UHGV virus genome: UHGV-1390708 | Length of the DNA stretch: 40,460 nt | Direction: 5' to 3' (one strand) | DNA from: a virus | In this document: one piece after another, positions 1 to 40,460 of the stretch | Layout: each line of letters starts with the position of its first letter | How positions within the stretch are numbered: the stretch's first letter is position 1 | The notes under the pieces: generated by a model | Databases searched by the model: none | Told to the model about the DNA's origin: nothing | What the model saw: only the letters and a program-made list of their open reading frames with translations | Made by a program: the position numbers and the translations under genes

Positions 1-423
1 GTGCGATTTTGCTTAGAGTCCGAAGACTGGGGTGCCTTAAGGAATTGTCTATGACTCATCAAGTACCATGGACTTAGGGTTTGATAGGAGGGTTCATTAG
101 GAGGGGAAAAATAACAGGATAGTTGCTTGTCACGGGGTTAAGGACTCTCAAATAGTAGATCAAAACCGTGGTCCTACATCAAATAGGCCGACGTCACCAG
201 TGGCGGGGCAGCAGTATTACGATTCAACATTAGGGCTGCCTATTTGGTGGAATTCAGTTAGCGGCACATGGAAGAGAGCAGATGGTGTAGATGCATAACA
301 GAAAACTGGTGAAAATTCACCCGTGTGTTTAATCCAAGCCTCAATCGATCGATACTTGCGGTAGTTGATGAGAAAAACTCTGGCACACAAAGCTTTGCGC
401 TATTCGAAGGTGGTTAAAGCTGA

Positions 424-1581
424 TCACTCCACCTTTTCATCAAGCCAGTCCGCCCACCACTGCATCATTTCTCTGCGCTTATCGAGATACTGAGCATGGT
501 TGTAAATTCCGCGCACAGATCCGCCGTTGGCATGTGCAAGTTGCACTTCAATAGCATCAGCAGGCCATTCGTGCTCGTTCATAATCGTGCTGAATTCATG
601 CCTGAATCCGTGACCGCTTTCCAGGCCCTCATAGCCGATTCGTTTGATCACAAGTAATACCGCGTTCTCGCAGATTGGCTTCTTCTTATCGTTGCGCCCG
701 GAAAAAACAAACTCTGATACTTGTTTGGTGATTGAGCTTAGCGTAGTGAGAAGTTCAATCACCTGGTCTGACATAGGAACAACATGAATTTTGCGTCCCT
801 TCATCACACTGGCGTCGATGGTGATAATCCTGTTTTCAAAATCGACGTTCTTCCATTGCATGGAGCGAAGCTCTTTCGTTCTTAGGGCTGTGTAGCGTAA
901 AACTTTGGTCGCAATGAGCGATACGATACTTCCTGAAAATGTTGCCAGTGCTTTGTTGAATGCCGGGATCTGGTCGGCAGGTAAAAATGGGAAGTTCTTC
1001 TTGCGGTATCCCTTCATGGCGTCTGCAAGGTCAGGTGCCGGGTTGTATTTAGCCCTTCCGGTGACAATAGCGTAACGGAAAACTTCGCCGCATCTTCTGC
1101 GGGCTTTGTTGGCTCGCTCCATTGCACCGCGATCTTCAAACCTGCGGATTACTTCCAGCAGTTGCATCGGCTCAATATCCTGAATCTCAAGACCGCCGAT
1201 GATGGGTAAAATGTCGTCATCAAACATTTTGGCAAGTTCAGTCGCATAGCCTACTGACCAGACTTGCTTCTTGTGCTCGTACCATTCTTTGTAAATCGCA
1301 CTAAAGGAATTGTTGTTAGACGAAGCCTTTTTCGCCTTTACCGGATCGATGCCAACCGAGATGTCTTTCCTCGCAGTCCATGCCTTATCCCTTGCCTCCT
1401 GCAAAGTCATTAGCGGATATTTTCCTACGGTCAGGACTTTCTCCTTACCGTCAATCTTGTAGCGAAGCTGCCATACCTTTTTCCCGGATACAGGGACATA
1501 AAGGTACAGGCCATTACCATCTAGAAGGCGGTATGGTTTTTCTTTCGGCTTTGCTGCTTCAATCTGCTTAACGGTGAGCAT
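424..1581 (-). CDS. int: Tyrosine integrase, P4/IntS-like. It is 385 aa from the Met at 1581; the track ORF extends to 1617.
   Basis: N-terminus MLTVKQIEAAKPKEKPYRLLDGNGLYLYV is a DUF4102-type arm-binding domain. The C-terminal catalytic region contains HGFRHEFST. It lies about 160 nt from an argW-type att core. Length and start fit my recollection of KplE1 IntS. Confidence 0.9.
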   Translation of the reverse strand: MLTVKQIEAAKPKEKPYRLLDGNGLYLYVPVSGKKVWQLRYKIDGKEKVLTVGKYPLMTLQEARDKAWTARKDISVGIDPVKAKKASSNNNSFSAIYKEWYEHKKQVWSVGYATELAKMFDDDILPIIGGLEIQDIEPMQLLEVIRRFEDRGAMERANKARRRCGEVFRYAIVTGRAKYNPAPDLADAMKGYRKKNFPFLPADQIPAFNKALATFSGSIVSLIATKVLRYTALRTKELRSMQWKNVDFENRIITIDASVMKGRKIHVVPMSDQVIELLTTLSSITKQVSEFVFSGRNDKKKPICENAVLLVIKRIGYEGLESGHGFRHEFSTIMNEHEWPADAIEVQLAHANGGSVRGIYNHAQYLDKRREMMQWWADWLDEKVE

Positions 1582-1626
1582 GGGTAAAAATCCGGTGGGT
1601 AAAATTATTTTATCCACTTTTTACCC
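1582..1626. repeat. Three copies of WTTTTACCC (two inverted, one direct) on the int side of the att core. Candidate Int arm-type or RDF binding sites.
   Basis: gggtaaaaa at 1582-1590, gggtaaaat at 1597-1605 and tttttaccc at 1618-1626, read directly. Confidence 0.5.
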
Positions 1627-1741
1627 GTCATGGAGTGCGGCTGTCAACGATCTGAAGCGAACCATGACGAACTGTGAATCTACTGAAGGCTTGATATTCA
1701 GGGGATTTTGCGGACTGGTACGGATGGGAGCGAACTGATAA

Positions 1742-1757
1742 ATGGTGTCCCCTGCAG
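1742..1757 (-). other. attP: attP core. Its reverse complement, CTGCAGGGGACACCAT, is the 3' end of a tRNA (argW-type) acceptor stem plus ACCA.
   Basis: atggtgtcccctgcag is read directly. It is flanked by int on the left and xis on the right, and neither flank continues as a tRNA. Confidence 0.75.
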
Positions 1758-1815
1758 ACATCTACTTGAAGCAGCAGGGGATTGATTGGAATGGTGTTTT
1801 TTAGATGTGAGAAAT

Positions 1816-1836
1816 ATTTTACCCGCTATTTTACCC
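1816..1836. repeat. Two direct ATTTTACCC repeats 12 bp apart on the xis side of the att core.
   Basis: attttaccc at 1816-1824 and at 1828-1836. The second copy overlaps the xis stop codon. Confidence 0.5.
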
Positions 1837-2031
1837 ATTGGCGCGGCTTAAGAGCTTATTTTTGAATTCACAATGGTCACGATATAACCATCTTGCTCGC
1901 CCGTGGATAACTTTGGCTTTTGGCAGGTCGCCGGACTTAATCCGGTCATAGATGAAGGTTTTACCGAAGCCAGTATCGGCCATGATGAATTTCAAATCAA
2001 CCAGTGAATCAGGTTGTAGTTCGTGTTGCAT
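1831..2031 (-). CDS. xis: Excisionase / recombination directionality factor, TorI-like (AlpA-type winged helix), 66 aa.
   Basis: Sequence MQHELQPDSLVDLKFIMADTGFGKTFIYDRIKSGDLPKAKVIHGRARW matches my recollection of KplE1 TorI. It is adjacent to the att core, with GGAG about 10 nt upstream of the ATG. Confidence 0.85.
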   Translation of the reverse strand: MQHELQPDSLVDLKFIMADTGFGKTFIYDRIKSGDLPKAKVIHGRARWLYRDHCEFKNKLLSRANG

Positions 2032-2050
2032 GAGTGCTATCTCCGAATAG

Positions 2051-2066
2051 GGAATCGAACCTGCAA
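2051..2066 (-). other. Isolated tRNA T-arm fragment. Its reverse complement is TTGCAGGTTCGATTCC.
   Basis: Contains the canonical T-loop GGTTCGATTCC. No matching 3' T-stem or acceptor stem is adjacent. Confidence 0.6.
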
Positions 2067-2073
2067 ATCAGGC

Positions 2074-2099
2074 AAGAAAAAACCGCCATCAGGCGGCTT
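2074..2099 (-). terminator. Intrinsic terminator upstream of xis on the minus strand.
   Basis: Minus-strand hairpin GCCGCC-TGAT-GGCGG followed by TTTTTTCTT. Confidence 0.6.
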
Positions 2100-2256
2100 G
2101 GTGTTCTTTCAGTTCTTCAATTCGAATATTGGTTACGTCTGCATGTGCTATCTGCGCCCATATCATCCAGTGGTCGTAGCAGTCGTTGATGTTCTCCGCT
2201 TCGATAACTCTGTTGAATGGCTCTCCATTCCATTCACCTCTGACTCGGAAGTGCAT
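2089..2256 (-). CDS. Small conserved lambdoid early-left protein, 55 aa (MHFRVRGEWNGEPFNRVIEAENINDCYDHWMIWAQIAHADVTNIRIEELKEHQAA).
   Basis: Not in the track because it is under 60 aa. GGAGA lies 7 nt upstream of the ATG at 2256. The stop falls inside the terminator hairpin. Confidence 0.6.
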   Translation of the reverse strand: MHFRVRGEWNGEPFNRVIEAENINDCYDHWMIWAQIAHADVTNIRIEELKEHQAA

Positions 2257-2328
2257 TTATCATCTCCATAAAACAAAACTCGCCGTAGCGAGTTCAGATA
2301 AAAGAAATCCCCGCGAGTGCGAGGATTG

Positions 2329-2418
2329 TTATTGTCTTTTCTTCGTGCATTTGTCGCACTTTCGGCACCATCCAGATAGGCACATCCGTCCGCAATTAAC
2401 ACATATAGGCCACATCAT
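2329..2418 (-). CDS. Cys-rich mini-protein, 29 aa (MMWPICVNCGRMCLSGWCRKCDKCTKKRQ).
   Basis: Its ATG overlaps the stop of the upstream gene (ATGA). It has paired CxxC motifs. Confidence 0.35.
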   Translation of the reverse strand: MMWPICVNCGRMCLSGWCRKCDKCTKKRQ

Positions 2419-2696
2419 TTTTCCTCTTTTGGTTTATGAATCTGAATGGTCATGCCGCTTTGAGTGGTGACTACAATGACAGAACCAGGCTGAAGGCTGT
2501 TAAGATTGAATGCTTCGTAAAACGAATCCAAGGCCAGCGCTTTTTTATTCTTTCGGTTCCACCAACGCCATCCCTTGCTACAGGCTACACTGACAATCCA
2601 CTGCCCACTCCTGTAAGCCATATAAAACCAGATGAGCAAAACCTGAAGGAATGCTATCCAGTCAATAATCGTATATTTCGCGAAGGAGTCCATCAC
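2415..2696 (-). CDS. Hypothetical single-pass membrane protein, 93 aa.
   Basis: ATGA overlap with the upstream gene. Hydrophobic segment WIAFLQVLLIWFYMAY. Confidence 0.6.
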   Translation of the reverse strand: MMDSFAKYTIIDWIAFLQVLLIWFYMAYRSGQWIVSVACSKGWRWWNRKNKKALALDSFYEAFNLNSLQPGSVIVVTTQSGMTIQIHKPKEEK

Positions 2697-3550
2697 TTCA
2701 CCTCCTGCTGCGGTGCTGCTGGCATTTCACGCCAGTGCGTAACTGAGTGCGGATCCGGATATTCGGTGCCATCATCCCAGCGATTGCCATTCCACATTGC
2801 AGACCACATCTCACCGTCTTCATACATGACCATTACCGGAATTAACTTATCCGGCATTCGCTCACTACAGCTTATCCAACCATCCGGAGTTACCGGAACT
2901 TGCGGAATGGCTGTCTGCTCTCGAACGTCATTAGGCGCTATAGGTTCTGCTGCCAACTGACTGGCATATTTGTTAATGGTAACGATAAGCTCTTGCTCAG
3001 CCTCATCCAGACAATCACCGATACCTCGCCTGTCACCGTCAAAATCATCGAAATCGGCACGAATCTTGGCAACCTTCTGGATTGCGGACAACACCTCACT
3101 AGGAATTACCGGATAGTTGGTTGACGTTTCCGCGATTTCACGAAAATTATTGGTTGACGAATTCTTGTTTTCCCGAAAGTTTCCGGACTGAAACATGGCT
3201 GCGCGATAGGCGTTCCAGCCGACAGCTTTTCCGTGTTCAAACGCGCTGTCAAAGTCATCATCCATTTCCATCGCATCAGGCACAGATACCGTCTCTGGAG
3301 GGGCGGCGTAAAGCGGAGTTACGGTAATTTCGTATTCGTTAATATCTTCATCGCTGATAGATGCATCAAAGCTTAAAAAGCCAGGTCTACCGAGACCACG
3401 GGCCTGTGCGTCCTGGATGATGTACGCCACAGCCTCAGCTTCGAGCGATGCCAGTGCGATACGCGCCAGCTCCCTTTCTTCTGACGCGGTTGGCTCAGGA
3501 CCGTTGCCGAGGAAAATTTCTTGTGCGCGCTTTTTGGTAATTGTGCTCAT
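2693..3550 (-). CDS. DUF551-domain early protein, 285 aa.
   Basis: The C-terminal segment WISCSERMPD...THWREMP resembles DUF551. ATGA overlap with the upstream gene. Confidence 0.65.
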   Translation of the reverse strand: MSTITKKRAQEIFLGNGPEPTASEERELARIALASLEAEAVAYIIQDAQARGLGRPGFLSFDASISDEDINEYEITVTPLYAAPPETVSVPDAMEMDDDFDSAFEHGKAVGWNAYRAAMFQSGNFRENKNSSTNNFREIAETSTNYPVIPSEVLSAIQKVAKIRADFDDFDGDRRGIGDCLDEAEQELIVTINKYASQLAAEPIAPNDVREQTAIPQVPVTPDGWISCSERMPDKLIPVMVMYEDGEMWSAMWNGNRWDDGTEYPDPHSVTHWREMPAAPQQEVK

Positions 3551-4314
3551 GATGTCTCTCCTTTACCGGCTGCGGCGCGGTCTATGCGTTCAATTTCGGC
3601 CAGAATAAGTGCGCCAGCTTTCACAAGGTCACGACGCGGCCCAGATTGCTTCCACCAATCAGGAGCCCACGGCCAATGCGCTGGCGTTGAGAGGCCTTGA
3701 TTGTGTGCGTTAATCGCATAGCAAGCTGCAGCATCTGCCAGCTCACTGTTTTGATAGGCGTCGTCATGCTCCGATGTCCAACCCTCAACAGCCCTCTGCC
3801 GCTGACGTTCTGATATCACATCCAGAAGTGCAGGATTGAACGCCAGCACCTCCAGTTCAGCAATCCGCTTCTCTGCGGCTTCCAGCTTCTCGCGCATATC
3901 GTCAACGTACTCGACCAGAGATCCGCCAGCAGGAATTTCGCATTCCTCGACCAGTTGGAAGTAGATATCAGCTGCGGCCCGTGTGTTGCTATGCCTAGCG
4001 TCGCCCATCTCACCTTCACGAAGAGCATCGCGTTCGGCGGTAAGATTGGCTATTTTGCTGTCTTTGCCTTCCAGCTCAACGCGCAGCCTCCCAACCGTAA
4101 GCGCAATATCCTCGTTCTCCTGGTCGCGGCGTTTGATGTATTGCTGGTTTCTTTCACGTTCATCCAGCAATGCCAGCGCGATATCTGGCGAAAAGTGCTT
4201 CATAAAATCGTTAAGCGCATTAATTCGCTGATCGAAAGGCATTACAGGTGCTTCACCAGCAATTTTTGTTTTTTCAGCGATTTCACGAAGCTTTTGATAA
4301 TCAATCTTGCTCAC
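3547..4314 (-). CDS. Ead/Ea22-like early protein, 255 aa, with a GTG start.
   Basis: Coiled-coil N-terminal half. Conserved C-terminal segment EGWTSEHDD...WPW...RRDLVKAGALILAEIERIDR. GTGA overlap with the upstream gene. Confidence 0.55.
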   Translation of the reverse strand: MSKIDYQKLREIAEKTKIAGEAPVMPFDQRINALNDFMKHFSPDIALALLDERERNQQYIKRRDQENEDIALTVGRLRVELEGKDSKIANLTAERDALREGEMGDARHSNTRAAADIYFQLVEECEIPAGGSLVEYVDDMREKLEAAEKRIAELEVLAFNPALLDVISERQRQRAVEGWTSEHDDAYQNSELADAAACYAINAHNQGLSTPAHWPWAPDWWKQSGPRRDLVKAGALILAEIERIDRAAAGKGETS

Positions 4315-4781
4315 TGGTTGCCTCCTTTGCGAAGCTCTGCAGCGAAATATACAGCTGCGGAAACAATAGCTGCATGTCGGTACTCACCATCAGAAAATAA
4401 AGAATCTCCCTTAAGTGCATTGACGATACTCTGATGATTTTTTGCCAGCATCTCCACGCCCTGCGCCCGTACTTCAGCCAGAAAAGCATCGGTGGCTTGG
4501 GTTTCGATATCGTTAATTTCAGGAAGAATCTCTTCCCATGTAGCGATATCGCCATTCAAATGCCATCCGGCAATTCCACTGGAGTTATCCGCAACACTCC
4601 GAACGGCTTCAATAGTTTCATGCATTGCCGCATTCTCCGCTGCCAGCGCCGCGCACTTGGCCTCCGCTTCAGCAAATTTACGCACCAGATACTCAGCATT
4701 TGTTTCGTTAACCTTTAAATCACTTGGGATGCATTTACCTTTCAGGAATCCATCCATCTCAATTAGTGACATTTGTTTCAT
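4311..4781 (-). CDS. Hypothetical early protein, 156 aa from [11 protein letters not shown].
   Basis: The start was chosen at the ATGA overlap with the upstream small ORF. The track start at 4799 is the alternative. Confidence 0.6.
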
Positions 4782-4942
4782 TTTTTCCCACTCCTCCACA
4801 TCGCATTCAGATATTTGTTGTCATTAACAGAACCGAAACTATTTCTCTTAAGAAATTCCTCTCTCGATGGCATTGGCTTTACGCGTTGGCGAATAATCAT
4901 TTCTGCCGGAAGAATGCCGGGATTGTATGCAAGTCCTCTCAT
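4778..4942 (-). CDS. Hypothetical small protein, 54 aa ([34 protein letters not shown]...).
   Basis: It has ATGA overlaps at both ends and fills an otherwise empty gap. It is under 60 aa, so it is absent from the track. Confidence 0.45.
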
Positions 4943-5229
4943 GATTTACTCTCCACGAACTTGTCAATAGCCATGCTAAGTGACACACCTAAAGTCTCGA
5001 TATGTTGCTGAATATCCTGTAGCGTCTGCGCCTGAGATAACAGGATTTCACGGTTGCATAACTCTTTGACCAGATGCTCAAACTTGCTGTAATAACCGAT
5101 ACGACTTAGTGTTTCTTTCCCTGCATTCTCGCCTTCTTTGATAATTCCTCTTTCGCTAAGAATCAGGTCGTGTTTGGTTCCGGTAATAACGTATTTTCCG
5201 AGGTCGATGTTTAGCTTCATTGTTTTCAT
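4939..5229 (-). CDS. Hypothetical early protein, 96 aa from [13 protein letters not shown].
   Basis: GAGGA Shine-Dalgarno sequence upstream of the ATG at 5229. The longer track ORF would overlap the upstream gene. Confidence 0.6.
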
Positions 5230-5239
5230 TGTTAATTCC

Positions 5240-5536
5240 TCAGTCATTACTGATAGCGCCATAGCGTGAGCGGTAATTACGCAGGCGTGGGTCGATATAT
5301 TCAGGGAAGTGGGTATATGTGGCTTTGCGGAATGGTCGGATTGATGTCTGGTAAATTCGCTCTCGTTCTTCTTTCTCTGCAAGCCATATACAGTGGCGAA
5401 ATTCCTTTTCCTCTTTCGTTTCCTGCGGTAGCGACATTATCCGATCGTAGTTTTTTCTGAATTTATCCAGCACCTCCGATACGGAATTGCCGGAACAGCG
5501 GCGCGGGTCATCCGCACCATACAGAGGCGCTGGCAT
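5240..5536 (-). CDS. Hypothetical 98-aa protein. Its size and its position next to the recombination module fit P22 Abc2 (anti-RecBCD), but this is unverified.
   Basis: AAGGA Shine-Dalgarno sequence. It lies downstream of erf and ssb in the pL operon. The function is from recollection only. Confidence 0.35.
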   Translation of the reverse strand: MPAPLYGADDPRRCSGNSVSEVLDKFRKNYDRIMSLPQETKEEKEFRHCIWLAEKEERERIYQTSIRPFRKATYTHFPEYIDPRLRNYRSRYGAISND

Positions 5537-5559
5537 AATTAAATCCTTATTTTTCTAAA

Positions 5560-5943
5560 TCAGAATGGGATGGAATCGTCGTATACAGGAGTGTTCTGCT
5601 GGTTACTACTTTGCTGCTGCGGGCCATTTCCTGAAGCTGCAAATCCAATCTTTGCATTCAGTAATTCAAGAGTGATTGATTGACCATTTTGCCCCTGATA
5701 AACATCAACCCTGATGTTTTCTCCGGTAATTTCCACAATGCCACCTTCAACAAGAACACTACGGTAGTAATCCGCTTGCGCTCCCGGCTTGGCAAATACA
5801 ACGGCGCTGTAGTTTGTCCATTCTTTCTTTTTTGTCTGGCGATCGTAATACTGAACGCCAGCACGGATGTTGAATCCGATATTTTCCCCGGCCTGAAACT
5901 CTCTTGCGGGCTTGTTTAGTCTTACAGTAATCGAATGTGCCAT
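5560..5943 (-). CDS. ssb: Short single-stranded DNA-binding protein, 127 aa, with an acidic C-terminal tip DDSIPF.
   Basis: Gln/Ser-rich linker followed by a ...VYDDSIPF tail, like E. coli SSB DDDIPF. TAATG junction with erf. Confidence 0.65.
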   Translation of the reverse strand: MAHSITVRLNKPAREFQAGENIGFNIRAGVQYYDRQTKKKEWTNYSAVVFAKPGAQADYYRSVLVEGGIVEITGENIRVDVYQGQNGQSITLELLNAKIGFAASGNGPQQQSSNQQNTPVYDDSIPF

Positions 5944-6548
5944 TAAGCAGCCGCTCCTTCTAATTCGTCTCGTCTGATGTTGTAAACGTCCTGCGCTTTG
6001 TGCTGCTCCGGTGTGCCTTCGAGCAGCTTCCACGCTTTGGCGAACGCCTGTTTAAGCTCTTCTACGGTGTTTTTCTGCATTGCTGCGTCAGTGAATGCTT
6101 TTAGAACCTGTTCAGGTGTAGGTGATGGTTTTGATTGCTTTGCTGCTGCGTTCTGCTGATGTTTATGCTCGTCTGTATCTGCATCTTTCGCATCATCTAT
6201 GCCGAACAAACCATTGAGGCAATACTTGCGTGCATAAGAGCTTGTAGCTCCCGTAACTTGTGCAGAATCCATTCCTTTCTTGCTTTCTTCCTCTCGTGCT
6301 AGTGCGGTTGCCGTATGACTGTTTTCGCCATCGGTAATAGTTGCCGTGGCTTTCACATAATACCGATCACCAATCAACACAACTTCATCGCTGATTGATA
6401 AAAACAGGCCATTCAGTAACGGCTTAACGCCTTCAAGAATGTCTTCGCAGCTTCTGTATTTATATTTTCCGAATGAGTTGTACTGATTCTTTGGCGCGTT
6501 CAGATTCTCCTGAATAGCTGCCAGTCTTGCGTAAAATTCTTTGCTCAT
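5943..6548 (-). CDS. erf: Erf single-strand annealing recombinase, 201 aa from MSKEFYARL.
   Basis: N-terminus MSKEFYARLAAIQENLNAPKNQYNSFGKYKYRSCEDILEGVKPLL matches my recollection of P22 Erf. The track start at 6578 is a TTG codon. Confidence 0.9.
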   Translation of the reverse strand: MSKEFYARLAAIQENLNAPKNQYNSFGKYKYRSCEDILEGVKPLLNGLFLSISDEVVLIGDRYYVKATATITDGENSHTATALAREEESKKGMDSAQVTGATSSYARKYCLNGLFGIDDAKDADTDEHKHQQNAAAKQSKPSPTPEQVLKAFTDAAMQKNTVEELKQAFAKAWKLLEGTPEQHKAQDVYNIRRDELEGAAA

Positions 6549-6558
6549 ATGATTGTTC

Positions 6559-6663
6559 TCAGAATGGACATGGCCCAAGGAAATAACGCTGATTTAATAC
6601 TTCAGTCTTTGCCGCATTTAAAAATACGCGAACACCTTCACGATCTCCCTTCTGGCGATACAT
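6559..6663 (-). CDS. Possible 34-aa ORF in the arf position, immediately upstream of erf.
   Basis: Runs from the ATG at 6663 to a TGA 10 nt before the erf ATG. It overlaps the 3' end of the neighbouring ORF. Confidence 0.25.
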   Translation of the reverse strand: MYRQKGDREGVRVFLNAAKTEVLNQRYFLGPCPF

Positions 6664-6808
6664 TAACGCCTGCTGCGTGTACATGCGTCTCTGTAACTTG
6701 CTCTCCTTCACTGTGGTTGCAAGTGACATGAATATCTCCTTCGTTACCGATTAATTCTTTCATCTGACGAATGAATTCTTCGTCTGACCAGTTATCTGTA
6801 AAACTCAT
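6638..6808 (-). CDS. Hypothetical acidic small protein, 56 aa (MSFTDNWSDEEFIRQMKELIG...).
   Basis: ATGA overlap with the kil stop codon. Confidence 0.5.
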   Translation of the reverse strand: MSFTDNWSDEEFIRQMKELIGNEGDIHVTCNHSEGEQVTETHVHAAGVNVSPEGRS

Positions 6809-6957
6809 TTCCTGCGATACCACGGAAGGTTGATAGCTGATTTCATCGCTTTATTTGCTTCAATCCACATTTTTGAATCACCAATAAATCTGGCTATTAC
6901 TGCTTTGTTCTGTGCTGCACGAAGCATCTGGTGATTGATGGCTATTTCATTGCGCAT
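6805..6957 (-). CDS. kil: Kil-like host cell-division inhibitor, 50 aa.
   Basis: MRNEIAINHQMLRAAQNKAVIARFIGDSKMWIEANKAMK. The ARFIGDSKMW segment resembles lambda Kil ATFIGDEKMF. GAGG Shine-Dalgarno sequence. It lies downstream of cIII. Confidence 0.55.
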   Translation of the reverse strand: MRNEIAINHQMLRAAQNKAVIARFIGDSKMWIEANKAMKSAINLPWYRRK

Positions 6958-7073
6958 AATAAGACCTCAACTCTTTTCCATCCGTCACGTAATTTACGGG
7001 TGATTCGTTCAAGTAAAGATTCATTTAGTTGGAAGGCACCCATGCGAGCGCCTCCCGCGATTGCGTAAATCAT
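6942..7073 (-). CDS. cIII: CIII, FtsH (HflB) inhibitor, 43 aa.
   Basis: MIYAIAGGARMGAFQLNESLLERITRKLRDGWKRV contains the conserved lambda CIII core ESLLERITRKLRDGWKR. AAGGAA Shine-Dalgarno sequence. Confidence 0.8.
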   Translation of the reverse strand: MIYAIAGGARMGAFQLNESLLERITRKLRDGWKRVEVLLCAMK

Positions 7074-7097
7074 GGGTGGTTCCTTATGTTGGTTTTA

Positions 7098-8066
7098 TTA
7101 GTAGGTTATTTTTGTTGCGAATACTTCGCCTTTTACGATGGCTGTTATGATATTTTTAGCAACATCTTCTGATGCGCCAACCTTGATAAGGTCAGCAAGT
7201 ATTTTGTTATTTACTTCTTTCCGGTGAGCTTTATCCTTTGCTCTACGCTCTTCTTCGTCCTTGATTCTTTTTTCTTCTGCTATTCTGGCTTGCTCTTTTG
7301 CTTCAGCCTCGCGACGGATTCGTTCAGCCTCCTCCTGTGCTTTTCTGCGTTCTGCTTCAATTGCTGCCTGCTTTTCTCTTTCAGCTCGTTCTGCTGCCTC
7401 TTTTGCTTCGCGCTGTGCTCGTTGCTCGGCTTCAATGCGTTCACGCTCTGCACGTTCCGCTGCGGCCTTAGCTTCTGCTTCTCGCCTTGCTGCTGCTTCA
7501 ATTTCGGCTTTTGCCTTTGCTTCGGCTTCTGCTCTGGCTTTCTCTTCAGCTTCTCTTTTTAAGCGTTCTTCATGCTCTCGCTTTTCCTGCTCCGCTTTGA
7601 GTCTTGCCTCTTCTCTTTGGCGGTCAAATTCGCGATCCATCAAAATCGCTATTTCATGGTCAGACTCAATTTGCTTTGCGAGAGCTTCAGCTGCTGCCTT
7701 AGCTTCTTCTTCGGCTTTAATCCGTGCCTGCTCCTCCTCATAATCAGTAAGAGGCTGGCGCGCCTTGGCTTTCAGTTCATCAAGGCGATCGCGCACTGTC
7801 TTGCGGTTGGCATCAATTAGCTTTGGAATTTCCTTCAGTTCAGCAACAAGGTCTTTGCCAAGACCATCGAGATATGTTTTCGTCTGCGCAACTTTATACG
7901 CCAGAGAAGCGATCTCCTTTCTGCCCTTTGCCGTTGTGATATCAGGCACAAAGGACATAACTTCACGTTCAACCTTTTGAAGGATTTCTTCAATCTGGTC
8001 GGCAGACTGAAATACAGTCATTGCATTTGCTTTTTCAATAACAACTAAATCTGTTACTTCACTCAT
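7098..8066 (-). CDS. Large coiled-coil protein, 322 aa from MSEVTDLVV. It has a globular N-terminal domain (possibly DUF1351-like), a long E/A/K/R low-complexity helix and a short C-terminal domain.
   Basis: GGAGG Shine-Dalgarno sequence before the ATG at 8066. About 150 aa of EAEAKAKAEIEAAARREAEAK-type sequence. Confidence 0.6.
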   Translation of the reverse strand: MSEVTDLVVIEKANAMTVFQSADQIEEILQKVEREVMSFVPDITTAKGRKEIASLAYKVAQTKTYLDGLGKDLVAELKEIPKLIDANRKTVRDRLDELKAKARQPLTDYEEEQARIKAEEEAKAAAEALAKQIESDHEIAILMDREFDRQREEARLKAEQEKREHEERLKREAEEKARAEAEAKAKAEIEAAARREAEAKAAAERAERERIEAEQRAQREAKEAAERAEREKQAAIEAERRKAQEEAERIRREAEAKEQARIAEEKRIKDEEERRAKDKAHRKEVNNKILADLIKVGASEDVAKNIITAIVKGEVFATKITY

Positions 8067-8077
8067 ATATCCTCCGT

Positions 8078-8107
8078 CAAAAAAATTGCCCTCACACTGG
8101 AGGGCAA
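8078..8107 (-). terminator. Intrinsic terminator inside the pL operon (tL-like).
   Basis: Minus-strand hairpin TTGCCCTC-CAGTGT-GAGGGCAA followed by TTTTTTT. Confidence 0.7.
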
Positions 8108-8241
8108 AGAAGATTTCCAATAATCAGAACAAGTCGGCTCCTGTTTAGTTACGAGCGACATTGCTCCGTGTATTCACTCGTTGGAATGAATACACAGCGC
8201 AGTGTTTATTCTGTTGTTTATGCCAAAAATAAAGGCCACCA

Positions 8242-8442
8242 TCAGGCAGCCTTGTTATTCTGTTTACCAAGTTCTCTGGCAATCATTGCCGTCGTTCGTA
8301 TTGCCCATTTATCGACATATTTCCCATCCTCCATTACAGGGAACATTTCTTCAGGCTTAACCATGCATTCCGATTGCAGCTTGCATCCATTGCATCGCTT
8401 GAATTGTCCACACCATTGATTTTTATCAATAGTCGTAGTCAT
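8242..8442 (-). CDS. ral: Ral restriction-alleviation protein, 66 aa.
   Basis: MTTTIDKNQWCGQFKRCNGCKLQSECMVKPEEMF... matches my recollection of lambda Ral. It sits in the N-to-cIII interval. Confidence 0.7.
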   Translation of the reverse strand: MTTTIDKNQWCGQFKRCNGCKLQSECMVKPEEMFPVMEDGKYVDKWAIRTTAMIARELGKQNNKAA

Positions 8443-8512
8443 ACGGATAGTCCTGGTATTGTTCCATCACATCCTGCGGATGCTCTTCGAACTCTTCAAA
8501 TTCTTCTTCCAT
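8426..8512 (-). CDS. Lambda orf28-like acidic mini-protein, 28 aa (MEEEFEEFEEHPQDVMEQYQDYPYDYDY).
   Basis: Hand-translated. Its size and its position between N and ral match lambda orf28. Confidence 0.45.
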   Translation of the reverse strand: MEEEFEEFEEHPQDVMEQYQDYPYDYDY

Positions 8513-8570
8513 ATCTCACCTCAAATAAGTGGTTTGCTGCCTAATTTCATTTTCTGGCGACCAACACAAG

Positions 8571-8843
8571 TCATCTTGCTGTCAGTTGTTTTGATTTCCG
8601 GTAGCCTGCCGCGTAAATGGCTACGTTTGGCAGGCAAATACTTCCACTGCATTCATCTGCCTTCTTGCAGCGAAGGCTTCCGAGTGATGCTGCTTTGTCT
8701 GCTCTGACGCAACTAGAGATCTTTAGCGCAATTTTTCGCGCAAGTCTCTGCTCTTGCATTGCCTGTTCACGTTGAGCCTGCCTGCGTGCTCTGCGGCGAT
8801 TTCTGGCGTTATCGTCAGCCAGATATGTAATGACTACTGTCAT
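8571..8843 (-). CDS. N: N-family transcription antiterminator, 90 aa, with an N-terminal arginine-rich motif.
   Basis: Arginine-rich motif DDNARNRRRARRQAQREQ. The C-terminal AIYAAGYRKSKQLTAR resembles the P22 gp24 / phi21 N tail. GGAGG Shine-Dalgarno sequence. It is the first gene downstream of pL and nutL. Confidence 0.8.
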   Translation of the reverse strand: MTVVITYLADDNARNRRRARRQAQREQAMQEQRLARKIALKISSCVRADKAASLGSLRCKKADECSGSICLPNVAIYAAGYRKSKQLTAR

Positions 8844-9200
8844 GTTGACCTCCGATGATTGACTTTGGTGGTGACGCGCCGGGTGCTTATCTTCCGGTTG
8901 CCGTCGTGCAGCTGCACTTCACGTCACCCCAAAGCCAACTACTCTTTGACTCACACTCTCGCAGTGAGCGCGCTCATGCCCTTGAGTCTCTGTCGCTTAT
9001 TAGCCGCTGATAACCGGTGCGCGTCTGGCATTCGCGCTGCCTTTCCGGAGCATGTTCCCTTATTTACCCTCACATCGGTCTGCTAAACCTGCTCGCCATT
9101 ACGCGACTCGGGGCAGCATCATTACTGCTGCATTGCCTTTCGGCTGCGGTCTAACCGCGTTAGTGCACCATTACGGCACCTCCTGTTTGGTTAAACTCAG

Positions 9201-9242
9201 TTCCCGCATTTCGGCGGGACAATCCCATCAATGTTAAAGAGC
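9201..9242 (-). promoter_or_regulatory. nutL: nutL: boxA GCTCTTTAACA (9232-9242) plus a boxB hairpin (9201-9220).
   Basis: The minus strand reads GCTCTTTAACA-N12-GTCCCGCCGAAATGCGGGAA. The same boxA and boxB recur at nutR. Confidence 0.75.
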
Positions 9243-9288
9243 CTGCCAATCTGTTCCGTTTGGCTACCAGCGTCCTGCTGATGGCTTA

Positions 9289-9374
9289 AAGATAACTTAG
9301 GTTATAGGTGTGGTCAATAACCTAATTTATATTTTGTGGTAAATAAGTTATAAGTGATGGATAACAAAGGTATT
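9289..9374 (-). promoter_or_regulatory. OL: pL (-35 TTGACC at 9312-9317, -10 TATCTT at 9289-9294, 17-nt spacer) with OL operators.
   Basis: Operator sites are ATAACttagGTTAT (9292-9305), ATAACctaaTTTAT (9317-9330) and a degenerate ATAACaaagGTATT (9361-9374). Confidence 0.7.
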
Positions 9375-9496
9375 TTATTTTTGTAAATGTTGCTGATTGA
9401 TTGGTGTTTGAGGGCTTGCGTGCGGGGTGAAGGTGTTACCTTTGGCTTGATGCTTGTCTATGATGATGATGGGTGATTGGGTGGTGAACGGCAGGA

Positions 9497-9530
9497 AAAG
9501 AAAACCCGGCGCTGAGGCCGGGTGTTTTTA
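9497..9530 (-). terminator. Intrinsic terminator after the cI-linked moron. The hairpin has T-runs on both strands.
   Basis: CCCGGC-gctgag-GCCGGG. The minus strand continues TTTTCTTTTCC. Confidence 0.75.
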
Positions 9531-9824
9531 GTCTTTTCTTTTGCTTAGCATTTCGTCGATTTCTAAGTCAATACGATATTGATCTATTGCTTTTCTCTCG
9601 TTTGGGGTTGGTATTTTATACTGTTCAATTAGATCTGTTGTGTATTTTATTTCATCTAATGTGATTTTTATATCAGAGAGAATCTCTTTTATATCAATTA
9701 GATGCTCTTCTTCTTTTGCGCGATTAGAGCTATGTTCAATCACTTGAGATAGCTTTTTACTAATGCTTAGCAAAACAAAAAGAATGATGACCAAAACAAC
9801 AACAAAAACTATCAGAAATTCCAT
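9528..9824 (-). CDS. Membrane-anchored coiled-coil protein, 98 aa, family unknown. A lysogen-expressed moron in the rex position.
   Basis: GGAGGG Shine-Dalgarno sequence 3 nt before the ATG, 40 nt after the cI stop. N-terminal TM segment EFLIVFVVVLVIILFVLLSI followed by a charged helical region. Clearly AT-rich relative to the flanks. It has its own terminator. Confidence 0.75.
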   Translation of the reverse strand: MEFLIVFVVVLVIILFVLLSISKKLSQVIEHSSNRAKEEEHLIDIKEILSDIKITLDEIKYTTDLIEQYKIPTPNERKAIDQYRIDLEIDEMLSKRKD

Positions 9825-9864
9825 TATCCCTCCGCACTTCCGTAAGTCTTCTTCTGATTATCGG

Positions 9865-10572
9865 TTACCAACTATGAGACGACCAGAATACTCTGCCAAT
9901 AATCCTTACGGTTTCATGAAATTCATCTCTATCCATTACTTCATCCGGGTACTCTTCGCGATTTATTGATCTGATTATCACCGATGTAGGGGTGGCGATT
10001 AATGTTTTTACTCGTAACAAATCAGACTGGCAAATAGCGTAGGTTTTACCATCTCTGATGGTGGTATCTTGCGTGTTAACACCAACAACATCGCCATCGT
10101 GAAGCGTTGGTTCCATGCTTTGCCCTACAACCCTAACTAGCTTGGCTGATCTTTCAGATACTCCCATCTTTTTCAGATAGTGCTTTCTGAAAACCAAAGA
10201 GAACTCCGATGATTCCTCTAGCTCGCAGCTACCGCTTCCAGCTGAAAGCGAAACGTTAAGAAGAGGCAACGCAACAAACTCGTCATCGTTTCTTTTAATG
10301 TCTTCCCATACCACAGCTTTTAAAGATGACTCACGGACATTGGATGGTTCTTCATGTGCACCATCCCTCATTTCACCAATACCAGAACTAAGCCATTCAG
10401 GGCGCACTTTTAAAGCATTGGCTAATTCAACCATCTTGCGAGATCCGTTTGTTTTACCGGACGACATCTTCTGTATGGCTGGCTGAGATATTCCAACCAT
10501 GTCAGCAAGCTGTGATTGTGATACCCCTGCTGAGCTCATGGCTGCATTTAGTCTTTCTGCGAATGTTTTCAT
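9865..10572 (-). CDS. cI: CI-type prophage repressor (HTH_XRE plus S24 LexA-like autopeptidase), 235 aa from MKTFAERLN.
   Basis: HTH segment SQSQLADMVGISQPAIQKMSSG. Ala-Gly candidate cleavage site in LSAGSG. Ser in GQSMEPT and Lys in LRVK. The track start at 10602 is a TTG codon inside an operator. Confidence 0.85.
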   Translation of the reverse strand: MKTFAERLNAAMSSAGVSQSQLADMVGISQPAIQKMSSGKTNGSRKMVELANALKVRPEWLSSGIGEMRDGAHEEPSNVRESSLKAVVWEDIKRNDDEFVALPLLNVSLSAGSGSCELEESSEFSLVFRKHYLKKMGVSERSAKLVRVVGQSMEPTLHDGDVVGVNTQDTTIRDGKTYAICQSDLLRVKTLIATPTSVIIRSINREEYPDEVMDRDEFHETVRIIGRVFWSSHSW

Positions 10573-10584
10573 ACCCACAAATCT

Positions 10585-10650
10585 ATAACTACGGTTATCC
10601 AAAGTAAAATAACAAAGGTTATTGCTATTTTTTATAACTTGAGTTATCTT
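10585..10650. promoter_or_regulatory. OR: OR: three 14-bp operators ATAAC-N4-GTTAT interleaved with pR and a candidate pRM.
   Basis: Perfect sites at 10585-10598, 10609-10622 and 10634-10647. pR has -35 TTGCTA (10622-10627) and -10 TATCTT (10645-10650), 17-nt spacer. Candidate pRM -10 is TATAGA (minus strand, 10582-10587), 9 nt from the cI ATG. Confidence 0.75.
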
Positions 10651-10683
10651 TGGTTATAAGTAATGACCACAAGAGGTATGCTC

Positions 10684-10908
10684 ATGAATTTAGTAATTCA
10701 ACGAGCCTTGAAAATTGTCGGTAGCCAAAAGCGCCTTGCCGACAAGTGTGGTGTAACGCAGCCAGCAGTACACAAATGGCTGAAAGGCGGGTTGGTCTCT
10801 CCAGAGAAAGTTACCGCCATCGTTAACGCCACTGGAGGGCAGATCAAGGCTTACGAAATTCGCCCCGATTTGCCACACCTGTTTCCAAAACCGAATCAGG
10901 CAGCATAA
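10684..10908 (+). CDS. cro: Cro-type HTH repressor, 74 aa from MNLVIQRAL.
   Basis: AAGAGG Shine-Dalgarno sequence 7 nt upstream of the ATG at 10684. HTH segment QKRLADKCGVTQPAVHKWLKG. It is the first gene after pR. Confidence 0.8.
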   Translation: MNLVIQRALKIVGSQKRLADKCGVTQPAVHKWLKGGLVSPEKVTAIVNATGGQIKAYEIRPDLPHLFPKPNQAA

Positions 10909-10915
10909 GTAACAC

Positions 10916-10960
10916 CGCTCTTTAACAGTCATGGTCCTCATTCCCGCCGAAATGCGGGAA
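10916..10960 (+). promoter_or_regulatory. nutR: nutR: boxA CGCTCTTTAACA plus boxB hairpin TTCCCGC-CGAAAT-GCGGGAA (10941-10960).
   Basis: Read directly. The boxB sequence is the same as at nutL. Confidence 0.75.
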
Positions 10961-11007
10961 TACAACGCGCATAAGTTGATGCGCATAACTTCTTATTTGC
11001 TAAGGAA

Positions 11008-11040
11008 ATACTTACATATGGTTCGTGCAAACAAACGCAA
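11008..11040 (-). promoter_or_regulatory. pRE: pRE: CII-binding TTGC-N6-TTGC (11027-11040) and -10 AAGTAT (11008-11013).
   Basis: The minus strand reads TTGCGTTTGTTTGCacgaaccatatgtAAGTAT. This is lambda-type and overlaps the cII start. Confidence 0.75.
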
Positions 11041-11311
11041 CGAGGCTCTAAGAATCGAGAGTGCGTTGCTTAACAAAATCGCAATGCTTGGAACTGAGAA
11101 AACAGCGGAAGCTGTGGGAGTTGATAAGTCGCAGATCAGCAGGTGGAAGAGGGACTGGATTCCAAAGTTCTCAATGCTGCTTGCTGTTCTTGAATGGGGT
11201 GTCGTTGACGACGACATGGCCCGATTGGCACGACAAGTTGCTTCGATTCTCACCAATAAAAAACGCCCGGCGGCAACCGAGCGTTCTGATCAAATACAAA
11301 TGGAATTTTAA
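11018..11311 (+). CDS. cII: CII transcriptional activator, 97 aa.
   Basis: MVRANKRNEALRIESALLNKIAMLGTEKTAEAVGVDKSQISRWKRDWIPKF is lambda CII as I recall it. Confidence 0.9.
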   Translation: MVRANKRNEALRIESALLNKIAMLGTEKTAEAVGVDKSQISRWKRDWIPKFSMLLAVLEWGVVDDDMARLARQVASILTNKKRPAATERSDQIQMEF

Positions 11312-11333
11312 CAACATCCAGCGAGGTAATTAT

Positions 11334-11606
11334 ATGCGAAACAAAGGCTTTAATCCACCTGATACACACAAAGAAGCTAAGCGTTTGCGCTTCCTTCGTT
11401 CCATTGATGAAAGAACTCAAATATCTTTTGTGAAAGTTGCCAGAACTGAGCTTCTGAAGGCTGAGGCGAGGGCGTTGCTCCCGTCTCTACCAAAAGAGGA
11501 GGGGTATACGTTCATTCCAAACGCATTTCTGGAAAAGCTGCTCAAAGAAGACATATCCGTAAGTCAGTTTAACGATGTTCTTAAGGTCTTTCGTCAAGGC
11601 AGGTAG
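11334..11606 (+). CDS. Hypothetical protein, 90 aa, between cII and the replication genes.
   Basis: GAGG Shine-Dalgarno sequence 8 nt before the ATG at 11334. The stop abuts the next gene's start. Confidence 0.6.
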   Translation: MRNKGFNPPDTHKEAKRLRFLRSIDERTQISFVKVARTELLKAEARALLPSLPKEEGYTFIPNAFLEKLLKEDISVSQFNDVLKVFRQGR

Positions 11607-11608
11607 TT

Positions 11609-12556
11609 ATGAGCAATACAGCAAAAATCTACGATTTCAGCGCCGCACACGAGCGCAGGAGCAACAGGATGGAGAACCAGAAAACTGGTTACATTCCGTT
11701 GTACCGGAGCATTCTGAAACAGTCATGGGCGAAAGATGTTTATCTTCGCACCCTGTGGGAAAACCTTCTCCTGAATGCCGCCAGAAAGCCATACAAAGCG
11801 AATTTCAAAGGTCATGAATGGCATCTGCAACCCGGTCAACTGGTTGTGACAGCAGCTGATTTAGGTCTTCAGTTATGCGACAGGCATGGCAAGCCAGCAA
11901 GCCGCGATCAGGTTGAGCGGATGCTTCAGGTTTTTGTGAAAGAGGGGATGATCTCCATTGATGGAGAGAAGCAAAAAGGTCGTGTGATCACCATCACAAA
12001 TTACCATGAATATGCTCAAAAAATGGACAATTCACCCGCACATGAAGCCGCACAAACAACCGCACATGACGCCGCACATGACGAAGCCAGTAATGGCGCG
12101 GCTTTCAGCGTACATGCCGCACATGAAAGCGCACATGAAGCCGCACAAACAACCGCACATCATGAACAAGAAGGTATTAACAAGAATATAAATAATACCC
12201 CCCTACCCCCCAATGGGGGAGGCGATGGGCAGGTTAAACCTGAACGTCGCAAGGCAGAACGAATCGACTACGAATCCTTCCTGAACGCCTACAACACCGA
12301 AGTCGGTGACAGACTGCCACACGCTGTTGCGGTCAACGAGAAACGCAAACGCCGCCTGAAGAAAATCATCCCGCAACTGAAAACGCCAAATGTGGACGGT
12401 TTCAGAGCGTATGTCAGGGCGTTTGTGCATCAGGCCAAGCCGTTTTACTTCGGAGACAACGACACGGGCTGGACGGCTGATTTTGATTACCTGCTGAGGG
12501 AAGACTCGTTAACGGGAGTTCGGGAAGGGAAGTTTGCAGACAGGGGGATTGCATGA
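11609..12556 (+). CDS. Replication initiator (functional analogue of lambda O / P22 gp18), 315 aa, carrying the origin iterons.
   Basis: It lies upstream of the DnaB-type helicase. A central His/Ala-rich linker is encoded by direct repeats. The N-terminal part looks like a winged-helix domain. Confidence 0.7.
12036..12200. repeat. ori: Putative ori: eight CGCACA-core iterons in two clusters, followed by an AT-rich tract.
   Basis: CCGCACATGA-type repeats begin near 12036, 12048, 12059, 12071, 12116, 12129, 12141 and 12153. A 28-nt segment, acatgaagccgcacaaacaaccgcacat, is duplicated exactly. An AT-rich tract follows at 12172-12197. Confidence 0.65.
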
Positions 12557-13929
12557 GACAGGATATCGAAGCGAGCGTTATCGGTGGCCTGCTGATTGGT
12601 GGATTAACTCCAACCGCCAGTGACGTTCTGGCAACGCTTGAGCCGGAAGCGTTTTCAATTCCGCTCTACCGGAAAGCCTTCGAGGTTATCCGCAAGCAGG
12701 CGCGAAACAGAAACCTAATCGACGCGCTGATGGTTGCCGAGGCGTGCGGAGAGGAGCATTTCACGTCAATCCTGATGACCAGCAAAAACTGCCCGAGTGC
12801 CGCAAACCTGAAGGGATATGCCGGAATGGTCGCGGATAACTATCACCGCCGTCTGGTGCTGGACATCATGGATGAAATGCGTGAACCAATTCAGAGCGGA
12901 ACCATCGACGCATCGAGTCAGGCGATGGATGAACTTGTAAAGCGTCTTTCAGCCATCAGAAAGCCCCGTGACGAGGTTAAACCTGTACGGTTAGGGGAAA
13001 TCATCACTGACTACACTGACACGCTTGACAGGCGTCTGAGGAACGGAGAAGAGTCAGATACCCTGAAGACCGGAATCGAAGAACTTGACGCTATCACCGG
13101 AGGGATGAACGCTGAAGACCTGGTGATTATCGCCGCTCGTCCTGGTATGGGGAAAACCGAACTGGCGCTAAAGATTGCCGAAGGTGTTGCAAGCCGCGTT
13201 ATTCCTGGTTCTGACGTCCGGCGCGGAGTATTGATTTTCTCGATGGAAATGAGCGCATTGCAGATTGCAGAGCGGAGCATTGCCAACGCCGGGAGGATGT
13301 CGGTTAGCGTACTGCGAAATCCTGCATCGATGGATGACGAGGGCTGGGCACGTGTTGCTAACGGCATGAGTCAGCTTGCAGATTTGGATGTATGGGTAGT
13401 CGATGCCTCGCGGTTATCGGTCGAAGAAATACGCTCAATCGCAGAACGGCACAAACAGGAAAATCCAAACCTGTCACTCATCATGGCGGATTATCTTGGC
13501 CTGATTGAGAAGCCGAAAGCAGATCGCAACGACCTTGCAATTGCTCACATCTCCGGAAGCCTGAAGGCGATGGCGAAAGACCTGAAAACACCGGTTATCT
13601 CCCTGAGTCAGCTTTCGCGCGATGTTGAGAAGCGACCAAACAAACGCCCGACAAACGCAGATTTGCGTGATTCAGGAAGCATTGAGCAGGACGCAGACTC
13701 AATCATCATGCTCTATCGGGAAGCGGTATATGACGAGAACAGTAGCGCCGCGCCATTTGCTGAAATCATCGTGACGAAAAACCGTTTTGGTTCACTTGGT
13801 ACGGTTTACCAGCGGTTCTGCAACGGACACTTTGTTGCATGTGACCAGGATGAAGCCAGACAGATTTGCACAACATCAAATGCACCCGCTGCACGTGGCA
13901 GACGATATGCACAAGGGGCTGACGTATGA
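12553..13929 (+). CDS. DnaB-family replicative helicase (P22 gp12-like), 458 aa.
   Basis: Walker A motif ARPGMGKT, a DnaB C-terminal-type motif and an ATGA overlap with the initiator gene. Confidence 0.9.
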
Positions 13930-13955
13930 CCATCTACATCACTGAGCTAATAACA

Positions 13956-13986
13956 GGGGCTATTTACACAGTAGCCCTTTTTTATT
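13956..13986 (+). terminator. Intrinsic terminator after the replication genes (tR2-like).
   Basis: GGGCTA-tttacacag-TAGCCC followed by TTTTTTATT. Confidence 0.7.
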
Positions 13987-14010
13987 GGATTAAGAACGAG
14001 GGGAATCCTG

Positions 14011-14223
14011 ATGGACACCGTTAACGGAATGTGTTCAGACGCACCGCGTGCCAAGAAATGTAAATGCGGAAAATCACCGACAATATTCGACATGGATAAC
14101 GGGTGCCAAATCTACTGCGCTAACCACGCTGCTGTGGCGGCCGCGAATTATCGCAGTGCGGTAACGGAGTGGAATAACCTGAAATCTGTTAGAGAGGGAA
14201 GTCATGAAAAAACTAACCTTTGA
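14011..14223 (+). CDS. Small Cys-rich protein, 70 aa, possibly Lar-family restriction alleviation.
   Basis: KCKCG...CQIYC...AVTEWNNL resembles the Lar pattern (a zinc-ribbon-like Cys pair followed by A..WN). The match is weak and from recollection. Confidence 0.3.
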   Translation: MDTVNGMCSDAPRAKKCKCGKSPTIFDMDNGCQIYCANHAAVAAANYRSAVTEWNNLKSVREGSHEKTNL

Positions 14224-14644
14224 AATTCGATCCCCAGCACATCAGCAAAACGCTATTCACGCGGTACAGCAAATTCTTCCAGACCCAACCAAACCAATCG
14301 TAGTAACCATTCAGGAACGCAACCGCAGCTTAGACCAGAATCGAAAGCTTTGGGCTTGCCTTGGTGACGTCTCTCGTCAGGTTGAATGGCATGGGCGCTG
14401 GCTGGATGCAGAAAGCTGGAAGTGTGTGTTTACCGCAGCATTAAAGCAGCAGGACGTTGTTCCTAACCTTGCCGGGAATGGCTTTGTGGTAATAGGCCAG
14501 TCAACCAGCAGGATGCGTGTAAGCGAATTTGCGGAGTTATTAGAGCTTATACAGGCATTCGGTACAGAGCGTGGCGTTAAGTGGTCAGACGAAGCGCGAC
14601 TGGCTCTCGAATGGAAAGCGCGATGGGGAGATCGGGCAGCATGA
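14204..14644 (+). CDS. ninB: NinB (Orf) recombination mediator, 146 aa.
   Basis: MKKLTFEIRSPAHQQNAIHAVQQILPDPTKPIVVTIQERNRSLDQNRKLWA is lambda NinB-like. Confidence 0.9.
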   Translation: MKKLTFEIRSPAHQQNAIHAVQQILPDPTKPIVVTIQERNRSLDQNRKLWACLGDVSRQVEWHGRWLDAESWKCVFTAALKQQDVVPNLAGNGFVVIGQSTSRMRVSEFAELLELIQAFGTERGVKWSDEARLALEWKARWGDRAA

Positions 14645-15168
14645 CTATCAAATCAAATACGCCAGCACACGACAAGGACTGCTGGAGAACGCCGCTTTGG
14701 CTTTTTGATGCACTGGATATTGAGTTTGGATTCTGGCTGGATTCGGCAGCGAGCGACAAAAATGCTCTGTGTGCTCACTGGCTAACTGAGGCCGACGACG
14801 CGCTCAATTCTGAGTGGGTAAGCCACGGTGCAATCTGGAATAACCCACCGTACAGCAATATCAGGCCGTGGGTGGAAAAAGCCGCTGAGCAGTGCATACA
14901 ACAGCGACAGACGGTAGTGATGCTTGTGCCAGAGGATATGTCTGTCGGATGGTTCAGCAAGGCTCTGGAGAGTGTTGACGAAGTTCGCATTATCACTGAT
15001 GGACGGATTAATTTTATCGAACCATCGACAGGGATAGAGAAGAAGGGAAACAGCAAAGGTTCCATGCTGCTGATTTGGCGACCGTTCATCAGTCCTCGAC
15101 GGATGTTTACTACCGTATCCAAAGCGGCATTGATGGCGATCGGGCATGGCGTCAGGAGGGCAGCATGA
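14641..15168 (+). CDS. dam: Phage N6-adenine DNA methyltransferase (Dam family), 175 aa from [11 protein letters not shown].
   Basis: NPPY catalytic motif (IWNNPPYS). DKDCWRTP N-terminal motif typical of phage Dam. ATGA overlap with ninB. Confidence 0.8.
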
Positions 15169-15341
15169 GACGACAGCGACGAAGTTTCACCGACATAATC
15201 TGCGAAAACTGCAAATACCTTCCAACGAAACGCTCCAGAAATAAACGCAAGCCAATACCAAAAGAATCTGACGTAAAAACCTTCAACTACACGGCTCACC
15301 TGTGGGATATCCGGTTGCTAAGACATCGTGCGAGGAAATGA
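15165..15341 (+). CDS. ninE: NinE, 58 aa.
   Basis: [50 protein letters not shown] is lambda NinE-like. Confidence 0.8.
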
Positions 15342-15703
15342 CTATGGATTATTCACAGTTAAGTGATTTTGAAATTAACGTGGCGGTATTCGAAGCCATT
15401 CATAACGGATCACCGGATTACAAAGAAGGTGAGAATGGCGATATGGTGTTTGTCTCATTTGAGGGAGACATTGTAAACGGAGACGCAGTTGAAGTAGAAG
15501 TTGAGCGCGGATCCTTTAACCCATGCGCAAACCCAGCAGACTCATGGCCGATTATTGAAAAATACAGGATTAGCATTATCAATCTCGATGAAGACGAGTG
15601 GGGTGCACGCGGTGTGGCCTACTGTAAATCTAAGCGAGCTATACATGAAAATCCCCTCCGCGCCGCCATGATTGTCTTTCTCATGATGCAGAGAATCCAA
15701 TAA
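15338..15703 (+). CDS. ninX: NinX-like (DUF2591) protein, 121 aa.
   Basis: It lies between ninE and ninF, as in P22. ATGA overlap with ninE. Confidence 0.6.
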
Positions 15704-15879
15704 TGCTTAGCCCATCCCAATCAATTCAATACCAGAAAGAAAGCGTCGAGCGGGCTTTAACGTGCGCTAACTGCGGTCAGAAGCTGCATGTGCTGGAAGT
15801 TCACGTGTGCTCCGATTGCTGCGCAGAACTGATGAGCGATCCGAATAGCTCAATGTACGAGGAAGAAGACGATGAATGA
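15703..15879 (+). CDS. ninF: NinF, 58 aa (under 60 aa, so absent from the track).
   Basis: Hand translation [58 protein letters not shown] is lambda NinF-like. Confidence 0.75.
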   Translation: MLSPSQSIQYQKESVERALTCANCGQKLHVLEVHVCSDCCAELMSDPNSSMYEEEDDE

Positions 15880-16594
15880 GTTAATAAATGGCAATGCCAT
15901 CAAAATGACAAGCATTGAAATCGCTGAGTTGGTTGGTAAGCGTCATGACAATGTGAAACGTACCATCGAAACGCTGGCTAAAAATGGTGTTATCCGGCTT
16001 CCTCAAATTGAGTATTGTGGAAGAATCAATGGGTTAGGCTTAAATCAAAGTTTTTGTGTGTATGTATTCGAAGGCGAACAAGGAAAGCGAGACAGTATTG
16101 TCGTTGTAGCCCAGTTGTCGCCGGAATTCACGGCTCGCCTTGTTGACCGTTGGCGAGAGCTTGAAGAAGATGCGGTTAATATCCCAAAAACGCTACCAGA
16201 AGCGTTGCGCCTTGCTGCTGACCTTGCTGAGCAGAAAATGCAACTGGAAAACCAGCTCGCAATTGCCGCACCTAAAGTTGAGTTTGCCGATCGAGTTGGC
16301 GAAGCCAGCGGAATTTTGATTGGAAACTTTGCAAAGGTTGTCGGTATTGGTCCAAACAAACTGTTTGCGTGGATGCGCGATCACAAAATCCTTATTGCTT
16401 CAGGTTCCCGGCGCAATGTGCCAATGCAGGAATATATGGATCGCGGCTATTTCACAGTGAAAGAAACAGCGGTCAACACAAATCACGGAATACAGATATC
16501 GTTCACCACAAAAATCACCGGGCGTGGTCAACAGTGGCTGACCAGAAAGCTGCTCGATAACGGAATGCTGAAAGTAACAGGGGAGGCTGCTTAA
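15872..16594 (+). CDS. Rha-family N-terminal domain plus KilAC (Ant C-terminal) domain regulatory or antirepressor-like protein, 240 aa.
   Basis: MTSIEIAELVGKRHDNVKRTIETL is Rha-like. The C-terminal ...ILIGNFAKVVGIGPNKLFAWMRDHKIL... is KilAC-like. Confidence 0.65.
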   Translation: MNELINGNAIKMTSIEIAELVGKRHDNVKRTIETLAKNGVIRLPQIEYCGRINGLGLNQSFCVYVFEGEQGKRDSIVVVAQLSPEFTARLVDRWRELEEDAVNIPKTLPEALRLAADLAEQKMQLENQLAIAAPKVEFADRVGEASGILIGNFAKVVGIGPNKLFAWMRDHKILIASGSRRNVPMQEYMDRGYFTVKETAVNTNHGIQISFTTKITGRGQQWLTRKLLDNGMLKVTGEAA

Positions 16595-16884
16595 TGGCTA
16601 ACCTACGCAAAGAAGCGCGCGGCAGAGAATGCCAGGTACGTATTTACGGCGTATGCAATGGCAACCCTGAAACTACAGTTCTGGCACATTACCGGATGGC
16701 TGGAATTTGCGGAACGGGAATGAAGCCTGACGACCTGATCGGCGCATGGGCTTGTAGCGCGTGTCACGATGAAATCGACCGACGCACCCATAATCTCGAC
16801 AACAAAGACGCCAGACTTTACCACCTCGAAGGCGTGATCAGGACGCAGGCGATACTACTGAAGGAGGGGAAGATTAAGCCATGA
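16594..16884 (+). CDS. ybcO: YbcO-like (DUF1364) putative nuclease, 96 aa.
   Basis: MANLRKEARGRECQVRIYGVCNGNPETTVLAHYR...CSACHDEIDRR resembles DLP12 YbcO. Confidence 0.7.
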   Translation: MANLRKEARGRECQVRIYGVCNGNPETTVLAHYRMAGICGTGMKPDDLIGAWACSACHDEIDRRTHNLDNKDARLYHLEGVIRTQAILLKEGKIKP

Positions 16885-17243
16885 ACGAATATCAGTTTGT
16901 GCTTCCATACCCGCCGTCGGTGAATACCTACTGGCGAAGACGGGGAAGCCAATACTACATCAGCAATAAAGGCCAGAAATACCGAAAAGACGTTCAGCAA
17001 ATCATCCGCCAACTCAAGTTAGACATTTTCACCAAATCACGACTCCGCATCAAAGTCATCGCAGACGTTCCAGACTCCCGCCGCCGCGACCTCGATAACA
17101 TCCTGAAGGGTTTACTCGACTCCCTTATCCACGCCGGATTTGCGGAAGACGACGAGCAATTCGATGACATTCGCGTAATTCGTGGCGTGAAAGTACCAGG
17201 CGGAAGGCTTGGAATAAAAATCACCGAACTGGAGAACGTATGA
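16881..17243 (+). CDS. rusA: RusA Holliday-junction resolvase, 120 aa.
   Basis: LPYPPSVNTYW...RRRDLDNILKGLLDSL...GRLGIKITE is the RusA signature. Confidence 0.9.
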   Translation: MNEYQFVLPYPPSVNTYWRRRGSQYYISNKGQKYRKDVQQIIRQLKLDIFTKSRLRIKVIADVPDSRRRDLDNILKGLLDSLIHAGFAEDDEQFDDIRVIRGVKVPGGRLGIKITELENV

Positions 17244-17428
17244 ACGCCACAATTCAAACGATACCAGAGCTTCTTATCCAGACACGAGGCAATCAGACCG
17301 AAGTGGCGAGGATGCTTTCCTGCGCAAGAGGAACGGTGCTCAAGTACAACCGAGACAGCAAAGGCGAACGCCACGTAATAGTTAACGGCGTCCTGATGGT
17401 CAAGCAGGGCAAGAGAGGAAGACGATGA
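17240..17428 (+). CDS. ninH: NinH, 62 aa.
   Basis: TIPELLIQTRGNQTEVARMLSCARGTVLKY resembles lambda NinH. Confidence 0.75.
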   Translation: MNATIQTIPELLIQTRGNQTEVARMLSCARGTVLKYNRDSKGERHVIVNGVLMVKQGKRGRR

Positions 17429-18048
17429 GACTCGAAAGCGTAGCTAAATTTCATTCGCCAAAAAGCCCGATGATGAGCGACTCACCACGGGCCACGGCTT
17501 CTGACTCTCTTTCCGGTACCGATGTGATGGCTGCTATGGGGATGGCGCAATCACAGGCCGGATTCGGAATGGCTGCATTCTGTGGTAAGCACGAACTCAG
17601 CCAGAATGACAAACAAAAGACTATCAACTATCTGATGCAATTTGCACACAAGGTATCGGGGAAATACCGTGGCGTGGCAAAGCTTGAAGGAAATACTAAG
17701 GCAAAGGTACTGCAAGTGCTCGCAACATTCGCTTATGCGGATTATTGCCGTAGTGCCGCGACGCCGGGCGCAAGATGCAGAGATTGCCACGGTACAGGTC
17801 GGGCAGTTGATATAGCAAAAACAGAGCAGTGGGGGAGAGTTGTTGAGAAAGAGTGCGGAAGATGCAAAGGTGTCGGCTATTCAAGAATGCCAGCAAGCGC
17901 CGCATATCGCGCTGTAACGATGCTAATCCCAAACCTTACTCAACCCACCTGGTCACGCACTGTTAAGCCGCTGTATGACGCTCTGGTGGTGCAATGCCAC
18001 AAAGAAGAGTCAATCGCAGACAACATTTTGAATGCGGTCACACGTTAG
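17425..18048 (+). CDS. Q: Q late-gene antiterminator (lambda type), 207 aa.
   Basis: MRLESVAKFHSPKSPMMSDSPRATASDSLSGTDVMAAMGMAQSQAGFGMAAFCGKHELSQNDKQ is lambda Q as I recall it. Confidence 0.9.
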   Translation: MRLESVAKFHSPKSPMMSDSPRATASDSLSGTDVMAAMGMAQSQAGFGMAAFCGKHELSQNDKQKTINYLMQFAHKVSGKYRGVAKLEGNTKAKVLQVLATFAYADYCRSAATPGARCRDCHGTGRAVDIAKTEQWGRVVEKECGRCKGVGYSRMPASAAYRAVTMLIPNLTQPTWSRTVKPLYDALVVQCHKEESIADNILNAVTR

Positions 18049-18090
18049 CAGCATGATTGCCACGGATGGCAACATATTAACGGCATGATA

Positions 18091-18119
18091 TTGACTTTTT
18101 GAATAAAGTTGGGTAAATT
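18091..18119 (+). promoter_or_regulatory. pR': pR' late promoter (-35 TTGACT, -10 TAAATT, 17-nt spacer) with the qut region.
   Basis: TTGACTttttgaataaagttgggTAAATT is lambda-like. Confidence 0.85.
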
Positions 18120-18125
18120 TGACCC

Positions 18126-18319
18126 AACGATGGGTTAATTCGCTCGTTGTGGTAGTGAGATGAAAAGAGGCGGCGCTTACTACCGATTCCGCCTAGTTGG
18201 TCACTTCGACGTATCGTCTGGAACTCCAACCATCGCAGGCTGAGAGGTCTGCAAAATGCAATCCCGAAACAGTTCGCAGGTAATAGTTAGAGCCTGCATA
18301 ACGGTTTCGGGATTTTTTA
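18126..18319 (+). ncRNA. 6S RNA-type pR' leader transcript ending at tR'.
   Basis: It runs about 190 nt from the predicted +1 to the hairpin ATCCCGAAAC...GTTTCGGGAT plus TTTTTTAT (18261-18319), as in lambda. Confidence 0.7.
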
Positions 18320-18716
18320 TATCTGTGCAACAGGTAAGAGCATTCTCCTTTATGGGGCTTGGTTTAAATGCATTGAGTGCTCTTTCCGTTGTGCTGAATT
18401 AAGCGAATACCGGAAGCAGAACCGGATCACCAAATGCGTACAGGCGTCATCGCCGCCCAGCAATAGCACAACCCAAACTGAGCCGTAGCCACTGGCTATC
18501 CTGAATTCATCAGTGATAGTTACGCTGCGGCCTTCTACACATGATCTTCGTGAAAGCGGGTGACAGGAGGTCGCGCTAACAACCTCCTGCCGTTTTGCCC
18601 GTGCATATCGGTCACGAACAAATCTGATTACTAAACACAGTAGCCTGGATTTGTTCTATCAGTAATCGACCTTATTCCTAATTAAATAGAGCAAATCCCC
18701 TTATTGGGGGTAAGAC

Positions 18717-19040
18717 ATGAAGATGCCAGAAAAACATGACCTGTTAGCCGCCATTCTCGCGGCAAAGGAACAAGGCATCGGGGCAATCCTTGCGTTTGCA
18801 ATGGCGTACCTTCGCGGCAGATATAATGGCGGTGCGTTTACAAAAACAGTAATCGACGCAACGATGTGCGCCATTATCGCCTGGTTCATTCGTGACCTTC
18901 TCGACTTCGCCGGACTAAGTAGCAATCTCGCTTATATAACGAGCGTGTTCATCGGCTACATCGGTACTGACTCGATTGGTTCGCTTATCAAACGCTTCGC
19001 TGCTAAAAAAGCCGGAGTAGAAGATGGTGGAAATCAATAA
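18717..19040 (+). CDS. S: Class I holin S with a dual start (S107 and S105).
   Basis: [48 protein letters not shown] is lambda S. Confidence 0.95.
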
Positions 19041-19500
19041 TCAACGTAAGGCGTTCCTCGATATGCTGGCGTGGTCAGAGGGAACTGATAACGGACGACA
19101 GAAAACCAGAAATCATGGTTATGACGTCATTGTTGGCGGAGAGCTATTCACTGATTACTCTGATCACCCTCGCAAACTTGTCACGCTAAACCCAAAACTC
19201 AAATCAACAGCCGCCGGGCGTTACCAGCTTCTTTCCCGTTGGTGGGATGCCTATCGTAAGCAGCTTGGCCTGAAAGACTTCTCTCCGAAAAGCCAGGACG
19301 CTGTGGCACTGCAACAGATTAAAGAGCGTGGCGCTTTACCGATGATTGATCGCGGTGATATTCGTCAGGCAATCGACCGTTGCAGTAATATCTGGGCTTC
19401 ACTTCCGGGCGCTGGTTATGGTCAGTTCGAGCATAAGGCTGACAGCCTGATTGCAAAATTCAAAGAAGCAGGCGGAACGGTCAGAGAGATTGAGGTATGA
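19024..19500 (+). CDS. R: Endolysin R (lytic transglycosylase), 158 aa.
   Basis: [51 protein letters not shown] is lambda R. Confidence 0.95.
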
Positions 19501-19964
19501 GCAGAGTAACCGCGATTATCTCCGCTCTGGTTATCTGCATCATCGTCTGCCTGTCGTGGGGGGTCAATCATTACCGTGATAACGCCATCGCCTACAAAGA
19601 ACAGCGTGATAAAAAAGTCAGTGAGCTGAAGCAGGCGACTGCCACCATTACTGACATGCAGCAGCGCCAGCGTACTGCTGATGCACTAGATGCTAAATAC
19701 ACGAAGGAGTTAGCTGATGCGAAAGCTGAAAATGATGCTCTTCGGCGCAAGCTTGATAATGGTGGCAGGGTGCTCGTCAAAGGAAAATGCCCTGTGCCAG
19801 CCTCAACCGAAACCTCCCGCGCCTCCGGCATGGGCAATGATGCCACCGTCGAACTCTCTCCAGTTGCTGGACGAAACGTTCTCGGTGTCCGGGACGGAAT
19901 CATCCGCGACCAGACAGCACTGAGAACGCTTCAGGAATACATCAGGACGCAATGCCTTCGATGA
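19497..19964 (+). CDS. Rz: Rz i-spanin, 155 aa.
   Basis: N-terminal TM segment followed by a coiled coil. The N-terminal half is lambda Rz-like and the C-terminal half diverges. Confidence 0.85.
19717..19923 (+). CDS. Rz1: Rz1 o-spanin lipoprotein, embedded in Rz in the +1 frame.
   Basis: [19 protein letters not shown] lipobox followed by the Pro-rich segment PKPPAPPAW. Confidence 0.8.
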
Positions 19965-20104
19965 TAGCGATAATTTTACTCATCATCCTTCACATCTGGC
20001 TCTGTAGACAGGGTGGTGATCACTTCTGGAGTAAATCCAGATTAAACATCTCATTGCTGATGCTTGATATTGAGCATCTGGCGCGCGGTAAGGGGCTGCG
20101 TTGA
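19961..20104 (+). CDS. Possible 47-aa hydrophobic ORF ([19 protein letters not shown]...) coupled to the Rz stop.
   Basis: Its ATG overlaps the Rz TGA (ATGA). It has one predicted TM segment and ends before the terminator at 20141. Confidence 0.25.
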
Positions 20105-20140
20105 GATAAGAGCCAGTTCATTACAAATACCAGGATTTAG

Positions 20141-20164
20141 CCTCGCATTCGCGGGGTTTTTTAT
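20141..20164 (+). terminator. Intrinsic terminator after the lysis cassette.
   Basis: CCTCGC-attc-GCGGGG followed by TTTTTTATT. Confidence 0.6.
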
Positions 20165-20186
20165 TCCCAACTCCATAGGTAATTTT

Positions 20187-20666
20187 ATGACCCAGCATAT
20201 TGGCGTAAAACTGATTAACGCCTTTCCGATGACGAGACAGGCATATAACGATTTTCGTGGCTGGCAGCTTCCTGCCGGAGAAAACGGCGAGGACGAAGGC
20301 TATCTGGTTGAATATCTGGATGGCGGAAAACCTAACACCGATCGCTTTGATGGCTACGTTAGCTGGAGTCCAAAAGAAGTATTCGAAAGGGCTTATCGTC
20401 CGGTATCAGGACTAAGTTTCGGCCTTGCCATGGAAGCGTTAAAACAGGGCAAAAGTTTGCAGCGGGCAGGATGGAATGGGAAAGACCAGTTTGTTTATCT
20501 CGTGAAAGGGGAAAAATTAGCGTCTGCGTTGGGTTATGGCTTTGGCGAATATGTTGGCGAGCCAACTTTCAATGACACGCTTGTATTGAAAAACTCACAG
20601 AACCGCCTTGCTACATGGGTTCCATCCATTGGCGACCTGATGGCTGAAGACTGGCAAATCATTTAA
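20187..20666 (+). CDS. Two-domain accessory protein, 159 aa, whose C-terminal half is DUF2829 (Tad2-like).
   Basis: FGLAMEALKQGKSLQRAGWNGKDQFVYL ... WVPSIGDLMAEDWQII fits the DUF2829 pattern. The start was chosen at MTQHIG, downstream of the terminator. Confidence 0.65.
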   Translation: MTQHIGVKLINAFPMTRQAYNDFRGWQLPAGENGEDEGYLVEYLDGGKPNTDRFDGYVSWSPKEVFERAYRPVSGLSFGLAMEALKQGKSLQRAGWNGKDQFVYLVKGEKLASALGYGFGEYVGEPTFNDTLVLKNSQNRLATWVPSIGDLMAEDWQII

Positions 20667-20899
20667 CCATGTAGTCATTACAAAGCCCATCAACGGGTGG
20701 GCTTGATAATGAAACCGGAATTTATTCTAGGCAACCAGTTACGGCAGTACCGCGAAACAACCCAAGCCAGTAAGTGGGGAAATAACACTGGCAGCCACTG
20801 AAAGATGAACCTCCAGCCTTATGGCAAAAAAGATTCTTTGTGGTGGCGGACTGATGGAAAGACATCCTAATCAAGCAACCACTCTACAGGGTCATAATT

Positions 20900-21271
20900 A
20901 TGAACGACCAGCAAATCGAAAAAGAAATTGTTGAGAAAGGCAAAACGGCACCGCGCGTTACGCCAGACCATATCGAAGGAATTATTGCTCAGGAGGCATA
21001 TTTCACAGCAGAGGATGGTGCCTTTGGCAAAGCCATAAAAGCGAAACATACTGGCGGAGAGGTAAACTACCAGCCGCACGAATCACTTTCTCTGCTGACG
21101 TTCTGCGTCCTGGTGCTGCGCAACGGCTTCACCGTCACCGGAGAGAGTTCCTGTGCAAGTCCGGAAAATTTTGATGCAGAAATTGGTCGGAAGATTGCCC
21201 GGCAGAATGCTGTAAACAAAATCTGGATGCTCGAAGGTTACTTGCTGAAGCAGAAGCTAAGCGAACAGTAG
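20900..21271 (+). CDS. N4 gp49 / Sf6 gp66-family protein, 123 aa.
   Basis: LTFCVLVLRNGFTVTGESSCASPENFDAEIGRKIARQNAVNKIWMLEGYLLKQKL fits the Phage_gp49_66 motif. Confidence 0.65.
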   Translation: MNDQQIEKEIVEKGKTAPRVTPDHIEGIIAQEAYFTAEDGAFGKAIKAKHTGGEVNYQPHESLSLLTFCVLVLRNGFTVTGESSCASPENFDAEIGRKIARQNAVNKIWMLEGYLLKQKLSEQ

Positions 21272-21374
21272 TTATTACAAAAGCCATTCCCTACAGAGTG
21301 GCTTTGATAATGGCTTATACCCTACACGGGATAACTTAACTGATATCCCTTTTAACGGATAAACGGAGCCAACA

Positions 21375-21617
21375 ATGGCAGAGATTATTCCCATGACTGA
21401 AGAACAGAAATTCCAGTTAGAGATTTACAAGCTGGTCATGAACCAGAACGCAGCCGCAGAAGAAGCATTTCAATTCATCGGCACTGACGAGCTGAAGCTT
21501 GAGCTATTCAAAATTCACTTCCAGTCAGGCGGCGCTAATTCAGATATCACGACCCGTACTATCGAAGCGGTGCGTAAATCGAAGGAAGCGTTAGACCTGT
21601 TCACCACCGGAACATAA
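21375..21617 (+). CDS. Hypothetical protein, 80 aa, upstream of terS.
   Basis: GGAG Shine-Dalgarno sequence. It abuts terS. Confidence 0.55.
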   Translation: MAEIIPMTEEQKFQLEIYKLVMNQNAAAEEAFQFIGTDELKLELFKIHFQSGGANSDITTRTIEAVRKSKEALDLFTTGT

Positions 21618-21619
21618 AC

Positions 21620-22060
21620 ATGGCGCGCCCAACGAAGTATCAAGAGGCGTATGCCGAACAGGCACGCAAACTGTGCTTGCTGGGCTATACAGACGCCGAA
21701 CTCGCTGACTTCTTTGAAGTTAGCGAGGCAACAATCAACAATTGGAAATTGGAATATCCGGAGTTTTTAGAGTCCATAAAAAAGGGTAAGGCCGTCGCTG
21801 ATGCAGAAGTTAGTGATCGTCTTTATCAACGCGCTATGGGCTTCGTGGCTCCAGACATCGATATTCGTGTTATTGAAAACAGAATTGTCGAAACTCCGCT
21901 TGAGAAGTATTACCCGCCAGATACAACAGCTGCCATCTTCTGGCTTAAGAACCGACAGAAGGATAAATGGCGCGACAAGGTTGATCACGAGCTAACAGGC
22001 AAAGACGGCGGCGCAATCCAGATTGAAACATCACCGATGAGCACTCTATTCGGAAAATGA
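21620..22060 (+). CDS. terS: Terminase small subunit, 146 aa.
   Basis: N-terminal HTH segment YTDAELADFFEVSEATINNWK. The C-terminal tail LTGKDGGAIQIETSPMSTLFGK matches my recollection of Sf6 gp1. Confidence 0.85.
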   Translation: MARPTKYQEAYAEQARKLCLLGYTDAELADFFEVSEATINNWKLEYPEFLESIKKGKAVADAEVSDRLYQRAMGFVAPDIDIRVIENRIVETPLEKYYPPDTTAAIFWLKNRQKDKWRDKVDHELTGKDGGAIQIETSPMSTLFGK

Positions 22061-23472
22061 CCTCGATTAATCCTATCTTTGAACCGTTCATTGAGGCGCA
22101 TCGCTACAAAGTCGCCAAAGGCGGTCGAGGTAGCGGTAAATCATGGGCAATTGCTAGGCTGCTTGTTGAAGCGGCGCGTCGGCAGCCAGTGCGTATTCTT
22201 TGCGCTCGTGAACTGCAAAACAGTATCAGCGATTCGGTAATCCGGTTGCTTGAAGACACCATAGAGCGGGAAGGGTATTCGGCTGAGTTTGAAATTCAGC
22301 GTTCAATGATTCGTCATCTCGGAACGAATGCTGAATTCATGTTCTACGGCATAAAAAACAACCCGACGAAGATTAAATCGCTCGAAGGCATTGATATCTG
22401 CTGGGTGGAAGAAGCGGAAGCGGTAACGAAGGAATCGTGGGATATCCTGATTCCAACCATCCGCAAGCCGTTTTCCGAAATATGGGTGAGCTTTAACCCG
22501 AAAAATATCCTCGACGATACCTATCAGCGATTCGTTGTAAATCCTCCCGATGATATTTGTCTGCTGACGGTGAACTACACCGACAACCCGCACTTTCCTG
22601 AAGTTCTCCGTCTGGAGATGGAAGAGTGTAAACGCAGAAATCCGACACTGTATCGTCACATCTGGCTTGGTGAGCCAGTGAGCGCAAGTGATATGGCAAT
22701 CATCAAACGAGAATGGCTTGAAGCCGCAACCGATGCGCACAAGAAACTCGGATGGAAGGCGAAAGGCGCTGTTGTCTCTGCACATGACCCGTCAGATACA
22801 GGGCCAGATGCTAAAGGTTACGCATCGCGCCACGGTTCGGTAGTTAAGCGCATTGCCGAAGGTCTGCTGATGGACATCAACGATGGTGCTGACTGGGCTA
22901 CTTCGCTGGCGATTGAAGACGGCGCTGACCACTACTTGTGGGATGGTGATGGTGTTGGTGCCGGGCTACGCAGACAGACAACGGAAGCGTTCTCCGGCAA
23001 GAAAATCACCGCCACGATGTTCAAGGGCAGCGAATCGCCATTCGATGAAGATGCACCGTATCAGGCCGGAGCATGGGCTGATGAAGTCGTACAGGGTGAC
23101 AACGTTCGCACTATTGGCGATGTGTTCCGCAATAAGCGAGCGCAATTCTATTACGCACTGGCTGACAGGCTGTATCTGACATATCGGGCGGTTGTCTACG
23201 GTGAGTATGCAGACCCCGACGACATGCTGAGTTTCGACAAAGAAGCGATAGGCGAGAAGATGCTGGAGAAGCTGTTTGCAGAACTGACGCAGATTCAGCG
23301 CAAATTCAATAACAACGGGAAGCTGGAGCTTATGACTAAGGTCGAAATGAAGCAGAAGCTCGGTATTCCATCTCCTAACCTGGCTGATGCGCTGATGATG
23401 TGTATGCATTGCCCGGAGTCGGCTGCGCAACCCGACTATTCCAGTTACTCAATTCCTTGTGGTGTAGGTTGA
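22057..23472 (+). CDS. terL: Terminase large subunit (Sf6 gp2-like), 471 aa.
   Basis: MTSINPIFEPFIEAHRYKVAKGGRGSGKSWAIARLL with a Walker A motif. Confidence 0.95.
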   Translation: MTSINPIFEPFIEAHRYKVAKGGRGSGKSWAIARLLVEAARRQPVRILCARELQNSISDSVIRLLEDTIEREGYSAEFEIQRSMIRHLGTNAEFMFYGIKNNPTKIKSLEGIDICWVEEAEAVTKESWDILIPTIRKPFSEIWVSFNPKNILDDTYQRFVVNPPDDICLLTVNYTDNPHFPEVLRLEMEECKRRNPTLYRHIWLGEPVSASDMAIIKREWLEAATDAHKKLGWKAKGAVVSAHDPSDTGPDAKGYASRHGSVVKRIAEGLLMDINDGADWATSLAIEDGADHYLWDGDGVGAGLRRQTTEAFSGKKITATMFKGSESPFDEDAPYQAGAWADEVVQGDNVRTIGDVFRNKRAQFYYALADRLYLTYRAVVYGEYADPDDMLSFDKEAIGEKMLEKLFAELTQIQRKFNNNGKLELMTKVEMKQKLGIPSPNLADALMMCMHCPESAAQPDYSSYSIPCGVG

Positions 23473-23473
23473 T

Positions 23474-25672
23474 ATGGCAGAAAAAAAGATGACTGACTGG
23501 CATCGCAAGGTGCTGTGCAACTTTGATAATGCCTGGTCAGCAACGCAGGATATGCGTGAGCAGATTATTGAGGCTCAACGTTTCGTCCGGGTGTCCGGCG
23601 CACAGTGGGAAGGCAGCACAAACGCTGGTTACTCATTTGATGAAGGCAGGTTTGAGCATTACCCGCGCTTTGAACTGAATAAGATTGCCCGTGAATGTGA
23701 TCGCATCATTGGCGAGTATCGACAGAATCGCATCAGCGTTAAATTCAGGCCGAAGGATGACAAGGCATCGGAAGCGTTAGCCGAAAAAATGAACGGCAAA
23801 TTCCGCGCTGACTATCAGGAAACATCCGGTGGCGAAGCGTGTGATAACGCATTTGATGATGCCGTAACGGGCGGATTCGGTTGTTTCCGCATGTGTGCCG
23901 ATTACGAAGATGAAATGGATCCGAGTAACGAGCAACGCCGTATAAGCCTTCTCCCTGTTTACGACCCAGCGACATGCGTCTTCTTTGATCAGGACAGCAA
24001 GCAATATGACCGCTCTGATGCTATGTGGGCTATGGAAATGTTCTCCATGACGCCCAAAGCGTTCGAGGCTGAATACCCTGATTCCATCGCGGCAAGCCTT
24101 TCTCGTGATGACACTGGTACTCAGTATGACTGGTCAACGCCTGACGCCATCTATGTTGGACGTTACTACGAAGTCCGCATAGAGAAGGTGAAGCTCACAG
24201 CATGGCGTAACCCTGTCAGCGGAGAAACGGCAATCTATGATGAAGAGCAAATCAAAGATATTGTCGACGAGCTGACCGATGGTGCATTCGAACTGATTGG
24301 TGAGCGGACAGTGAAGAAACGCCGAGTTTATTGCGGTCTTCTGTCTGGCGCTGAATGGCTGGAAGAACCGAAGCGTATTCCGGGCGAACATATTCCTCTC
24401 ATCCCGGTATATGGGCGTCGCTCATTTGTTGATAATCAGGAGCGAATCGAAGGCCACGCAGCAAAAGCGATGGATGCACAGCGTCTTGAGAACCTGATGG
24501 TTTCCATGATTGCAGATAACGCTACTCAGGCTGGCGGTGATGGCATTCCTGTAGTTGATGTTGACATGATTCCTGGTCCTCTCGCCAATCATTGGGCGGA
24601 GCGCAACAAAAAGCGCCCGGCGTTCCTGCCGATGGTCAGTCTGAAAAACAAAAACGGAGATATTACTGCGCAGGCTCAGGTCAGCAGTTATACGCCTCCG
24701 ACACAAATGCCTCCAGCTCTTGCCGGGCTATTGCAGTACACCGGAACGGCTATTCAGCAAATTACAGGTGCGTCGCAGCTTGAGAACATGCCGAGCAACG
24801 TCGCCACCGATACCGTTGATAGCATCTTTAACCGGATGGATACGCAGTCCTATATCTACATGGACAACATGGCTAAATCCATGCGTCGCGCTGGCGTTGT
24901 GTGGCTTTCTATGGCTCGTGAAGTCTATGGCAGCGATACGCCAATGCGCATCGTTAATGAGGACGGCAGCGATGACGTGGCGCTGATGACTGGTGAAGTG
25001 GTTGACCGTCAGACAGGGCAGGTTATCGCGCTTAACGACCTTTCGCAGGGTAACTATGAAGTGACTGTCGATGTCGGTCAGTCGTTCGCTACTCGCCGTG
25101 ATGCAACGGTTAAGTCGTTACTTTCCATGCTGGCACTTATCCCACCAGGAACGCCGAAGCACGACCTTGTATCGTCGATGATTCTCGACAATATGGACGG
25201 CGAAGGGATGGACGACCTGAAAGAATACAACCGCAATCAGTTGCTTCTGTCTGGCGTTATCAAGCCGAGAACGCCTGAAGAACAGCAGATGGTTGAACAG
25301 GCGAAACAACAACAGGCCAGTCAGCCAGATCCGGCTATGGTTGCAGCGCAAGGTCAGCTTCTTGCTGGTCAGGCTGAATTACAGAAAGCGCAGAACGAAC
25401 AGGCAGCCATTCAGGTTAAAGCATTCCAGGCACAGACTGATGCTCAGGTTGCTGCGGCAAATGTTGTGAAAATCCTCGCATCTGCCGATAGCCAGCAGAA
25501 ATCTGATATCCGCGAGGCTCTGAAACTGCTCGGACAGTTCCAGCAACAGCAAGGAGATAATGCCCGTGCTGATGCAGAGCTTGTCCTGAAAAGTCAGGCA
25601 CAGGGCCATGCACAACGAATGGACATCAGCAGCATCCTGCAAAAATCAACCCAGCAACAACCACAGCAGTAA
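23474..25672 (+). CDS. Portal protein (P22 gp1-like), 732 aa, with a Gln-rich C-terminal barrel.
   Basis: Size, position, and a C-terminal helical Q/A-rich extension. Confidence 0.9.
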   Translation: MAEKKMTDWHRKVLCNFDNAWSATQDMREQIIEAQRFVRVSGAQWEGSTNAGYSFDEGRFEHYPRFELNKIARECDRIIGEYRQNRISVKFRPKDDKASEALAEKMNGKFRADYQETSGGEACDNAFDDAVTGGFGCFRMCADYEDEMDPSNEQRRISLLPVYDPATCVFFDQDSKQYDRSDAMWAMEMFSMTPKAFEAEYPDSIAASLSRDDTGTQYDWSTPDAIYVGRYYEVRIEKVKLTAWRNPVSGETAIYDEEQIKDIVDELTDGAFELIGERTVKKRRVYCGLLSGAEWLEEPKRIPGEHIPLIPVYGRRSFVDNQERIEGHAAKAMDAQRLENLMVSMIADNATQAGGDGIPVVDVDMIPGPLANHWAERNKKRPAFLPMVSLKNKNGDITAQAQVSSYTPPTQMPPALAGLLQYTGTAIQQITGASQLENMPSNVATDTVDSIFNRMDTQSYIYMDNMAKSMRRAGVVWLSMAREVYGSDTPMRIVNEDGSDDVALMTGEVVDRQTGQVIALNDLSQGNYEVTVDVGQSFATRRDATVKSLLSMLALIPPGTPKHDLVSSMILDNMDGEGMDDLKEYNRNQLLLSGVIKPRTPEEQQMVEQAKQQQASQPDPAMVAAQGQLLAGQAELQKAQNEQAAIQVKAFQAQTDAQVAAANVVKILASADSQQKSDIREALKLLGQFQQQQGDNARADAELVLKSQAQGHAQRMDISSILQKSTQQQPQQ

Positions 25673-25762
25673 TTAACCCATAACGTGCAATGGCTGTCTT
25701 TATGAGGCCTGGCACCCTATTGCCTTCCGATGGGCTGAACATCGAGTAAACAGGGGTAACAA

Positions 25763-26656
25763 ATGGACCAGATGGCAGAAAACACACCAGAAGTTGAAAT
25801 CGAAACCGACGCGTCAGAGCAGATTCCTGATGATGTCGAACTGGCTGAAGAAGTCGAAAAAGCAGATGGCAGTGAGTCCTCAGGAAATGATGCAGAGGAA
25901 GCTACTGACACTGATGACGACGAATCAGAACAGGAATTCTACTTTGGTGACGAAAAGCTGGATTCGCCAACCAGCGAAGATAGCGCAGAGCATGGACTGG
26001 TAAAACACCTGCGCAAGACGATTAAAGAGAAAGACCGCGAGCTGAAAGAGCTGATGCGTCAGTCTCAGAAACCCGTCGAGCAGCAGCCGGTAATCACTCA
26101 ACCACCGCGAATGCCAAAACTGGATGATGAGGACATCGGTTTCGATGAAGAAATCTACCAGCAACGCATGGCTAAGTGGGCGGAGGACAACGGCAAATAC
26201 CAGCAACAGGAGATGGCTCGCAAGCAGAAGGAGCAGGAGCTTCAGGCTGCCTATCAAGAGCGATTATCCAAATATCAGCAACGTGTTAAGGCTCTCAAGG
26301 TTCCTGGCTATCAGGAAGCTGAACAGGCCGTACTCGAGGAAATCCCCATAGAGACACAAAACGCGATCCTGTTTGAGTCAGAGAAGCCGGAAATCGTTGT
26401 TCTGGCGCTCGGTCGCAACGCTGAACTGCGCAAGCAACTGGCAGAAGCTACCAACCCCGTAGCAATTGGTCGTCTGCTGGAACGTATCGAATCGAAGGCA
26501 AGAATCATGCCAAAAGCAAAAACCACGGCAGCCACAACCCCGACAGTTAAGGGGAGCAACGGCGCAGTAATCAATAACCTCGACAAACTGAAAGCCAAGG
26601 CGCTGGAAACTGGTGACTGGACGCCGTATTTCGCCGCTAAAAAGGCAAAAAAATAA
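25763..26656 (+). CDS. Scaffolding protein (P22 gp8-like), 297 aa.
   Basis: Acidic N-terminus and a helical, charged body. It lies between portal and coat. Confidence 0.85.
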   Translation: MDQMAENTPEVEIETDASEQIPDDVELAEEVEKADGSESSGNDAEEATDTDDDESEQEFYFGDEKLDSPTSEDSAEHGLVKHLRKTIKEKDRELKELMRQSQKPVEQQPVITQPPRMPKLDDEDIGFDEEIYQQRMAKWAEDNGKYQQQEMARKQKEQELQAAYQERLSKYQQRVKALKVPGYQEAEQAVLEEIPIETQNAILFESEKPEIVVLALGRNAELRKQLAEATNPVAIGRLLERIESKARIMPKAKTTAATTPTVKGSNGAVINNLDKLKAKALETGDWTPYFAAKKAKK

Positions 26657-26674
26657 CCTATCGGAGCATTAAGC

Positions 26675-27928
26675 ATGGCTAACCAATTAGCAAAAGACCT
26701 TGAAATCATGTTCGAAAACTACGTTGAAGGCTTTGAGGCCGCCTGCGTAGTTTCCCGTAACGCTAAAAAATTCCGTCCCGGTGATACAGCAATGCAGCGA
26801 GCAGGTGATGTTCTGTATCGTCCGCAGCATTACCACATGAACATTGAGGAAGGCCTCGACCTCAGCGGAAAAACGCCTACAGCACTGGTTCAGCGCCTTG
26901 TTCCTTCTGTATTCAAGGAGCCGAAAAACATTCTGTACACTCTGGATGCGCGTGAAATGCGTGACCCCGAGCATAAAACTGAAGCTGGTCGCGCCGCAGG
27001 TATGCGCCTTGCTGCACAGATTGACTCTGACCTGATTTCCATGGTTACGCAGCGTGCTACTAACGTGATAACAATGGCTGACTCAACCACTGGTTCACAG
27101 GGCCGTGATTTGTGGAACTGTGCGGCAGGTATTGATGCCACCATGACGGCGATTGGTGTACCGCAGGGTATCAACCGTCGCTCTTTCTGGAACCCCTTCA
27201 ACTACAAAGACCTTGCTGGCGAGCTTGGTCACCGTGCCTACGCTCAGGGCGCAACCCTGACAGCATACGAAAAAGCGCAGATCCCTCCGGTTGCTTCCTT
27301 TGATAGCTACAAGACCGATATTTCTGGTCGATTACCGAAAGGAAGCGCTGAATCCTTGACAGTATCAGGCCAACCTGAACACAAGGTTGAAGCGAAAGAT
27401 TCAAATGGTATGCCAGTTGATAACCGACAGGGGACTATTACGGTATCTGCATCTGGCTTGCAGGTTGGTGATGCGTTCACCATTGCCGGTGTGAATTCCG
27501 TACACCAGATCACAAAAGATACCACCGGGCAACCGCAGGTATTCCGTGTTCTGGCTGTTAGCGGAACTACCGTAACAATCTCTCCAAAGATTCTCCCTGT
27601 TGAAAATACCGATGTTGCGAGTCGTCCATATGCAAACGTCGATGCCAAACCGGCAGAATCAGCAGCAATCACCATTCTCAACAAGAACGCAGCACCGGCT
27701 AACCTGTTCTGGGCTGATGGTTCTGTTGAACTGATGTACGGCAAACTGGCATTCCCGACTGGTCAGGGTCCACAGGTAATGACAGCAACCACCGAGCAGG
27801 GCGCTACGCTGATCATGTCTTACGCCTTCGACCACATCAAAGGCGTAACCACTGCTCGTTTCACCACTCTGTACGGTTGCTCTGTACTTGTTCCTGAATA
27901 TACGGGCATCGTTATTGCCGGGCAGTAA
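26675..27928 (+). CDS. Major capsid (coat) protein (P22 gp5-like), 417 aa.
   Basis: Position and size. The N-terminus MANQLAKDLEIMFENYVEGFEAACVVSRNA is Sf6/P22-like. Confidence 0.9.
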   Translation: MANQLAKDLEIMFENYVEGFEAACVVSRNAKKFRPGDTAMQRAGDVLYRPQHYHMNIEEGLDLSGKTPTALVQRLVPSVFKEPKNILYTLDAREMRDPEHKTEAGRAAGMRLAAQIDSDLISMVTQRATNVITMADSTTGSQGRDLWNCAAGIDATMTAIGVPQGINRRSFWNPFNYKDLAGELGHRAYAQGATLTAYEKAQIPPVASFDSYKTDISGRLPKGSAESLTVSGQPEHKVEAKDSNGMPVDNRQGTITVSASGLQVGDAFTIAGVNSVHQITKDTTGQPQVFRVLAVSGTTVTISPKILPVENTDVASRPYANVDAKPAESAAITILNKNAAPANLFWADGSVELMYGKLAFPTGQGPQVMTATTEQGATLIMSYAFDHIKGVTTARFTTLYGCSVLVPEYTGIVIAGQ

Positions 27929-27934
27929 TTTTGG

Positions 27935-27957
27935 TGGGGCTTCGGCCCCATTTTTAT
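27935..27957 (+). terminator. Hairpin plus T-run after the coat gene.
   Basis: TGGGGC-ttcg-GCCCCA followed by TTTTTATT. Confidence 0.65.
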
Positions 27958-27969
27958 TGGGAGAAGACA

Positions 27970-28158
27970 ATGGCACGAACAATGCTCTATAAGCCTGGCA
28001 ACATGATCACCTGTGGTCAGTTTGCTGTCGATTACATCATTGTTGATGACGAAGAAGTTAAATCTCACCTGAAAAAAGGTTGGGTAAAAACCCCTGAAGA
28101 AACCGCAACGAAGCAAAAAGTGGCTAAGGCGGAAGAAGATGGCGAAAACGAAGGGTGA
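27970..28158 (+). CDS. Hypothetical small protein, 62 aa from MARTMLYKPG.
   Basis: GGAGAAG Shine-Dalgarno sequence. It lies between the coat gene and gp4. Confidence 0.55.
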   Translation: MARTMLYKPGNMITCGQFAVDYIIVDDEEVKSHLKKGWVKTPEETATKQKVAKAEEDGENEG

Positions 28159-28600
28159 TCTCGTTCTTAAGGCTTTACGAAAAGCCGGGCTGTATTCCAA
28201 TGCCACGTTGACAGATGCTGACCCTCAGGCAATTGAAGATGCCATTAATGACCTCGAAGACATGATGGCAGCATGGCAGGCGAAAGGTATCGAGCTTGGG
28301 TATCAGTTTGCTGATACAGAAAACGGCATCATGCCGTTACCTGACGATGATTCAGGTATCCCTGCATGGGCAAATGATGGTGTCGCTTTGAAACTCGCTG
28401 TGCAAGTGTGCATGGATAACGTCATTCAGCCGTCAGACGCTCTCCTTACCGCTGCTGACAGTGCATATCAAACAATCTGTATCGCTTTAACCAAAATACC
28501 ACCACTTGAGCGGCGAAATGACATGCCTCGCGGTAGTGGTAACAAAAGCGCGTTTACGTGGAATCGGTTTTACATCGAGAAAGATGATTCGAGTACGTGA
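28139..28600 (+). CDS. Head-completion / tail accessory factor (P22 gp4-like), 153 aa.
   Basis: KTKGDLVLKALRKAGLYSNATLTDADPQAIEDAINDLEDMMAAW is similar to P22 gp4. Confidence 0.85.
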   Translation: MAKTKGDLVLKALRKAGLYSNATLTDADPQAIEDAINDLEDMMAAWQAKGIELGYQFADTENGIMPLPDDDSGIPAWANDGVALKLAVQVCMDNVIQPSDALLTAADSAYQTICIALTKIPPLERRNDMPRGSGNKSAFTWNRFYIEKDDSST

Positions 28601-28609
28601 GGTGAATAA

Positions 28610-30028
28610 ATGCCGATTCAGCAACTTCCGCTTATGAAAGGTGTCGGCAAAGACTTTCGAAACGCCGACTATATCGACTATCTGCCAGTGAATATGTTGG
28701 CTACACCCAAAGAAATCCTCAACAGCAGCGGATATCTTCGCTCATTCCCTGGCATTGCCAAACGTTCTGATGTGAACGGTATATCGCGCGGCGTCGAGTA
28801 CAACATGGCGCAGAGTGCTGTATATCGCGTGTGTGGGGGCAAGCTGTATAAGGGCGAAAGCGAAGTCGGTGACGTCGCTGGAAGTGGTCGCGTATCAATG
28901 GCGCATGGTCGGACATCTCAGGCTGTAGGCGTTAATGGTCAACTGGTCGAGTATCGCTATGATGGCACGGTTAAAACCGTCTCAAACTGGCCTACAGACA
29001 GCGGATTCACACAGTATGAGTTAGGCTCAGTCCGCGACATTACACGCTTACGTGGGCGTTATGCGTGGTCAAAAGACGGAACTGATTCATGGTTTATCAC
29101 TGACCTTGAAGACGAATCGCATCCTGACCGTTATAGCGCACAATATCGCGCAGAATCGCAGCCTGACGGCATCATCGGCATCGGAACATGGCGAGACTTC
29201 ATCGTATGCTTTGGTTCATCAACGATTGAATATTTCTCCCTGACTGGTGCAACCACCGTTGGTGCCGCTTTGTATGTCGCACAGCCATCGCTGATGGTGC
29301 AGAAAGGTATTGCCGGGACTTACTGCAAAACGCCATTCGCTGATTCTTATGCGTTCATCAGCAATCCGGCAACAGGTGCGCCGTCTGTGTACATCATCGG
29401 TTCCGGTCAGGTATCACCAATCGCCAGCGCGAGCATTGAGAAAATCCTCCGCTCCTACACTGCTGATGAACTGGCTGATGGTGTGATGGAATCGCTGCGA
29501 TTTGATGCTCATGAGTTGCTGATTATCCACCTTCCGCGCCATGTTCTCGTGTACGACGCATCTTCAAGCGCCAATGGTCCGCAATGGTGTGTACTGAAAA
29601 CAGGCCTGTATGACGATGTGTACCGCGCTATCGACTTCATTTACGAAGGCAATCAGATAACGTGCGGCGATAAGCTGGAGTCCGTGACCGGGAAATTGCA
29701 GTTCGATATCAGCAGCCAGTACGACAAGCAACAGGAACACCTGCTGTTTACTCCGTTGTTCAAAGCAGATAACGCCAGAGTTTTCGACCTTGAAGTTGAA
29801 TCTTCAACTGGCGTTGCGCAGTACGCTGACCGCCTGTTCCTCTCTGCAACCACTGACGGCATCAATTACGGTCGTGAGCAGATGATTGAGCAGAATGAAC
29901 CGTTCGTTTACGACAAACGCGTTTTGTGGAAGCGGGTCGGACGCATCAGGAAAAATGTCGGCTTCAAATTGCGTGTTATCACGAAGTCACCTGTCACTCT
30001 GTCAGGTTGCCAGATAAGGATTGAGTAA
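28610..30028 (+). CDS. Tail hub / packaged-DNA stabilisation protein (P22 gp10-like), 472 aa.
   Basis: Its size is the same as I recall for P22 gp10, and its position matches. Confidence 0.85.
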
Positions 30029-30729
30029 TGGCTGATTCGAATCTCAATGTGCCGGTAATCACCCAAGCTACGCGGCTTGATGCTTCAATTTTGCCACGCA
30101 ATATATTCAGCCAGTCTTACCTACTATATGTCATAAATCAGGGAGCTGATGTCGGTGCAATTGCCGGGAAGGCAAATCAGGCCGGTCAGGGCGCTTACGA
30201 TTCCCAGGTAAAAAACGATGAACAGGATGTCGAACTGGCTGATCACGACGCAAGAATCACCGCAAACACAAAAGCGATAAATCTCCTTGAGGTCAGGTTA
30301 ACAACCGCCGAAGGGAAGATAGTCGTACTGCGTAGCGATGTTGATTACTTGCTGGATGAGGTTATCGATATTCAGGCGCATCTGGTCACTGTTGACCAAA
30401 GACTGGATGGCGTAGAAAGCGATGTATCTGACATTAAGAGTGATTACGTATCGAAAACCGTAACCGAATCGCAGTCTCTTGCGTCACCGATGGATGTAAA
30501 AACATCATATTCAGTTGATGGAATTCAGGTCGTTGGAGCAAGGCAGACCGGATGGACTGCAGCCACAGGTACGCCACTTCTTGGCTCATTCAACGCAAAC
30601 CAGTCATACACTGTCGGCACTACGTACACGCAATCCGAAGTCGCAGCTCTCGCTACAGGTTTGCAGCAGGCGCGGCAGCGTATTCTGGCGCTTGAAACGG
30701 CACTTAGATTACATGGGCTGATTGACTGA
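30028..30729 (+). CDS. Tail needle (P22 gp26-like), 233 aa.
   Basis: [64 protein letters not shown] and the C-terminal ALRLHGLID are gp26-like. Confidence 0.9.
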
Positions 30730-31184
30730 TGATTACATTCAAACCAACGCGAAACATCGACCTGATCGAAGCAGTAGGAAATCACCCTGACATTATCTCC
30801 GGGAGCAACAACGGTGATGGATACGACTACAAACCTGAATGCCGTTACTTTGAGGTGAACGTGCACGGGCAGTTCGGCGGCATTGTTTACTATCAGGAAA
30901 TTCAGCCTCTTACATTCGATTGCCACGCCATGTACCTGCCAGAGATTCGCGGCTTCAGCAAGGAAATCGGTCTGGCGTTCTGGCGATACATTCTGACTAA
31001 CACCACCGTTCAGTGCGTCACATCGTTCGCTGCGCGCAAATTCCGCCACGGTCAGATGTACTGCGCAATGATTGGCCTTAAGCGTGTAGGAACCATCAAG
31101 AAATACTTCAAAGGCGTGGATGACGTGACGTTTTACAGCGCCACACGCGAAGAACTAATCGACTTCCTGAATCACGGGAGATAG
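30729..31184 (+). CDS. P22 gp14-like head assembly/ejection-associated protein, 151 aa.
   Basis: Synteny: it lies between the needle gene and the ejection-protein genes. Confidence 0.65.
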   Translation: MITFKPTRNIDLIEAVGNHPDIISGSNNGDGYDYKPECRYFEVNVHGQFGGIVYYQEIQPLTFDCHAMYLPEIRGFSKEIGLAFWRYILTNTTVQCVTSFAARKFRHGQMYCAMIGLKRVGTIKKYFKGVDDVTFYSATREELIDFLNHGR

Positions 31185-31186
31185 CC

Positions 31187-31879
31187 ATGTTATATGCATT
31201 TAAGCTGGGCAGAAAACTGCGCGGCGAGGAACCTTGGTGCCCTGAAAAAGGCGGGAAAGGTGGTAGCTCTGATAAAAGCGCAAAGTATGCAGCAGAAGCT
31301 CAGAAGTATGCCGCAGACCTGCAAAATCAGCAGTTCAACACCATCATGAACAACCTGAAGCCGTTTACTCCTCTGGCTGAGAAGTATGTCGGCAGCCTCG
31401 AGAACTTATCGTCTCTGGAGGGGCAAGGTCAGGCACTTAACCAGTATTACAACTCTCAGCAGTACAAAGACCTTGCAGGTCAGGCTCGCTATCAGAGTCT
31501 GGCGGCAGCGGAAGCAACAGGTGGATTGGGTTCCACTGCAACCAGTAATCAGTTAGCAACAATCGCACCAACGCTTGGTCAGCAATGGCTATCTGGACAA
31601 ATGAACAATTACAACAACCTGGCAAATATCGGTCTTGGCGCTCTTCAGGGGCAGGCAAACGCCGGGCAAACATATGCCAACAACATGAGTCAGATTTCAC
31701 AGCAAAGCGCGGCGCTGGCTGCGGCAAACGCCAACCGACCGTCAGCATTGCAGCAGGGGGTTAGTGGTGCTGCATCCGGTGCGCTTTTGGGTGGTGGCAT
31801 AGCCAGTGCTCTCGAGCTATCAACTCCGTGGGGTGCTGGTATCGGTGCTGGTCTTGGTCTGCTTGGCTCGTTGTTTTAA
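31187..31879 (+). CDS. Ejection (internal virion) protein, P22 gp7-like, 230 aa.
   Basis: Synteny and size. Gly/Ala-rich hydrophobic C-terminus. Confidence 0.75.
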   Translation: MLYAFKLGRKLRGEEPWCPEKGGKGGSSDKSAKYAAEAQKYAADLQNQQFNTIMNNLKPFTPLAEKYVGSLENLSSLEGQGQALNQYYNSQQYKDLAGQARYQSLAAAEATGGLGSTATSNQLATIAPTLGQQWLSGQMNNYNNLANIGLGALQGQANAGQTYANNMSQISQQSAALAAANANRPSALQQGVSGAASGALLGGGIASALELSTPWGAGIGAGLGLLGSLF

Positions 31880-31889
31880 GGGGTAATCA

Positions 31890-33305
31890 ATGGCTACGTG
31901 GCAACAGGGTATTAATTCTGGTGGTTTTCTGGCTGGCATCGGTACGCAAAATGAGAATGCGCCAAAGGCAAGCGACATTAACGCAACGCTTGGTCTGATC
32001 CGCGAAAACAATGAACTGGCTCGCTCAGGTGCAAATAACGTTGGTCTGACCGCGTTACGTGGTCTGGCTGGAGTTGCTGATATTTATAAGCAGGAACAGC
32101 AACAGAAAGCGATTAATGCGTTCAATAAGGTTCATGCTGATGCATGGGCTTCTGGTGATCCATCGGGACTATTTAAGTTTGCCAAGGAAAATCCAGCGTT
32201 TGTTGCGCAGGCACAACAGGCGTTTTCCGGTCTTAATGAGCAGCAACGCAACGATATGGGCGATTTAGCCATGAGGGCTAACGTCGCTCTTTCTCAGGGA
32301 CCGGAAGCCTACAGTAAATTCATTACTGACAACAAGGACAGGTTAAATCGCGTTGGTGTTAATGCTGACTGGATGATTCAGACAGGTATCCAGAATCCAG
32401 AGCAGCTATCACACATGCTGACTACTATGTCTCTCGGTGCGCTTGGACCAGAAAAGGCGTTTGCTGTTCAGGACAAGATGGCTGGTCGTGAGATTGATCG
32501 CGGAAAACTTGCAGAGACAATCCGCAGCAATCAGGCTGGTGAAGCACTTCAGGCGAGAGGGCAAAACCTTTCCTATCAGTCAGCAATGACTGGGCACAAT
32601 ATCGCAGCACAACGCTTGGCTCTGGATCAGCAAGAGTTCGGGTTTAAGATGCAGCAAGCGCAGGAAAAGGCTCAGCAGTTGATTAGCGAAGCACCTAAGC
32701 TGTCAGTAAACATGGAAAAAGGCATCGAGACGGCTGTAAACAATGCTACAGCATCATCAAACTCAGCCAATTCTATGAGTGCGCTTGCTCAACAGTTCAG
32801 AGCAGAAAAACCAACGACAGGTTTGTTCGGTAACGCACAGAACATGTTCGCAAAACTTACCGGAAGCGATACAACATTGCGTGATTTGCGCATTCGCCAA
32901 AATGCCCTTGTTAACAGTCAGGTTCTTAAATTCCTACCTCCCGGCCCAGCAACGGATAAAGACGTTGAGATCGTTCGACAGGGTGCGCCAACTGACATGG
33001 ATAACCCTGAGACGGTCGCAAGATGGCTTGATGCAATGGCAAACCTTGAGCGACGAAACGCGCAGTTTAATGAGTTTAAAGCCGAGTGGATGAGCGCGAA
33101 TGGCAACCCTGGACAATCGCGTAATGGCGGTCAGATATTGGGGTTGGATGTTAAAAAAGGTGAATCATTGGGGAGTGCCGTTAAGCGGTATATGTCAATG
33201 AATACTGACGCAGCACCAGCGCAAGATTCGACACCTTCAGGAGAAACACCGAATCAGGTTGGATCATATACCTCAAAATCAGGCATTCAATTTACGGTGG
33301 AATGA
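31890..33305 (+). CDS. Ejection protein, P22 gp20-like, 471 aa.
   Basis: Synteny and size. Confidence 0.75.
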
Positions 33306-35428
33306 TGAAAGTAACTGCAAACGGTAAGACATTTACCTTCCCTGATGGTACGAGCACGGAAGATATTGGCACCGCCATTGATGAGTATTTTGCTGGTCAG
33401 GCTGTTCAGCAACAAACAGTTAATCAGGACAATAATGCACCAACACGGGAAGAACCATCATTGATGCAACAAGCTGGCGATTGGCTCACTGGTGGTCAAA
33501 GTGCAGGGCAAATTGCAGAACAGGCTGGTCGTGGTCTGGTAAACATACCATTTGACGTATTGCAGGGTGGCGCAAGTCTGATTAATGCAATCAGCCAGGG
33601 GCTTGGTGGCCCCAAGGTTTTGGATGATGTTTATCGCCCTGTCGATCGACCGACAGACCCTTGGGCGCAAGCCGGTGAAACAATTGGTGGGTATCTCCTG
33701 CCAATTGGCACAGCGGCAAAAGTTGCTGGAGCGCCAGCAAAGCTCGCAGGAGACATCGGTTCCGCAGGAAACATGATTGCAGGTTCTCTTGCTGATGCTG
33801 CAAATCAGGAGGGTGATTTTGCACAAAATGCTGCCATTAACGGTGGTATCAATATTGGTGCTCAAGGCGTTCTTTCAGGTGTCGGGCGCGTTATTGCGCC
33901 AAGGGTTTCACAGGCTCTTGGTGGTGCAGCACTGAATTCTGCTAATGATGTTTCTAGGATGGCAAAGTCAGGTGCTGGGCGTCAGTCAATTGCCAGTCAG
34001 GCCGCTAATGTGTCCGAAGATGTAGCAAAAGCGGCTGAGTCTGCTGGAATTGATATAAACGCATTAACACCAGGAATGCGATCTGGAAGTCGTGGAATTG
34101 CACAAGCCGAAGGCGCATTGGCATCAACACCTGGAATTGTTCAGGACGCCCATCAGGCAGCATTTAACGAAATATCATCAAAGTTAAGTCGAAACCTTGA
34201 TGAATTTGGGGCCACATCTGGAACGGCATCAGAAAAAAGTGCGGCTATAAAACAAAGGATTCTTCAAAATCTTGATCAGATGAAGGATGCCGAGCGCGCG
34301 GCATGGGATGACGTGCGGTCAACAATGCCAAATCAAAAAGCAAGAATGCTAAATGGTAATGCCGTTATTCAGGCAGAGCGATCTGCTGGCATACCGCTTA
34401 CTCCTGAAATGAAACAGTTTGTTCAGGCAAACAATCAAGGTGGAGTAACATTTGATGGCATGAAAGCATGGAGAGCGAAATTTGCTGATGCGGAGCAAAA
34501 ATATAAGCGTAGCGGAGAGGCAAATGCGGCAAGGAGAGCAGGGGAAATACGCCGGGCAATTACTGATGATATGCGCACAATGGCGGAAAACGGCGGATTT
34601 CTTGATGACTGGCAGAAAGCTAATGATCTGTCTAAAGCGAGGTTATCAGCACAAGAGAGTGCAGAGTCTGTTTTCGGGCGTGATTTGGCAACAGATGCAC
34701 TGATTACGAATGGAGTAAAATCCCTTCAATCATCGTCAGCTAAAGGTCTTAATGGTCCTGCTGGATTCCATTCTATGATCCGCGCGCTGCCAGAATCAGA
34801 GCGTGTTCCTGCTATTTCATCAATGTTGCAAGATGCTATCTCGCATGGTGTACGTGGTGGCAAAGCTGATGCAGCAGGAATTAACCATATCGCAGAGATA
34901 CTGACTCCACAAAATGTAAAAGCCATTAGCCGATATTCCTCAGAGCTTGGAAGAATTGCTGATGCATATGGCACTCTTGCAAGAGCAGCAGTGAAACCTC
35001 AGCAGTATATTGAAAGAACAGGTAGAACTGCCAATGTACTACGCGATCTGGATGCTGGTTTATCCAACGTCACATCAACAGTGTTAAATGCAATTGCCAA
35101 TTCAACATCAGGTGCCATTGTTGGTGGCGCTGGAGGAGGCATTGCAGGCGCTGCCGCAGGTGCTTTAGTTGGCGCTGGGTTAAAAGGCGCTGTATCTAAA
35201 ATTGCCACCACACGTAGTGGTCGGTATGCGATAGAGAAAGCAGTTCAGGAAGCAACTAAAGCAGTAAGAGCAGGCGGAAGCAAAGAAGCATTAGCGGCGG
35301 CGGAACGCAGATTTATGGCAAATAAGGCCGCCGTAAAAGCAATACGCGAGGCACTAGGAAACGAAGAGTTCCAGCGTTTAGCAAGGGCTGGAATTGTGGC
35401 ATCGCTTAGCGGAATGGCACAGGAGTAA
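33302..35428 (+). CDS. Ejection protein, P22 gp16-like, 708 aa.
   Basis: Synteny. A Gly/Ala-rich membrane-active segment near the C-terminus. Confidence 0.7.
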
Positions 35429-35758
35429 TTAGTCATCCATGGATGGATTGAGCTTATCTCGTGTTGATGTGGCAATTTTACCAACATTTTTCAACCAAGA
35501 TTTTAAGAAGGATATGTCGTCCTTAATATCATGAATATCCTCATTCTTTATACGATCAACCTTATCCTCTAGGCTCTCTATAGAACGCTCAATGCTAGAC
35601 AGAGAGATTTTTAAGTCTCCTTGCTCACGTTCCAGTGAGGATTTGAGAGCACAATATTCGTTTTCTAGAATTCCTATTTTTTTTGTTAGAGAGTGCATTC
35701 GATACTCATACACCAAACTAGAAACGACTAATGCAGCCAACAGAAACCATTCAAGCAC
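35429..35758 (-). CDS. Membrane-anchored coiled-coil protein, 109 aa, in the sieA position. GTG start.
   Basis: AAGGAGG Shine-Dalgarno sequence 5 nt before the GTG at 35758. TM segment LEWFLLAALVVSSLVY followed by heptad-like charged helices. AT-rich. The longer track ORF would overlap the next gene. Confidence 0.6.
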   Translation of the reverse strand: MLEWFLLAALVVSSLVYEYRMHSLTKKIGILENEYCALKSSLEREQGDLKISLSSIERSIESLEDKVDRIKNEDIHDIKDDISFLKSWLKNVGKIATSTRDKLNPSMDD

Positions 35759-35788
35759 ACCAACCTCCTTAGTTTTGCGCAGGATACC

Positions 35789-36154
35789 ATGAAAAAAGTT
35801 AACATTGGAAACGTACCAAAAATGCTCGTTCCGCTCTTTGAGAGCGGTACAATTGTGTTTTGTAGAGACTTTCCAGAATGGCAACGCCTGCATCAAAAAC
35901 TTGGTGTGGACGTGCAGGACTCGGATGCCAACGGAGCGTCTCATACAATGAGCAGCGAGAATGGTGTTTTGCATGTGATAGGCGTGTTCAATGGCAAACT
36001 ATCTACTATTGCCCATGAGTGCGCTCACATGGCATTCGATATCTGCTCAAGGGTCGGTGTTGATGTTGAACCAGGAAGAGCCAACGAGACTTACTGCTAC
36101 TTAATGAGCAGGCTTGTTGAGTTCTGCGAGCGACATATCAAAAAGCCGGAGTGA
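35789..36154 (+). CDS. Mini HExxH zinc-metallopeptidase-like protein, 121 aa.
   Basis: GVFNGKLSTIAHECAHMAFD, with HECAH at 36014-28, resembles the ImmA/IrrE (M78) active-site segment. A downstream Glu (ANETYCY) is present. Confidence 0.5.
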   Translation: MKKVNIGNVPKMLVPLFESGTIVFCRDFPEWQRLHQKLGVDVQDSDANGASHTMSSENGVLHVIGVFNGKLSTIAHECAHMAFDICSRVGVDVEPGRANETYCYLMSRLVEFCERHIKKPE

Positions 36155-36167
36155 CCCGGCTTGATTA

Positions 36168-36347
36168 TTACTTTTTGCTGTCTGGAGTTCGCTTATCTAA
36201 TACCCAGCCATGACCTGGCTTTGTTGTTGGTGGAAGCCTTTCGTTGTCCTTGACGGTGGCAAAATTGTCTTTCTTACCGCCGCGCGGGCCAACTTCTTGG
36301 TATATTCCGCCGTTTTTTCCTGTGTTTTCACCTGGTTTTTTCGCCAT
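36168..36347 (-). CDS. YjzC-like small protein, 59 aa from MAKKPGENTGKNGGIYQEVGPRGG.
   Basis: GAGG Shine-Dalgarno sequence. The motif pattern PGE..P.NGIY.EVG..G is YjzC-like. It has its own promoter-like sequence and a terminator hairpin. Confidence 0.5.
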   Translation of the reverse strand: MAKKPGENTGKNGGIYQEVGPRGGKKDNFATVKDNERLPPTTKPGHGWVLDKRTPDSKK

Positions 36348-36427
36348 GATATACCTCAACATGCACTCGTTATTGGGCGATTAAATATTGATCTCATTTT
36401 ATGAGTAGTCAATATGGTCCAAAAAAG

Positions 36428-36462
36428 GCAAAAATTAACCCACCTTCAGGTGGGTTTTTTGT
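36428..36462. terminator. Bidirectional-looking hairpin terminator at the 3' end of the first Mnt-like gene.
   Basis: AACCCACC-ttca-GGTGGGTT flanked by T-runs on both strands. Confidence 0.6.
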
Positions 36463-36766
36463 TTAGCAGTTCTCTCAACTTTTCGTTCTGCTCTCTGAAC
36501 TTTTCCTGTATTTCTTTTTGCATGGCGATAACCTGGGCTTGAAGTTGAACTAGCGCATCAACATTTAGCGGAACCGAGACGCTGTTGATTTTATCTGCTA
36601 TTTCCCCGAGTGTATTTTCTGCATTCAAGGCATCTTCCAGTATCTGAACAATCTCTGAGTTCATTGATCTGCCGTTACGTTTGGCTCGTTCAGCTATAGC
36701 ATCCCGCATTCCTGCAGGAAGCCTGATATTGAACCTATCCATTTCATGACTAGGGAACTTGCTCAT
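36446..36766 (-). CDS. Mnt-like ribbon-helix-helix repressor with a C-terminal coiled coil, 106 aa.
   Basis: FNIRLPAGMRDAIAERAKRNGRSMNSEIVQILEDAL is an Arc/Mnt RHH signature. It is divergent from the Arc-like and ant genes. Confidence 0.75.
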   Translation of the reverse strand: MSKFPSHEMDRFNIRLPAGMRDAIAERAKRNGRSMNSEIVQILEDALNAENTLGEIADKINSVSVPLNVDALVQLQAQVIAMQKEIQEKFREQNEKLRELLNKKPT

Positions 36767-36808
36767 ATGACCTCAACGTAAAGATGTTCGCTAAACAATA
36801 GCACCAAC

Positions 36809-36850
36809 TTGACATCAAAATAAATGGTGTTAAATTGGTTCTAGAACCAA
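36809..36850 (+). promoter_or_regulatory. Pant-like promoter (-35 TTGACA at 36809-14, -10 TAAATT at 36831-36) with a 16-bp perfect palindromic operator, TTGGTTCTAGAACCAA (36835-36850).
   Basis: Read directly. The spacer is 16 nt, and the palindrome overlaps the -10 element and the start site. Confidence 0.65.
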
Positions 36851-36877
36851 GTTGGTATCATTATAGGAGGATTACTT

Positions 36878-37051
36878 ATGAAAGATGTGCTTTACACAGG
36901 TCGTAAAAGTCAAAGTTTTCAGCTTCGTTTGCCAGCGCGAATGAAGGAGGAGATTAGACGTGTTGCTGAAATGGATGGAATTTCTATCAACTCTGCGATT
37001 GTGCAGCGACTGGCTAAAAGCCTGAGAGAGGAAAGAGCTAATGCCCAGTAA
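36878..37051 (+). CDS. arc: Arc-like ribbon-helix-helix repressor, 57 aa (under 60 aa, so absent from the track).
   Basis: MKDVLYTGRKSQSFQLRLPARMKEEIRRVAEMDGISINSAIVQRLAKSLREERANAQ. AGGAGG Shine-Dalgarno sequence upstream. Confidence 0.75.
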   Translation: MKDVLYTGRKSQSFQLRLPARMKEEIRRVAEMDGISINSAIVQRLAKSLREERANAQ

Positions 37052-37120
37052 AAATAGTGAAGCCCAGCAGTGCGCGAACACAAACTGGGCCTCTATGTCA
37101 GTAACCGTATGCAAGGAAAC
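37052..37120 (-). ncRNA. Candidate sar-like antisense RNA covering the ant ribosome-binding site.
   Basis: Minus-strand promoter with -35 TTGTAA (37148-53) and -10 TATTCA (37126-31), 16-nt spacer. The hairpin GCCCAG...CTGGGC (37062-37090) is followed on the minus strand by a T-rich run. Confidence 0.4.
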
Positions 37121-37124
37121 TAAC

Positions 37125-37751
37125 ATGAATATTGTAGCAAAATCAGATTACAACTTCCACGGAGTTGAGTTGGTGCCCACCCGTGATATGCATGGTGTTT
37201 GGTTTACATCATCTAATATTGCATCTGCACTTAAATACGCAAATAGTCGTGCAGTAACAATGATTTATAACAAGTATAGCGATGAGTTTAGCGCCGGAAT
37301 GACTCAGGTACTCGAAGTGAGTACCTCAGGAAATTATCGCAAAAAAGTGCGAGTTTTCTCACTACGCGGTGCCCACCTAATCGCGATGTTTGCTCGCACT
37401 CCGGTAGCCAAAGAGTTCCGCCGCTGGGTGCTGGATATTTTGGATCGGCAGGCAGAATGCTCACCGATTGCAAAACAGTTTACTGACGAAGAACTGGTTA
37501 ATCTCTGCTACTTACAATTGTGGATGGAGAAGAGTCAACAAATGTGCAAACACATCTACCCAGGAATGAAGCAAATTGGTTCTGAGCTTTCAGGAAGGAT
37601 TTACGATATTGCATATGAGACTCGCTACATGTCAGAAGAAACCAAGAAATCACTTCTTCGTGAAATGAAGAATCTTGATACCAACAATTTTGTCGTAAAG
37701 AACGCTCAGCCAATACTGGCAAAACTGCGCGGCGAGGAATGGATTCATTGA
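37125..37751 (+). CDS. ant: Antirepressor with a Bro-N domain, 208 aa from MNIVAKSDY.
   Basis: FHGVELVPTRDMHGVWFTSSNIASALKY...LRGAHLIAMFARTPVAKEFRRWVLDIL is Bro-N. AAGGA Shine-Dalgarno sequence. Confidence 0.75.
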   Translation: MNIVAKSDYNFHGVELVPTRDMHGVWFTSSNIASALKYANSRAVTMIYNKYSDEFSAGMTQVLEVSTSGNYRKKVRVFSLRGAHLIAMFARTPVAKEFRRWVLDILDRQAECSPIAKQFTDEELVNLCYLQLWMEKSQQMCKHIYPGMKQIGSELSGRIYDIAYETRYMSEETKKSLLREMKNLDTNNFVVKNAQPILAKLRGEEWIH

Positions 37752-37770
37752 TTGGTGCGCCGGACGGCGC

Positions 37771-37801
37771 AAAAAGAAAACCGCCAGTGTGCTGCTGGCG
37801 G
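37771..37801 (-). terminator. Minus-strand-oriented hairpin plus T-run between the two ant-like genes.
   Basis: The minus strand reads CCGCCAG-cagcaca-CTGGCGG followed by TTTTCTTTTT. Confidence 0.4.
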
Positions 37802-37839
37802 CCTATGTCACACCCTTACTACCACATAAGGAATGCCTA

Positions 37840-38565
37840 ATGACTTTTAAGAATGTAGCAAACATCGGATCCGTTGTCACGGATAAAACCATTGACAGCC
37901 AAAGTCTTCTGATGATGGTTAATGAAGCTCGCAAGTTATGTGGAGAGCCATCAGTACGTAACAACAAATTCATCGAGAAAATTGAGGATGAATTGGAGGG
38001 CGAGACCTACACAAAAAGTGTAGGTCGGAAAAACGGGGCTGACATTGATGTTATCTCCATGACTATCAAGCAGGCGCTTCGTGTTGCTGCTCGCGAATCT
38101 AAAGCAGTTCGCCGAACACTTGTAGACAAACTTGAAAGTATGCAGGAAGCACACATTAAAAGCGGTAAATCAGCGAGTGGACTTGTTGAGTATCGTCAAG
38201 CGCGAACATTGAAAATGACGGTTGAAGCTGTTACCAATCTGTTCGATCTGATGCCAAATCTTGCGCCTGAGGCAAAGCAGACTGCGGCAGCAAGCATAAT
38301 CAACCCGATCGTTGGTTTTAATGCAATACCTCTTCCAGCAATAGAAGAGCATTACTACTCAGCAGGGGAGGTTGCAGAGCAGCTTGGAGTAACGGCCAAC
38401 AAGATTGGTCGCATTGCTAACGCAAACAACCTCAAAACTGAGCAGTACGGCAAGTTCTTCCTAGATAAATCTGCGCATTCCAGCAAACAGGTAGAGGCGT
38501 TCCGCTACAATGCGGAAGGTGTTAAAGCACTACAACACCTGATTCATGGGAGTAATGTTGCATAA
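37840..38565 (+). CDS. Second antirepressor-like / phage regulatory protein, 241 aa from MTFKNVANIG.
   Basis: AAGGA Shine-Dalgarno sequence. The C-terminal YYSAGEVAEQLGVTANKIGRIANANNL is HTH-like. The family assignment is uncertain. Confidence 0.4.
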   Translation: MTFKNVANIGSVVTDKTIDSQSLLMMVNEARKLCGEPSVRNNKFIEKIEDELEGETYTKSVGRKNGADIDVISMTIKQALRVAARESKAVRRTLVDKLESMQEAHIKSGKSASGLVEYRQARTLKMTVEAVTNLFDLMPNLAPEAKQTAAASIINPIVGFNAIPLPAIEEHYYSAGEVAEQLGVTANKIGRIANANNLKTEQYGKFFLDKSAHSSKQVEAFRYNAEGVKALQHLIHGSNVA

Positions 38566-38786
38566 TGGCAAAGAAAAAATATGGCATTATGCCGCCAAGA
38601 ATCAAAGGAAGAGCCAGGGTAAAAGGCGATGCTGGAAGGTATCACATTCTTGGAGTTCTGTGGCATGAGAGAGCTTTAATTTTAAGTAGACCTCATGGGT
38701 ACATTGAAAAGGTATCTATAGATAGAGTAGAGATTCTTCCCCTTACACCTGAAGAAGAAGAAACGTACGGACTTTTTGATAACTAA
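38565..38786 (+). CDS. Hypothetical basic protein, 73 aa.
   Basis: ATAATG junction with the preceding gene. A terminator follows. Confidence 0.5.
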   Translation: MAKKKYGIMPPRIKGRARVKGDAGRYHILGVLWHERALILSRPHGYIEKVSIDRVEILPLTPEEEETYGLFDN

Positions 38787-38793
38787 CCAACTA

Positions 38794-38820
38794 AACCCGC
38801 TTAATCGCGGGTTTTTTCTT
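38794..38820 (+). terminator. Intrinsic terminator at the convergent junction with mnt.
   Basis: AACCCGC-ttaatc-GCGGGTT followed by TTTTTCTTTT. Confidence 0.7.
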
Positions 38821-39058
38821 TTCTAAGGATATCAGCCACAACTTCTTTTACTCGTTCCGAGATTAATGAGGCCAGCCTCTCTTCTTCATCACGATACCCG
38901 CTTACAGGTGATGGTTTGGAGAGTGATTCTTCCATCGTAGCCACAATTTCGGAATTGATAGACCTGTTATTCATTTTTGCACGTTGCTTAATCTTAGCGT
39001 GCAACTCGTGCGTAAGCCTCAAGTGGAACTGCGCCTCATCGTATTTGCTGTACATCAT
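38801..39058 (-). CDS. mnt: Mnt repressor (P22-type RHH), 85 aa from MMYSKYDEAQFHLRL.
   Basis: RSINSEIVATMEESLSKPSPVSGYRDEEERLA closely parallels P22 Mnt ...SKPSPVTGYRNDAERLA as I recall it. GGTGAGG Shine-Dalgarno sequence. Confidence 0.8.
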   Translation of the reverse strand: MMYSKYDEAQFHLRLTHELHAKIKQRAKMNNRSINSEIVATMEESLSKPSPVSGYRDEEERLASLISERVKEVVADILRKEKTRD

Positions 39059-39190
39059 CAATGCCTCACCAAATGGGTGGAATGGCATCGTAAAACCTAC
39101 TGTACAAATCAACAATCGTACCATTTCGGTATGCAACAAACACCAACCGTAGCCATGCTGCGGCGATTCCTTGTATCTGGAGCAAATTAA

Positions 39191-40460
39191 ATGACAGATT
39201 CAATAAATGCCAATGTTGTAGTAAGCATGCCTTCGCAACTCTTCACTATGGCGCGTTCTTTTAAAGCGGTTGCCAATGGCAAAATTTATATCGGAAAAAT
39301 TGACACTGACCCGGTAAATCCTGAAAACCAGATTCAGGTTTATGTAGAGAACGAAGACGGTTCTCACGTTCCTGTTTCGCAACCAATCATCATTAACGCT
39401 GCTGGTTACCCAGTATATAACGGACAGATTGCCAAATTCGTAACTGTGCAAGGTCATTCGATGGCTGTTTATGATACGTACGGTGCGCAGCAGTTCTATT
39501 TTCCTAATGTGCTGAAGTATGACCCTGACCAGTTCCGGCAGGAGCTAGAGAGAGAGTTTGCAAGCGGGGCATTCCCTGAAACAGTAAAGTATAAGTATGG
39601 ATTACCATCTGTTGTTGATGGTGCCGTATACAGAACTGTTCAGGATAAGCTTGATGATTTTGTGTTCCTTGAGGATTTCGGAGGAAAAGACGACGGAGGT
39701 ATTACTGATAACTCTTTAGCATTTAAGAAGGCGTTTGCATCAGGTGCTAAGAAAATTTATCTCAGAGGATCTGGTGTTTATGCCATGGCTACTCGTGATA
39801 TTGAGTTGCCTGCCAGGTATGAAATTATAGGTAATGCAAAAAATCCAGAGATTAAATATCTAGGTTCTGATTCAACCTTCACTATGTTTACCCTTACAGG
39901 GTCTGGCCCGGCTGCTAGTCAGTGGAAACAGGGTGGCATCTTTAGGGATGTGATCATTTCATCTGATACAGTAATTAACTGGATGGTTTGCCGACATGTC
40001 CAGAACTTAGATTTCGACAGAGTGTACTTTTACAACTCAAGAACTTTAATGAACAACTATCACTATGTTAACTTCTTTAGATGTGAACGTTGGTCGAGCG
40101 GATTTGAAGGCAGATCAGACCTTAACACAGTAAATTTCATTAGCGAGTCTCCAAAATTTTTGATGTGCTTTAGCTCAAACTCACCTATAGATGTTTGGGA
40201 TACAGCAGACCTTAGTATCACTTTCTGCACCTTTTTTGCGGGAGATTATGCAGTACAGACTAAAGTTACTCTGGTATCGCCAACAGCGCTGGACCAATTT
40301 GCTGGATACCAGGTATTTATATCCAACTCTGTTTTTGATGCAGTTTCTGGTAGCGCATGGTTACTTAACGGCATTGCGTACGGATCTATCATTGGTAACT
40401 TTGTGTCATCTGGGCGTGATGCGACAGCTTCCGGTGCTGTTGTTGATGGTGTCCGTTCAA
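39191..40460 (+). CDS. Tailspike, 3'-truncated by the window end. It has a P22/HK620-type N-terminal head-binding domain and a divergent beta-helix receptor-binding domain.
   Basis: [60 protein letters not shown]. The frame was checked by hand and is open to position 40460. [23 protein letters not shown] is a pectate-lyase-fold entry motif. Confidence 0.9.

What the first reader, a model, noticed from the sequence alone, without database searches (positions are those of the whole stretch)
35789..36154. 121-aa HExxH mini-zincin resembling the ImmA/IrrE active-site segment, next to Arc/Mnt repressors
The ORF encodes ...VLHVIGVFNGKLSTIAHECAHMAFDICSRVG...ANETYCY. This is an HExxH motif preceded by a short hydrophobic strand and followed by a candidate third-ligand Glu. 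The local pattern resembles M78 (ImmA/IrrE) anti-repressor proteases, but the protein is far smaller than typical members. In other mobile elements, ImmA-type proteases cleave the element's repressor. A minimal version beside a P22-type immI (antirepressor) region could be a proteolytic antirepressor or a counter-defence enzyme. I cannot place it in a family from sequence alone.
Basis: partly seen in the sequence, partly recalled or inferred. Interest (0 to 1): 0.62.

Follow-up and report, generated by a model that had tools for sequence, protein, structure and literature searches.

The report
Unannotated mini zinc-protease gene hkcC
The ORF is a real, conserved 121-residue phage gene (hkcC, left out of the reference phage P22 annotation) that most likely encodes a minimal thermolysin-type zinc protease whose target is unknown, and it is neither an ImmA/IrrE-type anti-repressor nor tied to the neighbouring Arc/Mnt repressors.

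Summary
Window 35789..36154 (+) encodes a 121-aa protein with HECAH (H76/E77/H80) and ANET (E100). It is gene hkcC ("unknown") of coliphage HK620. It is about 99.7% identical in P22, whose reference annotation has no CDS here, only P_sieA and t_mnt. It is a genuine gene: it belongs to PHROG 1365, the family has 547 clusters at 50% identity, and synonymous sites are saturated while the protein is conserved. Across 121 sequences at 23-77% identity only G49, H76, E77, H80 and E100 are invariant. H80-E100 has thermolysin's H146-E166 spacing. AlphaFold (pLDDT 89) gives a sheet, a backing helix, an HExxH helix and a Glu helix, which is a minimal Glu-zincin layout. The ImmA/IrrE (M78) reading is not supported: 0 of 121 members hit Pfam M78, and the profile comparison aligns only the motif helix. 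The nearest family, SprT-like, is also sub-threshold. Arc/Mnt genes are dispensable neighbours. The gene reads with the late/structural operon in accessory slots of podovirus and siphovirus backbones. In its own clade it is usually followed by the convergent 59-aa orf59a (YjzC-like). The target and role were not determined; a dispensable late-expressed protease acting on a host or rival-element protein is the best guess.

The parts
35789..36154 (+). hkcC coding sequence (121 aa plus stop): minimal Glu-zincin-type predicted metallopeptidase, PHROG 1365
36014..36028 (+). HECAH motif: H76 and H80 are predicted zinc ligands and E77 the predicted general base
   Evidence: Invariant in 121 sequences. 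Present in 141 of 145 representatives. Aligns to thermolysin H142-E143-x-x-H146. Lies in predicted helix 71-89.
36080..36094 (+). A-N-E-T-Y motif; E100 (36086..36088) is the predicted third zinc ligand at the start of the 'glutamate helix'
   Evidence: E100 is invariant. It aligns with thermolysin E166 at the same 20-residue spacing. Helix 100-116 starts at E100.
35933..35986 (+). Predicted beta-hairpin (residues 49-66) starting at invariant G49; presumed substrate-binding edge strands of the zincin sheet
   Evidence: the role in substrate binding is inferred from general zincin architecture
36143..36162 (.). Bidirectional hairpin terminator shared by hkcC (overlapping its stop codon) and the convergent orf59a; equals t_mnt of P22 and tORF59A of HK620
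36168..36347 (-). orf59a / HkcD, a 59-aa YjzC-like protein (PHROG 3202); convergent partner of hkcC throughout the hkcC clade, but separable from it
36384..36412 (-). Sigma-70-like promoter candidate upstream of orf59a (TTGACT-17-AATATT)
   Evidence: a consensus match only, and the number of sites in the region is not above the shuffle expectation
35789..35819 (.). Stretch equivalent to the annotated P22 'P sieA' promoter, which drives the minus-strand gene upstream and lies inside the first 31 nt of hkcC
   Evidence: Mapped from the AF527608 annotation through the 99.7% identity match. Not tested in this phage.
35429..35758 (-). hkcB (109 aa, one predicted transmembrane segment plus coiled coil, PHROG 5962, unknown function); occupies the slot where P22 has sieA but is unrelated to P22 SieA

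Best explanation
hkcC encodes a soluble, cytoplasmic, single-domain zinc metallopeptidase of the Glu-zincin type, reduced to the minimal zincin core. That core is a small beta-sheet with a backing helix, an active-site helix carrying H76-E77-x-x-H80, and a following helix that starts with E100. Inferred mechanism: H76, H80 and E100 hold one Zn2+, and E77 activates the zinc-bound water that attacks a peptide bond of a substrate lying along the edge strand that begins at invariant G49. It is a dispensable accessory ('moron-slot') gene. It reads in the same direction as the late/structural operon and is therefore probably made late in lytic growth, by read-through of the late transcript. Its substrate is most likely a specific host or rival-element protein, which would mean a role in phage-host or phage-phage conflict. 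The phage's own CI, Mnt or Arc repressors are unlikely substrates. What is shown: the gene is real, the catalytic constellation is conserved, the fold class is predicted, the family is large, the contexts are as described, and the gene is independent of immI. What is inferred: zinc binding, catalysis, late expression and the class of target.
Confidence: 0.55

Rival explanations
1. ImmA/IrrE (M78)-type anti-repressor protease: HkcC cleaves the phage's CI, Mnt-like or Arc-like repressor to trigger induction or de-repress ant.
Against: 0 of 121 members hit Pfam PF06114. hhalign against an M78 profile gives 12% probability over 15 columns. No M78 chain appears in the PDB sequence or profile searches. 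HK620 has the identical gene without functional immI. immI is absent in 12 of 80 loci, and RHH genes are absent near most divergent homologues. The family also occurs in virulent N4-like phages. The gene is on the late strand and is not paired with a repressor in an operon, as ImmA/ImmR-type pairs are (Sfi21 layout).
Confidence: 0.05
2. Two-gene module with orf59a: the late-strand protease acts on, or is held in check by, the convergently encoded 59-aa YjzC-like protein. For example, it could remove a lysogen-expressed factor once lytic growth starts, or the two could form a protease-inhibitor pair.
For: The convergent hkcC-then-orf59a arrangement with a shared terminator is kept in 12 distinct loci, down to 43% hkcC identity, and across podovirus and siphovirus backbones. 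In INPHARED the enterobacterial orf59a occurs only in hkcC-carrying genomes, 52 records against 53. orf59a has its own promoter-like site and terminators and is under strong purifying selection.
Against: One lineage (11 of 80 loci) keeps an intact hkcC but has swapped orf59a for a 74-aa membrane protein, with the breakpoint exactly at the terminator. The orf129-type clade, mEp554 and phCDa have the zincin without orf59a. YjzC-like genes in Firmicutes phages have no zincin beside them. Linkage could therefore be simple co-inheritance of adjacent morons. A co-fold could not be run.
Confidence: 0.12
3. SprT/SPRTN/Wss1-like protease acting on DNA-bound or DNA-crosslinked proteins during replication or packaging.
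For: SprT-like is the only recurrent Pfam signal, in 18 of 121 members with a best E of 1e-4. SPRTN (6mdx) is the only zincin among the top Foldseek PDB hits, at probability 0.51. BFVD neighbours are annotated SprT-like. hhalign aligns 81 columns in register with SprT.
Against: All of these signals are below significance, and the hhalign probability is 11%. HkcC has no zinc ribbon or DNA-binding extension such as SprT has. Its third ligand is an invariant Glu on the next helix, not a His (SprT/SPRTN/Wss1 use His, from established knowledge). No DNA-metabolism genes lie nearby.
Confidence: 0.1
4. A prophage-encoded defence or exclusion protease, analogous to the Lit protease of prophage e14, expressed in the lysogen and triggered by a superinfecting phage.
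For: The gene sits in a hotspot of exclusion functions: sieA or hkcB upstream, other small membrane proteins, Rap1a, and STnc6030 in BTP1. A promoter-like site lies upstream.
Against: There is no PADLOC match. The orientation is with the late genes, opposite to all known lysogen-expressed genes of the region. The family is also present in virulent phages.
Confidence: 0.08
5. A non-proteolytic HExxH metal-binding protein: either a structural or regulatory zinc protein (a pseudo-protease), or another kind of metalloenzyme.
For: Mini-Glu-zincins showed no detectable activity (PMC3890501). HExxH also occurs in non-peptidase enzymes (mentioned in PMC13434306). Clade-specific invariant Cys25/78/86/103 could form another metal or redox site.
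Against: Strict invariance of the general-base Glu77, in addition to the three ligands, is the signature of catalysis rather than mere metal binding. The fold neighbours are zincin peptidases.
Confidence: 0.08
6. Not a gene: the stretch is only regulatory DNA (P_sieA and t_mnt), as in the reference P22 annotation.
For: NC_002371, BK000583 and AF527608 annotate no CDS here.
Against: Protein-level conservation extends to about 25% identity in 547 clusters with an invariant catalytic motif. Synonymous sites are saturated while the protein is conserved. The AF2 fold is confident. The first P22 sequence (AF217253) matches the protein at only 71.9%, which suggests sequencing errors hid the ORF.
Confidence: 0.01

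Closest known systems
Mini-Glu-zincins (proabylysin/projannalysin, provisional MEROPS M95) and the minimal zincin-like MPTase core defined by Iyer et al. 2017
   Same: Size of about 105-125 aa. Architecture of a small sheet, a backing helix, an HExxH helix and a 'glutamate helix' that supplies the third ligand. Soluble standalone proteins.
SprT-like family (Pfam PF10263: E. coli SprT, SPRTN; related WLM/Wss1)
   Same: It gives the best, though sub-threshold, profile and fold signals. It has a small N-terminal zincin subdomain with the same order of elements.
   Different: HkcC fails the Pfam threshold. It has no zinc ribbon or DNA-binding tail. Its third ligand is Glu on the next helix instead of His. 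The hhalign probability is only 11%.
ImmA/IrrE peptidase family M78 (Pfam PF06114), including CapP and Sfi21 orf122
   Same: HExxH plus a downstream Glu ligand. Small phage-encoded members exist. Occurs in mobile elements.
   Different: No profile match in 0 of 121 members. hhalign aligns only the motif helix. The gene is not paired with a repressor gene and is present where no repressor is.
Thermolysin / neutral protease (M4)
   Same: Residue-for-residue alignment of HExxH and of the NE third-ligand motif, with an identical 20-residue spacing. These are the best phmmer hits in the PDB.
   Different: E values of 0.1-0.7 are not significant. M4 enzymes are secreted proteins of about 316 aa with large extra subdomains.
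Acel_2062 mini-zincin (DUF1025, PDB 3e11)
   Different: It is an Asp-zincin with the motif HEXXHXXGXXD (PMC3890501). HkcC lacks that motif and uses a distal Glu.

Membership tests
Zincin superfamily (clan MA) | HExxH on an alpha-helix, conserved across the family | tested here: met
   H76, E77 and H80 are invariant in 121 sequences. The motif is in 141 of 145 representatives. It lies in predicted helix 71-89.
Zincin superfamily (clan MA) | Significant fold similarity to solved zincin structures | tested here: inconclusive
Zincin superfamily (clan MA) | Binds one catalytic zinc and cleaves peptide bonds | not testable with these tools
   Needs biochemistry.
Glu-zincins (subclan MA(E)) | Third zinc ligand is a Glu on the helix that follows the HExxH helix | tested here: met
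   E100 is invariant and is the first residue of helix 100-116. It aligns with thermolysin E166 at the same spacing.
Peptidase M78 (ImmA/IrrE), Pfam PF06114 | Match to the family profile | tested here: not met
   0 of 121 members at E<=0.1. The positive control, Sfi21 orf122, scores 6e-14. hhalign of A3 against the M78 profile gives 12% probability over 15 columns.
Peptidase M78 (ImmA/IrrE), Pfam PF06114 | Genomic pairing with the repressor it cleaves | tested here: not met
   RHH genes lie nearby in this window. But they are separated from hkcC by orf59a and on differing strands. They are absent in HK620, in 12 of 80 near-identical loci and in most divergent loci.
SprT-like, Pfam PF10263 | Match to the family profile above the gathering threshold | tested here: not met
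   The window protein has no hit. Among family members, 18 of 121 give weak hits with a best E of 1e-4. hhalign probability is 11%.
SprT-like, Pfam PF10263 | His as third ligand, plus a C-terminal zinc ribbon or DNA-binding region | tested here: not met
   No conserved His follows HExxH, and the protein ends 21 residues after E100. E. coli SprT carries Zn_ribbon_SprT. The identity of the His ligand in SprT/SPRTN comes from established knowledge.
Mini-Glu-zincins (provisional M95) | About 110-aa standalone Glu-zincin with the minimal sheet, backing helix, active-site helix and glutamate helix | tested here: met
   The architecture matches. This is a structural class and not evidence of common descent.
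Mini-Glu-zincins (provisional M95) | Sequence or structure homology to proabylysin/projannalysin | tested here: inconclusive
PHROG 1365 (unknown function) | Match to the family profile | tested here: met
   E 1.4e-39 over the full length. All 121 divergent relatives match. Phage L/ST64T orf129 matches at 6e-45.
Known anti-phage defence proteins (PADLOC-DB) | Match to any model | tested here: not met
   0 families at E<=10.

The most novel reading that the evidence does not exclude
PHROG 1365 is a large, entirely uncharacterised family of standalone minimal Glu-zincin proteases that phages of many types deploy as a conflict weapon. In the hkcC clade it would work as a unit with the convergent, lysogen-expressed 59-aa YjzC-like protein. 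For example, a late-made protease could destroy or be gated by a prophage-made factor, giving a lysogeny-to-lysis hand-over switch, or it could cleave a host immunity protein.
Probability: 0.12. Interest if true: 0.75.

Novelty: new variant of a known kind. Interest (0 to 1): 0.45.

Why it matters
P22 is one of the best-studied phages, yet its reference annotation treats this stretch as a promoter/terminator gap. Recognising a conserved, probably active zinc protease there adds a testable accessory function to the P22/HK620/CUS-3 group. It also gives a first functional handle, a catalytic-site prediction with four mutable residues, for PHROG 1365. That family has at least 547 sequence clusters in temperate and virulent phages and has no Pfam, NCBIfam or literature description. 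If its substrate turns out to be a host defence or a rival-phage protein, it would be a new class of proteolytic counter-measure. If not, it is one more small zincin of unknown role.

Tried and rejected
(1) Pfam, NCBIfam and PADLOC scans of the protein found nothing meaningful; the only hits were spurious lantibiotic matches driven by the Cys/His-rich motif.
(2) PDB searches by sequence and by profile gave only non-significant zincin hits.
(3) Foldseek against AFDB50 could not be run because the library was unavailable.
(4) I checked whether the P22 ORFan 'pid' is this gene. It is not: pid lies between orf25 and orf80.
(5) I looked for a second paralogue in the window and found none.
(6) Longer family members (155-283 aa) were scanned for informative fused domains, and no Pfam domains were found.
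(7) I tested whether Firmicutes YjzC-family phage genes have an adjacent zincin. They do not.
(9) The search for related loci with the broad alignment failed for lack of a conserved stretch. With the narrow alignment it returned only copies at 99% identity or more from viral contigs, which were useful only for flank statistics.
(10) The profile-profile tests against M78 and SprT used shallow templates (75% identity or more), because only the top 120 hits are listed. They are therefore weak negatives that complement the Pfam scans.
(11) The BTP1 transcriptome paper was checked for expression data, but BTP1 lacks this cassette.

Full report
**1. Observation**

It contains HECAH at residues 76-80 (nt 36014..36028) and ANETYCY, with E100 at nt 36086..36088. 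An AGGA Shine-Dalgarno sequence precedes the ATG by 4 nt. A 181-aa ORF on the opposite strand (35429..35974) overlaps its first 186 nt. That ORF is an over-extension of the real upstream gene, whose family profile and HK620 annotation begin near 35758.

**2. Identity of the window and of the gene**

The window is an E. coli P22-like (Lederbergvirus) phage or prophage. It is closest to CUS-3 (96%) and HK620 (92%) over the virion and right-arm genes.

The ORF is 99.7% identical in nucleotides to phage P22 and about 50 relatives. Its protein is 100% identical to gene hkcC ('unknown') of coliphage HK620. UAB_Phi20 lists it as 'hkcC, 121 aa, Unknown' (PMC4837284).

The curated P22 records (AF527608, BK000583, NC_002371) annotate no CDS here. 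They treat the stretch as a gap between sieA and orf59a, with 'P sieA' on the first 31 nt of the ORF and 't mnt' over its stop codon. The original P22 sequence AF217253 matches the protein at only 71.9%. My inference is that sequencing errors hid the ORF at first and that the annotation was never revisited. No paper in the searchable library assigns it a function. The P22 ORFan pid is a different locus.

**3. It is a real gene and the motif is functional**

- The protein matches PHROG 1365 ('unknown function') at E 1.4e-39.
- A word-indexed search found homologues down to 43% identity in Escherichia, Klebsiella, Rosenbergiella and metagenomes.
- An exhaustive profile search of 1.84 billion cluster representatives found 547 clusters at E<=1e-3 and 151 at E<=1e-10. 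Nearly all are standalone proteins of 110-130 aa.
- HExxH is present in 141 of the 145 new cluster representatives checked. It is followed 17-21 residues later by (N/G/D)-E-x-[FY]-[CA]-Y-L.
- In a 121-sequence alignment spanning 23-77% identity to the query, the only invariant columns are G49, H76, E77, H80 and E100.
- Between the window gene and nine homologues, synonymous differences are saturated (pS 0.76-0.95) while non-synonymous ones are 0.25-0.45.
- All 121 sequences fall in PHROG 1365 and none has an NCBIfam name.

**4. What kind of protein**

- phmmer against PDB sequences gives Bacillus neutral protease and thermolysin as top hits. They are not significant (E 0.1-0.7). The ungapped alignment nevertheless puts H76/E77/H80 on H142/E143/H146 and E100 on the third zinc ligand E166, with identical spacing.
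- The family profile finds only other zincins: myroilysin, astacin-type BMP1/TLL1 and thermolysin, at E 0.12-1.6.
- AlphaFold2 with an 18-sequence alignment gives a confident model (pLDDT 89.2, pTM 0.83). It has strands 11-13 and 21-25, helix 28-37, a hairpin at 49-56/59-66, helix 71-89 carrying HExxH, and helix 100-116 starting at E100.
- This is the minimal zincin core as defined in the literature: a small sheet, one flanking helix, the HEXXH helix, and a second helix supplying Glu. Two His, the Glu and water bind zinc, and the motif Glu acts as general base (PMC5512222). At about 120 aa it parallels the 'mini-Glu-zincin' concept (PMC3890501).
- Foldseek against the PDB has no hit at E<=1e-3. 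SPRTN (6mdx) is the only zincin near the top, at probability 0.51.
- Foldseek against predicted viral structures finds 27 phage proteins at E<=1e-3, with TM up to 0.83. They come from Pseudomonas, Ralstonia, Achromobacter, Erwinia, Serratia, Eggerthella, crAss-like and other phages. Nearly all are 'uncharacterized'; the named ones are 'SprT-like' (6e-5, 2.5e-4) and 'Metalloprotease'. 'IrrE' entries appear only at E about 0.05.

**5. Membership tests**

- ImmA/IrrE (M78): none of the 121 members hits Pfam PF06114 at E<=0.1. A genuine small phage M78 protein, Sfi21 orf122 (122 aa, next to its cI-like repressor), scores 6e-14. hhalign of the hkcC family against that protein or its family profile aligns only 15-16 columns around HExxH, at 11-12% probability.
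- SprT-like: 18 of 121 members give weak, sub-threshold hits (best E 1e-4). hhalign aligns 77-81 columns in register with E. coli SprT or its profile, but at only 6-11% probability. SprT also has a zinc ribbon that HkcC lacks.
- Caveat: the two comparator profiles were shallow (75% identity or more), because only top hits are listed.
- Conclusion: HkcC belongs to the zincin superfamily with Glu-zincin chemistry. It is a distinct family, nearest to SprT-like proteins and not M78.

**6. Genomic context**

(a) Strand and slot.
- In P22, HK620, ST160 and this window the gene lies between ejection-protein gene 16 and tailspike gene 9. It is on the late-operon strand, while its immediate neighbours (sieA or hkcB, orf59a, mnt) are on the other strand.
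- In siphovirus-type prophages of Klebsiella oxytoca, Rosenbergiella and metagenomes, homologues at 57-63% identity lie between the tail tube/chaperone genes and the tape-measure gene, again co-oriented.
- In phage L/ST64T (orf129, 38% identity) and mEp554, the homologue lies between the lysis cassette and the head/packaging genes.
- In the N4-like phage phCDa it heads a block of small ORFs.
- Across 20 diverse loci, large neighbouring ORFs share the zincin's strand 107 to 12.

(b) Independence from immI.
- HK620 has only remnants of mnt and ant.
- Among 80 IMG/VR loci with hkcC at 99% identity or more, the tailspike gene always follows. However, 12 loci have no mnt/arc/ant, about 26 have only a Mnt-type gene, and the rest have full modules.
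- Upstream of hkcC, 12 loci have P22-type sieA, 7 have hkcB and 61 have something else.
- Among the 11 one-genome-per-species loci, only Proteus and Arsenophonus have RHH/ant homologues within 5 kb.

(c) A conserved partner.
- hkcC is followed within about 10-30 bp by a convergent 59-aa gene, orf59a/HkcD. It is weakly YjzC-like (Pfam E 1.3e-3, below threshold) and belongs to PHROG 3202. The two genes share a bidirectional hairpin terminator at 36143..36162.
- The pair recurs in 12 distinct loci down to 43% hkcC identity, on both podovirus and siphovirus backbones.
- In INPHARED the enterobacterial orf59a occurs only in hkcC-carrying genomes.
- orf59a is under strong purifying selection (pN/pS 0.12-0.36) and has its own promoter-like site.
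- The pair is separable, however. One lineage (11 of 80 loci) replaced orf59a with a 74-aa membrane protein, with the breakpoint exactly after the terminator. The orf129-type clade lacks orf59a. Firmicutes YjzC genes have no zincin neighbour.

**7. Mechanism**

- Shown: a conserved protein with an intact Glu-zincin catalytic constellation on a confidently predicted minimal zincin scaffold. It is encoded in accessory slots and is co-oriented with late genes.
- Inferred: H76, H80 and E100 bind one zinc. E77 activates water. Substrate binds along the hairpin that starts at invariant G49. The gene is expressed by read-through of the antiterminated late transcript. It is dispensable, being absent from BTP1 and at another locus in phage L.
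- The target is unknown. The gene sits in moron hotspots surrounded by exclusion and immunity functions, and the family spreads across temperate and virulent phages. For these reasons I favour a specific host or rival-element protein, meaning a conflict function.
- I rate 'is a zincin-fold, probably catalytic metallopeptidase' at about 0.85. I rate 'late-expressed accessory gene' at about 0.6 and 'conflict-related target' at about 0.35. The composite statement gets 0.55.

**8. Rivals**

- ImmA-like anti-repressor: 0.05.
- Functional unit with orf59a: 0.12.
- SprT/SPRTN-like protease acting on DNA-bound proteins: 0.10.
- Lit-like prophage defence protease: 0.08.
- Non-proteolytic metal-binding protein: 0.08.
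- Not a gene: 0.01.

The evidence for and against each is given in the rival-explanations section.

**9. Novelty and verdict**

The gene itself has been in databases since 2001 as an 'unknown' and is auto-annotated as hypothetical in dozens of phages. New here are three things: the recognition that it is a conserved minimal Glu-zincin, the demonstration that it founds a large and wholly uncharacterised phage family distinct from M78 and SprT-like, and its recurrent cassette with orf59a. That makes it a new variant, a new family, of a known kind of enzyme. It is a solid experimental lead in a model phage, but without functional evidence its interest is moderate.

Noticed in passing
window 36168..36347 (-); also L089, L093, L095-L097, L106-L111: orf59a/HkcD, a 59-aa YjzC-like protein (PHROG 3202), converges on hkcC and shares a bidirectional terminator with it. 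The pair is conserved down to 43% hkcC identity and moves between podovirus and siphovirus backbones. One lineage (L009 and 10 others) swapped orf59a for a 74-aa membrane protein.
   Followed up: yes
window 35429..35758 (-): The gene in the 'sieA slot' is HK620 hkcB (98% identical, 109 aa, one hydrophobic N-terminal segment plus a coiled-coil-like region, PHROG 5962, unknown). It is unrelated to P22 SieA. Across 80 loci this slot holds at least three unrelated small genes that appear to use the same leader and a promoter lying inside hkcC. It is a candidate superinfection-exclusion gene.
   Followed up: partly
window 36446..39139: The window has two immI-like sets. The first comprises a 106-aa Mnt-like RHH gene (36446..36766 -), a 57-aa Arc-like RHH gene (36878..37051 +), a Bro-N/P22_AR_C antirepressor (37041..37751 +) and a 258-aa ORF with no Pfam hit (37789..38565 +). 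The second is another Mnt homologue (about 38822..39040 -, 48% identical to P22 Mnt) just before the tailspike gene, which starts near 39191.
   Followed up: partly
P22 record AF217253.1 37336..37698: The original P22 genome sequence matches the HkcC protein at only 71.9%, whereas corrected P22 sequences match at 100%. Sequencing errors probably hid the ORF, and the corrected reference records still annotate no CDS there.
   Followed up: no
ST160, SE1, UAB_Phi20, ST-35 and SW-70 records: tblastn reports two places per genome for this protein. These are probably hkcC at the gene 16/9 junction plus an orf129-type paralogue (about 38% identity) after the lysis genes, so some phages would carry two members of PHROG 1365.
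   Followed up: no
window protein residues C25, C78, C86, C103: Four cysteines are invariant within the hkcC clade, but only C103 (in the NE.[FY]CYL motif) is common family-wide. C86 sits six residues after H80, where SprT/Wss1-type enzymes have their third His. This could be a second metal site or a redox 'cysteine switch'.
   Followed up: no
L107 209..562 (-): In one P22-like metagenomic contig the slot upstream of hkcC holds a Rap1a-domain protein (Pfam PF18602, a type VI secretion immunity family). That is an unusual cargo for this phage hotspot.
   Followed up: no
L009 4893..5429 (-) and 5429..5665 (-): In the lineage that lacks orf59a, a 178-aa minus-strand ORF of unexamined function sits directly downstream of a 78-aa Mnt-like RHH gene, between hkcC and the tailspike gene.
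   Followed up: no
L112 2486..2653 (Clostridium phage phiCT9441A): A YjzC-family gene is inserted on the opposite strand inside the head-morphogenesis operon. This is the same antisense-moron layout as orf59a in enterobacterial phages, but with no zincin beside it.
   Followed up: partly

Follow-up and report, generated by a model that had tools for sequence, protein, structure and literature searches.

A probable composite ant moron of two tandem immI-type units, the right one without arc and ant, in a P22-like E. coli prophage

The region from 36437 to 39145 of the window (the whole stretch analysed, 40,460 nucleotides of UHGV virus genome UHGV-1390708) is probably a composite "ant moron", in which two immI-type units stand in tandem and the right one no longer has its arc and ant genes. 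Between the DNA-injection and tailspike genes lies one antirepressor control cassette that is complete, followed by a second of which the repressor and operator are left (Table 1). The host replicon is a P22-like E. coli prophage, and the region is flanked by homologues of genes 16 and 9, the same site that immI occupies in P22. The text of Villafane et al. (2008, PMC2629481) describes the ant moron of P22-like phages as a variable, independently expressed insert between these genes, with ten types among sixteen genomes, some of six genes and some of mnt alone. A lone mnt adjoining the tailspike gene was reported previously for ST64T, ST104 and phage L (text of PMC2629481; PMC8022706). The tandem-plus-deletion reading, the operator of the second Mnt and the second antisense unit do not appear in the text of PMC2629481.

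An earlier, sequence-only reading of this DNA gave a gene order and coordinates that agreed throughout with the ORF list, and took the layout to be a rewired immI. The layout is instead a variant, found repeatedly, of a phage region already known for its rapid change. That it might be a common arrangement had been allowed for, and this was borne out in part: the entire 3.1 kb recurs in 18 complete E. coli genomes, and it falls within the ant moron variability described in the text of PMC2629481. The module of the second Mnt (Mnt#2) was found in 106 of 5426 complete E. coli genomes. All three small proteins of the region matched Pfam Arc (PF03869; 9.9e-15 for Mnt#2), and their DNA-reading strands differ from those of P22 Mnt and Arc, so their operators are expected to differ as well.

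Table 1. Features of the region, with positions in the window
Feature	Position	Strand	Basis
Element with AACCCACCTTCAGGTGGGTT	36437..36456	.	T-runs on both strands
RHH#1, 106-aa Arc-family repressor in the "mnt position"	36446..36766	-	Pfam Arc 1.6e-20; divergent from ant operon
Pant-like promoter and candidate operators	36803..36858	+	Hexamers and repeats
Arc-like RHH protein, 57 aa, first gene of ant operon	36878..37051	+	Pfam Arc 8.3e-12
sar1, candidate antisense RNA across ant1 RBS	37046..37124	-	Alignment with P22 arc-sar-ant region
ant1, 208-aa antirepressor-type protein	37125..37751	+	Pfam Bro-N and P22_AR_C
sar2 unit (predicted)	37768..37880	-	Promoter and terminator signals, conservation
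ant2, 241-aa two-domain protein	37840..38565	+	PHROG 1726
orf73	38565..38786	+	PHROG 4977, unknown function, 5.5e-54
Terminator between convergent orf73 and Mnt#2 genes	38793..38814	.	Terminator scan
Mnt#2, 85-aa true Mnt homologue (RHH and Mnt-type C-terminal domain)	38801..39058	-	1mnt match
Mnt#2 control region	39059..39145	.	Plan of P22 mnt-arc spacer; conservation across 60 distinct spacers
Hairpin in tailspike leader, CCGTAGCCATGCTGCGG	39147..39163	+	Conserved; fold prediction; right-hand junction of variable region
Tailspike	ATG at 39191	+	ORF list

The left cassette

The left unit, 36437-38814, is a self-contained, mobile and complete operon of the immI type, running from the leftward RHH repressor and the Pant-like promoter through the Arc-like gene, ant1, ant2 and orf73 to a terminator. 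As in P22, the leftward repressor diverges from a strong promoter that leads into a gene for a small Arc-type RHH protein, followed by an antirepressor gene, with a predicted antisense RNA unit over the ant RBS. Unlike in P22, the leftward RHH protein has no Mnt-type C-terminal domain, the Ant is of the Bro-N type, and an ant2-orf73 pair and a second predicted antisense unit are added. The cassette occurs without Mnt#2 or the tailspike in 29 of the 74 ant2 loci whose downstream sequence was long enough for a decision, and is also present within the tail operon of Stx phages, to which the 3' 280 bp of the RHH#1 gene has 95.7% identity.

RHH#1 had been called Mnt-like, which holds for its position and RHH fold but not for its family, as PDB matches were confined to the RHH (residues 10-51) and the C-terminal extension has no relation to Mnt. 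The protein matches PHROG 1287 at 2e-47, and no promoter was identified for its gene. The Pant-like promoter and the terminator after orf73 that had been proposed were both located, the former as TTGACA-16-TAAATT at 36809-36836, with the -35 TTGACA at 36809-14 and an extended -10, TGtTAAATT, ending at 36836. A perfect 12-bp palindrome, GGTTCTAGAACC, over the start site (36837-48) and 9-bp inverted repeats, ACCAACTTG/CAAGTTGGT, flanking the promoter (36803-11 and 36848-56) are candidate operators. The Arc-like protein matched P22 Arc (1arq) at 1.8e-5. By analogy with P22, RHH#1 would keep the promoter silent in the lysogen; upon infection or derepression the arc-like gene, ant1, ant2 and orf73 would be read as far as the terminator, and the Arc-like protein would subsequently switch the promoter off.

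The product of ant1 matches PHROG 245 "anti-repressor Ant" at 1.3e-53, its homology to P22 Ant being limited to the C-terminal domain (29% identity, E 1e-9). The ant2 product matches its own PHROG, "anti-repressor", along its full length (1e-101) and has a KilAC-like predicted fold, with a winged-helix-like N-terminal domain, a helical linker and a MerR/Xis-like winged-helix C-terminal domain. Its label as a putative antirepressor (antirepressor or KilA in relatives) comes from annotation transfer and from a fold match of medium confidence (TM about 0.3). It is possible, though we think it rather unlikely, that ant2 instead encodes a regulator that binds DNA (Rha or MerR-like winged helix) or has some other function, the operon then comprising one antirepressor and an unrelated effector. 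In favour of this reading, searches of Pfam, NCBIfam and PDB sequences gave no match for ant2, and the names in relatives are themselves transferred; however, ant2 lies nearly always behind another ant gene in a Pant-type operon, bears its own predicted sar-type antisense control, as ant genes do, and finds its full-length fold matches among proteins annotated as antirepressor or KilAC. The start of orf73 overlaps the ant2 stop (TAATG), and orf73 is variably present among otherwise identical layouts.

Each ant gene appears to have a sar-type antisense RNA of its own. Each of the two small RNAs would be transcribed from a promoter within the 5' end of its ant gene (ant1 or ant2), terminate at a hairpin a short way upstream and base-pair with the ribosome-binding site, so that translation of each gene would be limited separately. 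Judged by its sequence, sar1 is homologous to P22 sar, with which it has common sequence blocks and a two-hairpin fold (z -5.4 versus -5.3 for the annotated P22 sar); its extended -10, TGCTACAAT, is the reverse complement of 37131-37139, its terminator hairpin lies at 37059-37093 and its -35 is poor. The sar2 promoter consists of a -35 GTGACA (37880-37875) and an extended -10 TGCTACATT (37860-37852), and the predicted RNA of about 75 nt, from roughly 37845 to 37770, spans the start codon and RBS of ant2 and ends at a stem (37804-37778) with a T-run. This unit was kept in 47 distinct upstream sequences, among which the stem has three unrelated sequences. Three of nine stem pairs still pair after both sides have changed, and promoter and terminator occurred together in 37/37 distinct ant2 contexts and in none of the control gene starts. 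Both predicted RNAs resemble sar (RF00262) in their length of about 70-80 nt, their start inside the 5' end of ant, their antisense relation to the RBS and the hairpin end just upstream, and neither received a reportable score from the Rfam model, compared with 97.8 bits for P22 sar. Unlike P22 sar, sar2 lies ahead of a gene that has no relation to P22 ant, its start is a few bases into the coding region, and its terminator is strong and canonical.

Origin of the right unit

The right unit, 38801-39145, is on comparative sequence grounds the stump of a second, tailspike-proximal immI whose arc and ant were deleted. In the ancestor a leftward mnt would have diverged from Pant, which read rightward through arc and ant into gene 9, and the deletion of arc and ant would have fused the mnt control region to the conserved tailspike leader. 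The annotation of the P22 reference (mnt, Pant, Oarc, Omnt, arc, sar, ant) was used for comparison. Two related loci (L126 and L128) contain the intact tandem: a left cassette ending in a terminator sequence identical to 38793-38814, then a P22-type leftward mnt, Pant/Oarc/Omnt and rightward arc and ant, and finally the tailspike leader. A third (L070) is half deleted; besides Mnt#2, its operator and the tailspike, it retains the final 110 codons of a P22-type ant (93% identity). It is these forms that speak for tandem units rather than a rewired circuit. The leader hairpin is found invariably just 5' of the tailspike, regardless of the preceding gene, and shows G-U-type variation on the + strand.

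As had been noted from its C-terminal half, Mnt#2 resembles P22 Mnt; the alignment with PDB 1mnt covers residues 7-79, C-terminal half included (E 8e-17), and the DNA-reading strand is AQFHLRL in Mnt#2 versus PHFNFRM in P22. The gene adjoins the tailspike in 80/80 IMG/VR viral loci and in five of six full-length loci from other genera, the sixth (Serratia L170) giving no tailspike match. It is paired with at least four unrelated left-hand promoter/regulator types and stands alone in about 27 loci. The separation from arc and ant noted in the sequence-only reading was upheld, as was independence of the left circuit, and the proposal of two independent RHH units formally holds. Like the lone mnt of L, ST64T, ST104, SE1, Sf101 and IME10, Mnt#2 is encoded leftward directly 5' of the tailspike, without arc or ant, behind a spacer of a common plan with a palindrome at the Omnt position; unlike in those phages, a complete and unrelated ant cassette precedes it.

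The Mnt#2 operator and the role of the repressor

The Mnt#2 spacer follows the plan of P22 with matching distances. It holds a leader stem-loop, CACC-N5-GGTG (39067-79), a candidate leftward promoter, Pmnt2 (TTGTTG-17-TACGAT, reverse complement of 39087-39115), decayed rightward Pant-like hexamers, ATGGCA (39082-87) and CAAATC (39105-10), and a conserved operator-type 15-bp palindrome, GTACCATTTCGGTAT, at 39118-39132, whose distance to the promoter hexamers equals that of P22 Omnt. The earlier statement that the 132-bp spacer (39059-39190) has no clear operator palindrome is thus contradicted. Pmnt2 and the rightward hexamers are proposed from their likeness to P22; the weak Pmnt2 hexamers (7/12) were missed by a consensus promoter scan, and a 2-bp deletion spoils their spacing in Sf101-type spacers.

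The arms of the palindrome are conserved and its centre is variable, and SE1 and ST64T have at its position AAGACCACCGTGGTCTT, of the same form as P22 Omnt, AGGTCCACGGTGGACCT. Across a few lineages it covaries with the DNA-reading strand of Mnt: AQFHLRL goes with GTACC-N5-GGTAY, PQFNLRL with AGACC-N5-GGTCT and P22 PHFNFRM with GGTCC-N5-GGACC, the known Omnt. This covariation is not independent evidence, since the RHH-coding half of mnt adjoins the operator and the two travel as a single block. The motif YACC-N5-GGTR occurs just twice in the window, both times in the Mnt#2 control region, and of the 130 sites in 1.78 Mb of related loci that match the operator nearly perfectly, 125 were in the Mnt#2 spacer and none was in an ant promoter. 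Its varied left partners, its frequent solitary occurrence and a palindrome almost confined to its own spacer make "orphan", the earlier term, apt for Mnt#2.

By its sequence context, then, Mnt#2 is an orphan, self-targeting repressor. It would still be expressed from its own leftward promoter and most likely binds as a tetramer to the palindrome; as this is its only recognisable target, it would regulate the control region of its own gene, in which lies the decayed rightward promoter now aimed at the tailspike gene, with no antirepressor of its own to control. The likeliest reasons for its retention would be protection in trans against incoming relatives that carry a cognate operator, the limiting of transcription into the tailspike in the lysogen, or both. 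A weapon against the Ant expression of other phages, as suggested earlier, may be such a role, an idea weakened by the fact that no phage was found with a Mnt#2-type operator before an intact arc-ant.

It seems unlikely that Mnt#2 mainly regulates the expression of the tailspike, sitting on the palindrome about 60 bp 5' of gene 9 and either silencing the residual rightward promoter or blocking transcription into the tailspike gene in the lysogen. Such a function would explain the strict tailspike linkage, which holds in all the viral loci and most other genera even without any ant gene, and the palindrome is placed where P22 Omnt blocks the rightward promoter. In the text of PMC2629481 the P22 ant moron is proposed to affect tailspike levels, possibly via Mnt and Arc (citing Adams et al. 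1985), and the corresponding junction of BTP1 has dense sense and antisense transcription (PMC7067206). However, the rightward hexamers have decayed at key positions (CAAATC/TAAATC without the final T and a -35 of nnGGCA), the linkage may merely mirror shared conserved junction sequence, and many P22-like phages, such as HK620 and Sf6, have no mnt according to the same text of PMC2629481.

We give even less credence to one integrated circuit, in which Mnt#2 would also repress the left Pant through GAACCAAGTTGGTAT (36844-36858) at the transcription start, with ant1 and ant2 then under the joint control of both Mnt-position repressors. Of all off-target sites in the window, this one comes closest to the Mnt#2 operator; it is one of three with a single mismatch, and lies at +2 to +16 of Pant with the identical 4-N5-4 geometry. 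The match was spotted post hoc, however, and its mismatch falls at arm position 2, which differs between Mnt specificity types; the same promoter and palindrome occur in cassettes without Mnt#2 (L103, L107, L125 and L165), and Mnt#2 is found equally with JEP4-type, L045-type and L049-type promoters, all of which lack such a site.

Although the arc-ant partners are gone, and the function of the lone mnt of phage L was left open as "another function or a remnant" (PMC8022706), it is very improbable that Mnt#2 has no function and is heading for loss as a relic of a decaying immI, as the median dN/dS is 0.11 (183 diverged pairs), the ORF is intact across several genera at 65-100% identity, the arms of the palindrome stay conserved as its centre drifts, and the lone-mnt state persists in several lineages (SE1, ST64T/L, Sf101 and IME10). 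The orphan repressor is thus kept by selection, as far as its substitution pattern tells.

Leftward transcription from this junction is known in prophage BTP1, where the non-coding antisense RNA STnc6030, about 786 nt long and overlapping the injection and tailspike coding regions, plays a part in superinfection immunity (Owen et al. 2020, PMC7067206). The leftward transcript predicted here would, like the prophage-expressed one of BTP1, start where gene 16 and the tailspike gene of a P22-like prophage meet; unlike STnc6030, it has no predicted overlap with the tailspike ORF and would encode Mnt#2.

A probable remnant of a second immI ahead of the tailspike gene

The Mnt-like protein encoded next to the tailspike gene, here called Mnt#2, combines an RHH domain (PF03869, 9.9e-15) with an Mnt-type C-terminal (tetramerisation) half. 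The sequence-only reading had singled out this half as the one resembling P22 Mnt, and 1mnt indeed aligns over residues 7-79 (E 8e-17); the alignment extends to residue 79, with LSKPSPVSGYRDEEERLA included, and the family alignment agrees. Also correct was the view that the gene lies away from its own arc and ant, as the tailspike gene follows directly and that arc-ant pair is absent here. The layouts were surveyed in IMG/VR loci, 80 containing Mnt#2 and 80 containing ant2 (the second antirepressor-like gene), which were classified by tblastn. Mnt#2 is leftward and directly adjoins the tailspike gene in 80/80 loci, and in about 27 it is the sole gene between gp16 and the tailspike, as in Sf101, SE1 and ST64T. 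The other loci have a left cassette with a regulator that resembles RHH#1 (the first RHH protein of the window), the C2-like repressor of phage JEP4 or P22 Mnt.

The origin of this arrangement is suggested by three relatives. In two of them (L126 and L128) the left cassette ends in the terminator seen in the window and is followed by a full unit of the P22 type, mnt<-Pant/Oarc/Omnt->arc->ant, and then by the tailspike leader and gene. A third (L070) has Mnt#2 with an operator palindrome, then what is left of a P22-type ant (its final 110 codons, 93% identity), then the tailspike gene. Compared in this way, the first two read as the intact tandem and the third as a half-deleted intermediate, and Mnt#2 as the stump of a second immI. 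In a search of IMG/VR and the species-representative genomes, no intact mnt-arc-ant unit of the Mnt#2 type was found: the intact units had other types of Mnt, and the Mnt#2 type was represented by the L070 relic only.

The stump is being maintained. Over 183 pairs with dS between 0.3 and 3, the median dN/dS of the Mnt#2 gene is 0.11, and the gene is under purifying selection. The arrangement also occurs in Citrobacter, Buttiauxella, Symbiopectobacterium and other Escherichia; in Serratia the mnt gene and its control region are present with no tailspike match downstream. Among 5426 complete genomes, 106 contain the Mnt#2 module and 91 contain ant2. As a separate observation, the Mnt proteins (window, L073, L166, L167 and P22) are mosaics in which the RHH and C-terminal halves can differ in type; the L073 protein joins an SE1-type N-terminal half to a window-type C-terminal half.

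Parts of this picture have been described. The name “ant moron” for the region between the homologues of genes 16 and 9 was given and defined by Villafane et al. (PMC2629481), and that paper already reports its flux: it is variable, it is expressed independently of the late operon, and it falls into ten types among sixteen genomes, some of which have mnt only. Lone mnt genes have been published without an explanation, with the remark that they “could have acquired another function… or be a remnant” (PMC8022706), and in BTP1 a leftward, lysogen-expressed immunity RNA lies at the same junction (PMC7067206). As far as the searched literature shows, what is new is the tandem-plus-deletion reading, with its intact and intermediate forms, the candidate operator of the tailspike-proximal Mnt types, the purifying selection on the orphan Mnt, and a second sar-type unit ahead of the ant2 family.

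Features of the variable interval and its flanks
Feature	Position	Strand	Remark
gp16 homologue	ends 35428
ORF, o121 region	35429-35974	minus
ORF, o121 region	35789-36154	plus
Terminator	36437-36456		scan
RHH#1 gene	36446-36766	minus
Pant-like promoter	36809-36836		TTGACA-16-TAAATT with TG; promoter scan
Arc-like gene	36878-37051
sar1 RNA (predicted)	37124 to 37046	minus
ant1	37125-37751
GC hairpin	37757-37770		GCGCC-GGAC-GGCGC
sar2 terminator (predicted)	37804-37778 + T-run	minus	strong; scan; just upstream of ant2
ant2	37840-38565
sar2 promoter (predicted)	37880-37852	minus	GTGACA-17-TACATT with TG; scan; just inside ant2
Terminator after orf73	38793-38814
Mnt#2 gene	38801-39058	minus
Outer inverted repeat	39061-39089		(G)ATGCC-N18-GGCAT(C)
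YACC-N5-GGTR, copy 1	39067-79
Candidate leftward promoter	39087-39115	minus	TTGTTG-17-TACGAT (reverse complement)
Candidate operator palindrome	39118-39132		GTACCATTTCGGTAT
YACC-N5-GGTR, copy 2	39119-31
Tailspike leader hairpin	39147-63		CCGTAGCCATGCTGCGG
Tailspike gene	starts 39191

Control region and possible role of Mnt#2

The spacer between Mnt#2 and the tailspike gene (39059-39190) had been described as having no clear operator palindrome. This has to be revised, as a palindrome occurs there at the offset of P22 Omnt. When 60 distinct spacers were aligned, they followed the plan of the P22 mnt-arc region at matching distances, with the candidate operator upstream of the Mnt#2 gene, just beyond overlapping divergent promoters, and a candidate leftward promoter in the place of P22 Pmnt. 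A scan for a good rightward promoter toward the tailspike gene within this spacer gave degraded hexamers only, and their degradation at key positions is what would be expected of a promoter that has lost its operon.

Plan of the mnt control region in P22 and in the window
Element	P22	Window
mnt start codon (complement)	CAT	CAT
Leader	22 nt	23 nt
-35-like hexamer	TTGACA	ATGGCA (39082-87)
-35/-10 gap	17 nt	17 nt
-10-like hexamer	TATATT	CAAATC (39105-10); relatives TAAATC or TATATC
Gap from -10 to palindrome	6 nt	7 nt
Palindrome	17 bp (Omnt)	15 bp

The arms of the palindrome are conserved and its five central bases are variable, and among the Mnt types its sequence appears to track the DNA-reading β-strand of the protein. 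Since the operator adjoins the part of mnt that encodes the RHH half, and both recombine together as a single block, the two are cognate by linkage, which is not an independent proof of binding. The motif YACC-N5-GGTR occurs twice in the 40-kb window, both times in this spacer. Related loci totalling 1.78 Mb contain 130 near-perfect copies of the palindrome, of which 125 lie in the Mnt#2-tailspike spacer and 0 in an ant promoter.

DNA-reading strand of Mnt and the palindrome next to its gene
β-strand	Palindrome	Occurrence
AQFHLRL	GTACC-N5-GGTAY	Mnt#2 type, including the window
PQFNLRL	AGACC-N5-GGTCT	L073 and L074 (related loci), SE1, ST64T
PHFNFRM	GGTCC-N5-GGACC	P22, experimentally known Omnt

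The first YACC-N5-GGTR copy was considered as a second operator of Mnt#2, to be paired with the copy inside the palindrome, and is better explained as a stem-loop at the 5' end of the mnt mRNA: P22 and SE1 have the same symmetry in another sequence, and it varies among lineages that share one DNA-reading strand. Around it, the outer inverted repeat brackets the Mnt#2 RBS and leader and overlaps the -10 of the predicted Mnt#2 promoter; it is conserved in spacers of the Mnt#2 and SE1 types and absent from P22. On the far side of the palindrome is a conserved tailspike leader hairpin, found upstream of the tailspike gene in 113 loci whichever gene precedes it. This hairpin shows variation of the G-U type on the plus strand, has a second, degenerate copy right after the P22 ant terminator, and may serve as a leader structure, mark the junction between modules, or do both.

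Mnt#2 would be made from its own promoter and is predicted to bind its own palindrome. It is regarded as an orphan because it has no ant of its own and stands beside unrelated left cassettes in different relatives, and its persistence under selection argues for a role. The favoured one would be that of a trans-acting guard against incoming phages with the cognate operator, the control of tailspike transcription, or both. No phage with a Mnt#2-type operator ahead of ant was found, and across 165 loci no ant promoter contains the operator at one mismatch or less from the perfect palindrome. An integrated circuit, in which Mnt#2 also acts at Pant, has a low probability; it would operate through GAACCAAGTTGGTAT (36844-58), which lies at the Pant start site and is one mismatch from the Mnt#2 operator, but the same Pant promoter also occurs without Mnt#2. 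The orphan reading, with its defined candidate operator and the purifying selection, gives a concrete and testable answer to why a lone mnt persists, a matter left open for phage L and ST64T.

The left cassette and its regulators

The window is a P22-like (Lederbergvirus-type) E. coli prophage, and all the ORFs listed in the sequence-only reading were confirmed, as were the Pant-like promoter and the terminator after orf73. The genes between the gp16 homologue and the tailspike, within a late operon of the P22 type, are variable and form an ant moron; HK620 matches the two flanks only, so the entire interval is an insert relative to that phage. The whole 3.1 kb is present in 18 complete E. coli genomes at 95-98% identity, strain 55989 among them. 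JEP4 (L001) is the nearest sequenced phage and shares ant1-ant2-orf73-Mnt#2, with an HTH C2-like repressor and a different arc where the window has RHH#1 and the Arc-like gene. In JEP4 the tailspike leader and 9 nt from the start of a P22-type tailspike ORF are still present (L001:6159-6349), followed by unrelated AT-rich sequence and then a different tailspike gene, a visible recombination scar. In the o121 region of the window, a minus-strand ORF overlaps a plus-strand one. The former has a PHROG match over residues 73-181 only, so that its true start is probably further in and the overlap only apparent; the latter has an identical counterpart among the P22 proteins.

The left cassette moves as a unit of its own, as argued by 29/74 ant2 loci with neither Mnt#2 nor the tailspike (the 74 being those with enough downstream sequence to judge) and by Stx phages, in which a cassette of an RHH#1-like gene, arc and ant sits within the tail operon. 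The cassette of these phages (L168:3008-4603) comes with a sar-like hairpin. At its 3' end, the RHH#1 gene is 95.7% identical to Stx1- and Stx2-converting phages over 280 bp (36439-36720), a similarity that stops just ahead of the DNA-reading strand.

All three small proteins of the interval (RHH#1, the Arc-like protein and Mnt#2) belong to the Arc family of RHH proteins, with Pfam PF03869 at 1.6e-20, 8.3e-12 and 9.9e-15, respectively. RHH#1 had been called Mnt-like, which holds for its layout, a leftward RHH gene divergent from the ant promoter that recurs in Stx phages, but not for an Mnt-type C-terminal half, the 1mnt match being confined to residues 10-51. RHH#1 is assigned to PHROG 1287 and Mnt#2 to PHROG 795. 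The Arc-like gene was rightly named: it is the first of the Pant operon, lies upstream of ant, encodes 57 aa and matches both Pfam Arc (8.3e-12) and the P22 Arc structure 1arq (1.8e-5). Pant has two kinds of candidate operator: GGTTCTAGAACC, a perfect palindrome that covers the start site, and 9-bp inverted repeats on either side of the promoter. Co-variation across promoter types gave no consistent code by which to divide these between RHH#1 and the Arc-like protein, and neither inspection by eye nor a scan gave a convincing candidate for the RHH#1 promoter. If the cassette works as in P22, RHH#1 would keep Pant off in the lysogen; once active, Pant would transcribe the arc-like gene, ant1, ant2 and orf73, and the Arc-like protein would then turn it off.

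Antirepressor modules set whether a prophage stays silent and can induce neighbouring prophages. The common E. coli layout, a complete mobile cassette followed by an orphan repressor, can guide annotators through dozens of “Arc family” and “hypothetical” calls. The P22 paradigm is not overturned by any of these results.

Two putative antirepressor genes and their predicted sar-type units

The identification of ant1 as a Bro-N Ant is upheld by Bro-N (PF02498, 1.9e-10) and P22_AR_C (PF10548, 2.5e-14) domains, which make its product a putative antirepressor. Its homology to P22 Ant is limited to the C-terminal domain (BLASTP, P22 Ant residues 206-274, E 1e-9); the N-terminal halves have no similarity, that of ant1 being Bro-N. 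For ant2, which is unrelated to ant1 and to P22 Ant, the label antirepressor-like stands on a full-length match to PHROG 1726, “anti-repressor” (1e-101, with a weak secondary match to PHROG 130 at 5e-4), but gains nothing from domain or structure sequence searches: no Pfam family was found at E up to 0.1, no KilAC/ANT family appeared among the weak Pfam hits of 27 homologues at E up to 1, and NCBIfam and PDB sequence searches gave nothing usable. An AlphaFold2 model (pLDDT 73) was compared with BFVD by Foldseek and matched full-length viral proteins whose annotations read antirepressor, KilAC or KilA, with E from 1.7e-9 to 1e-5 over about 250 columns and a TM of only about 0.3; the modelled two-domain fold resembles these annotated proteins. 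The family is widespread and uncharacterised, antirepressor-like, with about 2,000 homologues. In P22 itself, the ant-gene 9 spacer (L002:3494-3704) holds an 18-codon relic of ant2 (residues 47-64; 12/18 identical, 24/26 nt identical; pairwise tblastn E 4e-6), which implies that the tandem of ant and then ant2 is older than the present P22 layout.

P22 sar, as annotated, is a 70-nt RNA that crosses the ant RBS; its promoter lies within the 5' part of ant, and its terminator comes immediately after arc. Two predicted units of the window, sar1 and sar2, have the same plan: a promoter inside the 5' end of ant1 or ant2, with -10 elements TGCTACAAT and TGCTACATT, respectively, a transcript antisense to the RBS and a terminator just upstream. 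The arc-ant1 spacer aligns with that of P22 arc-ant, with the hairpin, TGTCAGTAA and ATGAATnnTGTAGCAA in common, and the minus-strand sar1 RNA would form the same two hairpins as P22 sar (z -5.4 versus -5.3; 0/200 shuffles fold as well). The sar2 terminator is present in all 47 distinct upstream sequences of ant2 homologues with three unrelated stem sequences, RNAalifold finds 3/9 pairs of the stem retained with both sides changed, and the extended -10 is constant as TGnTAnnnT even as the encoded residues vary (V/I/L, N/T).

A census found both the sar2-type promoter motif and the terminator in 37/37 distinct ant2 contexts, and the minus-strand extended -10 in 8/8 P22-type ant starts and 28/34 ant1 starts, compared with 0 starts of Mnt#2, RHH#1, arc, orf73, gp16 or the tailspike gene. 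The generic terminator rule is too strict for P22-type sar terminators, so units of the sar1 type are under-counted. Rfam RF00262, which scores P22 sar at 97.8 bits as a positive control, gave no sar hit in 3.5 kb (E up to 1) or in the 141 bases around sar1 (E up to 10). By position, partial sequence and predicted fold, sar1 and sar2 would thus be sar-like units outside the curated family. By analogy with P22, they would separately limit the translation of ant1 and ant2.

These results lead to a two-part proposal, possible rather than probable as a whole. In it, the stub of Mnt and operator is a stand-alone module with its own function in prophages of Escherichia, Shigella, Salmonella, Citrobacter, Buttiauxella and Serratia, either to shield the lysogen, as an orphan “anti-antirepressor”, against being induced by relatives that enter the cell, or to gate tailspike transcription specifically in lysogeny. 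The sar-type units, for their part, would be a portable control before each of several unrelated antirepressor-type genes, the two antirepressors of one operon being separately controlled. A second family of sar-like antisense RNAs, beyond the current Rfam model and controlling ant2-type proteins, is predicted.

Two smaller observations concern the same region and its neighbourhood. TGnTAnnnT also occurs on the minus strand within the first 30 nt of 9/9 distinct o121 starts (from 35789 in the window), where it may mark another antisense promoter or, the sequences being nearly identical, have arisen by chance. Between the ant1 stop codon and the sar2 terminator there is a GC hairpin that is partly conserved at ant1-ant2 junctions.
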